Source: Methanotrichaceae archaeon (GTDB lineage Archaea; Halobacteriota; Methanosarcinia; Methanotrichales; Methanotrichaceae). Taken from it: a stretch of 64,000 bases of DNA. The notes beneath the pieces were generated by a model. That model worked only from the letters and a program-made list of their open reading frames with translations, ran no database searches and was not told where the DNA came from. Both the position numbers and the translations under genes were made by a program. Numbering within the stretch: the stretch's first letter is position 1; every line of letters begins with the position of its first letter. Of this stretch, positions 1 through 64,000 are shown piece by piece. The DNA lies in assembly GCA_963748825.1 (NCBI GenBank), contig CAVVKN010000023.1, positions 192,001-256,000 of the forward strand, in the 5' to 3' direction.

Positions 1-126
1 GAAAGACTCGCCCCCCTGGCAGAGGAGCTGGGGGCGGCAACCGCCAAAAATCTGCAGCAAGGGCTGGAAAAGGCTCAAAAAGGCAGCCCGAAAAGGCTGC
101 TTTCGTGTGTAAAATGCTTTAGGTGA
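1..126 (+). CDS. cfbE: 3' end of probable coenzyme F430 synthase CfbE (MurF-like ligase), partial
   Basis: Frame 1 is open from base 1 and ends ...KRLLSCVKCFR-TGA, 5 nt before cfbD. The C-terminal VKCFR and the adjacency fit CfbE. Confidence 0.65.
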   Translation, partial: ERLAPLAEELGAATAKNLQQGLEKAQKGSPKRLLSCVKCFR

Positions 127-131
127 TATGA

Positions 132-1238
132 ATGGCAAACGAAGTGCAAAACTTAACGATACTCCATCCCAGACCAAGCTCCATTGTGGCAGCCCTATAC
201 ACTCTGCGCGACCTTGGTGCCGAAGTAGTCATACTGCATGGTCCAAGCGGATGCTGCTTCAAGCATGCCCGTCTCTTAGAAGAGGACGGAGTGCGGGTAC
301 TTACTACCGCATTGGACGAAGCGGGATTCGTCTTCGGAGGCCAGCAGCCGCTCACCGCCCTTCTGAGGAAGGCCAATGAATTGTTTCATCCGAAGCTTAT
401 GGCGATCTCAGGGACCTGTAGCAGCATGATCATAGGCGACGATCTGCATCAGGCCGTCCTTAATGCCGACCTGGACATACCCGTCTTGGAGGTAGAGGTT
501 CACGCCGGCTACAGAGACAACACTAAAGGCGTGATCATCACATTGGAGGCTGCAAAAGACAAGGGAATCATAGACGAGGCCGAGCTGGAAAGGCAGAAGG
601 GCCTGCTCGAGAAAGCCACCCTTGTAGAGAAGCTCTACGGAGCAGCGAGCAGTGAGTACCTGGCTCCGGAGCGAGGAGATCTCAAATATGAGGCGGCCAC
701 CAGGCTTCTAGAGCTCATCCGGCAAGGTAAGCGCGGCCTGAATATCCTCAATGCCAAGAAGGAGACGGCCTACATGTTTGCGGATATTACCGCAGCCGTG
801 GCCGAGGTTGCTGGAGATCAGGTGGATACCCTGGCCAATCTGGATGACCAGGTGGGCCTGCCCAAGGTGAGAAGGGACGCAGCCAATATTGCCCGCGATC
901 TAATGGAACGGAAAGTAGAGTTCAAGCTCATCGGCGGACTGGACGAGTACCCGGTAACTGGAGATGCGGTGAAAAAGCTGGCCGCCGAAAAGCATTACGA
1001 CTTTGCCGTGATCTCAGGAGTGCCCCATGCCCTGCCGGTATCTGCTCTAGAAGGCATGGAGATATTCTCGATTACCAATGGCCCCCGCCAGGTCAAGCCT
1101 CTGCGCAATTTAGGCCACCAGCATGTCACGGTAGAGCTGGATCTGCATCCCAAGACCATGGGCGTCAAGTCTCTGGTAGAATCGGAGTTCGGAGCCACAT
1201 TGCGGGCGCTGAATAAGGCCAAAGCTAAAGAGAGCTAA
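132..1238 (+). CDS. cfbD: Ni-sirohydrochlorin a,c-diamide reductive cyclase catalytic subunit (NifD-like)
   Basis: [39 protein letters not shown] and VELDLHPKT motifs; 368 aa. Confidence 0.92.
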
Positions 1239-1290
1239 AGAAGATATGCCCGTCGTGTGCTCTAAGAGCTAAAAATTTTTAAAGTTTTTT

Positions 1291-1581
1291 TTAGAAGGCT
1301 TTGGGCAGCTCTGTGAGCAGCGCATATATGACGAAGCCCAAGGTACCAATGATGCCTATGCCGGCCATGGAAATCTTGGCGATCATATTGAACTCCTCAC
1401 GACTGGGCTTTCTGGCCAGCCTTAAAACCCGCATGTACTCGTTTACATTCGTGGAAGGCATGGTGACGCCCAGATCCACGTTATCTAGATTCAGCTTGCT
1501 CTTAAGATCCAGCTTATTCTTGAGTTCGAGCTTCTGCTTAGCAAAGCCCTTCTTCTCAGTATCGTTAGTTCCCTCGCTCAT
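1291..1581 (-). CDS. secE: Protein translocase subunit SecE / Sec61-gamma
   Basis: EYMRVLRLARKPSREEF followed by a single TM helix; probable ATG at 1581 (MSEGTND). Confidence 0.9.
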   Translation of the reverse strand: MSEGTNDTEKKGFAKQKLELKNKLDLKSKLNLDNVDLGVTMPSTNVNEYMRVLRLARKPSREEFNMIAKISMAGIGIIGTLGFVIYALLTELPKAF

Positions 1582-1745
1582 TCTCCAAGAGGAAGGAATT
1601 AGAGAATAAAAAACCTTTCGATCGTTTTCCTTGCCGATCAAGATAGAGCTGACTCGGACCGGCTACCATGCCCATGACCCTCGCTTGCACAAGTGTAATT
1701 GATATTTAGATGAGATTAACAACTACCGAATCCTGACGCTTGCGG

Positions 1746-2555
1746 TCATTGGCGGCATGCGGCCTCGCCTGCGCGTGGCTTTTCTGCCTCCACTTCCAGG
1801 CGCATCATCTGCACATGAGTCTGGCCTTTCTCATCCAGAGGATACCTCTCCAGATACCTTCCAGCTATCTCCTTTACGAACTTGTCCCGCAGATGGGCAG
1901 GCAGCCTTTCCGTGTAGGGCAACCAGGTATTCCTGATGATGCCCTCCAGGCCCGCCTGACCCTGATGGACCATGTCCTTAGAAACCAGCTCCGCCCTTAG
2001 GGGCCGCAGGCCCGCCTCTGCCAACCAGACCCTGTACTCTTCCGGACCATAGAAGTGGTAAGGAAAGGAAAAGCCGGAGAAGTACTCCTTCCACGACGGG
2101 CTGGCGACAAGATCGCCGGTAAGATCCAGGATCCGGGCAGCGTTTCCCCTACCACCACACTGCATGAGAAAGTGGCCGCCAGGCACAAGGCTTTGCCGGA
2201 CGGTTTTCAGGACAGACAAATGATCCTTTACCCAGTGCAGGCAGGCAAAGGACACGACCAGATCGAATTTCCCGGCAAATTTCAGGTCGGAGGCATCGCC
2301 TACCAGAAAGGAGAGATTGGGATGATCTCCATACTTGCCGGCTGCAAAGCGGATCATTTCCGGGGAGAGATCTATTCCCAGGACACTACCATTGGGCACC
2401 AGGCCGGCCAGGTGGGCAGTGATCCTGCCATCTCCGCACCCAATATCCAGGATTCGTTCATCGCCGTCAAGCTTCAGCCCGGCAATTAGAGCCATGGCCC
2501 AATTGTACTGGGCGGAGGAACTTTTCTGGTAATCGGCTGGGTCCCATTTGTGCAT
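1746..2555 (-). CDS. Class I SAM-dependent methyltransferase (trans-aconitate MT-like)
   Basis: WDPADY N-terminus, ILDIGCGDG motif I, FDLVVSFACLHWV. Confidence 0.85.
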   Translation of the reverse strand: MHKWDPADYQKSSSAQYNWAMALIAGLKLDGDERILDIGCGDGRITAHLAGLVPNGSVLGIDLSPEMIRFAAGKYGDHPNLSFLVGDASDLKFAGKFDLVVSFACLHWVKDHLSVLKTVRQSLVPGGHFLMQCGGRGNAARILDLTGDLVASPSWKEYFSGFSFPYHFYGPEEYRVWLAEAGLRPLRAELVSKDMVHQGQAGLEGIIRNTWLPYTERLPAHLRDKFVKEIAGRYLERYPLDEKGQTHVQMMRLEVEAEKPRAGEAACRQ

Positions 2556-2557
2556 TT

Positions 2558-2962
2558 TCAGGAACTCTCGTCATCGCCCTTAATCTGCACATGCGTCTCT
2601 TTCTTGCGGGTCAGGCCTTCCAGAAGCTTGGGCACGGCGTCTGCCATGTGCTCTATCAAAGTGTGTTGGGCCTCCTTGAGCCGCTCCACTCTCACGCCCT
2701 GTTGATCAATTATTATCACAGCAACGGGCTTCATGCCGAGTGCGCCGCCGCCACCTCCACCCGGATTATCCGCCTTTCCAGAGCTTGAACCTGCACCAAA
2801 GCCCATGCCCACGCTCATTAGGGGGATGATGGTCTTGCCCTCCACAGTAACAGGATCGCCCACGGCAGTCCTAGCGGATAAAGCCTTTTGCATCTCCTCG
2901 GTTATGGTTTTCAGTATGTCGGTCAACTCTTGCATCTTCTCACTCCCGGTCAATGATTTCAC
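2558..2962 (-). CDS. GerW/YtfJ family protein
   Basis: VGDPVTVEGKTIIPL..VGMGFGAG..GGGGGG..KPVAVIII signature. Confidence 0.8.
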   Translation of the reverse strand: MKSLTGSEKMQELTDILKTITEEMQKALSARTAVGDPVTVEGKTIIPLMSVGMGFGAGSSSGKADNPGGGGGGALGMKPVAVIIIDQQGVRVERLKEAQHTLIEHMADAVPKLLEGLTRKKETHVQIKGDDESS

Positions 2963-2969
2963 ACTCCTA

Positions 2970-3959
2970 TTAATAATGGTCAGGGATGGGTGAAAAAGCT
3001 TTCTTCTTCTCCTTGAACTTTATCAGCGCGGTGAGAAGGTCATTGTAGGGTGTAGAGATACCATAATCCCTGGCATACAGGGAGATGGCCCCGTTCAAAG
3101 CATCGATCTCCGTTTGCCGTCCCAAAAGAATATCCTGAAGCATGCTGGCGCGGTGATCCTCCGTTGGAGGAAGCTGCCCCTCCATTAGATAAAGATAGTA
3201 TTCATCTGCATCCTGATAAGGAACCTTTACCCCTTTGGCCCTCATCACATGAAAGATCTCCTCGATTATGACCTTTATAATGCCTCTCGTCTCCGCATTT
3301 TCCCCCAGCTTTCCGTAAGGCACCTCAAGCAATGCGCCCAGCGGGTTTAAGGAGCAATTGTAGAGCATCTTCTCCCAAATGGCCGCCCAGATATTATCCT
3401 TGCTCACAATTCTGGTGAGAATACCAGAGAGGCTCAGATCCACCTGTAACGTCTCTAAAAGCCGCCGGTTCACAGGCAGAAAGGGCTCGCCGAGCAGAAC
3501 ATCATCGGCTTTGACGGTGACCCTGGCGTGGCCTGGATCAGGAATCTCGGCTCCAAAGATGACGCGCGCTCCCACAGTGCGATCTTCTCCAACCTGACGA
3601 GCGATGGCCTCCCAGTTGTTCAGGCCATTTTGGATAGAGACCATGATGCCGCCCTCTTTGAGCAGCGGTGCAGCCTCCGCCGCAGCAGCCTCTGTGTCTT
3701 TTGATTTTACGCAGAGCAAGATTATGGAAAATTGCTTATTTAAAGCAGGAGTGGAAAGGATCTGCACATCTTCTGCCGGGACAAAGTGCTCTCCCCAGAT
3801 GCCCGTGATCGTCAATCCCTTCTCCGAAAAGACACGAAAATGCTCGCCTCTGCCGGCATAGGTCACACAGCGACCGATTTTATGCAGAAATGCGCCAAGT
3901 ACGCTGCCTATGGCTCCTGCACCGTAGATGAGATAGTCCGGGCTTATGCCTGGTTTCAT
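2970..3959 (-). CDS. panE: 2-dehydropantoate 2-reductase (ketopantoate reductase family)
   Basis: IYGAGAIG Rossmann motif, CVKSKD, SIQNGL, WEKMLYN, SMLQDI..GRQTEIDALNG. Confidence 0.88.
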   Translation of the reverse strand: MKPGISPDYLIYGAGAIGSVLGAFLHKIGRCVTYAGRGEHFRVFSEKGLTITGIWGEHFVPAEDVQILSTPALNKQFSIILLCVKSKDTEAAAAEAAPLLKEGGIMVSIQNGLNNWEAIARQVGEDRTVGARVIFGAEIPDPGHARVTVKADDVLLGEPFLPVNRRLLETLQVDLSLSGILTRIVSKDNIWAAIWEKMLYNCSLNPLGALLEVPYGKLGENAETRGIIKVIIEEIFHVMRAKGVKVPYQDADEYYLYLMEGQLPPTEDHRASMLQDILLGRQTEIDALNGAISLYARDYGISTPYNDLLTALIKFKEKKKAFSPIPDHY

Positions 3960-4073
3960 AATCGCGAGAAGGATTTAGTCCCTTAAGAGGGTTTCGAAAA
4001 GCGTAAATTTAAATATTTTTCGGGGGGATATTTCGGGGAGCTGGAAAGAAACCGGAAAGGCCGTTCTAACTTT

Positions 4074-4367
4074 ATGAGCGCGATATTTGGTGAGAAGCTG
4101 ACCTTCCCTCAAGAAAAGGGACATGAAGTCAAATTGGTAGTCTACGGTGACGAGTTCTATGCTCAATACGAGACGGAAGATGGCTACTCCGTGGTTTACG
4201 ACAAAGAGCAGGGCTTATTCTGTTACGCCTTTTTGAAGGATGGAGCCATTTTCTCCAGCAAAATTCCCATCAGCAAAAGTCCGCCCCAGGATCTGGAAAA
4301 GCATCTGCAAGAGACGGGCGACATTCGCCTGAACGAAGCAGATCAGAGCGCCAGGAGAAAAGGATAG
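4074..4367 (+). CDS. Small protein resembling the N-terminal pro-region of M6-family metalloproteases
   Basis: FPQ..G..V.LVVYGDEFYAQYETEDGYSVVYD...GLFCYA pattern; no HEXXH. Confidence 0.5.
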   Translation: MSAIFGEKLTFPQEKGHEVKLVVYGDEFYAQYETEDGYSVVYDKEQGLFCYAFLKDGAIFSSKIPISKSPPQDLEKHLQETGDIRLNEADQSARRKG

Positions 4368-4423
4368 CAGCTTTAGCAAGGCATTATCTAAATAGGATAA
4401 AATAGCCAATAGAGACGATTGCC

Positions 4424-5137
4424 ATGAAAATTCACTACCTTCAACATGTGCCCTTCGAAGATCTGGCCAATATCGAGACCTGGGCCAAGTCCCACGGCCA
4501 TGATCTCACCCGCACGCGGCTATTTTCGGATGAGGCGCTGCCGGAAATAGCCCATTTCGACTGGCTGATAATCATGGGTGGGCCCATGAATATCTACGAA
4601 AATGACAAATACCCCTGGCTAGCGAGGGAGAAGAAGTTCATCCGTCAAGCCATAGCATGCGACAAGATCGTTCTCGGCATCTGCCTGGGCGCTCAGCTTA
4701 TGGCCGATGTGCTGGGCGGCATTGTACGGAGAAACGAGTACAGGGAGATTGGCTGGTTTCCGGTTAACCTTACAAAAGAGGGAATTGCCTCCCCGATCTT
4801 CGCAGTCCTGCCTGAGAGATTTGTGGCCCTGCACTGGCATGGCGACACCTTCGAGATTCCTCCCGGCGCGGCGCGAACGGCAGAGAGCCGGGCCTGCATA
4901 AATCAGGCTTTTGTACAGGGAAAGGCAATAGGGCTACAGTTTCATCTGGAATCTTCCCATGACAGCATCGATCACCTGCTCCAGAACTGCGCCGACGAGC
5001 TGACAGAGGGGCCGTATGTGCAAAGGCCGGAAGAGTTGTCGGCTCATCCGGAGCAGTTTTCTCAGATTCAAGGCCTGATGGAGCTTTTCTTGGACAAAGT
5101 GGAGGAAGATCTGGGACCCACGCGGGATGCATCCTGA
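4424..5137 (+). CDS. Type 1 glutamine amidotransferase
   Basis: LQHVPFED, MGGPM, LGICLGAQL (Cys nucleophile), LQFHLE. Confidence 0.88.
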   Translation: MKIHYLQHVPFEDLANIETWAKSHGHDLTRTRLFSDEALPEIAHFDWLIIMGGPMNIYENDKYPWLAREKKFIRQAIACDKIVLGICLGAQLMADVLGGIVRRNEYREIGWFPVNLTKEGIASPIFAVLPERFVALHWHGDTFEIPPGAARTAESRACINQAFVQGKAIGLQFHLESSHDSIDHLLQNCADELTEGPYVQRPEELSAHPEQFSQIQGLMELFLDKVEEDLGPTRDAS

Positions 5138-5169
5138 TTTTAGAAATGCAATTTGGCGAATATAACGGG

Positions 5170-6930
5170 TCAGCTTTGTCCCACCCTCAATTTTTCAATA
5201 TCCTTTTGCATATCAGAACTCATTTTGGCGTTATCGAGTTTTGAACTCGCAATCATGGGGAGGATCAGGTTATCGTACTTTATCCCCACGAGATTAGCTC
5301 CACTCAGATCAACATTCACGAGTGCCGTCCTACTTAACTCAACATTCCTCAGATCTGCATAGGAAAGGTTTACATTTTCCAAGAGAGACGCATCAATTTT
5401 GGCATTTCTGAGGTCTGCGCCCTGAAGATCAACGTCGTTAAGTATCATCCAATTCAAGCTTGCTGATCTCAACACAGCACTACGCATAACGGTTCCCCTC
5501 AAGTTCATGGATTCCAGCTTACAGCCAGCCAGGTCAGTTCCGGATAAGTTAGCCTCATCCAGATCAGCCTTAATGATTTGGACACCACCAAGATCAGCCC
5601 CGGACATATCTGTACCGGAAAGATCTGCATTGTCCAATTTTGTGTTTCTAAGATTAGATCCATGCAGATTGGCCCTTGGCAAATATGCCCTAGTTAAGTC
5701 AGAATTGCTGAGATCAGAGTGGCTCAGGTTGGCTCCAAACAGCTCTGCTCTGGAGAATTGGCAACGCATAAGAGCGCTTCCACTAAGATCCGCCCAATTT
5801 AATCTGGCACCTACCATATTTGCTCCGCTCAGATCCGCACCTTTCAGGACGGCAAGGCTCAGATCCGCACCAAAGATCCTGGCTCCAATCAGATTGGCAC
5901 CAGTCATATTGGTTCCACTGAGCAAGGCACTGGTGAGATCTGCCTGTTCAAGATCGCAGTTAGATAGATCAGAATAGTCCAACTGCGCTCTGGCTAAAAT
6001 TGCGCCCATTAGCTTGGCTTCAACAAGTCTAACTCTACGCATTAAGGCATTTTCGAGGTTCGCTCCGGTTAGATTAGCTTGGAAAAGATCGGAGTCATCC
6101 AGACACGAAGCCATGAGATATGATCCGGATAGGTTCGCCATGCTCAGGTTTACACTGGTTAGATTGGCAAAACCCAATTTTGATTTGACCAGCCGGGAGC
6201 CAGAGAAATTTGCTCTCGAACAGCGCGACTCCGAGATATCCGCCCCGGAGAGGTCTGCATTGGATATTGTGGCATTAATCAGGTTCACCCCGACCAGACT
6301 TGCTCCGGTCAGATTAGCACCATTCAACAGAGAATTCTGGAATGTGGAACGATCCATGAGTGCTCTTGTGAAGCAGGCTTCTTTCAGGTTAGTATCGCTC
6401 ATTTTCGCTGCCCATAAGCTGGCTTCATTCAATTTAGTACCGACCAGAGTTGAATTATCCAAAAAAGACTGATCCATATTGGTATTGGATAGGTCTGCGC
6501 CATTCAGATTTGAGCCCATTAAGTAGCTGATCGGCAAGTAGGCCCCGGTTAGATTCGCTTTGCTCAGATTTGAGCCCAACAAATTGCAGGCCGGCATGAA
6601 GGCGCCCCGGAGATCTGCCAGGTAGAGATCGGAACCATGAAGGTCTGCTTCTACCATAATTACTCCGCGAAGATTTGCTCCTGCAAGCTTGGCATCGGAG
6701 AGACTGGATTGGCTCAAATAAGATAGACTAAGGTTTGTCCCGCGAAGATCTGATCCTTGCAGCTCAGAATAATTCAGTTGGGCCCCAGACAAGTTCATGC
6801 CGCTCAGGTTCATGTCGATGAGCAGGGCATGATCTTTGAAAGGAGTTTCATCGACTGCGTATGAAATAATAGATAGAAGAACGAAAAGCAAATACACCCA
6901 TGAAACCAATCTTATCACAGAAACATTCAT
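5170..6930 (-). CDS. Exported/membrane-anchored pentapeptide-repeat protein
   Basis: N-terminal hydrophobic segment, then roughly 500 aa of A(D/N)LxX repeats; probable start MNVSVIRL. Confidence 0.85.
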   Translation of the reverse strand: MNVSVIRLVSWVYLLFVLLSIISYAVDETPFKDHALLIDMNLSGMNLSGAQLNYSELQGSDLRGTNLSLSYLSQSSLSDAKLAGANLRGVIMVEADLHGSDLYLADLRGAFMPACNLLGSNLSKANLTGAYLPISYLMGSNLNGADLSNTNMDQSFLDNSTLVGTKLNEASLWAAKMSDTNLKEACFTRALMDRSTFQNSLLNGANLTGASLVGVNLINATISNADLSGADISESRCSRANFSGSRLVKSKLGFANLTSVNLSMANLSGSYLMASCLDDSDLFQANLTGANLENALMRRVRLVEAKLMGAILARAQLDYSDLSNCDLEQADLTSALLSGTNMTGANLIGARIFGADLSLAVLKGADLSGANMVGARLNWADLSGSALMRCQFSRAELFGANLSHSDLSNSDLTRAYLPRANLHGSNLRNTKLDNADLSGTDMSGADLGGVQIIKADLDEANLSGTDLAGCKLESMNLRGTVMRSAVLRSASLNWMILNDVDLQGADLRNAKIDASLLENVNLSYADLRNVELSRTALVNVDLSGANLVGIKYDNLILPMIASSKLDNAKMSSDMQKDIEKLRVGQS

Positions 6931-7033
6931 AATAATACAATCTGCACTAATACTATTAATTTTAATCGGGAGTGAACTCCACCCGAGTAGATGATGAGAT
7001 AAGCCACACAATCAAGGGAAAAAAAGAAAGCGC

Positions 7034-8095
7034 CTATGATTTTGGCAGCTCACCCACAACATTGGGCTCGAGATAATACATCGTTTTCAGCTCTTCATCG
7101 CGAATATCCGGGAATATTGCCAGTTTTTTCTGCACAATCTCCTTTTGCTTCTTATCCACAAGAGATCTGACATTGCCCGGAACCAGATTACCGAAAGGTG
7201 CCAGCTTTACTCCACCTTCTGCCAGTCCGTACCACCATTCCTGCCCGGAATGAGAATTCCAGGTCCCATTATGCACGGATTCTACAATATCGGTCATAAT
7301 AGGTTCCCAGTTCCAAACAGCGCCCGTGAGATATACACGAGGGGAGAACCTGCCGACATCTGAGCCGAAAGATATGAAGTAGATATTCATCTCATCAGCA
7401 GTTTGGCCGGTAGCATCTGAATCGGACCAATGGGTTATGATATCACATCCTTTGCTGATGAGTGATAATGCCACTGCCCGCTCTTTTCCTGGGTCGTACC
7501 AGTCTCCGATCCACTCTACGTACACCTTAGCGCGAGGATTGGAAGATGCGACTCCCTTGGCAAAGGCATTGATGCCGATAATTACCTGGGATGTGGGAAG
7601 GGCGGCAACAAACGCAATCTTTTCCGTCTTGGTCATATTGCCCGCCACTATTCCGGCAAGATACTGAGCCTCATAAATCCTCTCGTAATAAACTCCGGCA
7701 TTGGGAGCCAGCTTTTCCGTCCCGCCGCCCCACATGAAAATGACATCCGGATATTCAGGAGCTACTTCTTTGATGGCATCTATGAAGTTGTAGCTGTGAC
7801 AGAATATCAGCTTGGCTCCATTTTTGGCGTATTCTCTCAAAATTTGGGATGCACCAGGACCTGCAGCATTCTCTCTCTCGGAGAGGTTAACAAAAGATAG
7901 CTTCTGGGCCATTTTGGATGCGCCCGCATGGGCCTCGTACGTCCAGCCATGGTCCCCAACCGGACCAAAATCAAGCAAAGTCACATTTAGATCCAGCTCA
8001 GATTTTCCCGATTCATTAACGGCTGCTGCGCTGCCTGCTACAGCCAAGCCAACCAGGAGAAGAGCACAAAGAATTACAATCGACACGCATTTCAA
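7034..8095 (-). CDS. BMP-family ABC transporter substrate-binding protein
   Basis: Signal peptide; GPVGDHGWTYEAH, YEAQYLAGIVAG, INAFAKG, WYDPGKE, WWYGLAEG. Confidence 0.88.
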   Translation of the reverse strand: MKCVSIVILCALLLVGLAVAGSAAAVNESGKSELDLNVTLLDFGPVGDHGWTYEAHAGASKMAQKLSFVNLSERENAAGPGASQILREYAKNGAKLIFCHSYNFIDAIKEVAPEYPDVIFMWGGGTEKLAPNAGVYYERIYEAQYLAGIVAGNMTKTEKIAFVAALPTSQVIIGINAFAKGVASSNPRAKVYVEWIGDWYDPGKERAVALSLISKGCDIITHWSDSDATGQTADEMNIYFISFGSDVGRFSPRVYLTGAVWNWEPIMTDIVESVHNGTWNSHSGQEWWYGLAEGGVKLAPFGNLVPGNVRSLVDKKQKEIVQKKLAIFPDIRDEELKTMYYLEPNVVGELPKS

Positions 8096-8180
8096 TCAGA
8101 CCAGCTCCATTCAACTTCACACCTGTGTATAATTGATTCTCCTAAGAAAATGATAAAGGTTATTATCAAAAAATTGCTGG

Positions 8181-11060
8181 TCAGGTCATTTTCCCTGACC
8201 GCAATTTTTCGAGATCCCTTTGCAGATCAGCGCTCATCTTGGCCCCGTCGAGTTTGGATACGGCGAAAAAATCAAGCGCTATGGAATCGTACTTGATTCC
8301 CTGCAGATTTGCACCCGTAAAATCAGCGTTTTCGAAGGCCGACGTGTCAAAGACGGCACCACTCAGATCCGCACCGGAAAAGTTGGTGTCATTCATATAG
8401 GTCTGGGCAAAACGGACCTTCCGCAGGTCAGCACCGCTGAAATCTGCATCCAATAAGTTCAGCAATAATTATGCTGGACGATCTCAATTTCGCCTTTTTC
8501 CAAACAGTTCCCTTAAGGGTCATGCTATAGAGGTAAGATCCAGTGAGGTCCGCGCCCGATAGATCGGCATCATTGAGAAATACGTTCGCGAGTCGTGACC
8601 CTGCTCATTTGGGCATTTCTCAGATTTGCGCCGGTAAGGTCGACGTAATCCAAGTTGACGTCCTTCAGAGTGCAACCAGATAGATTAGTTCTCACTAAAT
8701 ATGCCCTGGTGAAGTCCGAACCTGTCAGATCGGAATTACTCAGGTTGGCTCCAAAGAGTTCAGATCTGGTGAACTGGCAATTTGTGAGACTGCTGCCGCT
8801 CAGATCCACCCAGCTCATTTTGGCACCGATCATGTTGGTCCGGGTCATATATGCACCATCCATGGCAGCAAGACTAAGATCCGCACCCAGGAGCCTGGCT
8901 CCATTCAAATTGGCGCCAATCAGATTGCACCCGCTAAGCAATGCACCGGTAAGATCGGCGTTTTCAAGATTAGAGTTAGATAGATCGGAATCTTCCAGAT
9001 GCGCTCCGGGCAAACTGGCGCCGGATAGATCGGCTCCAATAAGTCTGGTTTTGTGCATATCGGCAATTTCGAGATTTGCACCGGAGAGATTCGCTTTGGA
9101 GAGATCGGAGCCTTCCAAACCCGAAGAAGCAAGATACGATCCTGAGAGGTTCGCCATGCTGAGGTTTGTATCAGTCAGGTTGGCAAATCCAATGCGAGAA
9201 TTGACTAACCGAGAGCCTACGAACTTTGCGCCATGACAGCGGCTCTCCGAGATATCCGCACCAGTAAGATCTGCATCCGACAGATCCGCATCAATCAGGT
9301 TAGCCCCAACCAGGTCTGCCCCAGACAGATTGGCACCATTCAGGGTCGCATCCATCAGCATGACCCGCCTCATGTAGGCATTGATGAGATTTGCACCCGT
9401 CAGATTGGAGGCGCTGAGGTTGGTGGCCATAAGATCGACCGCGCTTAGGTTTGCACCTACGAATCTTGCACCAGACGCCCTGGCCTCTTCCAAGTTGGCT
9501 TTAAAAAGATTAGCACCTGTCATGTCCGAAGCGATCAAGCCGGTTCCGACGAGATCTGCCTCTGACAGATTGGCTCCCATTAGTCGCGAATTGCGTAAGT
9601 TAGCCCGCCTTAAATAAGCTCTGAATAAGGAGGCTCCAGTTAGATCTGCATTAGAAGATTTACAGCAGACAAGTTTGACTTATCCAGATTTGCTCCGGCT
9701 AGAATCGCATTTGGCAAACGAGCCTGACCCAGGTCCGCTCCCGAAGATTCGCACCAGTCAGATTTGAGCCGGTCATGTCTGCACCAACAAGATAAGCATC
9801 ACTGAGATCGGCAAAGGATAGGTCGGAATCATCCAGGTCGATCTCATCCATTACTGCACCCTCCAAGTTAGCATTAACCAGCTTGCTGTCGGTTAATTGA
9901 GCTTCTTCCAATAACGACCGCTGAGATTTGTCCGCTCAAGGTTTGAGTCTTTTAGCAGCGATCGCAATCAGATTGACTCCGGAAAGATCAAGGCCGCTCA
10001 GGTTTTTACCTCTCAGATTGGACGAGGGTGGAATGGCTGATTAACGATGACGCTCTCCGGCGGAATATCTGAGAGACTGATATTGAAGCGTCGCAGTTCA
10101 ATCATATCGAACATATAAGATTCTGAGGATCGTTTTTACTACCGGTATTTCGTCCGCAGATTCACCTCGCAGAATACGAAGAGCTAGATCCGCGGTCAGG
10201 CTGCCTTGGACTGGACTGGTGGTAATCACTCCGCCAAGCACACCAAAGCCCATGTAGACGTCCCGCGTACCATAAATCGGAACAGAGCTCGCGCTTCGAA
10301 GAAGCCATGCGCTCTCCTCGTGAGTCAGAACTCTTCCAACACTGTCGCGATTGTAATTTAAGAGGAGAAGCAAACTGCCCTCCGACAGAGCAGACGCATT
10401 CCGTTGCAGCTCCTCTACAGTCATATTATCCCAGATAACGAAGCTGATATTTTTGCGGAAAATTCGGAAGAGTCTGGTTCACTACCTCTCGGTTGGCCTT
10501 ACCGGTGGCGGTCCGGTCGTTTACTATAACGATTTGCTTGTTTTCGGATGTAGGCTTTGCATCAGAGAAAGGGTACCTGGGAGATCAAACGCCTCCACTA
10601 CGCCCGTGAAGCCCTTCTTACCGGCCAGCATCTTGTCTTCGAAGAAGTTTACTCCGCAGAAGACCACCGGGCTGCCGGAAAACAATTCATCTCTGTTGCT
10701 TCGCATGAACTGGAAGGCATCGTCATCCGAACAGATTATCACGTCGAAATGGCGATTCTTGTACTTATTTTGATATAATTCCAACAATTCAGCCAGGCGG
10801 GTCTTTGTGGGTGCCTGCTTCTTGGTATCCATATACTCAAAAGAGAAATCTGCAGTGGGATAGTATATGGATAATTGATTTTCTATCTCGCTACCAATGG
10901 AATCGGTCCATCTCAAGCCGGGATTGTAGGAGGCAAGAATTAGAATTTGCTTCGAAGTCTTTTCTTCAGTTGCTAAGGAACCAGTAACCAAAAATGCTAT
11001 CAGAAGAAATCCGATAATGAATTTTACCAAGGCTTGCATAGTATTGAATCTCCGTATCAA
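8181..11060 (-). pseudogene. Frameshifted fusion of an exported ABC-type substrate-binding/sensor domain and a long pentapeptide-repeat region
   Basis: Fragments 10524-11060 and 10098-10424 (ILILASYNPG..WT, EYMDTK, SDDDAF, PVVFCGVN) run on via frameshifts (SYMFDMIELRRFNI..IVNQPFHP|NLRGKNLSG) into repeat fragments 9699-9911, 8570-9580 and 8181-8465. Confidence 0.7.
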
Positions 11061-11113
11061 CTAGTTATTACTTGCAATACTTATTACTTGTCTTCATTTT
11101 TAAACGGGTTTAT

Positions 11114-11443
11114 TTATAGAGACGCTACGGTTACATTAGCCAGTCCGGATAATTGACCATTGGGCACCAACTTGTAGACGCTACCATCGATATTGACTTC
11201 GACGTGGTCTTTTTTAGGGACGGCATCAAAATCGTGTGTGGCCAAAAAGAACGCAAGATCCTTCACGCCCATTCGTGGATCCTCATTTTGAGAGATCAAC
11301 TTCATGAGGGCCGAATTATCAGCCGCTGCAAAGGACAAAGCTGTAAAGGACTGTGATGTGAGAAGGATGAGGATTATAGCCAGAATGTGCAAATTCGCGA
11401 TATTATAAAAACCTGTTTTTCTTGTCATCGTTTCTCCAGGCAA
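11114..11443 (-). CDS. Hypothetical exported protein
   Basis: Signal-like N-terminus; NEDPRMGVKDLAFFLATH..DA motif. Confidence 0.65.
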   Translation of the reverse strand: MPGETMTRKTGFYNIANLHILAIILILLTSQSFTALSFAAADNSALMKLISQNEDPRMGVKDLAFFLATHDFDAVPKKDHVEVNIDGSVYKLVPNGQLSGLANVTVASL

Positions 11444-11534
11444 CTATCCAACAATATTGTTTTTCATGTACATATTTAGCTGTAATGCTCCTGGCACAAT
11501 TAGCTATTTAAGCCAAAATTTCCATTTATAAACA

Positions 11535-14239
11535 ATGATCTTCCAGATCCTGGACGCCAACTACACCTATGACTCTGATAGAAATCCACTAGTCCAGCTC
11601 TTCGGCACGACCCCGCAGGGTTGGAGCGTTACCTGTCGTGTGGCAGGCTTTCGTCCCTACTTTTATGCGAGCGTGGAAGAAAACCTATCAAGAAGCGCCC
11701 TGGAGGATCTCCGGGCACTGGGACTGGATGTAGAAGAGGTGGAGCGCTTTCTGCCCATCGGCTTTCAGACCACCCCCCAGAAGATGCTCAAGATCACCAC
11801 CCACGACCCCAAAGAGGTGAGAAGCCTCAGAGAAAGGGCAAAAGAGGTGGCCGGCATCAAGGCCGTCTACGAGACGGACATTCTCTTCAAGAACAGATTT
11901 CTCATAGACCGCTCTTTAGGCGGCATGGGATGGGTGGAGGCCCCCATTCCGGAATGGACCACAGGCGGCGGCGCAACGGGAGGCGCCTCTTTCGCCTCGG
12001 CCCTACCACCGATACACGTTGAGGCACTGCATCCGGTGCAGCATGAGACCAATGCTCCGCTGCGCTTTATGAGCTTTGATATCGAGTGCCTGCCCGATCA
12101 GGGAGAGATGCCCAAGGCGGAAAAGTCGCCAGTCATTTTGATCAGCATGGCCTTTGAGCCGGAGTATCAGGGCCAAAAGGATCTGGTGCTGGTGGGAAAG
12201 AATATTGACTGCCCTCGCTCTGACACAAGAGCCTGCCAGGATGAGTACGATCTCTTAGCCCAGTTTGCATCAATCATTCGGGATTACAATCCGGATATCA
12301 TGGCCGGCTACAACTCCAATGAGTTCGATTTTCCCTACCTGCAGGAGAGGGCCAGGCAAAACCGCGTGGAGGCGCGGGTGGGCCGGGACGGCAGCTCCTG
12401 GTATATTAGGAAGATCGTAAGCAGAACCGATGTATCCATTACCGGCCGGGTGGTGGTGGACCTGCTGCCCATCATTCGCTCCTCCTACAGCCTCAAGCAG
12501 TACACCCTCAGAAACGCGGCCGCCGAACTTCTCAAAATGGAGAAGTACGATGTGGACCCCAAAGAGATTGAGGCCCTCTGGGCGGAGAGTGGCGAAGGTC
12601 TGCGCCGCTTCATCAGCTACTCCCGAAGAGATGCCGTACTGGCTATGCACATGCTCCTCGACCTGCGGCTCATGGACAAGTACATCGCACTCTCCCGGGC
12701 CAGTGGCTCATTGCTGCAGGACATCGTGAACGGCGGACAGTCGGGGATGGTTGAGAACCTGCTCATGCGCCGCTTCCGGGAAAGGGGACGGGTGGTGCCG
12801 CCCAAGCCAGATTCAGATGTCTCGGATGAGCGCCATGTGGAGAACGAGGGGCTGAAAGGGGGAGCCGTCCTGGTGCCGGAGAAAGGGCTGGTGGAGGATG
12901 TGGTCATCCTGGACTACAAGTCCCTTTATCCCACCATTATGATGGCCCATAACCTCTGCTACACGACCGTATTGACACAGGGTTCAACGGCTGTAGACAG
13001 TGGGCAAAGATGGGCGGGGGCGAAGGCATCATAACTGCCCCCTCGGGCGGCAGGTTCGTCTCTCCCCAGGTCTCGCCTGGCATCATGCCTGCCGTCTTGC
13101 GGGAGCTGCTCGATGAGAGGACGGCGACCAAAAATCTGATGAAAAAGGCCAGCGAGAACGAGCGTCGCTTTTTGGATGCCAAGCAAAACGCCATGAAGAT
13201 TCTGCTCAACAGCTTTTACGGCTACTCGGGATACGCCCGGGCCCGGCTCTACAGCCTGGCACTGGCCAATGCCGTCACCTCATTTGGCAGGGAGAACATT
13301 CTGCGCACCAAGAAGATCATTGATGAGATCGGCTCAGCCTACGTGATAGACGGAGAGGTGGTCTTCAAGGATGCCCTGCCTTTCGGAAAGGCGGCAGAGA
13401 AATGCTTTGACCTTTCCGTGGTCTATGGGGACACGGACAGCGTCTTTGTGCGTCTGCGGCCCGCCGGGCCTGGGGCTGGAGCGATCTCGCTCGAAGATGC
13501 TGAGCGGATCGGCAGAAAGATTGCAGAAACTGTCACCTCCTCCCTTCCCGAGCCCATGGAACTGGTCTTCGAGGCCTTCGCCCGGCGCGGCATCTTTTTG
13601 GCCAAGAAACGCTACGCACTCTGGGTCTTCGAACCGAGGGGCGACGGCTGGAAGGATAGAATCAAGGTGAGAGGCATGGAGACGGTGCGGCGGGACTGGT
13701 GCGGTCTGACCTCGAAGACGCTCAAGACCTGCCTGGAGCTGGTGCTAAAAGAGGGCAAGGTGGAGGAAGCGGTAGAGCACGTCCGCTCCGTAGTGCTCCG
13801 GCTGCAGAATCTGGATCTCTCTTTGGATCCGTCCCTCCTGGAGGATCTCACTCTGACGCGCCGCTACACCAAGAGTTCCGGCTCCTACAAGAACAAGCAG
13901 CCGCATATTCAACTGGTGGAGAAGATCAGAGAGCGGGGCGGCAGCGTGCCGGGCGTGGGCGACAGGGTGCCCTTTGTCATCGTCCAGGGAAAGAGGGGCA
14001 AAAAGAACAAAGAGCTGTTCGTAAACCGGGCGGAGGATCCCGCCTTTGTTTTGGAGAAGAACATGCCTCTGGACACAGAGTACTACGTAGAGAAGCAGAT
14101 CTTGCCGCCCGTGCTGCGCATCTTCGAGAGCTTTGGGGTCACCAAGGAGCGGCTGTGCCCGGGAAAGGGGCAGAGCAATCTCTTCAGCTTTTGCGAGGCG
14201 CCCAAAGAGCAGAAGCAGAAGTCGCTGTTTGACTTCTAG
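11535..14239 (+). CDS. polB: Family B DNA polymerase (one apparent frameshift near 13010-13030)
   Basis: ExoI FDIE, ExoII YNSNEFDFPYL, region II DYKSLYPTIM, region III KILLNSFYGY, YGDTDS, C-terminal PIP box QKSLFDF. Confidence 0.92.
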
Positions 14240-14258
14240 GAGATTGGCGGTGTCTCTT

Positions 14259-14930
14259 TTAATTTGATGAATTGGGGGCAAGTTCGACTTTGAATATCCT
14301 TTCGCAGGTATGCGGAACCACAATATTTTTAAGTGCATAATTGATCAACCCCAGCCGACGACTGATGGCCAGAGAGTATCTCTGTAGCCTCGAATATTCT
14401 TTGGGATACTCAAAAGTTGCATATATCCGAACATAAGAAACTGAATCGGGAACAGACGTCCCGAAAGTATATACTTGATCGACACCTGGTTTAACAAAAG
14501 TGCGATGACGCAGAACACAGAAGCTATGGTCACATGCTTCTTTGTCGGCATTACAATTTTTGGCATCTAGGACACCGGTGGCACACAGATCTTCCTTCAA
14601 ACAATGGGGAAAATTGAGTCTGCCGAGCAAATGCATTTTATTGGGATCTTTTAAGCTTATAAATCCTGGTTCATCTCTCTTTTCAATATACCTCAATTCA
14701 AGGCATAAGTTATTTACCACAAGGACCGAACTGCCCAAATTTTTCACATGTAAGAGAATTTCTAAGATGAACCGTTCTTTCTGTGAACCAAGAACATTAC
14801 AATCAATGCTGAATTGAGCCGGCGGGAAGATTCCTCTCTCTATTACAAACTTTGTGTATGCTAAAAATGCTGACGCTAGAAGGCCAAGAAACAAAAGAAA
14901 ATCCGTGAGATGTCTGAAATCCGGCCACAT
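14259..14930 (-). CDS. Hypothetical membrane-anchored protein, AT-rich
   Basis: 223-aa ORF with an N-terminal TM segment; no motif recognised. Confidence 0.6.
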   Translation of the reverse strand: MWPDFRHLTDFLLFLGLLASAFLAYTKFVIERGIFPPAQFSIDCNVLGSQKERFILEILLHVKNLGSSVLVVNNLCLELRYIEKRDEPGFISLKDPNKMHLLGRLNFPHCLKEDLCATGVLDAKNCNADKEACDHSFCVLRHRTFVKPGVDQVYTFGTSVPDSVSYVRIYATFEYPKEYSRLQRYSLAISRRLGLINYALKNIVVPHTCERIFKVELAPNSSN

Positions 14931-15090
14931 TTTAATCTAGGATCATTATTAATTAAGTTCAACTCTTTTATTAGCGAGAACTAATATTTAAATTTTGCTA
15001 TTTGTTATCCTTCGCTGAGGAAAGGTAAGGAAGAGGACGCATAAGTTACTGCTGTTTTTTTGGCAGGACCGCATCCTCCCCAATTCTATC

Positions 15091-18000
15091 TTACCTTATA
15101 TCCGCGTGATACTCCTGAAGCGATTTTACCCCCGATCTGCCCTTTGCAAAGGCAGCAATCCCTTTAGCGGCAGCACAAGCAGCCGCGATAGTGGTAATAT
15201 ACGGCACCTTGTACTTGATGGCCGCCTTGCGGATATAGGAGTCGTCGTACTGGCTGGCTTTGCCGATGGGCGTGTTGATGACGAGCTGAATCTGCCCGTT
15301 CTTGATGGCATCGTCAATATTGGGCCGGCCTTCCTGAAGCTTCTGGATCAGATCCGTCTTTACCCCATTGGCAGCCAGGAACTCATGCGTCCCTTTTGTG
15401 GCCATGATCAAAAAGCCCAGTTGAGACAGCTCTCGGGCTACGATTCAGTGCTCCCGGCCGATCTTTCTCGGCAACGGTTATCAGTACGGTCCCCTTCTCG
15501 GGAAGGGTCTGTTTGGCTGCTTCCTCTGCCTTGTAAAATGCCATTCCGAAGGAATCGGCCAGGCCCAAAACCTCGCCGGTTGACCGCATCTCCGGACCTA
15601 ATATCGGATCAACCTCAGGGAACATATTAAAGGGAAACACGGACTCCTTAACCCCAAAGTGCGGGATCTTCTTCTCTGAGAGGCCCATATCCTGCAGCTT
15701 TTTGCCCATCATCAGCTCTGTGGCCATGCTGGCCATGGAGATGTTGCATACCTTCGAGACCAGGGGGACTGTACGCGATGCCCTGGGATTGGCCTCCAGC
15801 ACATAAACCGTATCATCAGCAAGAGCATACTGCATATTCATGAGGCCCACAACATGCAGCCCTTTGGCAATCCTCTGCGTATACTCTTTGATGGTTTTCA
15901 TGTGCCCGGCCGGAATGCTTACCGGCGGAATCACGCAGGCAGAATCCCCGGAATGAATGCCCGCCAGTTCGATATGCTCCATAACGGCCGGAACAAATGC
16001 CTCCCCGCCATCAGAAAGGGCATCGGCTTCCATCTCCAGGGCATTGTCAAGGAACCGGTCGATGAGGATGGGCCGCTTTGGTGTGACATCCACCGCCGCC
16101 AGAACATACCGCTCCAGCATCTCAACATCGTGGATCACCTCCATGCCCCGTACCGCCCAGAACATAAGAAGGCCGCACCATGAGCGGGTAGCCTATCCGT
16201 CTCGCAACCTCCCTGGCCTCCTCCAGGCTGCTGGCCATGCCCGATTCCGGCATGGGTATCTTCATCTGCTCCATCATCTTGCGGAACCGATCGCGATCCT
16301 CGGCCAGGTCGATGGCGTCCACCGATGTCCCCAGAATCTTTACACCGGCGTCGGCAAGCTCCCGGGCAATATTGAGCGGCGTCTGGCCGCCGAACTGAAC
16401 TATCACCCCATCCGGCTGCTCCTGCTTCGTAGATGCTGAGGACATCTTCCACCGTCAGAGGCTCAAAATAGAGCTTGTCGGAGGTATCATAGTCGGTTGA
16501 GACCGTTTCCGGGTTGCAGTTGACCATGATAGTCTCGTATCCCAGATCACGGAGGGCAAAGGCGGCATGAACACAGCAGTAGTCGAATTCAATCCCCTGA
16601 CCGATGCGGTTGGGCCCGCCGCCCAGCACCATGACCTTATGCCTGCCACTGCCTTCCCTTTTATCTTGCTTGGGAATTGATCCATTATAAGTTGAATAAT
16701 AATAGGCCTGATTGAGAGCCCCGCTGACTGGAACCGGCTCCCATACCTCAACAATGCCCAGGCTTTGGCGGGCAAGCCTGATCTCTGCCTCCGGAATAGA
16801 GAGCAGTTTTGCCAGGTACTTATCGGCAAAGCCGTCTCTCTTGGCCAAAAGGAGAAGGTCGTCCGGAAGAGTGCGCCCTTTATGCTTGAGGATCTTTTCC
16901 TCCAGATCCACCAGCTCTTTCATTTGCTCGATAAACCAGGACTTGATATAGGTTAATTCGTGCAGCGTCTCGACGCTGGCGCCTTTTCTCAGGGCCTCAT
17001 ACATGATGAATTGGCGCTCAGATGTTGCGTCCTTGAGCAGATCCATGAGCTCGGAGAGTGACCTTTGATTGAAGTCCCGGGCATAGCCCAGCCCATACCG
17101 TCCATTTTCCAGGGACCGGATGGCCTTTTGAAGTGCCTCTTTGTAGGTTTTGCCGATGCTCATGACCTCGCCCACAGCCTTCATCTGCGTGCCCAGCTTG
17201 TCCTGCACACCTCTGAATTTCTCAAATGCAAAGCGCGGAAATTTCACTACAACGTAATCCCCAGAGGGCGAGTATTTTTCCAGCGTTCCATCACGCCAAT
17301 AGGGTATTTCGTCAAGCGTAACGCCGCAGGCAAGCCTTGCAGAGATGAGGGCGATGGGAAAACCGGTCGCCTTGGAAGCGAGAGCCGAAGAGCGAGATGT
17401 GCGGGGGTTGATTTCAATGACAACGATTCTTCCCGTCTTCGGATCGTGGGCAAACTGGATATTGGTTCCACCAATGACCCGGATTGCTTCCACAATCTTG
17501 TAGGAATAGTCCTGCAGCTTTTTCTGCAGAGCCGGCGAAATAGTCAGCATGGGCGCGGTACAGTAAGAGTCGCCGGTATGAATCCCCATGGCGTCTACGT
17601 TCTCAATAAAGCAAACTGTGATCATCTGATTCTTAGCGTCGCGAACAACTTCCAGCTCCAGCTCCTCCCAGCCGAGCACCGACTCTTCAATTAAAATCTG
17701 GCCGATGAGGCTGGCTGCAATTCCCCTGCTTGCGACGACACGAAGCTCTTCCACATTATAAACCAGCCCTCCACCGGTACCGCCCATGGTATAGGCAGGA
17801 CGCACCACAACCGGATAGCCCAGTTCTGTGGCCGCAGCCACGGCATCCTCGACGCTGTAAACGGCTGTGCTTTTAGGCACCTCGATGCCCAGGCTGTTCA
17901 TAGTCTCTTTGAAGGCAATGCGGTCCTCTCCCCGCTCGATGGCATCAATTTCCACGCCGATTACCAACACATTGAATTTGTCCAGGATTCCCGCCCTGGC

Positions 18001-18306
18001 AAGCTCACAGCTTAAATTAAGGGCGGATTGGCCACCAAGATTTGGCAAAATAGCATCCGGCCTCTCCTTTTCAATGATCTGCGTCATTCTTTCTAAATTC
18101 AGCGGCTCGATGTAGGTGATATCGGCCATGGCCGGGTCAGTCATGATGGTGGCGGGATTAGAGTTGACCAGAACAATTTTGTATCCCAGCCCGCGCAGCG
18201 CCTTGCAGGCTTGAGTTCCGGAATAGTCGAATTCGCAGGCCTGCCCGATAACGATAGGGCCGGAACCGATGATCATCACTTTGCTGAAATCGTCTCGCTT
18301 CGGCAT
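15091..18306 (-). CDS. carB: Carbamoyl-phosphate synthase large subunit (about 3 apparent frameshifts near 16430, 16155 and 15430)
   Basis: [48 protein letters not shown] and a C-terminal MGS domain, spread over four ORF pieces. Confidence 0.93.
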
Positions 18307-18693
18307 GTTTGCATTCTCCCATTTTATATTCTTAAATCTGCCGTTTGCACCGTTAAAAAACCTCTTTAGACTGATTGCAGCAGATACATAACGAATCTCA
18401 GAAACAGAGATCAGATTCTTAGCGAAGCGTAAATGATCTTCGTTAACTAACGAGTTTAATTATATCTAATACAATTATCGGATAATTGCATATACACGGC
18501 TGCTAACGCGGAATCTATTTCCAACCATCTGGCGAGAAAATGATGAAAAATGTGGAACCGTGATTAAGCGAAAGGTTCAAGTAGTTCGACATTCAACGAA
18601 ATCACGGATCCCTAGGTTTAGAAACAATTGATCAAACGTACTGAGATATTGTTAGTACTTAGGCGTTATAGGGATCTTACAGGGGGTTTGTAC

Positions 18694-20112
18694 TTGGAAA
18701 AAGAATACACAGCCTTAGCATTAGCTATGATTTTATGTGGCTTAATGACACCAGCTATGGGCATCTCGGTTGATTTTAGTGCTGGCAATGGTGCAGAATC
18801 CGTATCATCCACCACAACATATGATCTGGACAGTTCTACCATGCTCCAGGAGGAAACCCTGCTGGACGAAGGCAATATTTTTCAAAACAGAGAGGCTAAA
18901 GGCTCAGGAAGCAATCGGATTGATCAGTCAGTTAGCGGCGATAAATACAGCACAAGCAATACAATTGACAGCTCCGGATCGTTTGCCACTTCGGCATCGA
19001 TCGCGGCATCTGCGAGCAATGTCGGCCAGAGTCAGAATCTAGCCGGTAGTGGCGACCTCATGGCGTCTATGCAGGCAACTACCAGCACCAGTACTTCGGG
19101 CCAGCTGGTAGAAGTGGCTAATGGCGCATTATCCACCTCCCAGGTTCTGGCTACAGCCGATGGCGTTTATTCCGGCCAAAATTCCGCGCTGAGTGGAAAA
19201 GCAGGCAACATCGAATCAATATCATCATCTCCGGATAACGAGATCGTTGTGTCGGGAGGCTTTTCCGGCGAAGGCGACTTGCAAGCAGATCTGTCGGCCA
19301 TTGCCGCAGAAAGTGCAGTGATGGGCGGCAGCGCATCCATTCTGGGATTGCCTACACTTAACGATGACAATCTGCAGACACTATCTTCAGGAGACATGGC
19401 CATGTCCATAGGGGGCATATACGCCCAGCCCAAAGGCGACCTTGGGACTTTCGGCCTTTACACCGCCAACAGCAAGAAGAATCCGATAGGCAGTGAATCG
19501 TCTAACCAGCTTACCGCCCCGGTAAATACCCCAGGCGGAGGAGATGCTGATGCCTATCTCTTGGCAGGCTGGAGGTGGAATACAAAGGACCCTCAGCTCA
19601 AACTTGTGCTGAAGAATGACGCTTACCTAACAGGAGAGAGACTGAGCACCAGTGCAGTGCAAAACGCCGTCGCGGCCGCGGCCAATACCTGGGATGCTGC
19701 CACGAATCAAAATATCTTTGCCGATAGCAACCTGGTGACGGCAAGCACAACAGTCAGTGCTGATAAATACGATAGAAATAATGTAGTGGCCTGGAAGCCA
19801 ATGAGCGGCAGCAGCGCTTTAGCCTACAGCAGGACATGGTTTAACTACAATAAGGTCGATGGCTACAATACGGCCTTGGAATCTGATATCGTATTTAACA
19901 CAGGATATACCTGGCGCACGGACGGCCTGAATGGCGGCGTCGATGTTCAATCGGTAGCATTGCACGAGCTGGGTCACACCTTGGGTCTAGGAGACCTTTA
20001 CGGCAAAGCTCAGTTCAGCGATGACACTAGACAGGTGATGCACTATTACAATGGCGTCAAGCGCACCCTCGGAAACGGCGATTCAGCTGGTATCTGGAAG
20101 CTTTACCATTGA
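18694..20112 (+). CDS. Exported metzincin (matrixin/M10-like) metalloprotease with a Ser/Gly-rich N-terminal region
   Basis: Signal peptide; DVQSVALHELGHTLGLGD zinc motif and QVMH Met-turn; start is an inferred TTG. Confidence 0.8.
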   Translation: MEKEYTALALAMILCGLMTPAMGISVDFSAGNGAESVSSTTTYDLDSSTMLQEETLLDEGNIFQNREAKGSGSNRIDQSVSGDKYSTSNTIDSSGSFATSASIAASASNVGQSQNLAGSGDLMASMQATTSTSTSGQLVEVANGALSTSQVLATADGVYSGQNSALSGKAGNIESISSSPDNEIVVSGGFSGEGDLQADLSAIAAESAVMGGSASILGLPTLNDDNLQTLSSGDMAMSIGGIYAQPKGDLGTFGLYTANSKKNPIGSESSNQLTAPVNTPGGGDADAYLLAGWRWNTKDPQLKLVLKNDAYLTGERLSTSAVQNAVAAAANTWDAATNQNIFADSNLVTASTTVSADKYDRNNVVAWKPMSGSSALAYSRTWFNYNKVDGYNTALESDIVFNTGYTWRTDGLNGGVDVQSVALHELGHTLGLGDLYGKAQFSDDTRQVMHYYNGVKRTLGNGDSAGIWKLYH

Positions 20113-20116
20113 CTTC

Positions 20117-20146
20117 TGGCGGCTCTTGAAGCCGTCCATTTTTTAT
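20117..20146 (+). terminator. Hairpin plus T-tract terminator candidate after the metalloprotease gene
   Basis: tggcggct-cttga-agccgtcca followed by ttttttt. Confidence 0.45.
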
Positions 20147-20216
20147 AATCGTATGTCTAAAAAGTGAAGTACTAATGGTATGGAAGCCTTTTAAGAGTTG
20201 AAAAAGGGAATATAAT

Positions 20217-20525
20217 ATGGGTAGCGCAAAGTATAGGCCTGCAATCAAGATTGTACTCAAGCTGCTTGAGTGCATAACCAAGAACCAGTTAAAAGGGCGT
20301 GCTTTGAAAACCCATATAATCCAGTGTGCTAATCTGAAAACAACCTCGGCAGAAAAATACATCAATATGCTGAAAGAGGCCGGATACGTTGAAGAAAAGA
20401 GGTTGGATTGGGGGGCACGAGAGGTCATTACCTACGAGCTCACGCCCCTGGGCAAATCAAGATACGACTGGTTTAGGACCATCAATGACGAGCTCTTTGT
20501 ATCAGACGAGTACATAGACGAGTGA
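20217..20525 (+). CDS. Winged helix-turn-helix protein
   Basis: KTHIIQCANL..TSAEKYINMLKEAGYV..YELTPLG pattern. Confidence 0.75.
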   Translation: MGSAKYRPAIKIVLKLLECITKNQLKGRALKTHIIQCANLKTTSAEKYINMLKEAGYVEEKRLDWGAREVITYELTPLGKSRYDWFRTINDELFVSDEYIDE

Positions 20526-20529
20526 GAAA

Positions 20530-20868
20530 ATGGCGAACGTGACATTAACGGACAATGCGTATGACATTGTGGAGCGTATTGACCAGCAGAAGAGAAGATT
20601 AAAGGTGGCGATTATGGGATCCTTCTTGCCGGCACTTCTCTGCTCAGTGTTGAGTGGGTATATTTATTTGGTATTCTCTCACCAAAAAGGAGGCTTATCC
20701 GATAGTAAAATAGTTGCAATAGCCCTGCTGGCTCTTATGTGCATCATCCTTTTGGGGATCGCGGTTAAAAAATTAATTAAATTCAGTAAATTGAATAATA
20801 AACTTAATCAGATTGAGGCTCTAGAAGAGACGATCTATAAAGAGGTTTTGAAATACCAGGTGGATTAA
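20530..20868 (+). CDS. Small two-TM membrane protein
   Basis: Two hydrophobic helices and a coiled-coil C-terminus; 4 nt after the wHTH gene. Confidence 0.65.
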   Translation: MANVTLTDNAYDIVERIDQQKRRLKVAIMGSFLPALLCSVLSGYIYLVFSHQKGGLSDSKIVAIALLALMCIILLGIAVKKLIKFSKLNNKLNQIEALEETIYKEVLKYQVD

Positions 20869-21162
20869 ACTGGCAAAACCGATGGCATAAGATGCCACTC
20901 TTCTTGCGCAAACTTTTTTTCCCAAAACCCGTTCCAAGTTAAATTCAAAATATCGATAAACATCGTTTTCGTCATCGCGAATTGAAATCGATCTTTTATA
21001 AAATGGAGGGCAGGAGCGGCCACTTGGTCAATAGTCCCTGTGACTTTTCGCCCCTGTATTGGGAAAGATACATCGTTGGGGAGGAAGGTTATTGAAATTG
21101 GGGAAGATAGATCCACGCGGAGGCAAATGTTTTGGAGGCAAGTGCAATCCTTTAGATCTACC

Positions 21163-22923
21163 CTAATCTATACTGTGTAGTACAACATAAATATCATTTG
21201 TGGAACGATTTGTGTCCCCAAATGTACTGTACCAAAGGTCCGGACGAACCAAAAGCGAATAGATCAATCTCAAGGAGAAATATCCCAGGGATTTATCCTT
21301 CATCTGAGGGGTTTGCGCTAATAGCCTCCAGTTTGTCCATCTTTCCGTTGCCTCTCTGGCCTTATAAAAACACCTCTCCAGAGCTATGGAGCTGCTCGAT
21401 TTATCTTCTTCGCGCATGGCTTCACACAGATTGTAGGTAAAGAGGCTCAGAGATCCAAACCATACTTCGTTGCTGGGCTGGTCTTCTTTGGACGAGACCA
21501 ATATCATCTGGCCGTTTTCGACAACATTCTCCAGTCCGCCGCTATTGCAGGCATCTACCACCAGGGCGACGCTTTTTAAGCCCTTTATGCTTTTTTGCAG
21601 CTCCTCAGCACTGATGTAACTGGTGACTTGTCCATTGCTGTCTTGAGGTATCAGGTATGTTTTATCGCCCTTCTTTTCGCCATGACCTGAGAAGTAAATG
21701 ACGACCTTGCCCACATCTTTCTTGTACCCCATTTCGCCCAGGGCTTTCTCCAGGATGTTGCTCTTGGTGGGCTTCTCGTCTGTAATATCTGTGAGCTTGA
21801 CGACATCATAGCCGTAGGATTTCAGGAGGCGGGCCATGGTCTCGGCGTCGTTGACGCTGGTGTGCAGACTGCTGCGATCGGTGTAGTTATTGATGCCGAC
21901 GACTATGGCGTAGTTCTTAAGGGAGCGGGCCTTTCTACCCAGATCCTGGCCTGCGGCCATTAAATCAGGATGTATCATTTCATCAGCATTGTCCCGGATC
22001 AGCCGATTAATGTTAGAATTGGTACCAGCTTCTATGTCTGATACACTGGTGACCTGTGCTTGAGCGGTTTCAATGCTCGATGTCTCGGAGAGGTATTTTA
22101 GATTGGGTATAATGTCTGTAACTGGCCCCGGAAATTGAACATTCCGGGATGAGGCGGGACTAGGCGCAGTGGTTTCGGTTACAATGGCCGTGTTTTCATT
22201 TTGGGGCGCGACATAGTCATTTTTATAAATATAATCGAAGTTCGAATTTATATCATTATTCGCATTCGAGAGAGGCAAAGTCATCTCTTGATTGGGTTTT
22301 TTCTCATAATAATAACTATTGATAGGATCTCCGACGGCGGCACCCCCATCAGCGATCAGAATTCTATCCTCGGAATCATCTTTAGAATAGATATTACGTA
22401 GATTTGAGCTTACTTCTAGTTGCAATTCATTTGGATTCGTCTCTAAAACATTTTCTTTAGATGCGGCACGGTAAAGATAACCCATATTCGTCCCGATTTT
22501 GCGGCCGGTATCAGTACTAGCGATCCGAACATTCTGGGCATATGCAGTGTATTGGCTTACCAGGTCCAAGTTCTGATCATCTCTAGTTGGATAGTGTTTC
22601 GGGCCAGATCCTTCTTCAGGATTTTCGAGATCGTATGACGCATATGTGATATTCTCAAACAGCTTATCCATGGAAGACGGAGAATGCTCCATCGAGACCT
22701 GAACAAGGGGGATCGACTTGGATTCCAAGCTATTGTCACTGTACGACGGCAAACTTGCAGGAACAACGGGTTGCAGGTCTCCATTCGTCAATAATTGGAG
22801 AGCAGCCTCGGTAGAAGGCGCATGCTCTTGCACTTGATCCAGAGCCAGCCCCAAAGGTGCAATTGCTACAATCATCAACAAAATCCAGATTCTTCTATCC
22901 AATTGCACCAGCCCCAAAGGCAA
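21163..22923 (-). CDS. Caspase-family (C14, metacaspase-like) peptidase with signal peptide and long N-terminal region
   Basis: YAIVVGINNY, VNDAETM, IYFSGHG (His), VVDACNSG (Cys), SLFTYNL; hydrophobic N-terminus WILLMIVAIAPLGLA. Confidence 0.85.
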   Translation of the reverse strand: MPLGLVQLDRRIWILLMIVAIAPLGLALDQVQEHAPSTEAALQLLTNGDLQPVVPASLPSYSDNSLESKSIPLVQVSMEHSPSSMDKLFENITYASYDLENPEEGSGPKHYPTRDDQNLDLVSQYTAYAQNVRIASTDTGRKIGTNMGYLYRAASKENVLETNPNELQLEVSSNLRNIYSKDDSEDRILIADGGAAVGDPINSYYYEKKPNQEMTLPLSNANNDINSNFDYIYKNDYVAPQNENTAIVTETTAPSPASSRNVQFPGPVTDIIPNLKYLSETSSIETAQAQVTSVSDIEAGTNSNINRLIRDNADEMIHPDLMAAGQDLGRKARSLKNYAIVVGINNYTDRSSLHTSVNDAETMARLLKSYGYDVVKLTDITDEKPTKSNILEKALGEMGYKKDVGKVVIYFSGHGEKKGDKTYLIPQDSNGQVTSYISAEELQKSIKGLKSVALVVDACNSGGLENVVENGQMILVSSKEDQPSNEVWFGSLSLFTYNLCEAMREEDKSSSSIALERCFYKAREATERWTNWRLLAQTPQMKDKSLGYFSLRLIYSLLVRPDLWYSTFGDTNRSTNDIYVVLHSID

Positions 22924-23158
22924 GACCCTCGCCGGATCGCGCTAACGGATACAACGCGAGGCCTTCCAATATATATCATAATCGTCATTACGCTATAAAA
23001 AGTTTCTGATTTGAGAAATACTAGGAATCATACGAAAAAAGCAATTCTTATCAAGAGCTCCGATCTGTATTACGGACATCTCTTAATTAGTTATAGTTCA
23101 TGGCAATTTATCTTATAGATATGAGGATTAATAATATATATGTAACGGAGGCAAGGAT

Positions 23159-23710
23159 TTGAAGCTGCAGCCGCTCTTGATAATTGTGATACTGACAATG
23201 CTAATTCAGGGTTGGGCAGCTTGCTCTGAGGACCAGAGTAAAAAGATCCTTCAGTTTAACCCTCGTCTGGCACTAAGCTCAGGAACTTTTTCGGATAAGA
23301 GTTTAGGTCAATTCATTCTTCCGGATGGCATGATAGTGCCAAACCCAGATCAAACATCAGTTGGTATTCCTATGATGGGTGAAATTAGCCAGGATCTCAA
23401 AGCGATCCTGCAAGTGCCCCTAGGAACCAGCGACCTTTCTTCAGCCATCGGAGATTCAAACCAGGATGATTGGAAAAGGCAACTGGAAAGCGGCTTCAGT
23501 CAGATCCTAGAGATGCGGGTTGAATCAAATGATCAGGGAGAATTATCCAGTGAATTCTCTATCAACCAGGGAATTGCTGATGACGTTAATTCCAATATGA
23601 TTAGCTTGATAGATAACGGGGAGAAATGGGACATGTCCTGGGGTATGGATTTGGATCCTCAAGAATTAGCGAGATCTGTGTCTAGCGCAATAAACGACGT
23701 TACCCCATGA
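23159..23710 (+). CDS. Hypothetical exported protein
   Basis: Signal peptide KLQPLLIIVILTMLIQGWAAC. Confidence 0.65.
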   Translation: MKLQPLLIIVILTMLIQGWAACSEDQSKKILQFNPRLALSSGTFSDKSLGQFILPDGMIVPNPDQTSVGIPMMGEISQDLKAILQVPLGTSDLSSAIGDSNQDDWKRQLESGFSQILEMRVESNDQGELSSEFSINQGIADDVNSNMISLIDNGEKWDMSWGMDLDPQELARSVSSAINDVTP

Positions 23711-24105
23711 GCAACGAACGAACAATTAAAATTGCATACCCTGCGGCAGATGCGGATAATTCATGCCAAGATAATTTTTAGAAATATTTTAATATTTATT
23801 TTATTCCGGCGGCAAAGGCAAGAGGATGCATTTCATATTCATAATTTTGCATGCCTGGCCCAAAATAAAAAAACATTTCTATAAATATTCCTAAGGGTTA
23901 AATAGTATGCGATTCACGAGAATTCAAAGAGGTAATGGATGGATAAACATAGTGGCCCTCAAATGTCGCAGATCCAAGATTACATCTATCGGATCTTGGC
24001 CATCTTCTCAGCAACTTTTTCTTTCAATTCTCAGAATACACGGCCTCACGAAGAATACTTTATTTGCCAGAAAGCCAAACCATCAATTAAGGAGTAGATC
24101 AGATT

Positions 24106-24753
24106 ATGAAAGGGCATGCTTCACAAGTTTCAATCCTGATAATATCTCTCATTCTAATACAGCTAAGCGGCATTCTTGCCTTTGCAGAAGACGAGGATAT
24201 AAGTCAGGAGGCGGCCGAATCTTTAGCCGTGATGGCTGCCCAGGATACCTCCGAGGATGTTCCTTCTGTGGAGGAATACATCAATCGCACCAATGCCGAA
24301 CCGGTCCCAGTCATTATTAGTTCGCCCAATCCCAGAGAAAGCCGTGCTAATTGGCTGCAAGGCAATAATGGGGATCTAAACGACTCAACATACCTGAATC
24401 TGATAGAACTGATAAGGACACAGTACCAGGAGGATCTCAATTATTCCTCATATATTCTTGATGAATTTGTCAAGAAGAAGATCGATGCCAGAGCGGCCAT
24501 GACAACAACCATGACCCTGTTTATTCTGACCTCAGAAACCGTGGATATGGTGGACCAGATTAAGCCGCCCGCCAAGTTCGAAGAGTACCAGAATACCACC
24601 CAGTTGGCTTTGATCAATTTGGAAGGGTACTTGTGGAATATGGTCAAGTTCTACGAGACCAACAGGCGAGTCTATGCCATGCAGGCGCATGATAACTTCA
24701 ACCGCAGCATGAGCTATTATGAAAAAGGAGCTAATTTCTCCAAACAGTTCTGA
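24106..24753 (+). CDS. Hypothetical exported helical protein
   Basis: Signal peptide; aggag RBS upstream; 215 aa. Confidence 0.7.
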   Translation: MKGHASQVSILIISLILIQLSGILAFAEDEDISQEAAESLAVMAAQDTSEDVPSVEEYINRTNAEPVPVIISSPNPRESRANWLQGNNGDLNDSTYLNLIELIRTQYQEDLNYSSYILDEFVKKKIDARAAMTTTMTLFILTSETVDMVDQIKPPAKFEEYQNTTQLALINLEGYLWNMVKFYETNRRVYAMQAHDNFNRSMSYYEKGANFSKQF

Positions 24754-25004
24754 AAATCTTTTGCGAGAAGGCAAAAATAGCGGCTATGATCAAGAATTTT
24801 CATATACGCGTCGTTTGGTTAATATGCCACCGGATACACGGCGGTTTTCTCAAAAATGCTTTCGTGCAGCAATAATTCATAAGCCATAACGTCTGGATTT
24901 CGCGCGGGAAATGCCAGAAACTATCATATCTCATTATGCAAAAATGTAAGTTCACAAATCCCAGCAAATCCAAGTTGCCATTAAATATATAGTATTGTAT
25001 CAAG

Positions 25005-26672
25005 CCTAAACTCCGGCCCTTTTAATAACCAGGTTAGCCTCGATGGGAATTCCAATCTTCATCTTCTCCAGGATCGTTCTCTGTTTTTTTGAGATCTCCG
25101 TTAACCTCCATTTGCCGCCGACTTTAACTGCCCTGAGCTTTGCCAGTTCCAAGAGAATCTCTTCGATGGATTTCTTATCAAGCAGCTCCGACTCCCTGGC
25201 CTTTCTAAGCAATATCGCTCTCATGATCAACGATACGAAGAAAATGAATAGCAATCCCTGAAGCGTTTCAATCTTATGTACTCTCAGAGGCATAGCCTCA
25301 AGCTCATTCTTCAGATCATCAAACTTCTTCTCGACTTCATCCCTTTCGCGATAGAGTGAAAGCACTTCGTCCCATCTTCGTTTGGTCGCTGAAAGAAGAA
25401 TTGTCTTGCCAAATCGGTTTGAAGCCTGCGATATGGCATTTATTCTCCTGCGAAGGTGGATCGTTTTTCCCTCCACAATGCACTCCAAGTATCTTTCAAA
25501 ATTGCCTGCTGTCCGCTTGAATTCTCCAATCGGGTTTTTGAACTCTTTTCCATTGATTGCTGATTCGATATCGATCAGTCTGTTGTAGAACGAATTTGTC
25601 TCTGATCCTTCCCGCTTCTGATTAAACAAGACATATCCATAGGCATTGACTTCACCAATTAAGACCTCGCTTTCCAAGACGTAGAATATGTCTCCGCCGA
25701 ACCTCTTTGCATTGGCCGGATTTTCGATATCTTTGTTCGTCTCGCTGATAAGACCCTTGCCGATATTAACGCTAAAAGGAAGCGGAAGAATGAAATCAAT
25801 CTCTTCGGCAGTCATTTCTTTAATATTGCTCTCGCGGTAGAATCCTCGATCCAGAATGAAGAGACTCTTTGCAATGCCAAATGCTTTTATTTCAGCTACA
25901 AGATTCTTCAAAGTCACAACATCGCTGATGCTTCCAGGAAACAACTTGAAGTAAAGAGGTAAGTGATTGTTCAATGAAAGCACCAAGCCCAGGTTGACTT
26001 GAGGCAGGTCCAAGCCATCGCGGTTATATCCCCATTCCAACCAATCGATATTTCGCGAGGCTGAGGAGAGCGAAGTGATATCGAATATCAGCGTCTCATC
26101 TTCGCCAGCTATCAAAGAGTTGTAGAATGTGGTCATAGCGGCTTCTTTGGTGGATAATCGCTCCAGGAAACTTGAGAGCCACTGAGAGCTGAATGTCTCT
26201 TTTAGAGAGTACATCTCCGGCAGAAACGAGTCCTCTAGAACGTGGTGAAGGTTCTTAAGAGAGGTCTGATGCAGTAACCTGCTCATCGCAACAGCAAGAA
26301 TCAAATCTCCGTCCTTGCCAAACGCTTCAGAGAGCTTCTTTCTAAGCTGGATTTCATTGCCCACAGAATCAAGAAGATAAGCAGGACCCAATGATTTCGT
26401 CGTCTTGACATCACGTTCGGCGACCTTCGGAATGAGCTTTCCTGAAGTCTCATCCCAGACGCCAAGATAATTGCGTTTTTGCCTGGATTGCTTCTTCTCA
26501 GTGTCCCAAAAATTTTCGGCTTCGTAAACGTAAGTATGCCCGCGAATCTTCTGCTTGACCAGATACGTCATAGCTAAGAGTAATAACCATAATAGTATAT
26601 AAACCCTTCGGTAAATTCGCTGACGGAAGAGTTCAATACGAAAAATGGTTACTGCAAAGGCCGGAGTTTAGG
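25005..26672 (-). mobile_element. Complete IS1634-family insertion sequence
   Basis: 14-bp perfect TIRs cctaaactccggcc / ggccggagtttagg; 6-bp TSD atcaag at 24999-25004 and 26673-26678. Confidence 0.92.
25006..26571 (-). CDS. IS1634-family DDE transposase
   Basis: FDITSLSS, WGYNRDG.DLPQVNLGL, ILDRGFY, YRERDEVEKKFDDLK. Confidence 0.9.
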   Translation of the reverse strand: MTYLVKQKIRGHTYVYEAENFWDTEKKQSRQKRNYLGVWDETSGKLIPKVAERDVKTTKSLGPAYLLDSVGNEIQLRKKLSEAFGKDGDLILAVAMSRLLHQTSLKNLHHVLEDSFLPEMYSLKETFSSQWLSSFLERLSTKEAAMTTFYNSLIAGEDETLIFDITSLSSASRNIDWLEWGYNRDGLDLPQVNLGLVLSLNNHLPLYFKLFPGSISDVVTLKNLVAEIKAFGIAKSLFILDRGFYRESNIKEMTAEEIDFILPLPFSVNIGKGLISETNKDIENPANAKRFGGDIFYVLESEVLIGEVNAYGYVLFNQKREGSETNSFYNRLIDIESAINGKEFKNPIGEFKRTAGNFERYLECIVEGKTIHLRRRINAISQASNRFGKTILLSATKRRWDEVLSLYRERDEVEKKFDDLKNELEAMPLRVHKIETLQGLLFIFFVSLIMRAILLRKARESELLDKKSIEEILLELAKLRAVKVGGKWRLTEISKKQRTILEKMKIGIPIEANLVIKRAGV

Positions 26673-26919
26673 ATCAAGACAAATTTTTTTATAATTATCT
26701 AATGGCCTGTTTTGTGCATAGTACCTATTTCTAATATGAATTTGTAGACAAGATATCAAATTAGAATAGAAAAATCTAAATCAAAATCAAAATAATTGTG
26801 TCTTAAGACCGGTTCTTTATCCTTTAACTAGAAAAACTTACTAGTTTAGTTTGTAATCTCTTGAAAAGCCATAACTCGACAAGAGATTGGGGAAGATAGA
26901 ACAAAGGAGGCAAGAAGAT

Positions 26920-27798
26920 ATGAAAATGTTCGTAGCATTAGTGGCTTTGCTGGCTCTGGTCGGCTCAGCCATGGCATGGGATATTAGCGATACTCTAACC
27001 TATACAAATGTAAAGACGGGTTTTGAACAGGGTGGATATGGAAATGTCCTCCCCCAAGTCATTGGAACTACGAGTGGAGCATACGTCAAAGAGCCCAACG
27101 ATCTATATGCGGATATGTGGGCACAAGTCGACAACAAGCTTCTCACCGCTACCTTGGATAGATCCAACGACCAATTGAATCCCGAATATGACGCTGATGG
27201 AAATAACTTCTACACAAAGCTGACTCAGGGCGGTGCAGCTACAGTATCTGTATCCTGTAAAGATACCATCGACACAGCCCCCGAGATTACTGGAAATGCA
27301 AATGCATACCAGAATCTATGGGTTGGTGGCGAATTCGCTGAGGCTGCCGCCACATTCGACAGCAGGGCAATTGTAGGATTCTCGGATATTCCAGCTAGTA
27401 CCTATAATGGTCCCGAGACTGCTCAGCACTTTGTCGTCACAGATGTTAAGTCTGCCAGCTCTTCTATCGATGCAAGCGCACATGGATCAGGCCTGTTTAA
27501 TACTGCTGATATGGGCGTCAAGGTAACTGCCGACATCCAACAGAATTACGTAGGCAGCGGATGGGCAGAGCCAACATACTCCGGTGGTATCAATATGTGG
27601 GCAAGCTTCGCTGGTGCCTGCGATCCGCACTGCGCGAACCCGATCATGACAAGCGTCTCTGGCACAGCAGGAACCTCAATGTTCCCAGCCAATGGAGTCG
27701 AACTGACAACCAACAGCCCATTCACCCAATCTAACGTGGGCGATGTGGCCTACTGGGGATCCAACTTCGCAACAGATCCCAACCTTCAGGGCGTATAA
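26920..27798 (+). CDS. Hypothetical exported beta-rich protein
   Basis: aggagg RBS; signal peptide MKMFVALVALLALVGSAMA; G/A/S/T/N-rich; CDPHC motif. Confidence 0.8.
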   Translation: MKMFVALVALLALVGSAMAWDISDTLTYTNVKTGFEQGGYGNVLPQVIGTTSGAYVKEPNDLYADMWAQVDNKLLTATLDRSNDQLNPEYDADGNNFYTKLTQGGAATVSVSCKDTIDTAPEITGNANAYQNLWVGGEFAEAAATFDSRAIVGFSDIPASTYNGPETAQHFVVTDVKSASSSIDASAHGSGLFNTADMGVKVTADIQQNYVGSGWAEPTYSGGINMWASFAGACDPHCANPIMTSVSGTAGTSMFPANGVELTTNSPFTQSNVGDVAYWGSNFATDPNLQGV

Positions 27799-27845
27799 GT
27801 AGCGGCAAAGACTGTGAAAATGCAAAATAGAATGGATGGAGGTGC

Positions 27846-28577
27846 TTGAAAATGCGGATGGCTCTGATTGTGCTGATTGGGATAGTGGCATTAGCTGGCC
27901 AATCTAGCGGGATCACCCAGACGAGCGCCTTCACCAATTCTTTTTTGGTGAGCAGTTTTTCTGAAGTAGCAGCATCAAGGACCATATCAGAAAGTTCTGT
28001 AACATCTCCAGATCTGAATTATATATCTCATGGACAGGTTGACTCCTATGTCATCCAGCCTGGCGGAGGTGCAGCAACAATAAGCCAAACTATCGAGTCC
28101 ACGGCCCAAAATTATAATGGATTAGGGGGCGGGGCATCCTTCAGCAGCAAGGTAACCGCCACCGATGTTACAAACTCATATATAATAATGAAAGGAACGT
28201 CAACTGCCGAGGTATGTAACAAACAAGATAATTCCAAGATAAAAAGCCAGACATTCGGAATGGGTATGGCCAAACCCGGAGAAGGCGAATATTCCTTTGA
28301 AGTGAATGGGGCTCAAAATACCAAATCTGACATGGTCCCAGCGCTTGCAACAATAGTGGATTACACTAAATTGCTTGATAAAGAGTTAATTGTGGCCTTT
28401 GAGCAGATACCAACGGAGTTTGAGCAGACCCCAGATATTCTGCAGCAGGAAGTCAACTTTAATTACGCTACGTCCAATAATCAGCCAACCTATTACGGCT
28501 ACGACTTTACGAGCACGATCGCAGTTGATGATACTATGTGTAGCTCCTCTATGAGCCTCTCGCATATAAATTATTAG
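27846..28577 (+). CDS. Hypothetical exported protein
   Basis: ggaggtg RBS; signal peptide; S/T-rich. Confidence 0.75.
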   Translation: MKMRMALIVLIGIVALAGQSSGITQTSAFTNSFLVSSFSEVAASRTISESSVTSPDLNYISHGQVDSYVIQPGGGAATISQTIESTAQNYNGLGGGASFSSKVTATDVTNSYIIMKGTSTAEVCNKQDNSKIKSQTFGMGMAKPGEGEYSFEVNGAQNTKSDMVPALATIVDYTKLLDKELIVAFEQIPTEFEQTPDILQQEVNFNYATSNNQPTYYGYDFTSTIAVDDTMCSSSMSLSHINY

Positions 28578-28584
28578 GACTATT

Positions 28585-29823
28585 ATGAGAACAATATTAA
28601 TTGGAATTCTGCTATTAACATCGTGCGTGATGTGCACTGATGCTCATATAAGTCTGCAGATGAGTTATTATAACTCTGATGACGATATGTCCATGTCCCT
28701 AGAAGGCGCAAACCTGGCCTTTGAATCATTTTGTACCATTGAGCCCCATTCGCTGACATATAGCAATGGTGGCTCATCCAAACAACCACAGGCAGAGTAT
28801 TCCTATTCCCTTGCTCTAAATGGGGAAACCACGTTCTCCAGTGCCGAGACGGATTCGGGAATGTTTGGCTGGAGTGGAAACGTTGATGCCGGCGGTGATC
28901 TCGGCTTAGATTCGCTAAAGGTATCTACCGTAAGCGCGGTCAAGGATGGAAGCCTCAATGTAGCCTATGGGAATGATGATCTTAAGGTCCAGGAAATGGT
29001 TGAAGCAGAGAAGTCAGGATATCAACAGCAGGCGCAACTCGGTCCAAACACAGTTTTCTCCAAAGGATCAGGTTCTACTCTCCAGCCTGTTACGGGATTG
29101 GCAGAAATTCTCTTAGCAAGCACTAAACAATCTAGCTTTGATACCACAGAGACTGAGGATGATACAGCCGAAAAAGGGGAAACATCCGAGAGTTCAAATG
29201 CTCTCAAAACAGATAGTGCTAACCTGGAAAGTTCCAATGATGCGGCAGAATCTACGACTTCCAGCGACGCTGGCAGTAACCCTGAATCGGATCCTGCATC
29301 CAGCGAAAGCCAATCTCAAGGCATAAGATACACCATTAATGTGCAGAATATCCCGAAAAATAAGCAAGGCACTATAGATTCCGATGTCATGGGACGAACG
29401 GAAGCACAATGGGCCACACAGGTCAAATCGGAATCAGATGAATATTATTCATTTGGAGTAAAGACGAGAGGCATAGGCTTTGCGCCTATTGATGAGTTAG
29501 ACATGATTGGTAAGGCAACAGGATTTCCTATTCAGATCCTCCCCCCCGGAAACGTAAAAATAAGCTACAAGGATAAAACCGATTCAGAAACGTCAGAATC
29601 TTGGGATCCTTGGGCTGAACCTTTGGAGAAATATCTAAAATTGATTGATCAACAATCACGAAATTTCGATTCTGCATATGCCGGAAAGAGTACTCCTGCC
29701 CTATGGTACTATATAGAAAATGTGTATGAGAATAAGATTCCTGCGAATATATATTATAACCCCAATCTCATGGGTTTGGAACAATATCAGCTTAGCATGG
29801 AATTCAAGGTTAGTGAAGAATAA
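28585..29823 (+). CDS. Hypothetical exported protein with an acidic S/T/E/D linker
   Basis: Signal peptide; 7 nt after the previous gene; low-complexity linker in the middle. Confidence 0.75.
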   Translation: MRTILIGILLLTSCVMCTDAHISLQMSYYNSDDDMSMSLEGANLAFESFCTIEPHSLTYSNGGSSKQPQAEYSYSLALNGETTFSSAETDSGMFGWSGNVDAGGDLGLDSLKVSTVSAVKDGSLNVAYGNDDLKVQEMVEAEKSGYQQQAQLGPNTVFSKGSGSTLQPVTGLAEILLASTKQSSFDTTETEDDTAEKGETSESSNALKTDSANLESSNDAAESTTSSDAGSNPESDPASSESQSQGIRYTINVQNIPKNKQGTIDSDVMGRTEAQWATQVKSESDEYYSFGVKTRGIGFAPIDELDMIGKATGFPIQILPPGNVKISYKDKTDSETSESWDPWAEPLEKYLKLIDQQSRNFDSAYAGKSTPALWYYIENVYENKIPANIYYNPNLMGLEQYQLSMEFKVSEE

Positions 29824-29925
29824 TTAAATCTAAATTATTTTATAGCATACCAGCATTCGCAATGGCTAAAAGGTGTGAGAAGAACGATAATTCTGATTCG
29901 AAGACTTTCTAAAAAAAATTAAACA

Positions 29926-29975
29926 GCGTGCGGCCACTCCGCCCTAAAGGACAGGGAATGCTTCGGGCCGCACGC
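29926..29975. repeat. Short palindromic element resembling an IS200/IS605-type end hairpin
   Basis: Perfect 10-bp inverted repeat gcgtgcggcc / ggccgcacgc enclosing ccgccctaaaggacaggg. Confidence 0.55.
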
Positions 29976-29999
29976 CCGGTTAGCGGGAACTCAGAAAAT

Positions 30000-30493
30000 G
30001 TCGAGTTTGGTTGTCCAAATCCCTTTGATCTGCACTATTAAAACGCCCACGAGCCCAGGCAGGGGCTCACACGTGACGGATGGAAAACCACATATTGTTA
30101 TCCGGTCACGTTAAGCCCGGATATGGGCTGTGAAAGCTGACAAGTTTATGGGACGCTTGATCCCGTGATTGAAACAGGCCAAGATCCCCCCAAATACGGG
30201 ACTGCGTCGTAGAAGGCGTATGGGAAATTATCCCATCACAGGAAAAGATCATCTGCCCATATCAGGCAGAGACGTATATGAAAAGACGAAGAGATGGAGT
30301 TTGCGGAGCAGATGTCCATAAAGATCTGATCGTTGCCACAATAACTGGCGATGATGTGCTGGGTTTCCTAGCTATTTCGTGTGGGTGTAGCAGGAGATGC
30401 ACAACCTCTGGAATGTCAACCTAGCCATTCGGGCCAAGTGGTTAGTTATCCTGCGTGTCGATTTCTGGAACCCTGCTCCGGATCCCATTTCAT
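30000..30493 (+). mobile_element. Internally deleted (non-autonomous) IS110-family element with structured non-coding ends
   Basis: ORF 30278-30424 begins MKRRRDGVCGADVHKDLIVATI (IS110 DEDD N-terminal motif) and then breaks off; hairpin-rich flanks; ends in tttcat; left boundary inferred. Confidence 0.65.
30278..30424 (+). pseudogene. IS110-family recombinase N-terminal fragment (48 codons)
   Basis: CGADVHKD with the first catalytic Asp; below the ORF-track length cutoff. Confidence 0.7.
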
Positions 30494-30607
30494 GATAACT
30501 TGAGGTTAGCCAGGTGAAACAGCGAAGAGCCAAATCTTTTACCATAATTATTATATCCTACCTGCAACAATGACTTTTAAGCAAGAAGCGTACTTCCAAA
30601 AGAATTT

Positions 30608-31678
30608 GTGCTAGATTTGAGGATAGGAGGGTGGAAAACGAGGGCATGCAAGGCGGAAATTTTGATAATAGTACTATTATTTAGCTTTGCCTTTCCCTCT
30701 GAAGGACGCATCGGGTATGATATTAAAGCTACGACAAATTCTGCCAAATGGGAGATTCACCGTTCTACTCAAGAACTTACATTTAGTTTAAATGGCTCAA
30801 CCACAGGCACAGGGAATTTTTCTAAATATATCCGAACTCAAAATTTTGGTGGCATTAACTCGGCAGAATCATCCTACTCTCTATCTGGTTCCTTATATTA
30901 TAAAGAGATGACACTTCTTAAAACACTTGAAGGTCCTGTTTCAGTCAAGACCAAACTTGTAGATATTGAGATAGAGACACCTAACGAGACCAAGATCGAT
31001 TTATCGACCGGTGACATAGAAATTCAGGAGCAATGGCCTACCTATTATGCAAATTTAAAGCAGATACGGTATCTCGGCCCGGGGATCAGAACCAAAGAGG
31101 TGTATGAGAATAATGGAGATATAATCACTAATTCCCTCAATTCGTGGAAACTCAATAAAGAGAGCCTCTTCAAAGCTTATACAAATAAGACGGTAATCCG
31201 AGTTAATCTAACTCCTTCGCGAGTATATGAAGAACGTTTTTCTAACAAGTCCAGCACATATATATTGAATCTGGAGACCACCGGCGATCATGCAAGTTTA
31301 GGTGTGGTTAAAAAGAAATATTTCACAACAGAACGATTTGGACGGCCTGAAACAGAGAGTCAAATCTACCAGGATTATGTAGGGGATCTAAACACTACTC
31401 TTAAACTAAAAGTGGACGAATCAATCATTTTAAATCCTCCTGATGATTCCTGGCTGCCTTGCTGTTCCGGCGGATATTTCGACATGATTGAAAGTGATCG
31501 CAGGCATCTGGGTGCAGACGAGATCTTCAACTGTTCCTGCAGGGCAGGTTTCAATCAAGCGAAAAGCAACAATCAAGGTGGAGTTACAGTTGTTCCATCT
31601 CCTCCCATCCAGAGATTAGCATACATTGGTCTTCCTGTACCATCGGTAGAAATGCTGCCCGTGACGGATATACATTAG
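30608..31678 (+). CDS. Hypothetical exported protein with a Cys-containing C-terminal motif
   Basis: Hydrophobic N-terminal segment; WLPCCSGGYFDM..IFNCSC. Confidence 0.7.
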   Translation: MLDLRIGGWKTRACKAEILIIVLLFSFAFPSEGRIGYDIKATTNSAKWEIHRSTQELTFSLNGSTTGTGNFSKYIRTQNFGGINSAESSYSLSGSLYYKEMTLLKTLEGPVSVKTKLVDIEIETPNETKIDLSTGDIEIQEQWPTYYANLKQIRYLGPGIRTKEVYENNGDIITNSLNSWKLNKESLFKAYTNKTVIRVNLTPSRVYEERFSNKSSTYILNLETTGDHASLGVVKKKYFTTERFGRPETESQIYQDYVGDLNTTLKLKVDESIILNPPDDSWLPCCSGGYFDMIESDRRHLGADEIFNCSCRAGFNQAKSNNQGGVTVVPSPPIQRLAYIGLPVPSVEMLPVTDIH

Positions 31679-31751
31679 ATGAGTGCGATGCGATAGGATA
31701 AAACGCGATGTATTGCGTTTTCGTAAAGCATTCGTGAGCTATATAAGAGTA

Positions 31752-33211
31752 CATCGGTCATCGGTTAAGGACATTTAGGATGGATGTTGCACAATCTTAT
31801 CCTTTTTGTACTTAGGGTATTTTTATTTCAAGTTTAGTTATATATAGGTGCTGTGATCTAATTCTCCCCTCGAAGGGGTAGCAAATGGCAACAGATTGCT
31901 CGAAAGCAGAGCAGAGCTTCATAGAGAAAGATCTATGCACGATGTTTTCGCCTGAATTTTTAAGGAAGACCGCAATAGATACTGGTTTAATAAAACGTGA
32001 ACGCAAGATAGATGCAGTCGTCATGTTTTGGGTTTTGACTTTGAGTTTTGGGGTCCGTCTTCAGAGAACACTAGCCAGTCTGAAACGAAGTTATGAGAAA
32101 GAAGCTCACGAGAAATTAAGCGATAGTAGCTGGTATTACCGCTTTACTCCAGAACTCGTTGCTTTTCTCAAAGCATGCGTTATTCATGGAATTGAATACC
32201 TTGCCAAAGAACAAAGCCATAATTTTAACAAAAAATTAGTAAAGTTCCAAGATGTATTGATTCAGGATAGTACGATAGTTCGGCTTCATACAAGTCTGGC
32301 CAAACTCTATCCGGCTGCTCGATCCAAAGGAGAAGCTGCCGGCCTTAAGATCGCGGTTCTTGTCAGTGCAGTTGGAAACACCCCGGAAAGCATTTCTATA
32401 TACAAAGAACGCACTAATGAGCTTAAGACCATCAGAGTCGGCCCCTGGATAAAAGGGAAAATTTTGCTTATCGATCTTGGTTTCTATAAATATCAACTAT
32501 TTGCAAGAATAGCTGAGAACGGTGGATTTTTTGTCTCTCGATCAAAGGATAACTCAAATCCGTTAATTATAAAGGTAAATCGAGCCTGGAGAGGCCAGAG
32601 CATAGATGTGTGCGGGACATACCTCCAAGATGTATTGCCGAAGCTTCAAAGACAAATTTTAGATGTAGATGTTGAAGTCTCCTTTAAGCGCAGAGCCTAC
32701 AACGGAGTAAGAAGACCGGATACACATCGATTTCGTCTTGTTGCGATCTACAATGACGAAGATGAGAAATATCATACATATATTACTAATATTAATTCAG
32801 ATATTCTTGAGCATGAAGATATCGGAAAGCTTTACGGAGCTCGGTGGGATATCGAATTGATGTTTAAAGAGCTGAAGAGCAGGTACGCACTTGATGCCCT
32901 TGGTACAAAAAATCCTCAGATAATTGAAGCTTTTATTTGGGTTGCTATTTTAACGCTTCTTGTTAGCAGGAGAACATATTTCAATGTGAGAAAAATTCAT
33001 AAAGGTAAAAATATAGTGAGATTTACTCAGCTTAGGTGGAGCATTATTTTCGCAGAAAATGCGGATGATCAGCTAACGCTCCTTCTGCGATATATGGGAA
33101 TAACAAGGACTTTGGAAACTATAGCAGGGGTTTATGATAGTCAAGCCCTTGATCCGCACGTCAACCGTGAACGCTTTAGAGCTGAGTGGTGGGCTTAACC
33201 GATGACCAATG
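31752..33211 (+). mobile_element. Complete IS4-family (ISH8-like) insertion sequence
   Basis: 18-bp TIRs catcggtcatcggttaag / cttaaccgatgaccaatg (1 mismatch); 10-bp TSD tataagagta at 31742-31751 and 33212-33221. Confidence 0.92.
31885..33198 (+). CDS. IS4-family DDE transposase
   Basis: IQDSTIVRL, LLIDLGFY, YGARWDIELMFKELKS (YREK signature). Confidence 0.9.
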   Translation: MATDCSKAEQSFIEKDLCTMFSPEFLRKTAIDTGLIKRERKIDAVVMFWVLTLSFGVRLQRTLASLKRSYEKEAHEKLSDSSWYYRFTPELVAFLKACVIHGIEYLAKEQSHNFNKKLVKFQDVLIQDSTIVRLHTSLAKLYPAARSKGEAAGLKIAVLVSAVGNTPESISIYKERTNELKTIRVGPWIKGKILLIDLGFYKYQLFARIAENGGFFVSRSKDNSNPLIIKVNRAWRGQSIDVCGTYLQDVLPKLQRQILDVDVEVSFKRRAYNGVRRPDTHRFRLVAIYNDEDEKYHTYITNINSDILEHEDIGKLYGARWDIELMFKELKSRYALDALGTKNPQIIEAFIWVAILTLLVSRRTYFNVRKIHKGKNIVRFTQLRWSIIFAENADDQLTLLLRYMGITRTLETIAGVYDSQALDPHVNRERFRAEWWA

Positions 33212-33292
33212 TATAAGAGTATTAATATCGTATCCATCCTCAGTATACCTATAAATGTAAGATAGGATAGACTTAATTTTGAAGGTGATTAA

Positions 33293-34000
33293 TTGAGGGA
33301 GACTATCTTATTAATTGTTCTAATCTGCTGCACGACTCTCTGTTTCAATACCATTGCTCAAAGCGTTCCAGAAAAGGCTGCCCAACCAATGAGTTTCAGC
33401 GCTCAGGATACAATTGAGAAAACTGTTAAGCAAGTAAGTGCCGCAGCATCCGCATCCACAACCGGCCCCAAAGTGGCCCTAACTGTTCTAAAGCAGGATA
33501 GCGGGATGAATTTTTCTGATATGAACTATACATTGTTCTCGGCGGTAAGTGAGTTCGGATTGGCTGGCGTGGGAATAGGAGAAGTTGTAAAGTTCAACGC
33601 GCCCAAGCTCGAGTGGAAGCTTAAAGGGGTGCAGATACTGGGATGGAGCGGATTCAATAATACTACGAAGCAATTCCCTGCCGATAGAATGTTCCTTGTT
33701 GAAATTAGGGACAGTAACGGAGATTTGCTTTACAGATTCAACGATATTCAGAATATTTACTATGCATCCGCTACTGGACCAGTAGCTCATAAATTTGACG
33801 TACCAGCTTTGCCGGTGATTGGAGACTTTTTTGTAGTCTTCTATGACAGAGCTTCGATGGGCCTCGGAATGGAATTGAATAATGCAACTGGAAATTCTTA
33901 CTTTATCGTAAACGGTCAGCTGATTCCTGCCGAATTCAAGAATGCGAAAACAAATGAGACCCAAAAGGTCAACTGGTTGATCCGGGCTGTTGGCGAGTAA
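33293..34000 (+). CDS. Hypothetical exported protein
   Basis: aggtga RBS; signal peptide; beta-sandwich-like C-terminus ending NWLIRAVG. Confidence 0.7.
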   Translation: MRETILLIVLICCTTLCFNTIAQSVPEKAAQPMSFSAQDTIEKTVKQVSAAASASTTGPKVALTVLKQDSGMNFSDMNYTLFSAVSEFGLAGVGIGEVVKFNAPKLEWKLKGVQILGWSGFNNTTKQFPADRMFLVEIRDSNGDLLYRFNDIQNIYYASATGPVAHKFDVPALPVIGDFFVVFYDRASMGLGMELNNATGNSYFIVNGQLIPAEFKNAKTNETQKVNWLIRAVGE

Positions 34001-34073
34001 AAGAATAATCGATATGCTGCTGCAGTTTATGCAAAATACATACTAGTTTTTCAAAGCGGCAGCTATTTTTTTA

Positions 34074-34367
34074 TTAGATATATCTAAAATTTTTTATTGG
34101 AAGTCCCACTCCACCCTCGCGGCCATCTAGCCCTCCTTGGCCGATCTCGGGACGTCTTCGCAAAGGAGGCGAGGCCGTGCACAGTGGCTCCAGCACTCTC
34201 CGCATTGTCCGCACTACGGGCGGGAGCTGATATTCATGGAGAATGACGGTGCCACCCTGGCCTGCATGGTCATGGCCGGAAGAGTACTCGGATAAGGACG
34301 AGACGGAAAATCCTGCTTTCCTTAAGGTTTTAATGACCTCCTGTGAGGAAAGAGATGGAAACTTCAT
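34074..34367 (-). pseudogene. hicA: Truncated HicA-family toxin (only the first ~20 aa are HicA-like)
   Basis: MKFPSLSSQEVIKTLRKAGF, then no GSH motif; start overlaps the hicB stop. Confidence 0.55.
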
Positions 34368-34612
34368 TAGGCTGATACCTCGATCAAGGCCGTGAACTTG
34401 TGCGCCGAGGTCAAGGCTGCATCCAAATCATCTCGCATCCCGAGCTCTCTTGCATTTTCCAGATAAAGCTCCAGGGCTTCCTTCAGATTGCTCAGGGCCT
34501 CCTGCGATGTGTCTCCACAGCTTGCGATCCCCGTTTCAGGAGATTTGGCTACCCATACGCACTCCTCTTCCCACAGCGTAGCAGTTAGATTAAGCTTCTT
34601 CATTTTCATCAA
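34367..34612 (-). CDS. hicB: HicB-family antitoxin
   Basis: WVAKSPETGIASCGDTSQEALSNLKEALELYLE. Confidence 0.85.
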   Translation of the reverse strand: MMKMKKLNLTATLWEEECVWVAKSPETGIASCGDTSQEALSNLKEALELYLENARELGMRDDLDAALTSAHKFTALIEVSA

Positions 34613-34866
34613 CCTCGGATCTACTTGAAAATCCGCACTGATTTAATAATGGTCTAACCTCATTAATCCTTGTATGTCAAGCTGCGTCAGATTTTATTCC
34701 AAACTCATATGTGCCAAGAATTCGCGATCTTCTCAACCAGGTACGCGAAGACTTTGCAGCTAAAAAGAAACCGGGATTTGCTCTCAGCCAATGAACTTGT
34801 ATGGGGTGACTTCCTCACCAGCCCAAAGGATAGGAGCTTTATGTTATCACTCTCTATCCTATTTCT

Positions 34867-36265
34867 ATGAGAACCATTTCTGCAGAAGAGATGGCTGCCA
34901 TCGATACCAATTGCAGATACTTTGGCTTGCTACCTCTTCAGCTCATGGAAAATGCAGGTGCAGCTCTAGCTCGAGAGGTTACGGCCAGAGCCAAGGGAAG
35001 AGAGGATCGCCATCGTCGCCGGCCGCGGCAATAACGGCGGCGATGCCTTTGTCGCCGCCCGCCATCTGGTCGGCTTTGATGTAACCGTTTATCTCCTGGG
35101 CCGATCCAGGGATATCGCCACTGAGGAGGCAAAACGGAATTGGGAGATTTTAGAGCGACTGGGCTATGACCTGCACGAGATAAAGGACATATCTGAACTG
35201 TCCTTGGAAAAATGCGACCTGATATTGGATGCCATCTTCGGCACGGGCGTGCGCGGCGCCGTCTTGGGCCTGGAAGCCATGGCCATAGATGCCATCAACT
35301 CTTCCGGAAGGCCAGTGATCTCGGTCGATGTTCCCAGCGGACTAGGAACCAACAAGGTCGTGAGGGCTGACACCACCGTGACCTTTCACCGGCCCAAGCC
35401 GGACATGCCCGGCAATGTTATTGTAGCGGATATAGGCATACCACCTGCGGCAGAGTTCTTCGTAGGAGAGGGCGATCTGTGGCTAATGGGAAGAAGGGCC
35501 CTGGAAAGCCACAAGGGCGATTCTGGACGGATACTGGTGATTGGCGGCGGGCCATACACCGGTGCGCCGGCACTCTCGGCCATGGCCGCACTGCGCGCGG
35601 GTGCGGACATTGTCACTGTGGCCGCGCCGAAGACTGCGGCAAGGACCATCTCAGGCTATTCTCCCAACCTGATCGTTCAGGAGCTATCGGCAGATCACCT
35701 CTGTCCCGAGGACATAACAGTTCTCAAGGAGCAGATTGCCAGGCATGATGTGGTGGTCATGGGCATGGGACTGGGAAGGCATCCAGAGACGATGGAGGCA
35801 TTGGCCGAGATTATCCCACTCTGCAAGAAGACGGTTATTGATGCCGATGCCCTGCAGCCGGATCTGCCTTTGCAGGGCATTGTCACGCCCCATGCGGGAG
35901 AATTCAAGAGAATCAGCGGCCTCTCTCTGGTCGATCTGGACTACAGAGAGAGGGTGGAGCCGCTCAAAGAATATGCCCGCAAAAAAGGCCTGGTGGTCCT
36001 GCTCAAAGGCAAAGTCGATCTGATCTCAGATGGAGAGGTGGTGCGAGCCAATACCACAGGAAATCCAGGCATGACAGTGGGCGGAACGGGGGACGTCCTG
36101 GCGGGAATTACGGCCGCGTTTTACGCTCGAACCTCCGCTTTGCGGGCAGCGACGGCAGCAGCCTTTGTCAATGGCAGAGCAGGCGATCTGGTCTATCCAG
36201 AGAAAGATTTCGGCATGGTTGCCACGGACGTGATCGAGAAGATCCCCCAGGCTATGAGGCTGTGA
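34867..36265 (+). CDS. nnr: Bifunctional NAD(P)H-hydrate epimerase/dehydratase (frameshift near 35000)
   Basis: LQLMENAG, AGRGNNGGDA, DAIFGTG, HKGDSG, VTPHAGEF, VGGTGDVLAG. Confidence 0.88.
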
Positions 36266-36269
36266 GATC

Positions 36270-36737
36270 TTGGCAAAAGATGAGAAGCTTGCCGGAATGG
36301 TGGATATCACGGAAAAGCCGGCCGTTTTCAGAAAGGCCACAGCCACGGGATCGATCCGGCTTCAAGAAGCCACTGTTGAGGCCATAAAGATGGGTCAGGT
36401 AAAGAAGGGGGACGTTCTCACCACCGCCCGACTGGCCGCCATCCTGGCAGTCAAGGACACGCCTCGTTTGATTCCCCTCTGCCATCCTATTCCCATCACC
36501 GGGCTGGAGGTGAACTTCGAGATTGAGGAGAGGCGGGTCAGGGCTACAGTCACAGTGACTTCAGAGGGAAAGACGGGTGTGGAGATGGAAGCACTGACAG
36601 GTGTAGCGGTCGCACTGCTGAACGTTTGGGATATGGTCAAGTACCTGGAGAAGGACGAGACGGGCAACTATCCGGAGACGGAGATAGAAACGATCCGGGT
36701 GATAGAAAAGAGGAAGGGAGAACCAATTCGTTCATAG
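36270..36737 (+). CDS. moaC: Cyclic pyranopterin monophosphate synthase
   Basis: MVDITEK, KKGDVL, LIPLCHP, TGVEMEALTG, WDMVK. Confidence 0.93.
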   Translation: MAKDEKLAGMVDITEKPAVFRKATATGSIRLQEATVEAIKMGQVKKGDVLTTARLAAILAVKDTPRLIPLCHPIPITGLEVNFEIEERRVRATVTVTSEGKTGVEMEALTGVAVALLNVWDMVKYLEKDETGNYPETEIETIRVIEKRKGEPIRS

Positions 36738-36807
36738 GATGCACCATAATCTCCCTGATCCAATTCCCATGATCATGAGCGGTTCAAGCCAGAGATTGGC
36801 ATAACGC

Positions 36808-38142
36808 TCAGACTTTGATCCCAAACTCCGGCAGCCTCTCCCTTGCCGCCTCGCGGGCCTGCTGGTGCTCTCGCAGGAAGCTTTCGATCCTCTCCGCCAC
36901 ATCCTTCTTGCAAGTTCCGCACATGCGCCTGCCCGAGCGGCATTGTGCATCCAGCTCCAGCAGTTCTTTGTCGTCCTGGGAGAGATGGAAGACCAGAAAC
37001 TCGTAGATAGAGCACTTATCCGGCTCGCCTCCCAGCTTCTTTTGCTCGGCCAGGCTCTGCCTGCCACCCGTAATGGCCCGCATGATCTTCTTGCCTGCCT
37101 CTTTGGGATCTTCCGTGAGAGCAATGTGGCTCTCCGGCTTGGAGGAGGACATCTTGCCGCCGGTCAGGCCGGTCATGAACCGGTGGTAGATGGAGGCAGG
37201 CGGTATGAAGCCGTAATGCCCATGCTCAATTTCTAATTTTATTATGAGCCGGTCGATTGCTTCCAAGAGAGCACCTGAGACAAGGCCATCCCTATCTTGA
37301 ATCTCAGTGACATCGATGTGCTCCTCGTACCGCTTCACCCTTCCCAACCCCATTTCCTTCAAAGCAAACTCCGCTGCCTGCATCAGCTCCGGACTGGCCG
37401 CTTTGCCCCGGATGCTGATGTAATCTTTGCGCAGCTCCACCAGAAACTTTCTCATGCGGTAGGCGAGGTCGCGTGTGAGCTTTATATGGGGATCTTGATC
37501 GGCCCCTACCGGGATGACGACTGGCTTGGGTCCGCCGAATTCCTCTAATTGAGGATGAAGGATGTCTGCGCTCTGGGCCATGACGCTCTCCATGTGAGAG
37601 ATATGGGTCTCGCCGGAAAATCCGTAGATAGCACTGACCTCGGAGAAGTTGGCCTCTCTGCCCAGCTCAAAGGCCAGATTCCTCATTTTATAGTTCTCCG
37701 ACTGGAAGTAGATATGGCTGTTTTCTTTTGGCTCAAAGCCCAGGGCGATGAGGCTGAGGAGATACTCGTTAATGCCTAGGATTCTGCATTTCTCCCAGCT
37801 TATGCCCCGCACGGCATGAGCTTCCATATCGGCGATAGCTGCAAAAGCGTCCCCTCCCTGCTGCTGGTGCCAGATGATCTCGTTCATGACCATCATGTGT
37901 CCAAAATGAGCTCTGCCGGAGGGCATGAAGCCGCTCATGACGGCAAAGGGCTCATGCCTTTGCATGGCACGAAGAACTGAGTCGTAGTTTCTGTGGCCGA
38001 AGATGATCTTGCGCGCCATGTAGGGATGAGGCTCTTTAAGCTCGGGAAGGATATCGTCAAAGCTCGAAATGCCAAACTCCAGAAAGAGCTTGGTGTAATC
38101 GTCTACATGAACAGCGCCCCAGGGATCAAGCTTCAATTCCAT
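36808..38142 (-). CDS. trpS: Tryptophan--tRNA ligase (archaeal)
   Basis: SGFMPSGRAHFGH, PVGADQDPH, KMSSS. Confidence 0.93.
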   Translation of the reverse strand: MELKLDPWGAVHVDDYTKLFLEFGISSFDDILPELKEPHPYMARKIIFGHRNYDSVLRAMQRHEPFAVMSGFMPSGRAHFGHMMVMNEIIWHQQQGGDAFAAIADMEAHAVRGISWEKCRILGINEYLLSLIALGFEPKENSHIYFQSENYKMRNLAFELGREANFSEVSAIYGFSGETHISHMESVMAQSADILHPQLEEFGGPKPVVIPVGADQDPHIKLTRDLAYRMRKFLVELRKDYISIRGKAASPELMQAAEFALKEMGLGRVKRYEEHIDVTEIQDRDGLVSGALLEAIDRLIIKLEIEHGHYGFIPPASIYHRFMTGLTGGKMSSSKPESHIALTEDPKEAGKKIMRAITGGRQSLAEQKKLGGEPDKCSIYEFLVFHLSQDDKELLELDAQCRSGRRMCGTCKKDVAERIESFLREHQQAREAARERLPEFGIKV

Positions 38143-38303
38143 GGCCCAAGGGAGTGAAAACGATGATATATCTATCTTCTCATTGCTATTTTGAGGCTAG
38201 ATCTGCCATGGATCGTGATGAGATAATTGGCTGGCGTTTTAGTCGTTGTCTAATGCTTGCGATCATGGTCAATCCAACACAGGGATAGGTTTCGGACAAA
38301 TTA

Positions 38304-38475
38304 GCGCTCTGTGCCTGCGGTGGTGGTAGTATCGTCAGCTATCTGTCATAACAAGCAGCTAACGACGTTTCAATTGCAGAATCCACAGAGTTCACAGAAG
38401 AACGCACAACGAGAAAAACTAACAACTATGAAACGATAGTAACTTGAGGTTAGCCACGGGAGATTGCGAAGTGAC
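38304..38475. repeat. Degenerate copy of the dispersed ctctgtg/cacagag palindromic MITE-like repeat
   Basis: Aligns by eye with 50164-50391 and 42641-42780. Confidence 0.75.
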
Positions 38476-38817
38476 AGAATTTTCGAGCTTGAACAACGGA
38501 AATCACAGGGCATCATTACATAAAAGATCCGTGTTAACCGGCATATATAAAAAATAATAATTATTATGTTTTTTGATATTTTTACTTATTTTACAATTTT
38601 AGAATTTGTGTGGTTTGTCCCCCCTTACGAATGAGCAGAAGAATTCCATTTTTCTGGATCTATGAATTAGAATAGATATTATCATCACGCTGAATGAATA
38701 TCTTCACGCAGTTGCATATTTATAGCATAATCTTAAGGCAAAAACAATAAGTAGTCGAGAAATAAACTATTTATATCATAGGGTATTTCTTATACCTAAA
38801 AATAGAATGAGGTCATT

Positions 38818-39213
38818 ATGAGACAATTCTCTGTAAAAGTTCTGGATGATGCCGACAGGGAGTTCGTAGAAGTTCTGCGAGAACTCAGCATTCCCAGAAA
38901 TGTGGCCAGTATGATCACCTACCTAGCCAATGTGGAGGAAGCCACCTCTCGGGAGATAGAGATAGGCTCGAACCTGCGTCAACCAGAGGTGAGCATTGCT
39001 ATGCGCACGCTGCGCAATAACAACTGGGTGGAGGAAAGAGAGATCAAGAAGGACGGAAAAGGCCGGCCCATGAAGGTCTACAGGCTTACTATATCCTTAG
39101 ATGAGATCATAAAGCACTTTGAGGATGAGAAGCGAAAAGAGTCGGCTAAGACCCAGGAGAGCATCGAGAAGCTCAAGGAACTAAGTAGGGGCTTGAGCGT
39201 AACGCCTTCATAA
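38818..39213 (+). CDS. Archaeal wHTH transcriptional regulator (TrmB/ArsR-like)
   Basis: ATSREIEIGSNLRQPEVSIAM..L..WV..GKGRPMKVY. Confidence 0.82.
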   Translation: MRQFSVKVLDDADREFVEVLRELSIPRNVASMITYLANVEEATSREIEIGSNLRQPEVSIAMRTLRNNNWVEEREIKKDGKGRPMKVYRLTISLDEIIKHFEDEKRKESAKTQESIEKLKELSRGLSVTPS

Positions 39214-39406
39214 TGCAAAGCTGATGAGATGGCAAAAAATGCAGCCCATCTCTTCATAGCTTTGCAGTGGGGCCTTATGCCAGTTCGACCTGGAAAATAA
39301 AGACAAGATATATTTTGGCCAGTCAAACGCGTTCCCTTGATTTGGCACATTGCCAGGACCGCTTTGAGCGTTAGGCCCCCAGATTGAATCCTTTGCGCAA
39401 AAGGAT

Positions 39407-39529
39407 TTATTTCTCTTCTTCTCCCCTACCCCGGAGGTCATCGAGGTTATCTTCCATGAGCTTCTTGCTTTTGGTCTCTTCCTTTTTGCCACCCTTTCTC
39501 TCTGTATTTCTTTTCTTAAAATCAGCCAA
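39407..39529 (-). CDS. Possible 40-aa highly charged small protein
   Basis: aggtga RBS, then TTG-ADFKKRNTERKGGKKEETKSKKLMEDNLDDLRGRGEEEK-TAA. Confidence 0.4.
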   Translation of the reverse strand: MADFKKRNTERKGGKKEETKSKKLMEDNLDDLRGRGEEEK

Positions 39530-39579
39530 GAATCTCACCTATATCTCATCAACTCAGGGAACTGTAATTAACCTTTCCA

Positions 39580-40500
39580 TCATTCTTCCATCACGGCCAA
39601 ATAGGCCCACTGGTCATAAATTCCTTTGGAGTCACGATTATCGATTACCCTGCCCTTCCAGCCAGCATCCCCAAGGGCCTTCGCGATGAGTTCCGCTTCT
39701 TTTTGCGTGTAAACGGTAAATAAGACCCTCTTTTTCGCGAGGCTGGAGGCTTTGAGGAGAATGTCCCTCCAGAGAGGCCAGTTGAAATCATCTATCAGCC
39801 CCACCATGAATCCCAGAACGGTATGGAAAGACCGGGCTGGAAAGATGCAGGGCAAAAGCCTGGCATCCAGGACGAAGCAGCTCTGGGAATCCAGAAGCTC
39901 GCTCTTTAGGGCCTGGCACAGATCACAGCGATCGGAGTCCATGGAGAGGGGACTCTGACCCAGGCGAACAAGCGCCTGTGTGGCCATGCCACTGCCGCAA
40001 CAGATCTCCAGGATACTTTCATCTCTGGGCAGTATCGGTTGCAAGAGCTGCATTAGCCTCTCGATTCTCTCTTCTACGTAAAGAGGCGCTCCTTTCAGAG
40101 AGCAGCTCTCGCAGAAAAGCTCTGCCGCCAGAGAATTGGAAAAGTATTCCGTCAGAGCCGGGAAAAAATCGGCCTCATTTGCCTGCACTGTTTTGATGAT
40201 CTTAGATCGCCATTTCTCGGAATGCCCCGACAAAATTTTTTGGGAAGAATATTTATCCGTGAGAAGCAGCCACAGCTCTGCAGGCTCGGATAAGTGCAGG
40301 GCAAAACCCAGATCTTTGACCTCGATGCAGGCATCTGCATCCAGCCCCTCCTGCAGTATCTCTGTGGTGATCGGCAGCTCCAGCAGATCTTGCCAGGACT
40401 CTTCTGCGAGAAATATACTCTCCACCTCTCCCAGGTCCAGTAGACGATTTAGTAGCACAAGACCCATTCTTTTGCTCCTGAATATCAAGCTTCTCGCCAT
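39580..40500 (-). CDS. Class I SAM-dependent methyltransferase-like protein
   Basis: ILEICCGSG motif I; CESC motif. Confidence 0.7.
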   Translation of the reverse strand: MARSLIFRSKRMGLVLLNRLLDLGEVESIFLAEESWQDLLELPITTEILQEGLDADACIEVKDLGFALHLSEPAELWLLLTDKYSSQKILSGHSEKWRSKIIKTVQANEADFFPALTEYFSNSLAAELFCESCSLKGAPLYVEERIERLMQLLQPILPRDESILEICCGSGMATQALVRLGQSPLSMDSDRCDLCQALKSELLDSQSCFVLDARLLPCIFPARSFHTVLGFMVGLIDDFNWPLWRDILLKASSLAKKRVLFTVYTQKEAELIAKALGDAGWKGRVIDNRDSKGIYDQWAYLAVMEE

Positions 40501-40613
40501 ATACTCTTCCTTGCTTCCTTCACGACCTTCGCTGCCTTGAGGCACATACCCACTTTATGCCGCGGCAGTACCGCCGGAACAGATATATTATATTCCTGGT
40601 AAAATGGGGCTGT

Positions 40614-42611
40614 TTGAAACTGGTAGATCTGCCCGGCGTGGGCTCTCGCATAAGAGAGCGCCTCTTAGAGCAATATGGGGATGAAGAAAAAGCCTTGCAG
40701 GCGGTCTTGAACGCAGATGTGGCCGGCCTGTGCAGGGCTCTGAGCGAACGCCAGGCTCTCCTCCTGGTCCAACATGCCAAGGGTTTGAAGTATGCCGTCA
40801 CGCCCGAGCAGTTTCTGGCCACGGATGAGGCGGCCAGAATCCAACAGACGCTCATCTCCCACCTGGCGAGCTATGCACATACCGAATACGCCCGGCTCAA
40901 GATTGGTACTCTATTTGCCTCTTCTTCGGCACAGCTTTTGGCGGAGAACCGTAAGATCGCCCTGGCAGCTTCCCTGGCAGCGGAGAAGATGAAGGGGCAG
41001 GGCATGGAGGAGCTACTGAAAAAGATCCGGCCGCTCCGGGAGAAGGCGGCCGCGAGGGTTAGGGAAAGGGCGGTGGCCGCCACCTCGGCCGAGGCCTTTC
41101 AGAGGCTGAAGGCGCGGGGTCTGGACAGGCTGATAGACCTGCATCTGGCAGAGAGCCCGGCGGAGCTGATGGACCTGGCCAGAAGCTACAGCCACGTTTG
41201 CCTGGTGGGCGAGGAAATGGAAGGGCCGGCGGAGGTGGAGCTGGCCGAGTCTTTAGAAGAGTGGTATCTGGTGCCCGAGGCGGTCCTGGGATTTTATGAG
41301 GACAATTTAGAGTGTCTGCTGGCGGCAGCCCAGGCGGCCCGAAAGCTGCAGGATGCTGGAGTAGCTGGCTTTGCGGGATGGGAGAGTCTGCAAAAGCTTC
41401 TCGCCAAATTAAATGAGAGCGGGGACCACGAAGGAGAGCGGCTGGAGCGGATGGCAGCGCGACTGGGCGTGTGCGTGGGCGAGTCCGCCGCCTGGGCTAA
41501 TGAGGAGCTGAAGAAGAAGATTGAGAAGAGCTCGCTGACCCTGGGAGGCACGGACCTGCTCCTGGTCATGAGCCGGGGAGAGGGCGTGCGAGAGCTTTTG
41601 GAGGTGCAGATGAAGAGCGTCTTTGCACAGGTCCTAAAGGAGGCAAAGGCGCGCGCCGCGAGCGAGCTGGAGCTGCAGGGAGCGGAAGCGGTGTGGCTGG
41701 ACGAAATCTTCTCGGCTGAGGTATGCTACCCTCTGGAGCTGGACCGGCAGGCACTGCGCTCCTTTGAGCAGGAGCTACGAAGCCGCAGGGAAGGGCGAGG
41801 ACTGAAGGCAAGAAGAGAGAATGCGCGAGGCCTGCAGGACAAAAGGGAGGAGGCCGCTGCGCTCGTGCATTCCCTGATGGAGTTTGACTATGCCTATGCC
41901 CTGGGGCAGTTTGCCCTGGCAGAGAATCTCACTTTTCCCGAGATCGCAGAGGAGCCTTGCCTCTCCTTTGACGGAGGGCCGCCATCTCTTTTTGGACAGG
42001 CCCGATCCCGTGAGCTACTCCCTGGGAAGCGCAGATCATGCCGAAAAGGTGGCACTGCTCAGCGGTGTCAACTCGGGCGGCAAGACCACTCTCCTGGACC
42101 TGATCTCCCAGATCGTCATCCTGGCACACATGGGCCTGCCCGTGCCGGCGCGAGCCTGCCGACTTAGCCTCTTTGAGGAGTTTTACTACTTCAGCAAAAG
42201 CAGAGGTACGCTCTCTGCCGGAGCCTTCGAGACGGCCATGAAGAAGTTTGCCGTGGTGGAGAATGAGAAGAGAAAGCTGGTCCTGGCGGACGAGCTGGAG
42301 GCCATCACCGAGCCCGGAGCCTCGGCGCGCATTATCGCCTGCATGCTGGATGAGCTGAACCGGCGCGGCTGCGTGGCGTCTTCGTCAGCCACCTGGCCGA
42401 GGATGTGCGCCGCTTTGTGGAGACGCCGGTACGGGTGGACGGGATCGAGGCGGAGGGGCTGGATGAGAACAACAATTTGCGCGTTTGCAGAAGCCCGCGC
42501 TACAACTATCTGGCCAAGAGCACTCCGGAGCTGATACTGGACAGGCTGGTACGGTCCACCAAAGGGCCGGAGCGGGAGTTTTATGCCAGGCTGCTGGCGA
42601 AGTTTAAATGA
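40614..42611 (+). CDS. Archaeal MutS-like protein with N-terminal HhH motif (frameshifts near 41975 and 42375)
   Basis: LPGVGSR HhH; LSGVNSGGKTTLL Walker A; LAHMGLPVPA; LADELEAITEPG. Confidence 0.82.
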
Positions 42612-42640
42612 TGCAATCTTCAAGGCCCTGGAATATTTTG

Positions 42641-42780
42641 GTCCTCAGTGAGTTCTCCGTGCGCTCTGTGCCTCTGTGGTGATAGTCCGTAACCATTTGG
42701 TTATTAGCCAGTGGCTAACGACGATTCCACCACAGAGACACCACAGAGACACCACAGTTCACAGAAGGACGCACAGAGAA
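42641..42780. repeat. Palindromic ctctgtg/cacagag repeat copy with internal tandem caccacagaga units
   Basis: gtgcgctctgtgcctctgtggtg ... caccacagagacaccacagagacaccacagttcacagaaggacgcac. Confidence 0.8.
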
Positions 42781-42851
42781 CGCTATAAAATAGGAGAGCC
42801 AGCTTTTTTCCGTTAGGTGCTCCTTTTATATTCTAGAGACAGACTATTTTT

Positions 42852-43073
42852 ATGGAAATCTGGCAGATAGTCGTGATCTGTATTCTCATGTTTCCCCTCT
42901 TTATGATCGCCAACTATATCATCGTCAAGAAGGCGGCATCGGAGCGAAGGAGTCGCGACGATAGGATCGAGCGGGCAGTCTCCGACAGCGTGGCGGCCAG
43001 CTACGCAGACAAGGGGCTGGCCCGGCAGAGCTGGCCCAAGTACAAGGCGGAGAGGAAGAAGAGAAAGGAGTGA
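42852..43073 (+). CDS. Small single-TM membrane protein
   Basis: N-terminal TM and basic tail. Confidence 0.6.
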   Translation: MEIWQIVVICILMFPLFMIANYIIVKKAASERRSRDDRIERAVSDSVAASYADKGLARQSWPKYKAERKKRKE

Positions 43074-43590
43074 GATTTTTATTCAACTCTAAAATTTGGT
43101 CCCTCTTTTAGCGATCCATATATTCCCTGCCACGAACATCCTTTCTACTCGAAGAAACAGCAGCCGCCCATGAGCTCGTGCGCGTGTGCGTGGCCGCGCG
43201 GGTCCGGGCGGGTGCGGTTGGGCACATCCCCCCAACATGTGGACTCCGGGGCTGGTATGCCCGAGATTGGCAGAGAATGGGAGCGAGAGAGGAAAAGATG
43301 CAAAACATTTTTTTAAAATTTTTTAAAAAAAATACGCATCTGATTTTTTGTATCCTAATTGAGAACCGATCTTCCAAAAGATACTAACAGAAAAAATTAA
43401 ATAAGATATCCTTATTCAAGATACGTACCAAAGATAAGAATTGAGTTCAGGACCCCCAACGTGCCGATAAAATCTGACTCAGAACGCTCCAATCCAAGTG
43501 TGCATAAATGCATTGATGGTAAAATATATAATATATCAAAAATATATGAGGAAAATAAAACCATAAGAATCACATCATGTTTTACTGAAC

Positions 43591-46500
43591 TTGTTTATAT
43601 TGTTTTATATTATTTTCTTGCCTGCCGCTGCCTCGTCCTTGAGCATCTCTGCCCCCCCAGAGGTAGATGTCTCTGGTGAAGGTGCTTATGAAATGAATTT
43701 CATTTGCAGCGATGATGCTCGCAGCTTGTCTGCACTGCTCCAGATTCCTGCGGGATTCAGCTATACAGGAAATGCAAAGATCGTTTTGAACGGCATGCAA
43801 TCATCATGTGAGCCTTACCAGAGCGGTCAGTCTCTACAGTGGGACCTTTCCAGTGCGCTAAAATCCTGCAGACACATCATAATAAACGAATGGGAGCAAA
43901 ATCCAGAAGGCACAGACACGGCGCAAAGGAATGGATTGAGCTCTACAATCCAACTTCCCAGGCAGTCAATATCGGTGGATGGAAACTCATCGATAGCTAC
44001 TATGGGAAGTCTGTTTCCATTCCCCTGGGCACAGTTATCGTGCCTGATGGCTATCAACTTCTCACCTGGACCAATGGCTCTTTGATCAACTCCCAAACAA
44101 CCTACATTTCACTCTTGGATTCTGCGGGACGAGTGGTGGACTGCACATCAGGAGGCCAAAGATGAAGCGAATGACTAATTTCTGCTGGGCGCGCAATCCC
44201 AATGGCAAAGATCTGGACAGCGATCTGGATTGGAAATTTCAGGCGGCAACTCCAGGAAGTTCTAATGGCGGAAGCTCTGCCGATATTTATGCAGGTGAGT
44301 CTCTGCGTTTGCAGTTCAATCTCACAGCCGGCTGCAGCGCACCCAGCCAGGCGCAGTTATCGGCGGAGATACTCTCCTCGGCAGGCAAAATTTCAGCTCC
44401 AGCTCTTCCCTTAAACATCAACAGGGCAAACTTGAGCCTTTCCGCCTCGCCGGATCGATTCGATATCGCCAAGGGCGATGAGATCGCCTGGACCATTCTG
44501 CTGGAAAACGACGGCGATGGAACTGCCTACGGCGTCATTGTCAATGTCACATTGGATCAGGGCTTGCAGCTTGTAGACATAGATTCACCGAAAAAAGCAC
44601 TGAATTGGAGCTATGCATCCCTTGCACCAGGCCAGACGGAGCAGATCATCCTCAAGGCCAGAGTGGTAGAAACCCAGGGCAGCTACTCCAGCACCTTTCA
44701 AGCCCGTTGGGGCTCTGGTCCCTGCCAGGAGATCGACCAGCTATCAAAGCTAGGGGCGAGAACCGCCCTTAGAAAGCAGCCCGACCAGCCACGCGGCCTG
44801 GCCGTGGGCGAAACCTTCGGCTTTGAAATCTCTGCCGACCTGCCCAAAGGAGCCCGCGACCTGTGGATCAACGACAGCATTCCCCAGGGGCAGATCTACA
44901 AAGGAAGCAGCCTGTCCGTGCAGGGCCCGGGCTTGCAGCGCGAGCTGGTAGCCGCAAATTCCGACGGCTCCCAGCAGATCTGCTGGTTCTTTGGAGACGT
45001 CGGTCCCGCTCAGACGATCGAGATCCTTTACAACTGCCTCCTGACAAACGTGCCCGAGAACCAGGATGGCACGATCCTGGGAGGGACAACATCTTCCATG
45101 ATCTGGATGGATGGCCTGACCCGCAAGACCGACGCCGACGAGGCAGGGGCTCTGACTGTGATCGAGCCCGAGCTGGTGCTGGAGATGCAATCCATCCGGC
45201 CCTTTGCTGCCCCGGACGAAAGAGGCTCCTTCACCCTGGCCCTCTACCACTCCGCCCAGAGCCATGCACCTGCGTTTGACGTGGATCTGCAGGCCCTCCT
45301 GCCCGCGGGAATGACCTACGAGCCGGGCTCGGCAGTGCTCCTGGCAGGACCCGCCGCCGCTTTTGATGCGGAAAGCCTCAGGTGGCACTTTGACGCCATC
45401 GACCTGGACTGGAACGCTGGCAAAAAGGCGCTCTTCCGCTTCAATGCAACCACCCATGCCGCGCCAGGCGATCAGATCGATGGACGCGCCCTCGTTACCT
45501 GGACCAGCCTCCCCGGCGAGAGCGCAGAGGAGCGCACGGGCGCAGGAGGATGCAACGACTACCTGCGAGAAGCCTCGGCTCGAGTGGGTGTCATGAACCT
45601 AACCTTGACCAAGACCGCAGACCCAGATCCAGTCCAGGTGGGCGAGCTTCTCACCTACACCCTCACCTACGAGAACCAGGGGACCGGCGTGGCCCACAAC
45701 GTCAACATCACCGACGAACTGGACCGGAGAGTTACCCTCATCACCGCCAATCCGGCCCCATTCAGCAACAACACCCAGAGCATTACCTGGACCATACCGC
45801 CTCTTGAGCAGGACGGCCCGCATGCCATTGCCCTGCAGGTGCGTGTAAAGGAGGATCTGCCTGACAAAGCCCTGCTGCAAAATCGCTTCACCATCAATTG
45901 CAGTGAGCTGGAGCCGAAATCGAGCAGCATCTACACACAGGTCCAGAATGGAACACGTCTATCCGTCAACAAGACGGCGCTACAAAAGGCGGTGCGCCGG
46001 GGCGAGGAGGTGAGCTACATCATAAAGGTCTGCAACATCGGTGGGCAGCCTGCTACTAACGTCACCGTACGCGATGTCTTTGAGTCCTCCGTAGAACTCA
46101 TCTCAGCCTGGCCGGAGATGGCTGAGGACGGTGTCTGGCGGTTCGAGAGCCTGGGCGTCGGACAATGCATAGAGATGGGCCTGACTGTCCGAGTTCCCAG
46201 AACAGACGTCCTGTACCAGAGCCAGCAGAATGTCACGGGCCAGGGCTTCGTCCGATCCTACCGGGGCTACAGCACCTCGCGGCTGCCCGCTCTTCTCAAT
46301 AACCGCGTCTACGTATCCTCAGACCAAATGCAGCTCTCTGCATCGGCGCAGGTGAAAATCCTGGCCGAGAAGGGGACGGAGCTATCCCTGCGCGAGCACG
46401 GCAGCGGGGATTACATAAGCCAGGAAGATCTGCGCTTTTTCACCACCAACAAATCCATCAGGCTGGAGAGAAGCGTGAGGGCGATCTATCATCCCGCGAC

Positions 46501-47843
46501 AATTTCTCTGCCCGGAAACAGCTCGCAGAAAGTCTCCTGCCTCTGGCACGAGGAGCTGCGGGCCAAGAACGGCATCACCAACACTTCCTTTGAAGAATCG
46601 TATCGATATTCCTCCAGCCTGAACAGCGAGAGCCTCCTTGATCTGGATGAAAACCAGTCGAAGATGCATATAAAGTCCGATTTCCAGGGATTGGCCCACC
46701 TGGGAACGCTGAAGCTGCCAGCGCCGGGGCGCGAAGGAGATATCTTTTCTGTAGAGGACTATGCAGGCAGCTTTCAGGTCTCGGAGAGCATCCACGATCT
46801 GGGCCAGGGCCTGATGGTGGGCCGCTCCGTCTCCGGCCGTGGCTATGTGGCCAAAGACGCGCTGGCCCAGGGGCAGAGGAGCTATGAGTCGGGAACGGGG
46901 GCCTATCGGTCTGTTGAGCAGAGGGACACATTTTCCGGTTTTATGGCCAAGGATCTGGATGCATCTCACAACAGCATAAGCCACAAAGTCACGCCTCGCA
47001 CATTTCTGAACATATCTCAAAAGTGGTCGGAGGGAATGCGGTCGCGCACCTCTACCAGCCTCATCGCCGAGGAGTACTCCAGTGCCACTCGGCTGAAGAA
47101 GAAAGCGACTGCGGCGAGTCCCAGGGAGCTGGTGAGCGAGGCCAACTTTTCCGGTACAGCGAAGCTGCGCACCACTGTGGGCAAGAACGGAACCCTTGCG
47201 GTGGACCGGGATGAGACGCTCATGGGCGACTACGAAGTAAAGCGAAGGATCATGCTCTCCAGCGCCGCCAAATACGACCAGCCGCACCTTTATCTTCGCA
47301 AAGACGGAAAGCAAGTCAAGGACGTGGCCGCGTATACTATCACCATCACCAATGACGGCAACGCCGCCATTGGGCCGCTCTTTCTGCAAGACCTCTTCCC
47401 GCCCGGGGCCAGGTTCCTCAACGCCACCCTGCGGCCCAACCAGATCGACGAGAACAGCTCCAACTGGACACTGCTGCATCTTTCCATCGGCGATACATTA
47501 AGAATCGGGATCAACTTGAATGTGGAAAAATGCGAGGGCGATATCATCAACCGGGCTTTCGTCATGGGCAACTGCAGCTTCGGGCAGGTGGCCGCGCAAA
47601 ACCAGTCGGTCATCTTCCGGGAGTACCTGGGATGCTGCCCATCGGAAGAGCGGCCCACACGAGCAGAGGCTGACGCTCCAGGAATAAGCTGCGCCTGCTG
47701 GGAGACAGGAGAGCGCCAACGAGACCGACTATTTGGACTCGACGCAGATGAAAATGCAGTGGGATAATGCGGACGAAGAGGATGGGGCCTGCCCCTTGAG
47801 CTGCCCGTCGCTTGAGGATGCTCATGCCCCCGTGCATAGCTGA
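43591..47843 (+). CDS. Large exported surface protein: lamin-tail domain plus multiple DUF11 Ig-like repeats (frameshifts near 43920, 44160 and 47715)
   Basis: IIINEWEQNP.G.D..EWIELYNP..VNIGGWKL (LTD); LTLTKTADPDPVQVGELLTYTLTYEN and VNKTA..GEEVSYII (DUF11); Cys-rich tail. Confidence 0.78.
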
Positions 47844-47919
47844 AATTATCCTCTAATTCGATAGGAAGTTAGAAGTAGATGCAAGATACAATTATAATCA
47901 TCAATGAGGTGAAATTCAT

Positions 47920-48153
47920 ATGGAACCCAGGATCCTGAAGATCGGTGAGAAGGTAACCGGCAGATACAGGGACATGGAGATGGGCAAGAGCAAGAAATTC
48001 TTCCGCGTCAAACTGGACAATGAGGAGTTTTATCTGCCCAAAGATGTGGGCAATTCCCTGCTTGTGAGCCACCAGAAGGGCTACGATAGATTCACAATCC
48101 AGCGCCAGTTGGATGTCTATGAAATCCATCCCCACCTGCTGGATACTGACTAG
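47920..48153 (+). CDS. Small hypothetical protein
   Basis: gaggtg RBS; 77 aa. Confidence 0.65.
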   Translation: MEPRILKIGEKVTGRYRDMEMGKSKKFFRVKLDNEEFYLPKDVGNSLLVSHQKGYDRFTIQRQLDVYEIHPHLLDTD

Positions 48154-48688
48154 ATCGAGTATCGAATTGGCAGATCTAAAGGTGTGCTTTCGCGCTCGAC
48201 CGTGCCGGAGGGCCCTCCCCAGCAGTTGGGCGATACGAGAACGATCGCTAAACTTACTGGGAAGTAGAATCTGAGGGGAGGCTTAAGTACGCTCAAGCTG
48301 CCCACCCCGTTATTTTCTTCTATTTTCTATTTTCTTCAAAGATGAAACATATTTGAAATATGTTAAATGTTTTTATTAACTCACGTATTTTTATCAGAGC
48401 ATGAGGGGCAGGCATTGTCCCGAATCCTTTTTTGCGTATTAGACCGTTCCGCCAGCAGAATCAAGAGCAAACTGGCCATACAAAGCACCGAAAAGACGGC
48501 TAAAATCAGCTTCATGCTCTGCAGAAATGCCGGGTCAAGGCTGATACCATGAACGGAGCTAGGAAGGAGCCGCCTGCAGAAATCATCAGAATATTTCGTT
48601 TGGCTGGAGATGAAGCCATATGTGGCATTTCACCGATTGCGAACCTAGCCGAGTGGATTGCCCTTTGGGGGGCAATTCGAAATCCTCT

Positions 48689-49213
48689 TTAGTCAATGAG
48701 CAGATTCTCCTGCATATCAGATGCCAGAGCAAGTAAGCTAACATACTGCATCATGGTTTCGCGGACTTCGTTCATGGCCTTATTGAACTCCCCATATCTG
48801 GCCCACTTTTTCTCATGTTCCTGAGGGGAATCGGATCCCTTCTTGCTCCGTTCATACTCCGCAAGCAGAGGATGCCATTTCATCATGAACGGCCTCAATA
48901 TTAAATCTAGGACTTTAATGGATAGATATGCAAAGGACAACTGTCCTTCGACTCTAGGACGTGCAACAGAGGGACCATACTTTCGCAAGATTTCCCTTGT
49001 TGCATCGAAGATCTTGTAAAGAGATGATAGACTGATCCTCAGCAAGCCCATCTCTGGTTTCACATAGGCCACAGGAATACGGGTCACTATCTCGACGTAC
49101 ATGTCCCAGGCTGCCATCCGCTCATTTTCTGTCGGGTCCCAGATTCCCTCGATAATTTTCGTTAGCCCATCGTGAGAATAAGATATTGATACATTGTAAG
49201 CCGATTCAATCAT
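48689..49213 (-). CDS. Hypothetical protein
   Basis: AAWDMYVEIVTRI..LSSLYKIFDATREILRKYGP pattern of a widespread uncharacterised family. Confidence 0.65.
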   Translation of the reverse strand: MIESAYNVSISYSHDGLTKIIEGIWDPTENERMAAWDMYVEIVTRIPVAYVKPEMGLLRISLSSLYKIFDATREILRKYGPSVARPRVEGQLSFAYLSIKVLDLILRPFMMKWHPLLAEYERSKKGSDSPQEHEKKWARYGEFNKAMNEVRETMMQYVSLLALASDMQENLLID

Positions 49214-49479
49214 TTTAATGCATCCGCTATAACATCTGCAATTTTGGTAAATTAACTTTATCCCGGAAATTTGAGATTATATAATCAGATCTGCTGGCCT
49301 GCGGATTGCAATAAATTCGGGAACTTGAGGACGTGGATTTAAGAGAGCTTGCCATCCGTCGCAGGTTGAGCAGAATGAACTATTCGCGAAGAGTTGCAGA
49401 AGCATCGACTGTAAAAGGCATATCAGAAATGCGGCTTGCCCCTCAAGAATCTCTCTAGATGTCTTATCGGATAAGAAAG

Positions 49480-49564
49480 CGCCGAGGGTGGGATTCGAAC
49501 CCACGATCTCCGGAGGAGAACAGGTTTAGCAAACCTGCGCCTTACCAGGCTAGGCAACCTCGAC
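49480..49564 (-). tRNA. tRNA-Ser (GCT)
   Basis: Cloverleaf gtcgagg...cctcggc; anticodon arm caggt-tt GCT aa-acctg; long variable arm; GTTCGAATC. Confidence 0.95.
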
Positions 49565-49648
49565 TTACCTCAGGGACTTGACCTTTGGGCTATTTAAATT
49601 CTGCGTTTGCCGCCCCGGCAAAAGTATCGAATTCCTTTTCCAGCAGCA

Positions 49649-50038
49649 TCACGTTACGCACACCAGCAGGTCCTTGCTGGTGATTATCCCTACCAGTGCC
49701 CCTTCCGTCATCACCGGAAGCCTTCTGATGTTGTGCTCTCGCATCAGCCTCGCCGCCTCCCGGGTGGAGGCATCAAGGTCAATGGTGACAAGCGGCCCAG
49801 GCGTCATGATCTCCGCGACCGCCACCGCCGCCGGGTCCCGGCCCTCCGCAAATACCTTGAGGAAGATCTGGCTGGTGGTAACGATCCCTAAGCCCTCCTT
49901 GAGAAGGCCGTCCCTGGCCACCAGCACGCAACCCTTCTTCTCAGCCACCATCCTTTTTATGGCCTCCAACACCGTGGCCTCCGGGCTCACAGTTGCAATG
50001 GGATAGCTCATCAGATCTCGAACCTTCATAGCCGCCAC
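49649..50038 (-). CDS. CBS-domain pair protein
   Basis: KVRDLMS..TVSPEATVLEA..M; IRRLPV..LVGIITSKDLL. Confidence 0.9.
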   Translation of the reverse strand: MAAMKVRDLMSYPIATVSPEATVLEAIKRMVAEKKGCVLVARDGLLKEGLGIVTTSQIFLKVFAEGRDPAAVAVAEIMTPGPLVTIDLDASTREAARLMREHNIRRLPVMTEGALVGIITSKDLLVCVT

Positions 50039-50163
50039 GATCCATTATAGACAGATCTTATAATTGCGATTATTAGCTGATAAATATGATCCATTTCCTG
50101 TGACGCTTTCTGAGAATAAAAATGAACCCATGTGCAAATGATTCCATTGCCCGGCCAAAAAAG

Positions 50164-50391
50164 GGCTCATCGAGGTATTGAGTGGGTAATAATAAAGTCC
50201 TCTGTGAGTCCTCCGTGCGCTCTGTGTCTCCGTGGTGGTGTTTCGTATTCGAAAACCATTTGGCTATAACCAGTGGCTAACAACGTTTCAACCACAGAGG
50301 CACAGAGTTCACAGAGTACGCACAGAGCGACTAACTAACAACTGGAAAACCATAGTAACCGAGGGTAGCCACGGGAAAATGGCGAAGAGCC
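50164..50391. mobile_element. MITE-like element, most complete copy of the palindromic repeat family
   Basis: Terminal ggctcatcg / cgaagagcc inverted repeats; near-duplicated A-rich flanks (caaaaaag / aaaaaaag); long internal ctctgtg/cacagag palindrome. Confidence 0.7.
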
Positions 50392-50414
50392 AAAAAAAGG
50401 ACGGGAAGCACCTT

Positions 50415-52037
50415 TCAGAGCTCTCCCCATTGCAGCTCCAGCCCTACGGCCGGCTGCTCCAGCCCGAAGCTCTTCAAGACCTGTGGATGCAGCTCTCCGA
50501 AGCAGCCAATCTTCCGACCCCCGACCAGGATATCCCCGCCCCTGCCAGGCATAAGCGCTCCGTCCTGGGAAGGAGCGATCTCAGCCTTTATGGCCAGCTC
50601 CCGCAGCACGCCGTCGACCACCGACCGAATCTCCGAGAAATTCGCGCTGCTATGAATGGATGCCGCAGCCAAATGCATGCGGGTCTTCTTCTCCACCACC
50701 ACGTCCCCGGCGGCAAATATCCTCTGGGGCAGAGGATGGTGCTGGTTCATGGCGAAGATCTCCAGAAGGCTGGAGAGAAGCGAGGTGCGCAGGATTGTGT
50801 GCAGCTCGCTGATGGGGTGCAGCACGGCAACCGCGCCGGCGCCCTCAGGCGAGCGCCTCATCCACAGGAAATGCACCTTCTCATTGGTCAGGGTGAAGGG
50901 CATGGTCTCCAAATAACCGAGGCCTGCCATTACCTCGCGAATCTCCGCCTTACGAACCTCAGAAGGATGAGCCCGGCCTACAGTCACCGTCTGGGGAAGC
51001 TTGGCATCCAGCCGGTCAAAACCGTAGGCTTTGGCCGCGTCCTCGAAGATGTCCCAGGAGTGCATTATGTCCGCCCGGTAGGCTGGAACCAACACCCTCA
51101 CCTCGCTGCCATTCGCGATTGCACCAAAGCGCATCCTCTCCAGACACTCCGCCAGCTCCAGGGCCGTCAGATCAAAGCCTATGAGCCGGTTGGCCTCCTC
51201 TGCTCTCACCGTCCAGGCAGAAGGCTGCAGATTAGGAGAGACGAAATCGCCCTCGCTCCTCTTGACCAGAACGCTCTCTATCCTGCCGCCCCTCTCCGCC
51301 AGGGAGGTTACTACTATGTTCAGGGCTTTGTGCACCATGCCGTCCATTCCCGTGACGTCGATGAACAGATCCTCTGTCTCTTCCGTGACGCTGGTCAGCT
51401 CGCCATTGATGATGGGCGGGAAGGAAAGCACCTGATTTTTGGAATCCACGATGAGCGGATAGCGCGGGCAACCTTGCAGGATATGGCCGTAACCCTTGCC
51501 CTTGGGGTGCTTTTGCAGGATCTCCTGCATGCTCATCTCCTCAGCAAAGTCCAGGGGCACGAACTTTCGGGCCGGATCCTCCCCGAAGTAGCGGAAGGGC
51601 GGCGTGACGCGAGATAGGTCATGCACGCCGATGGCCACCTTGCGCCTGTTTCTGCCTAATCCCCAGTGCAGATCCTCTTGCAGGCCCATGAGCGACTCAA
51701 TGGCCTCGCTGGTGAACGATAGGCCCCGCACTACGGCGCAGCCGATGATGGGGCGCACCGATTTTACCGACTCCTCTACCTGCAGGACGATCGGCCCTTC
51801 CTCGATTGGATACTCCACCAGCCCCGTCTTGATGCCGAGGAATCCCTGCATGGCCCTGGCCACGCCCTCAGCACTGTAGAGATCGGGCCGATCCGGGAAG
51901 AACTCCACATCCACGTGCTCCTCCTCCGCCCTCTTTCCAATGTCTGCACCCATCATGGCCAGCCTGCTCATGATGGTATCGCGAGAGGCTCCAATCAGCC
52001 TCTCCATGTCCTCATAATAAAGTCTAACAACCGGCAT
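50415..52037 (-). CDS. pheT: Phenylalanine--tRNA ligase beta subunit
   Basis: PDRPDLYSAEG, LQEDLHWGLGRNR.K.AIGVHDL, SFPPIING, PAYRADIMH..DIFED. Confidence 0.93.
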   Translation of the reverse strand: MPVVRLYYEDMERLIGASRDTIMSRLAMMGADIGKRAEEEHVDVEFFPDRPDLYSAEGVARAMQGFLGIKTGLVEYPIEEGPIVLQVEESVKSVRPIIGCAVVRGLSFTSEAIESLMGLQEDLHWGLGRNRRKVAIGVHDLSRVTPPFRYFGEDPARKFVPLDFAEEMSMQEILQKHPKGKGYGHILQGCPRYPLIVDSKNQVLSFPPIINGELTSVTEETEDLFIDVTGMDGMVHKALNIVVTSLAERGGRIESVLVKRSEGDFVSPNLQPSAWTVRAEEANRLIGFDLTALELAECLERMRFGAIANGSEVRVLVPAYRADIMHSWDIFEDAAKAYGFDRLDAKLPQTVTVGRAHPSEVRKAEIREVMAGLGYLETMPFTLTNEKVHFLWMRRSPEGAGAVAVLHPISELHTILRTSLLSSLLEIFAMNQHHPLPQRIFAAGDVVVEKKTRMHLAAASIHSSANFSEIRSVVDGVLRELAIKAEIAPSQDGALMPGRGGDILVGGRKIGCFGELHPQVLKSFGLEQPAVGLELQWGEL

Positions 52038-52047
52038 GATCAATCCC

Positions 52048-53533
52048 TCAAAGCTTGATGGAAACAGGCGTTTCACGCAGCCACTGCACATCCGACTGAT
52101 AGAGCAGCCGCAGGTCCTTGAGCCCCAGTTTAAGCATGGCCACCCGTGAGACTCCCAGGCCCCAGGCCAGCACGGGATGCTCAATGCCGAAGGGCGCCGT
52201 GACCTCTTTTCGGAAGACTCCGGCACCACCCAGCTCCACCCATCCCAGTCCGTCTATGAAGACCTCCGGCTCGACAGAGGGCTCCGTGTAGGGGAAGTAG
52301 CCCGGCCGGAAGCGGACCTCCTCAAAGCCCATCTTGGCATAAAACTCCTTCAAGATGCCCAGAAGATGAGAGAAAGTCACGTCCCTGTCCATTACGATGC
52401 CTTCCAATTGCTCGAACTCCGGGGTGTGCGTGGCGTCTATGGCCTCACGACGGTAGACGCGATCTATGCCGAAGGCCTTGACCGGCGGCTCGGGGTGGTC
52501 GGCCAGATACTTGATAGTCACTCCCGTGGTGTGCGTGCGCAGCACCTCCTGGCGGGCCACCTCCGGCTTCCAGCATCCGCCCCAGCCTGTGCTCTCGGCT
52601 CCCCGGCCGCATTCATGCATCTCTTTGACGCGGGTAAAGTCGGGAATATCCGCCAGGCTGTCCAGATAGAAGGTGTCCTGCATCTCCCGAGCGGGATGGT
52701 CCTGAGGCTGGAAGAGCGCATCGAAGTTCCAGAAGCTGGACTGCACTATCTGGCCCTTGATCTCCACAAAGCCCATCTCCAGCATGATCTCCCGCATGAA
52801 ATCGATGAGCCTCTGGTAGGGGTGCTTCTTGCCGGGGAAGATCCGATCGGCTGCGAGGGTGACGTCGTAAGGACGGGCGCGATAGTACGAGCCCCTATAA
52901 TCCAAATATAAGACCCCGTCCTTTTCCATCCACTGGCCGGTCTTAATCATATCGGATGTAAGGGGCGGCATCTCCTGAGCCGCGGTCTCGTCCATTCCGC
53001 CAGACGCGCATTTTTCCCCTTCCTCTGTGATCTCATACCGCCACTCTTTGCTCTTGCTGGAAGCTAACCAGCCCCCGTCTCTTAAGATCGGCCAGGCCCT
53101 TTTTGTCCAGATCTGCGCTGCTCTTGGGTCCAGCCAGCAGTTTTTCCAGTATCTCCTCATCCAAGCCCCTCGGGGCAGAGCCCAGCGGCTTGATCTCGCC
53201 TGCCTGAATGGTCGCCCAGCCCTTCTTGCTCAGCCACCCAAGACCAATCTTATGGGCCGGATCCTTCAGCTCGGACATAGGCTTGCCTGAGCCCAGTGAC
53301 ATGAGCAGATTTCTCTCCGGAAGGCCCTCTTGGGCGTACTTTCTGCCTTCTTCTGTCAGTGAGAATGATCTCTTCTACTGATTTGTCACCTTGACGAGGC
53401 CCTGCTCGCCCAAAGCATCCGCTGAGGCTCGCACCGCCTCTACTTTCATCCCCAGCTTTTCGGCAATGCTCTGAGGATCTGAGTCTCCTTCAGATATCGC
53501 TTTCAGAACTTTGACATCATTTTCTGATAACAT
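52048..53533 (-). CDS. pheS: Phenylalanine--tRNA ligase alpha subunit (frameshifts near 53375 and 53055)
   Basis: [40 protein letters not shown]; N-terminal wHTH pieces in adjacent frames. Confidence 0.92.
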
Positions 53534-53780
53534 ATTATCATCCCATAGCCGAGCTGAATTCAGGGCAACGCTATTCTTGCCCTGCCGCCCTCCCATCAAA
53601 AGAAAGAAAAGACCAGGTGCCCGAAGATGCCTGAAGCTAGCCTCTTCGGCTTTAAAAGCCTGATTTGGTGATTGACAAATGAACATTTAGCAGTCTTTCC
53701 AGGCACGTTTTTTTCGGTTAGATTTATGATTTATAAACCTGTCGAATAACAGAAAAATAAAGAGGAAAAAGAGAATGTAG

Positions 53781-54497
53781 TCACTTCTTCCAGGCATCGC
53801 TCTCCAGCTCATCCAGGGCCCCCATGACACCATCCACTGCCATCTGGAAGAACTGCTTCCCTTTCTCCATCGAGGCTGGCTCTGGATTGCCCATGATGCC
53901 GTTTCCCATGAGGTGGCGCACATCCTTCATGATCAGGAACTGCGGTCTTTTCGGAAAGTGCTCTGCCGGCTTTCCCTTGACCAGGTCAGGACGAATGACC
54001 ATCATGAGCGAGGTCTCCATCTCCCCGGCATGCCCATCATGCGCTGTCTCAACGGCCTTGGTATCAATCAGATCGAATAAAGACACCAGGCTCACATGGA
54101 AATCACGCTCTTCCACGGCCATCTGACAGGCCTCCTCTAGAGCCGCCATGTGCTGCCCACCCGCATGGCCCGTCAGAATCATCACCCTGGCAAAGCCGCT
54201 ATCGGCAAATGATATCAGCAAATCCTTGGCGAAGGCACGCAGGGCATCATGCCCCACGGTGATGGTGCCGGGAAAGCCCCGCGTGCTTCGGCAGACTCCG
54301 TAATGCAGGGGCGGGGCCAGGAAGACGTGGCGCTCTTTTGCGACAGCGCGCGCCACCTCCATGGCCTGGATGGTATCCGTCATCGTGGGCAGATGCGGTC
54401 CGTGCTCCTCGGTTGCTCCCACAGGCAGGATCACAGTTTGCGTTTCCTTAAGTCCTGCAACGATCTGCGGCCAACTCATCTCTTCCAGGAGCTTCAT
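53781..54497 (-). CDS. Creatininase / creatinine amidohydrolase family protein
   Basis: LPVGATEEHGPHLP..TD, GHAGG, HAGEMETS. Confidence 0.88.
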   Translation of the reverse strand: MKLLEEMSWPQIVAGLKETQTVILPVGATEEHGPHLPTMTDTIQAMEVARAVAKERHVFLAPPLHYGVCRSTRGFPGTITVGHDALRAFAKDLLISFADSGFARVMILTGHAGGQHMAALEEACQMAVEERDFHVSLVSLFDLIDTKAVETAHDGHAGEMETSLMMVIRPDLVKGKPAEHFPKRPQFLIMKDVRHLMGNGIMGNPEPASMEKGKQFFQMAVDGVMGALDELESDAWKK

Positions 54498-57295
54498 ATG
54501 GTGATAACAGCTCCGGAAAGGACGTACTCCTCTGGCACCTTCAACTCGTAGACTTTGTCACCCACAGACAACTGGTAAGCACTCATGGGCTTGGTATCGA
54601 AATTAGTGCCGCCAACAATGCTACCTTCTGTGGAGTAAGGGAGCACCAGGGTGAACCGGCCGTCTGCATCGCTGGTGTTGGACTGCTGGTAGACGAAAGC
54701 CCGGTTCTGATTGGTCATTACGGGAACTGCAGCTACAACTCTAGTTCCTGCCGGCGCATTTCCGCTTATCACCACGCCCGGCACGTGCTCGAAGACCTTG
54801 ACGAGCTTCTGACCGGCAGTTATAGTATTCTCGGACTCATGCACCAGCCGGTAATGCTGCAGAGCGTCGAGCGGGAAGGCAGAGCTAGCAGGGCTCATGG
54901 CTGCGATCTCGGCATTGTCCCCCTTATTTCGGCTCTCGTTGATGAACGCCTCCAGCTCGGAGCGATTGCGGGTGATCATGGGCGCCTCGGTAAGCACGGG
55001 AACCGTAACTCCATTTCCCGCATCCCTGGCACGATAGGCCAATCCTACACCCATATCTCCGGCAGTCTCGGTTCCGTCGAAGAAGTACATGCGAGCCGCC
55101 ATGGACTTGAAATAAGACTCGCGCCAGATCTGCACCGGCACCCAACTGTCTCCTTGCTGCTGGTAGACCCCAGCCATGTACTTGGAAGTGGGAATGTTGC
55201 TCCAGGCCGCCATGGCATGGAACTTGCCTACCGCCATGGGCTGATCGATCATCACGTACTTGGTGTTCATATATTGCGAACGGTTTAGATCAAGGTCTGC
55301 CAGCACCTTTTCCGCCTGGCTCTCATTCTCAGCTAAGAAGAAGGGTGAGGAACCGGGAACATTCTTGGTGACGCTGCCAATTCCCTGCTGGAAAGGATTG
55401 GCATTGGGAAGCCTATGGCCCACACATTCGATGAGGTGTCCGTAATCCCACCAGGACATAATACCGTAAGCTGTATCCGGATAGGCGTACTTGCCGCCGA
55501 CGGGCTGCACATATTTCTCATAAAGGTCCATACCGGGCTCTGGCGTATTGTTCTGCAGCCATGCCGTTGAGGTCAGCCAATCAGAATCCGGGCCGCCGGC
55601 GCTTTGAGCGTATACTATGCTCCAGCTAAGACTTGGCAAGATGATAAACGAAAATATCAAAATTGCCGCCAGGATGATCTTGAGATTTGAGGTGATCAGC
55701 TTGACCGGATCCTTGGCAACATCCAGGTCCAGATCCGTGATGCCGAACCTCTGAAGTAGCCAAGTTACCAAAAAGCCGGTGAGAATGGCTACGTTTATCG
55801 CGTAATAGTAGGTGAATCTGTTCTGGGCGAGAGCCATGATGAGGATCATCAAAGACCAGGTCAAGATCAATATTTCAGCGGGCTTTTGGAACTTGACATT
55901 TCTGGTGATGAGCAATATCAACGCTATCAGGGCTAATGTGAATGTGGTAAACAGGATAGCAAGGGTCTCGGGCAGGCGGAAGATAGCTGTAGGATCGGGA
56001 CTGTAGCCTATGCCCGGAAACGATGTGATGATACTGGCGAAAGAAAACTGTCCCCCGCTGGAGAACAATGCCGATGCCTCACCAACCGTTGCAGCGCCAC
56101 CTGTCTTCTGCTGAAATATACTTAAACCGGCCAGGAGCGGCCTGGTGAACTGAGGAAGGGCAAAGTAAAGTATGGTCGTGCCTAAGGCCGCCAATCCCGC
56201 CAATGCACCTGGATAGTAGTAGCTCTCGAATCCCTTTTCTCGGATGAACCTGGACAGGACAGAGAAGAAGATGACTGCAACCACGCCCAGGAGAAGTATG
56301 GTGGGCTGGAAGAGACTGTAGAGGTAATGGTTGAAGCCGTAGTATGAATCGACAAATGGGAGAACCAGCAGCGTGGCCACGATAAAAGTTATTGCACCGG
56401 AAAGCCCCAGGTATTCCACGTTCTTTCCCCGGATGTGGTCAAAGATGCTCTGCATCATGATGAAGAGCAGAATTATTCCCTCAAAGAGAAATCCGGATGA
56501 CCAGGCATCGATGTAAAGGCCGAGAGAAACGCCAGCCAGAGCAGAATAGAGGAGCGGCATCTTAAATGCGGACCAGTTCCTCTGCACCGACGCAAAGCTC
56601 ATGCTCTTTCCGGAGTGTAGGGAAAGGAGCAGGAACATCATGGTGAGACTGCTAAACAGTATCTCTGCCGCGTGGTGATCTGTAAAACCCAGGGTGGTGC
56701 GGCTTAAGACCTGGCCGGGAAGCACGGCTATGACCAGTGCCGAGACCAGGCCGCAGCTCTTGCCGTATAGCTCCCTTCCGATGAAGTAGACAGGGAAGAC
56801 CAGGAGTGCGCCAAGGACTGCGGGCAAGAAAGCGCCCACTACCTCAATCAGATGATTGCTGGGCTGGCCCAGGCCGAAGATGTAGGAGAATATGGTAATG
56901 GCCCAGCTCACAAAAGGACCGAAGTGCAGCGGCGTTCCGTGCGGGAAATAAGTCATGGGATCAAACCATAATCTCTGCAGGTTGATCACAGTGCCTTTGG
57001 CCAGCATCATATGATACCAGGCATCGGTCTCGCTGCTGAAGATTACGCTACTGCCCGAGAAGACTCGGTCCCAGGGAACAATGGCGCGCAGATAAAATGA
57101 GAAGAGTGCCGCCACTATCAATCCTGCATATAGATATAAATCGCTACTCTGCCAAATGCCCGCCTTGCGCACCGCATTGGCCTTCTTTCCCAGGGGGACG
57201 GACGAGGCCTCCCGCGGCTTTGCCTCTTTTGGCATCACCGGGGTTTTTTTGCCACTGTCACCCTTATCTACAGATCTCTTAGACATTATGGCCAA
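54494..57295 (-). CDS. aglB: Oligosaccharyltransferase AglB (STT3)
   Basis: Multi-TM; DAWYH, FDPMT.FPHG, DHHAAE, SWWDYGH, NPFQQG. Confidence 0.93.
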   Translation of the reverse strand: MAIMSKRSVDKGDSGKKTPVMPKEAKPREASSVPLGKKANAVRKAGIWQSSDLYLYAGLIVAALFSFYLRAIVPWDRVFSGSSVIFSSETDAWYHMMLAKGTVINLQRLWFDPMTYFPHGTPLHFGPFVSWAITIFSYIFGLGQPSNHLIEVVGAFLPAVLGALLVFPVYFIGRELYGKSCGLVSALVIAVLPGQVLSRTTLGFTDHHAAEILFSSLTMMFLLLSLHSGKSMSFASVQRNWSAFKMPLLYSALAGVSLGLYIDAWSSGFLFEGIILLFIMMQSIFDHIRGKNVEYLGLSGAITFIVATLLVLPFVDSYYGFNHYLYSLFQPTILLLGVVAVIFFSVLSRFIREKGFESYYYPGALAGLAALGTTILYFALPQFTRPLLAGLSIFQQKTGGAATVGEASALFSSGGQFSFASIITSFPGIGYSPDPTAIFRLPETLAILFTTFTLALIALILLITRNVKFQKPAEILILTWSLMILIMALAQNRFTYYYAINVAILTGFLVTWLLQRFGITDLDLDVAKDPVKLITSNLKIILAAILIFSFIILPSLSWSIVYAQSAGGPDSDWLTSTAWLQNNTPEPGMDLYEKYVQPVGGKYAYPDTAYGIMSWWDYGHLIECVGHRLPNANPFQQGIGSVTKNVPGSSPFFLAENESQAEKVLADLDLNRSQYMNTKYVMIDQPMAVGKFHAMAAWSNIPTSKYMAGVYQQQGDSWVPVQIWRESYFKSMAARMYFFDGTETAGDMGVGLAYRARDAGNGVTVPVLTEAPMITRNRSELEAFINESRNKGDNAEIAAMSPASSAFPLDALQHYRLVHESENTITAGQKLVKVFEHVPGVVISGNAPAGTRVVAAVPVMTNQNRAFVYQQSNTSDADGRFTLVLPYSTEGSIVGGTNFDTKPMSAYQLSVGDKVYELKVPEEYVLSGAVITI

Positions 57296-57676
57296 GAAAC
57301 AGTTCTATCCTCATAAACGTTTTGAATCGTGTCAGGCATGCTCGCGATAGACGCACTCCTTTTTCCGGGATATTTTTGCCAGCCGCTCGTTTTTGCATTG
57401 CCGGGAGGGACCCGGCTTTTCCTTCCGAGTACCCCCTTCCGGCATTCTTTCGTGCCTTGTCGCAGCAGCTTTACACCGCAGGATCTTTTCATTCACCTGT
57501 TGACGGCCGCGTCTTTTGTAATATGCAGAACCGTTTCAAGGCAAGCAACGGGGCACGCCTTCACATCCAACCGCGACGGTTTCCTGCTTGCAGAATATAT
57601 ATATTATCTAAACGCGATCCTAGTTGATACCCCTTATAACGCAATGCTTAGGGAGATAAATTGGAGATTGATCATT

Positions 57677-58129
57677 ATGGAAAAGATACAAGACGTAAAG
57701 GGCCTAGGCGGGATGCTGAACGGATTTAGGGATCTGGTGAAAGATGACAAGAAGATCGTCTTCATTGGCTCACCAGGATTTTGCACTCCATTTGCCCTAT
57801 TTCTGGGCTATCCGGTAAGAGAAAAGGATCTGGCCTTTCTGCCCGGCTTAAATATGGATAAAGCACGACGCATCGTAGCCACTGATTATGGAATGGAGCT
57901 GGAGAGTGCGGCAAGTGCGGAAGCGGATGTTGTTGTAATCCTGGGAGGCATGGCCATGCCCAAGATCGGCGTCAAGCCCGGGGAGATGAAGGAATTTCTC
58001 AGCAAAATGAAATACAAGAAGCTCGTAGGCGTATGCTTCATGTCCATCTTTGAGAAGGCGGGATGGTGTCAGGCCCTGCCCTTCGACTTCGTCATGAACG
58101 TGACACTCGAAGGGGAAATATCTCGGTGA
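57677..58129 (+). CDS. DUF2124-like methanogen protein
   Basis: GSPGFCTPFA, GGMAMPK, GVCFMSIF. Confidence 0.75.
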   Translation: MEKIQDVKGLGGMLNGFRDLVKDDKKIVFIGSPGFCTPFALFLGYPVREKDLAFLPGLNMDKARRIVATDYGMELESAASAEADVVVILGGMAMPKIGVKPGEMKEFLSKMKYKKLVGVCFMSIFEKAGWCQALPFDFVMNVTLEGEISR

Positions 58130-58242
58130 CGACTCCACGCCAATGAATTGGCGAGGATTTGCCCCGTTTTAATTCCAACGACAATTATCCGGCCAAGAAT
58201 AAGGCGGATGCTAGAAAACCTTTTTTTAAAAAATTAAGAAAA

Positions 58243-58316
58243 TGGGCCCGACGCGATTTGAACGCGTGACCTCACGGTTATCAGCCGTGCGCTCAACCTG
58301 GCTAAGCTACGGGCCC
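58243..58316 (-). tRNA. tRNA-Ile (GAT)
   Basis: gggcccg acceptor stem; anticodon arm cacgg-ct GAT aa-ccgtg; GTTCAAATC. Confidence 0.95.
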
Positions 58317-58510
58317 GATCCGCACTTTGCATTGATGATCCCATTAATAACTGTTTCCCTTCTAAAGCCCCTAGATTGGCATATAGCCCTGAGCCCAAAT
58401 GGGGGATGCGTACACTTTTTATCAGCAAAAAAGACACCATCCGATTCAGTTCTGCCCACTCTGCTTCAAGGCATAGCGTGGCTCTTCGACAGCCTTAAAT
58501 CAAGGCAAGA

Positions 58511-58912
58511 ATGATTCTAACCATGGTACTTATGGACACTCCCACAAAAGAAAGCACAGAAAATTTGGAAGGACTTTACGACCTGGCGATCCCCCTGAGC
58601 ATGCCTGTATCAGTAATCCGCGAGATAGTGGAGAATTTTGAGCTGGACCTGATCCGCCGTCTGGCCAAGATGGATATGACGGGAGAAGTGATGGACAGAG
58701 AGATCCTGGTGCTGAGAGGAGACATGGAGACTGTCAAGGCCGCCGAGAAGTACATGTTCGAAGCCCTGGACAGAAAATTGGCGGATTGGAACAAGAAAGA
58801 TCGAGAAGAAAAGTACAAGAAGTACTATGAGGAGCAGGCCGCCGCCAGGATGAAGGAGCTTAAGGAAAATCCTGAAGCTGCGAAAAACTGGGACACGACT
58901 GCGACCCAATAG
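58511..58912 (+). CDS. Hypothetical protein
   Basis: 133-aa ORF with genome-typical codon usage. Confidence 0.7.
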   Translation: MILTMVLMDTPTKESTENLEGLYDLAIPLSMPVSVIREIVENFELDLIRRLAKMDMTGEVMDREILVLRGDMETVKAAEKYMFEALDRKLADWNKKDREEKYKKYYEEQAAARMKELKENPEAAKNWDTTATQ

Positions 58913-58925
58913 CTTCTAAACAAAA

Positions 58926-59273
58926 TCAGTCGATCATCACCCATTTGTTCTTTCCTTCCCAAAGTTTCAAGGAAAGCAGCCTGACGGCAGTGCCGTCCAT
59001 ATCGTTTTTCAGCCGATCCGATATCCATTGGGCGATCGTCTCTGCTGTGGGATTTGGCAAAATATCATTCAAGTAGCCGTGGTCTAGATCCTGCAATGCT
59101 CCTGCAATGATTTTCTTTAGCTGATAGAAATCCATGACAAAGCCGTCGTCTCCAACATCGCCCTCCACCACAATCTCCACCTGGTAGGTGTGGCCGTGCA
59201 GATTGGCGCACTTGCCCTGGTAGCCGGGCAGGCTGTGAGCAGCATCAAACTCCGTGACTAATCCGAGCTTCAT
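58926..59273 (-). CDS. queD: 6-carboxy-5,6,7,8-tetrahydropterin synthase
   Basis: FDAAHSL..GKCANLHGHTY, MDF, LDHGYLN, PTAE. Confidence 0.92.
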   Translation of the reverse strand: MKLGLVTEFDAAHSLPGYQGKCANLHGHTYQVEIVVEGDVGDDGFVMDFYQLKKIIAGALQDLDHGYLNDILPNPTAETIAQWISDRLKNDMDGTAVRLLSLKLWEGKNKWVMID

Positions 59274-59506
59274 TCCTGGGCGCGCCCCCTGCGTCGATCA
59301 ATCTCATCTAATTGATCCAGCATCTTTCTTAGAGCTGATCTTATGGCGTCTGAGAGGCTTACGAACTTCTTTGCGTCGCCTACGTGCGCCTGGACATCAT
59401 CTACGATGTGCTGAGGTATTTCCACTGTGACCTTGGGCATAGAATCCTCTGATTTATCTTGCATATCTTTCCGGATATTCCTGTGGTATGGCCAGGAGAA
59501 TATCAT
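59270..59506 (-). CDS. Ribbon-helix-helix (CopG-like) protein
   Basis: MPKVTVEIP..V...KFVSLSDAIRSALR; the true start is probably internal. Confidence 0.8.
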   Translation of the reverse strand: MIFSWPYHRNIRKDMQDKSEDSMPKVTVEIPQHIVDDVQAHVGDAKKFVSLSDAIRSALRKMLDQLDEIDRRRGRAQE

Positions 59507-59557
59507 ATTAATAGCTTATGCGTTCCTGCAATTAAGGCCGCCTTAAAACCCACAATT

Positions 59558-60361
59558 TCATTCTACACAGTTTACGGCATCTTCAGGCGCGCCTGCCAGC
59601 TCCGTTAGGGCCTGAGCCTCCATGAAATGTAGCTTGGCAGGGACAATCAGGATATGCAAGGGTCCGCCAAAGTCATAGCTTTGCAGACGCACTAGAAGAT
59701 CCGCCTTCACCGCAGCATCATCCGAGCCCGCCCGGGCAATGCCTATGCCCACAACTTCATCCAGGACCTTCTCACCTACGTCATCCTGCATCTCCAGGAG
59801 AAGCGCTGCACCTTCGTTTACAGTCATATATCTCTCAACGGAATCGCTCTGGATATCCAGGAAGAGCATGGTATGCAAATTGCGGTCAAGGTTCTCCTTT
59901 AGTACCTGGTAGGGCGTCTGGGCAATGATTCGCTTGCCCCTGGAGATGTAAGGAAAGGGAATGGTAGTGGACCTGCCGAAGCGGTAGTTTTGCAGGCCGC
60001 AAAGCCCCGATACAGCGGTGACGATGGAAGAGGAGTGAATCACCTGCGTCTTTATCCCCATCTTAGCCGCTCGCAGCCGCAGGTCCAGATGAGTGGTGGA
60101 GACCATGGCATCGCCCCCCACCAGGAAGGCCACGTCCTTATCCAGGGCATCCTCCATCCAGGAGGGGTCCACTTCCACCTGCTGGCGGGAGAGAAGGCTG
60201 ATCTTGCGGCCATAGAATGCCTCCAGCTTCTCATGAGTTGCGCCCATCAGCCGGGAGGTGTAAAACTCAGCATAAACCATGTCAGCCGCGCGAACCGCAT
60301 CAAGGCCTTTGACGGAGATATCCCGCTCGTCGTAGAGCCCAAGACCAATGAAGATGAGCAT
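59558..60361 (-). CDS. dph5: Diphthine synthase
   Basis: [51 protein letters not shown]. Confidence 0.93.
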
Positions 60362-60445
60362 AGCAATTTCCTCATTTTTCCAGTTTATAAACGCTACCAC
60401 TTATCTTTCGTCAAGTCTATATTCCATACCACCGCAAATAAGGGC

Positions 60446-61096
60446 ATGATTGGCAGGGCAACTCAGGTGGTGGATTGCAGGGAGAGCATGGGCCTGGCCA
60501 AGGGTGGCGGGCTGGCCCAGAGGGGCACGCTCTCTGAGGCGACAAAGCCGGATGTGATCGCCATAGCCATGTCTCCAGGGCGGCGTCACATTACCAAACC
60601 CGTTTGCGAGATGACCTATGGGCTGCGCCGGGAGGGCATTCAGACCAGCGTGCTGGTTTTGGAGGCAGGAACAGGACTTCCGGAGAGCTTTCCCCAGGCT
60701 TCGCGAGGCTACGGCCCCACCTTCGGGCTGAACGAAAGAGAGCTGCAACAGGTGGCGCGCCATAAGATTGCCGTTCTGCATCTGGGAAACGTGCGCTCGC
60801 ACGTCATCCACAAGGCCAAAGAGATTTTGGCGCAGGTAGATATTCCCGTGGTAGTGGTAGCGCAGTGTCCCATGGATATGGAGGATTTTGCCAAAGAGGG
60901 CATCAAGACGCGCACCGTCAAGCCGGCCCACCAGAAGACGGAAACAAAAGGCGAGGTAGTGGATATCGTCACCGGCATAACCCGCGGTGCCACCTGTACC
61001 AGAGTTAAGCTCAACACGCTGGCCAAGGTTTTAAACAAGCATCTGGCGGAGATCAATGCCCGAGAGGCCGATGCGGCCTTGAAAAAGAAGAAATAG
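60446..61096 (+). CDS. mcrC: Methyl-coenzyme M reductase operon protein C
   Basis: VDCRESMGL.KGGGLAQRGTLSE, MSPGRRHITKPVCE, HLGNV. Confidence 0.9.
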   Translation: MIGRATQVVDCRESMGLAKGGGLAQRGTLSEATKPDVIAIAMSPGRRHITKPVCEMTYGLRREGIQTSVLVLEAGTGLPESFPQASRGYGPTFGLNERELQQVARHKIAVLHLGNVRSHVIHKAKEILAQVDIPVVVVAQCPMDMEDFAKEGIKTRTVKPAHQKTETKGEVVDIVTGITRGATCTRVKLNTLAKVLNKHLAEINAREADAALKKKK

Positions 61097-61257
61097 AGAG
61101 TGGGCTCATCTCGGCATCTTTTGGATATCCTAAAAACTCTGGGCCAAGATCAGAACATTCCGGTTCAGCGGCGGCGATACGCCATCCGCGGGAACCGGTT
61201 GTTAGCTGACCGTTTTTTTTTCGCCGCCCTGTTAGAAGCCCTCGAAGACGTTTTATG

Positions 61258-63685
<2,428 letters not shown>

Positions 63686-63871
63686 ATGCACCCATATATT
63701 CATCGTAAAAAACCGGTAATTATGTGCGGGGGATGAGGTTCCCGCACAAAAATAATCAATTTAACTTTTCTTTAGGTAAATTTAGTTTTTTAACCAACCT
63801 TAAATAATATATCTAAGTATGCTACTTTTGGTGATGAATTTGGGGCTTGCTGATGATGCTGAGTCGAGAAA

Positions 63872-64000
63872 ATGTTAGCTGCAGTTTTAAAGGCCCCCGG
63901 ACTCATTGAGCTTGAGGAGGTGCCGGACGCGGAGTGCCCAAAAGGCGGAGCCCTTCTAGAGGTAAAGGCCTGCGCTGTATGCGGCACGGACATCAAAATG
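63872..64000 (+). CDS. Zinc-dependent (MDR-family) dehydrogenase, 5' partial
   Basis: MLAAVLKAPGLIELEEVP...LEVKACAVCGTDIK. Confidence 0.8.
   Translation, partial: MLAAVLKAPGLIELEEVPDAECPKGGALLEVKACAVCGTDIKM

Follow-up and report, generated by a model that had tools for sequence, protein, structure and literature searches.

Three repeat families at the locus

The intergenic interval 30000-30531 of the window (the whole 64-kb stretch of Methanotrichaceae archaeal DNA that was analysed) is made up of pieces of three repeat families, each of which has its own set of copies in the genome (Table 1). The first piece belongs to an intergenic repeat, called family A here, that is 74-81% identical to five genome copies with long matches, three further matches being shorter or weaker (70-89%), and full copies of this repeat extend ~180 nt past the point where the window copy stops. 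The second piece, whose true left boundary is position 30045, comes from an IS110-family insertion sequence, and the third is an ISL3-type MITE. An earlier, sequence-only reading had treated 30000-30531 as a single element, but its first 45 nt belong to family A and positions 30362-30531 to the MITE. The TATA-like tattaaaa placed by the same reading at 30036 is the insertion target ATTAAAAC, and no archaeal promoter could be assigned at the locus by eye. A genome-wide similarity search found no second copy of the combination 30045-30531 elsewhere in the genome. Rfam gave nothing significant over 29700-30800 (HgcC on the minus strand scored 17.8 bits vs a gathering score of 50, E 0.17); on four loci (family A, MITE, full insertion sequence copy) it returned only CRISPR-DR7, at 36 bits vs 37, and no bridge-RNA family.

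Table 1. Features of the locus and the full-length parent copies (window positions unless a contig is named).
Feature	Position	Strand	Basis or remark
Family-A piece	29914-30044	+	First ~130 nt of a ~310-nt intergenic repeat; 3' part absent here
Insertion site ATTAAAAC	30037-30044	+	One mismatch vs cognate target ATTGAAAC
5' remnant, 317 nt, of ~1.6-kb IS110-family insertion sequence	30045-30361	+	Identity to full copies
Non-coding left end, 233 nt	30045-30277	+	Alignment with 12 other left ends; fold
Subterminal inverted repeat, left copy ATGGAAAACCAC	30080-30091	+	Partner GTGGTTTTCCAT in the missing right end
Bridge-RNA core, predicted	30120-30263	+	Consensus fold; basal stem GAUAUGGGC.../...GCCCAUAUC
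Target-loop 5' strand ACAAGUUUAU	30140-30149	+	Complements core and right flank (AAAC...); putative right target guide
Target-loop 3' strand GAUUGAAAC	30167-30175	+	Identical to left flank and core; putative left target guide
Conserved hairpin UGCGUC...GAACGCG	30203-30218	+	Helix 4, paired in 99.2% of cells
Donor segment AUGGGAAAU	30220-30228	+	Identical to right-end terminus and core CATGGGAAA; putative left donor guide
Chimeric 48-codon ORF	30278-30424	+	28 recombinase codons, then 20 MITE codons
ISL3-type MITE, complete, 170 bp	30362-30531	+	81% identity to C16:6930-7096
Full ~1.6-kb parent copies (four)	C5:28195-29797; C12:110195-111797, 112454-114056, 114195-115797	n/a	92-94% identity

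Since each of the three pieces exists in several copies and the genome is assembled in 25 contigs, the juxtaposition might be an artefact of assembling a metagenome bin through repeats. This is extremely improbable, because a 20,231-nt DNA contig of a ~97%-identical strain (X14) covers all of 29600-30900 in the same arrangement, with 39 differences and 2 gaps over 1,301 nt, and a single contig from an RNA library (X19) covers 29600-30531 in one piece. These two sequences, as well as X20 and X24, were read as contigs, the uncovered parts in X20 and X24 being uninformative.

The MITE has ISL3 terminal repeats and no ORF; its left inverted repeat is degenerate and its right one is good (...GAAACAGCGAAGAGCC). 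Further copies lie on contigs C9, C5, C2 and C24. The terminal motif GGCTCTTCGCTATTT, of which there are 36 occurrences at ≤2 mismatches, also bounds a full ISL3 element with a DDE_Tnp_ISL3 match at 5e-63, so that the window MITE resembles other ISL3-derived MITEs in sharing its terminal inverted repeat with a full ISL3 of the same genome. It differs in that its flanks, ATGTGCTG to the left and AAATCTTT to the right, form no target-site duplication, an absence indicative of a rearrangement at the MITE border, whereas the C9 copy carries the 8-bp duplication AAAAATTT. The nested stems in the ~130 nt downstream of the ORF, previously taken for the right end of an IS110 element, are the interior of this MITE and are unrelated to IS110. 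The element boundaries and the circle junction predicted from them (...cccatttcAT joined to gtcgag...) were wrong for this reason.

The IS110-family parent and its missing right end

The remnant is 92-94% identical over 321-328 nt to four other copies in the genome, with E down to 1e-137, and 95% identical over 187 nt to one partial, 5'-truncated copy; its relatives at 93-94% identity are Methanothrix/Methanotrichaceae MAGs. The homology of the window to the full copies stops at 30357-30361, and a BLAST search with the full element has 30035-30361 as its sole match on this contig. The parent product of 439 aa matches DEDD_Tnp_IS110 (PF01548, 1.9e-21), Transposase_20 (PF02371, 1.6e-25) and NCBIfam NF033542, the IS110 family RNA-guided transposase (256 bits, cut-off 140), and is only distantly related to the IS621 / IS110-group recombinase (E 1.1e-8 to 8wt6_A). 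The 48-codon ORF, beginning with MKRRRDGVCGADVHKDLIVATITGDDVL, is present as it had been reported; the first 28 codons, and not ~27, match the full-length recombinases, and then the similarity does end. That the 48-aa peptide does not match the DEDD_Tnp_IS110 HMM (Pfam gave no match even at E≤10) is trivial: its IS110 identity follows from the identity of its DNA to full copies with a 439-aa IS110 product. The identity to the full copies likewise bears out the proposal that the peptide and ~230 nt upstream of it derive from an archaeal IS110-family element. Besides nucleotide homology, this descent is indicated by a sequence-specific insertion site without a long duplication.

The right end of the parent comprises only ~42 nt past the stop codon, ...GTGTGGTTTTCCATGGGAAAC, with the terminus ...GTGGTTTTCCATGGGAAA, and in the full copies it would be expected to form a circle junction in which the right-end terminus ...CCATGGGAAA is joined to CGCCCATGAG.... 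It has no match at ≤3 mismatches anywhere in the 64-kb window. The sequence-only reading had held that both ends were kept and had called for a full-length parent sharing them; the four full copies do share the left end, whereas the right end is not shared. With the right end missing, the remnant is not excisable as an IS110 element; the window offers no DEDD recombinase (28 codons only) and no joinable right end. The partner of the subterminal inverted repeat, which covaries between element families, has been lost with it.

We consider it highly improbable that 30000-30531 is a MITE-like, non-autonomous IS110 derivative that kept both ends and is mobilisable in trans. In favour of it, the window does hold a left end and 28 initial codons that match active-looking copies at 92-94% identity, and such a derivative is possible in the IS110 family here: in another genome of the genus, G087:C16:171-565 is a true internal-deletion derivative, in which left-end positions 1-217 are fused to the final ~199 nt, a stretch that contains the right end. 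The window lacks precisely this joining of left and right ends by an internal deletion. The downstream sequence belongs to an ISL3-type MITE, which has copies and terminal repeats of its own, the right-end motif is absent, the proposed start at 30000 falls inside family A, and there is no second genomic copy of 30045-30531. The G087 derivative is itself single-copy, and the joined form occurs in 1/59 genomes of the genus.

The most probable reading, to which we assign a probability of about 0.85, is that an IS110-family insertion sequence of a Methanothrix archaeon, ~1.6 kb long when intact, has left 30045-30361 as a 5' remnant that is immobile and decaying. The anatomy of the locus suggests that the bridge RNA of a complete element directed it to the near-cognate site ATTAAAAC inside a family-A repeat, and that a later rearrangement linked to the ISL3-type MITE removed the element from its position 318 to its end, together with the right end and the 3' part of family A. 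Recombination between two MITE copies could account for this rearrangement, as could an adjacent deletion; either would have left the fragment abutting the MITE inverted repeat with no target duplication. A 2.7-kb locus query matched only the three repeats (query 1003-1639) in 58 other genomes of the genus, and the flanking genes had no match in them; as no empty site or intermediate state was found, we infer the order of these events from the present structure.

The predicted bridge RNA, its guides and the window copy

The 233-nt left end folds at -83 kcal/mol vs -65.6 +/- 4.7 for its shuffles (z = -3.73), and none of 200 shuffles folds as well, so that the upstream hairpins described earlier do exist. 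They are also conserved among homologous left ends, as had been predicted: the alignment with 12 other left ends has a mean column identity of 88%. Across 24 elements, 89.8% of scaffold cells are paired vs 28-47% with slid partners. The target loop is closed by a GGCU/AGCC stem in which U:A to C:G exchanges are seen, and the only unpaired cell of helix 4 is that of the window copy, where the change of C to G at 30215 breaks one pair. The U-G pairs 86:102 and 30:46 are kept in 24/24 and 17/24 elements, respectively, and for this reason the RNA is read as sense-strand. Covariation inside the scaffold is thin (7 cells in 3 pairs changed on both sides); in helix 5, past the donor guide, paired cells make up only 62.5%, and part of helix 3 is misaligned; neither helix was relied on.

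The sequence comparisons suggest that the left end of the parent would give rise to a sense transcript of ~145 nt, with the basal stem closing it. The 5' strand of its target loop would pair with the core and the right flank, and it covaries with the right flanks: CCGCCGUUU occurs with AAACGGCGG, AUCUGUGAC with GTCACAGA and CCCACAUU with AATGTGGG. The 3' strand, being identical to the left flank and core, would pair with the bottom strand. It has exact matches of 8-10 nt to the left flank in most of 31 loci, which fall into ~15 guide classes, whereas the matches between non-cognate classes do not exceed 6 nt. In type 1, which has the guide GAUUGAAAC, the left flank ends in ATTGAAAC in 18/22 insertions, and the four deviating left flanks are ATTCAAAC, ATTAAAAC (the window copy), ATATGAAAC and GATGAAAC. 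The flanks of type 2 are GGCTAAAAC in 7/7 cases with the guide GGCUAAAAC, and those of type 3 are CCCTAAAC in 2/3 with the guide CCCUAAAC. For families X, Y, Z and W and further classes, diagonal matches amount to 6-10 nt vs mostly 3-5 nt, and at most 6 nt, off the diagonal. The core is AAA or AA, and within the target module the complement of the right flank lies 5' of the stem loop and the copy of the left flank 3' of it.

The donor (the right-end terminus and core) is probably recognised by the segment directly after the second, invariant hairpin. This segment covaries with the right end across families, in the pairs AUGCGAA/CATGCGAA, AUGGCAA/CATGGCAA, AUAGGAAU/CATAGGAAT and AUGUGAA/CATGTGAA. 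A search to either side of the conserved hairpin in six families gave no segment that consistently complements the start of the left end, as a right donor guide would. The candidate AUAUGGGC was dropped in this role: it is invariant while the donor varies and is better read as part of the basal stem. It had been proposed that the left end carries a guide, and the covariation of guides and flanks across ~15 classes supports this; on comparative evidence, the left end encodes a bridge-RNA-like guide.

The window copy retains its three guide segments intact, with the same sequence as in the full copies. The scaffold around them is decaying. In a 13-sequence alignment the window copy has seven private substitutions, five of which lie in paired columns, and all five break pairs that are kept in 12/12 other sequences. 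In the 24-element alignment the interior pairs 10:144, 16:62 and 89:99 are broken in the window copy alone, through the window-specific variants 30129T, 30135A and 30215G, and are standard in the other 23 elements. The argument from broken stems has some circularity, since the structure was built from the majority of the very sequences to which it is applied.

It is conceivable that the window copy is a working guide gene without its element, or that it has some residual role within a read-through transcript. For example, read-through from the + strand gene at 28585-29823 could give a bridge RNA that loads onto the recombinase of the full copies, supplementing the RNA that these copies make or competing with it. 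The intact guide segments and the persistence of the locus in the ~97%-identical strain are consistent with this idea, and ISPpu9 and ssr9 of Pseudomonas putida (PMC12288879) set a precedent in which an IS110-family element has its RNA modules apart. In addition, contigs from RNA libraries of two studies, X19 and X20, extend from the upstream gene into the left end and bridge the junction between family A and the left end. X20, with a mean depth of 849, ends at 30263, where the predicted basal stem also finishes; we do not count this stop as an RNA 3' end, because it comes from one study only and X19 runs on. The contigs show neither strand, RNA ends nor expression level and cannot demonstrate transcription, as DNA can occur in RNA libraries, and the three interior scaffold pairs are broken only in the window copy. 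Furthermore, five other copies in the genome supply the same guide, so that no selective reason for an orphan guide is apparent. A working orphan guide is therefore unlikely, and the window copy is most likely a relic without function.

Relation to known systems and to CRISPR repeats

The Methanothrix family shares several properties with IS621 and other IS110 bridge recombinases, as these are described in the accessible text of PMC11208160 and PMC11208158. The parent recombinase has DEDD RuvC-like and Tnp domains, the putative guide RNA is carried by a long left end that precedes the recombinase gene and has the same sense as that gene, the donor end appears to be recognised by a second module, the guides include the core, long terminal inverted repeats are absent, and repeated host sequences are targeted. 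As in RNAs of the IS621 type, one loop strand matches the left target in the same sense and the other matches the right target as its complement. The order is different: section 7 of PMC11208158 gives the IS621 target module as stem, LTG, stem loop, RTG, whereas the order in the Methanothrix family is right guide, stem loop, left guide. Measured against the same accessible text, the Methanothrix family also differs in its core (AAA or AA vs CT in IS621), its 9-12-bp subterminal inverted repeat and its archaeal host. Moreover, a candidate left donor guide was found in the Methanothrix family and a right one was not, and the window copy lacks the recombinase and the right end.

According to the Discussion of PMC11187229, the target-strand-matching regions of IS1111-type seekRNAs are in reverse order relative to the IS110 type, and it is this reversed order that the Methanothrix family has in common with IS1111 elements. 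Both groups also have subterminal inverted repeats. In the parts of that paper available, however, the non-coding region and RNA of IS1111 elements are usually downstream of the transposase, whereas they are upstream in the Methanothrix family, and the IS1111 repeats of 11-13 bp lie 7 and 3 bp from the ends, whereas the 12-bp left copy here is set 35 nt inwards and the core is flanked by no more than a 6-bp repeat (CATGGG/CCCATG). With neither a downstream RNA nor end-proximal repeats, the Methanothrix family agrees with the IS1111 type only in the reversed guide order.

The site ATTGAAAC, which is matched by the main-lineage guide, is the 3' end of the host CRISPR repeat, and 9/22 main-lineage insertions are located in CRISPR arrays. 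Copies also occur in complete genomes of the genus, with 3 in G036 and 6 in G049. Since the main-lineage guide GAUUGAAAC equals the 3' end of the CRISPR repeat, intact copies accumulate in CRISPR arrays. Two reports link IS110-family elements to CRISPR repeats in other lineages. In the accessible part of PMC10883916, ISC1229 of Sulfolobus is an archaeal IS110-family element of which partial inactivated genome copies persist, and the repeat-binding protein Cbp1 binds the ISC1229 flank; the Methanothrix family resembles it in its partial copies and its CRISPR-repeat link, and ISC1229 differs in its lineage and in that no guide RNA or target analysis is reported for it in that part of the paper. 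For IS1000A/B of Thermus thermophilus, also of the IS110 family, the available text of PMC6352166 describes a 32-bp IS-end segment identical to host CRISPR repeats. This suggests a similar association, but the element is bacterial, and its authors take the shared sequence to have been recruited by CRISPR and do not invoke RNA-guided homing; no guide was identified. These two papers are the nearest ones in the literature consulted, which contained no paper on RNA-guided homing of an IS110 element into CRISPR repeats or on Methanothrix bridge RNAs; Fig. 6d or Supplementary Table 5 of PMC11208160, which was available in part, may already include such a guide order or archaeal examples.

Taken together, and with doubt slightly outweighing belief, these data may also bear a further-reaching interpretation. 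The bridge RNA of this lineage would be natively programmed for ATTGAAAC, the crRNA 5' handle, so that the elements home into CRISPR arrays exactly at the border of repeat and spacer and in the orientation of the repeat. The pre-crRNA transcript, and possibly its processing at the site 8 nt upstream of array-borne copies, could then supply the bridge RNA and the recombinase mRNA without a promoter of their own. The scaffold would have been reprogrammed ~15 times in one genus and would combine an IS110-type location with an IS1111-type guide order. Under the same reading, the orphan copy in the window might still give some guide RNA by read-through from the upstream gene, which could stand in there for the array transcription available elsewhere.

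Taken alone, the locus is ordinary, a decaying remnant from an archaeal family of moderate interest. It illustrates that three scars of mobile elements can lie stacked in an "empty" intergenic gap, and that a mobilisable mini-IS110 was an attractive but wrong reading of it, which is corrected here. The intact copies are of wider use: they constitute a natural series of guide/target pairs within one archaeal genus, with ~15 guide classes on a ~145-nt scaffold. If this is confirmed, archaeal bridge recombinases would join the set of programmable recombinases, and the two target guides would be permutable within an RNA encoded by the left end. Self-insertion into guide-coding DNA was also seen; a guide that copies its target inherently runs this risk, which may contribute to the frequency of remnants. 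Confirmation would further raise the question of whether insertion into arrays harms host immunity or whether the array is merely a safe, transcribed landing pad for these elements.

A mosaic of three repeat families

The 48-codon ORF at 30278-30424, starting MKRRRDGVCGADVHKDLIVATITGDDVL, and the hairpin-rich ~230 nt 5' and further stems 3' of it were described correctly in the sequence-only reading, which took 30000-30531 for one MITE-like IS110 derivative with both ends that might be mobilised in trans. These boundaries cannot be kept, since a search of 29900-30600 against its own genome (25 contigs, 2.88 Mb) divides the interval among three unrelated repeat families: family A, an IS110-family fragment and an ISL3-type MITE.

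Features in the window (plain coordinates) and elsewhere (contig C of the same genome unless stated)
Feature	Position	Details
Run of ORFs, + strand	26887-31678, 33293-34000	303, 243, 412, 356, 235 aa; hydrophobic N-termini
Piece A, family-A repeat	29914-30044	first ~130 nt of the repeat; 5 long matches (74-81% identity), 3 shorter or weaker
Piece B, IS110 fragment	30045-30361 (matches 30035/30037-30357/30361)	three C12 copies at 94%, C5 at 92%, partial C12 copy at 95% over 187 nt
Left arm of inverted repeat	30080-30091	9-12 bp with the right end; covaries
Pairs broken only in the window copy	30129, 30135, 30215	10:144 U-U, 16:62 A-C, 89:99 G-G
Internal GATTGAAAC	30167-30175	inside the left end
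Piece C, MITE	30362-30531 (match 30365-30531)	C16:6930-7096 at 81%; shorter matches on C9, C5, C2, C24
DDE_Tnp_1 (IS4/IS5-type) gene	31885-33198	437 aa, intact-looking; 1.3 kb downstream
Other ISL3-type terminal-repeat modules	38440-38476, 50377-50391	ends of further MITEs of the same superfamily
Family-A full copies	C5:46509-46820, C18:16671-16980, C9:238943-239230, C23:288127-288430, C11:41770-42120	extend to ~310 nt
CRISPR array	C12:108656-118869	loci L002-L004, L006; outside the window
IS110 copy nested in full ISL3 element	C5:26988-29997	locus L021
Both-ends derivative	G087:C16:171-565	locus L089, another genome; 395 bp

Family A has two strong hairpins, CCCCACCCTAAAGGGATGGGG and CCCCAACCTGAAGGTTGGGG, is widespread across the genus and has no match in Rfam. 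In a different sample, a DNA contig of 20 kb (X14) spans 29600-30900 unbroken, with 39 differences and 2 gaps, and an RNA-library contig (X19) spans 29600-30531; the three-piece arrangement is thus not an assembly artefact, and it is older than the divergence of two strains that are ~97% identical. No empty site was found in 58 further genomes of this genus, where the three repeats match and the flanking genes never do. RNA-library contigs bridge the junctions of the fragment, which as contigs cannot show transcription. One of them, from a single study and of high depth (X20), runs from the upstream gene to 30263, the final base of the predicted basal stem; this is a contig end and not evidence of an RNA end.

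The surroundings of the fragment are rich in mobile elements. The ORFs of the + strand run may encode secreted or surface proteins; a Pfam scan of those of 243, 412, 356 and 235 aa (the 303-aa ORF lay outside it) gave no match, and the region has no DNA-level counterpart among the 58 other genus genomes.

The parent element and the decay of the window copy

The parent copies on C5 and C12 are ~1.6 kb long and consist of a non-coding left end of 232-233 nt, a 439-aa ORF and ~42 nt past the stop codon. The ORF matches DEDD_Tnp_IS110 (1.9e-21), Transposase_20 (1.6e-25) and the NCBIfam model 'IS110 family RNA-guided transposase' (256 bits, cut-off 140) and shows distant kinship (E 1.1e-8) to the IS621 transposase of known structure. 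Its relatives at 87-94% protein identity are in Methanothrix, Methanotrichaceae or Methanosarcinales MAGs, which makes the host an archaeon. Parent positions 1-317, comprising the left end and 28 codons, are kept in the window, with homology ending at 30361. The proposed IS110 origin is therefore borne out by homology to the C5 and C12 copies, the fragment being the 5' end of such an element; the 48-aa peptide itself has no Pfam match even at E<=10. The parent right end (...GTGTGGTTTTCCATGGGAAAC) has no match at <=3 mismatches within the 64-kb window and the downstream part is the MITE, so that neither the retention of both ends nor the predicted circle junction stands. The supposed TATA box is a misreading of the insertion target in the left flank of the window copy, ATTAAAAC.

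The 3' end of piece C carries a conserved 37-nt module, the outer part of which, GGCTCTTCGCTATTT (reverse complement), occurs at 36 genome sites at <=2 mismatches and also borders a full C5 element whose two ORF pieces match DDE_Tnp_ISL3 (5e-63), HTH_Tnp_ISL3 and Zn_ribbon_ISL3. At its left end, piece C has a degenerate version of the ISL3 terminal repeat. The C9 copy of the MITE has an 8-bp duplication, AAAAATTT, on both sides; the window MITE is flanked by ATGTGCTG and AAATCTTT and is therefore without duplication, and the IS110 fragment directly adjoins its inverted repeat. The remainder of the IS110 element and the 3' portion of the family-A repeat would, we infer, have been lost through an adjacent deletion linked to the MITE or through recombination of two MITE copies. 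On C5, the IS110 copy is situated between the 5' terminal region of a full ISL3 element and its transposase gene, the latter split into two ORFs.

The window copy has kept all three of the identified guide segments. It has seven private substitutions among 13 left ends, five of them in paired columns, all breaking pairs kept in 12 of the 12 others. In an alignment of 24 elements it alone breaks three interior pairs, unpaired cells in the other sequences being at helix ends or due to register shift. The fragment lacks a recombinase and a right end and its scaffold is damaged, so a relic is the best interpretation.

An internal-deletion derivative with both ends does exist in another genome (G087), in which positions 1-217 of the left end adjoin the terminal ~199 nt, right end included. 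It sits in a CRISPR repeat, and the joined form was found in one of 59 genus genomes, as a single copy; mobilisation in trans is conjectural even for this derivative.

Guides, flanks and CRISPR repeats

The left end at 30045-30277 (233 nt) folds at -83 kcal/mol, versus -65.6 +/- 4.7 for shuffles (z = -3.73; 0/200 as good). The scaffold, derived by RNAalifold from 13 left ends with pairs counted on 24 elements, includes a basal stem GAUAUGGGCAGUGA/UCAUCUGCCCAUAUC (A:U to G:C in three sequences), a target-loop closing stem GGCU/AGCC (exchanges U:A to C:G and C:G to U:A), a distal hairpin between the two guide strands and an invariant second hairpin, UGCGUC...GAACGCG. Overall 89.8% of cells are paired, versus 28-47% when the partners are shifted by 1-3 columns. 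The scaffold is nearly constant, which accounts for the small number of compensatory changes (7 cells in 3 pairs). A sense-strand RNA is indicated by conserved U-G pairs (86:102, in 24/24 elements).

Related elements were gathered from 100 genomes of the family, and genomes with several copies supplied additional ones. Of 101 genomes, the window's own included, 56 match the recombinase at E<=1e-30. The claimed bridge-RNA content was confirmed in that the left end carries guides covarying with the flanks, and elements at 40-47% protein identity have scaffold and guide logic in common with the closest lineage.

Guides and flanks in the closest lineage (types 1-3) and in more distant elements
Group	Left-flank guide	Left flanks	Further correspondences
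Type 1	GAUUGAAAC	ending ATTGAAAC, 18/22; other 4 off at one or two positions	GUUU vs AAAC
Type 2	GGCUAAAAC	GGCTAAAAC, 7/7
Type 3	CCCUAAAC	CCCTAAAC, 2/3; remaining one CTCTAAAC	CCUUUU vs AAAGG(A/G)
Family X	CACAAAGA		AUCUGUGAC complementary to GTCACAGA
Family Y		AGTGAAAC = AGUGAAAC	CCGCCGUUU complementary to AAACGGCGG; right end CATGCGAA = AUGCGAA
Family Z	CAUAGAAAG		CATGGCAA = AUGGCAA
L038/L041	(C)UGCGGAAAC		CCCACAUU complementary to AATGTGGG; AUAGGAAU = CATAGGAAT
L036	UAGUCAAAC		CGCAAUUU complementary to AAATTGCG

The opposite strand of the guide loop is complementary to the right flank, as types 1 and 3 illustrate. When left guides of nine representatives were compared with all flanks, cognate pairs matched over 6-9 nt and non-cognate ones mostly over 3-5 (maximum 6); one further row was mis-extracted and lies outside the 6-9 nt statement. 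In every family compared, the segment immediately 3' of the invariant hairpin is identical to the terminus of the right end together with the core and therefore acts as the left donor guide; no right donor guide was found among these families. In L038, L041 and other loci, left target and left donor guides continue for 1-2 nt past the core with the sequence of the respective non-cognate partner (e.g., guide ...GGAAAC vs target ...GGAATG, with the donor left end beginning AC), which recalls the handshake guides of IS621.

The left flank of the C5 copy is ATTCAAAC. The full C12 copies lie in a CRISPR array, immediately after the terminal repeat bases ATTGAAAC. The array has 55 repeats ending ...AAGGATTGAAAC (Rfam CRISPR-DR7, 36 bits), holds 55 of the 81 GATTGAAAC sites of the genome and contains three full IS110 copies and a 5'-truncated one. 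Six more array insertions were found in four other Methanothrix genomes (L023, L025, L026, L068, L072, L073; 6-18 repeat halves per locus), and 9 of 22 type-1 insertions are in CRISPR arrays; all array insertions are at the repeat/spacer border in the orientation of the repeat. At C12:110195-110199 one copy stands directly 3' of the internal left-end ATTGAAAC of another, so the target was guide-coding DNA; the same joint, corresponding to window 30175, is present in a contig of an unrelated RNA library (X24). The type-3 target is a family-A hairpin loop, CCCTAAA|GGGATGGGG; it is the first hairpin loop of that repeat that is the cognate target of these reprogrammed elements.

Relation to known RNA-guided elements

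[quoted passage not shown] Compared with this IS621-type layout, the Methanothrix family has the same strand specificity in reversed order along the RNA. The IS1111-type seekRNA is described as having two target-matching regions in reverse order relative to the IS110 type (PMC11187229, Discussion). The Methanothrix family therefore combines the IS110-type RNA location (left end) with the IS1111-type guide order. Archaeal IS110 recombinases (662; 10.1101/2024.06.21.599552) were already known, as were decaying archaeal IS110 remnants (ISC1229; PMC10883916) and an IS110-family end linked to CRISPR repeats in Thermus (PMC6352166). Our searches of article text turned up no description of RNA-guided homing into CRISPR repeats, nor of bridge RNAs from Methanothrix. 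The window locus is an ordinary decaying remnant, and the Methanothrix family to which it belongs is of the known bridge/seek-RNA type, distinguished by its permuted guide order and its CRISPR-repeat target.
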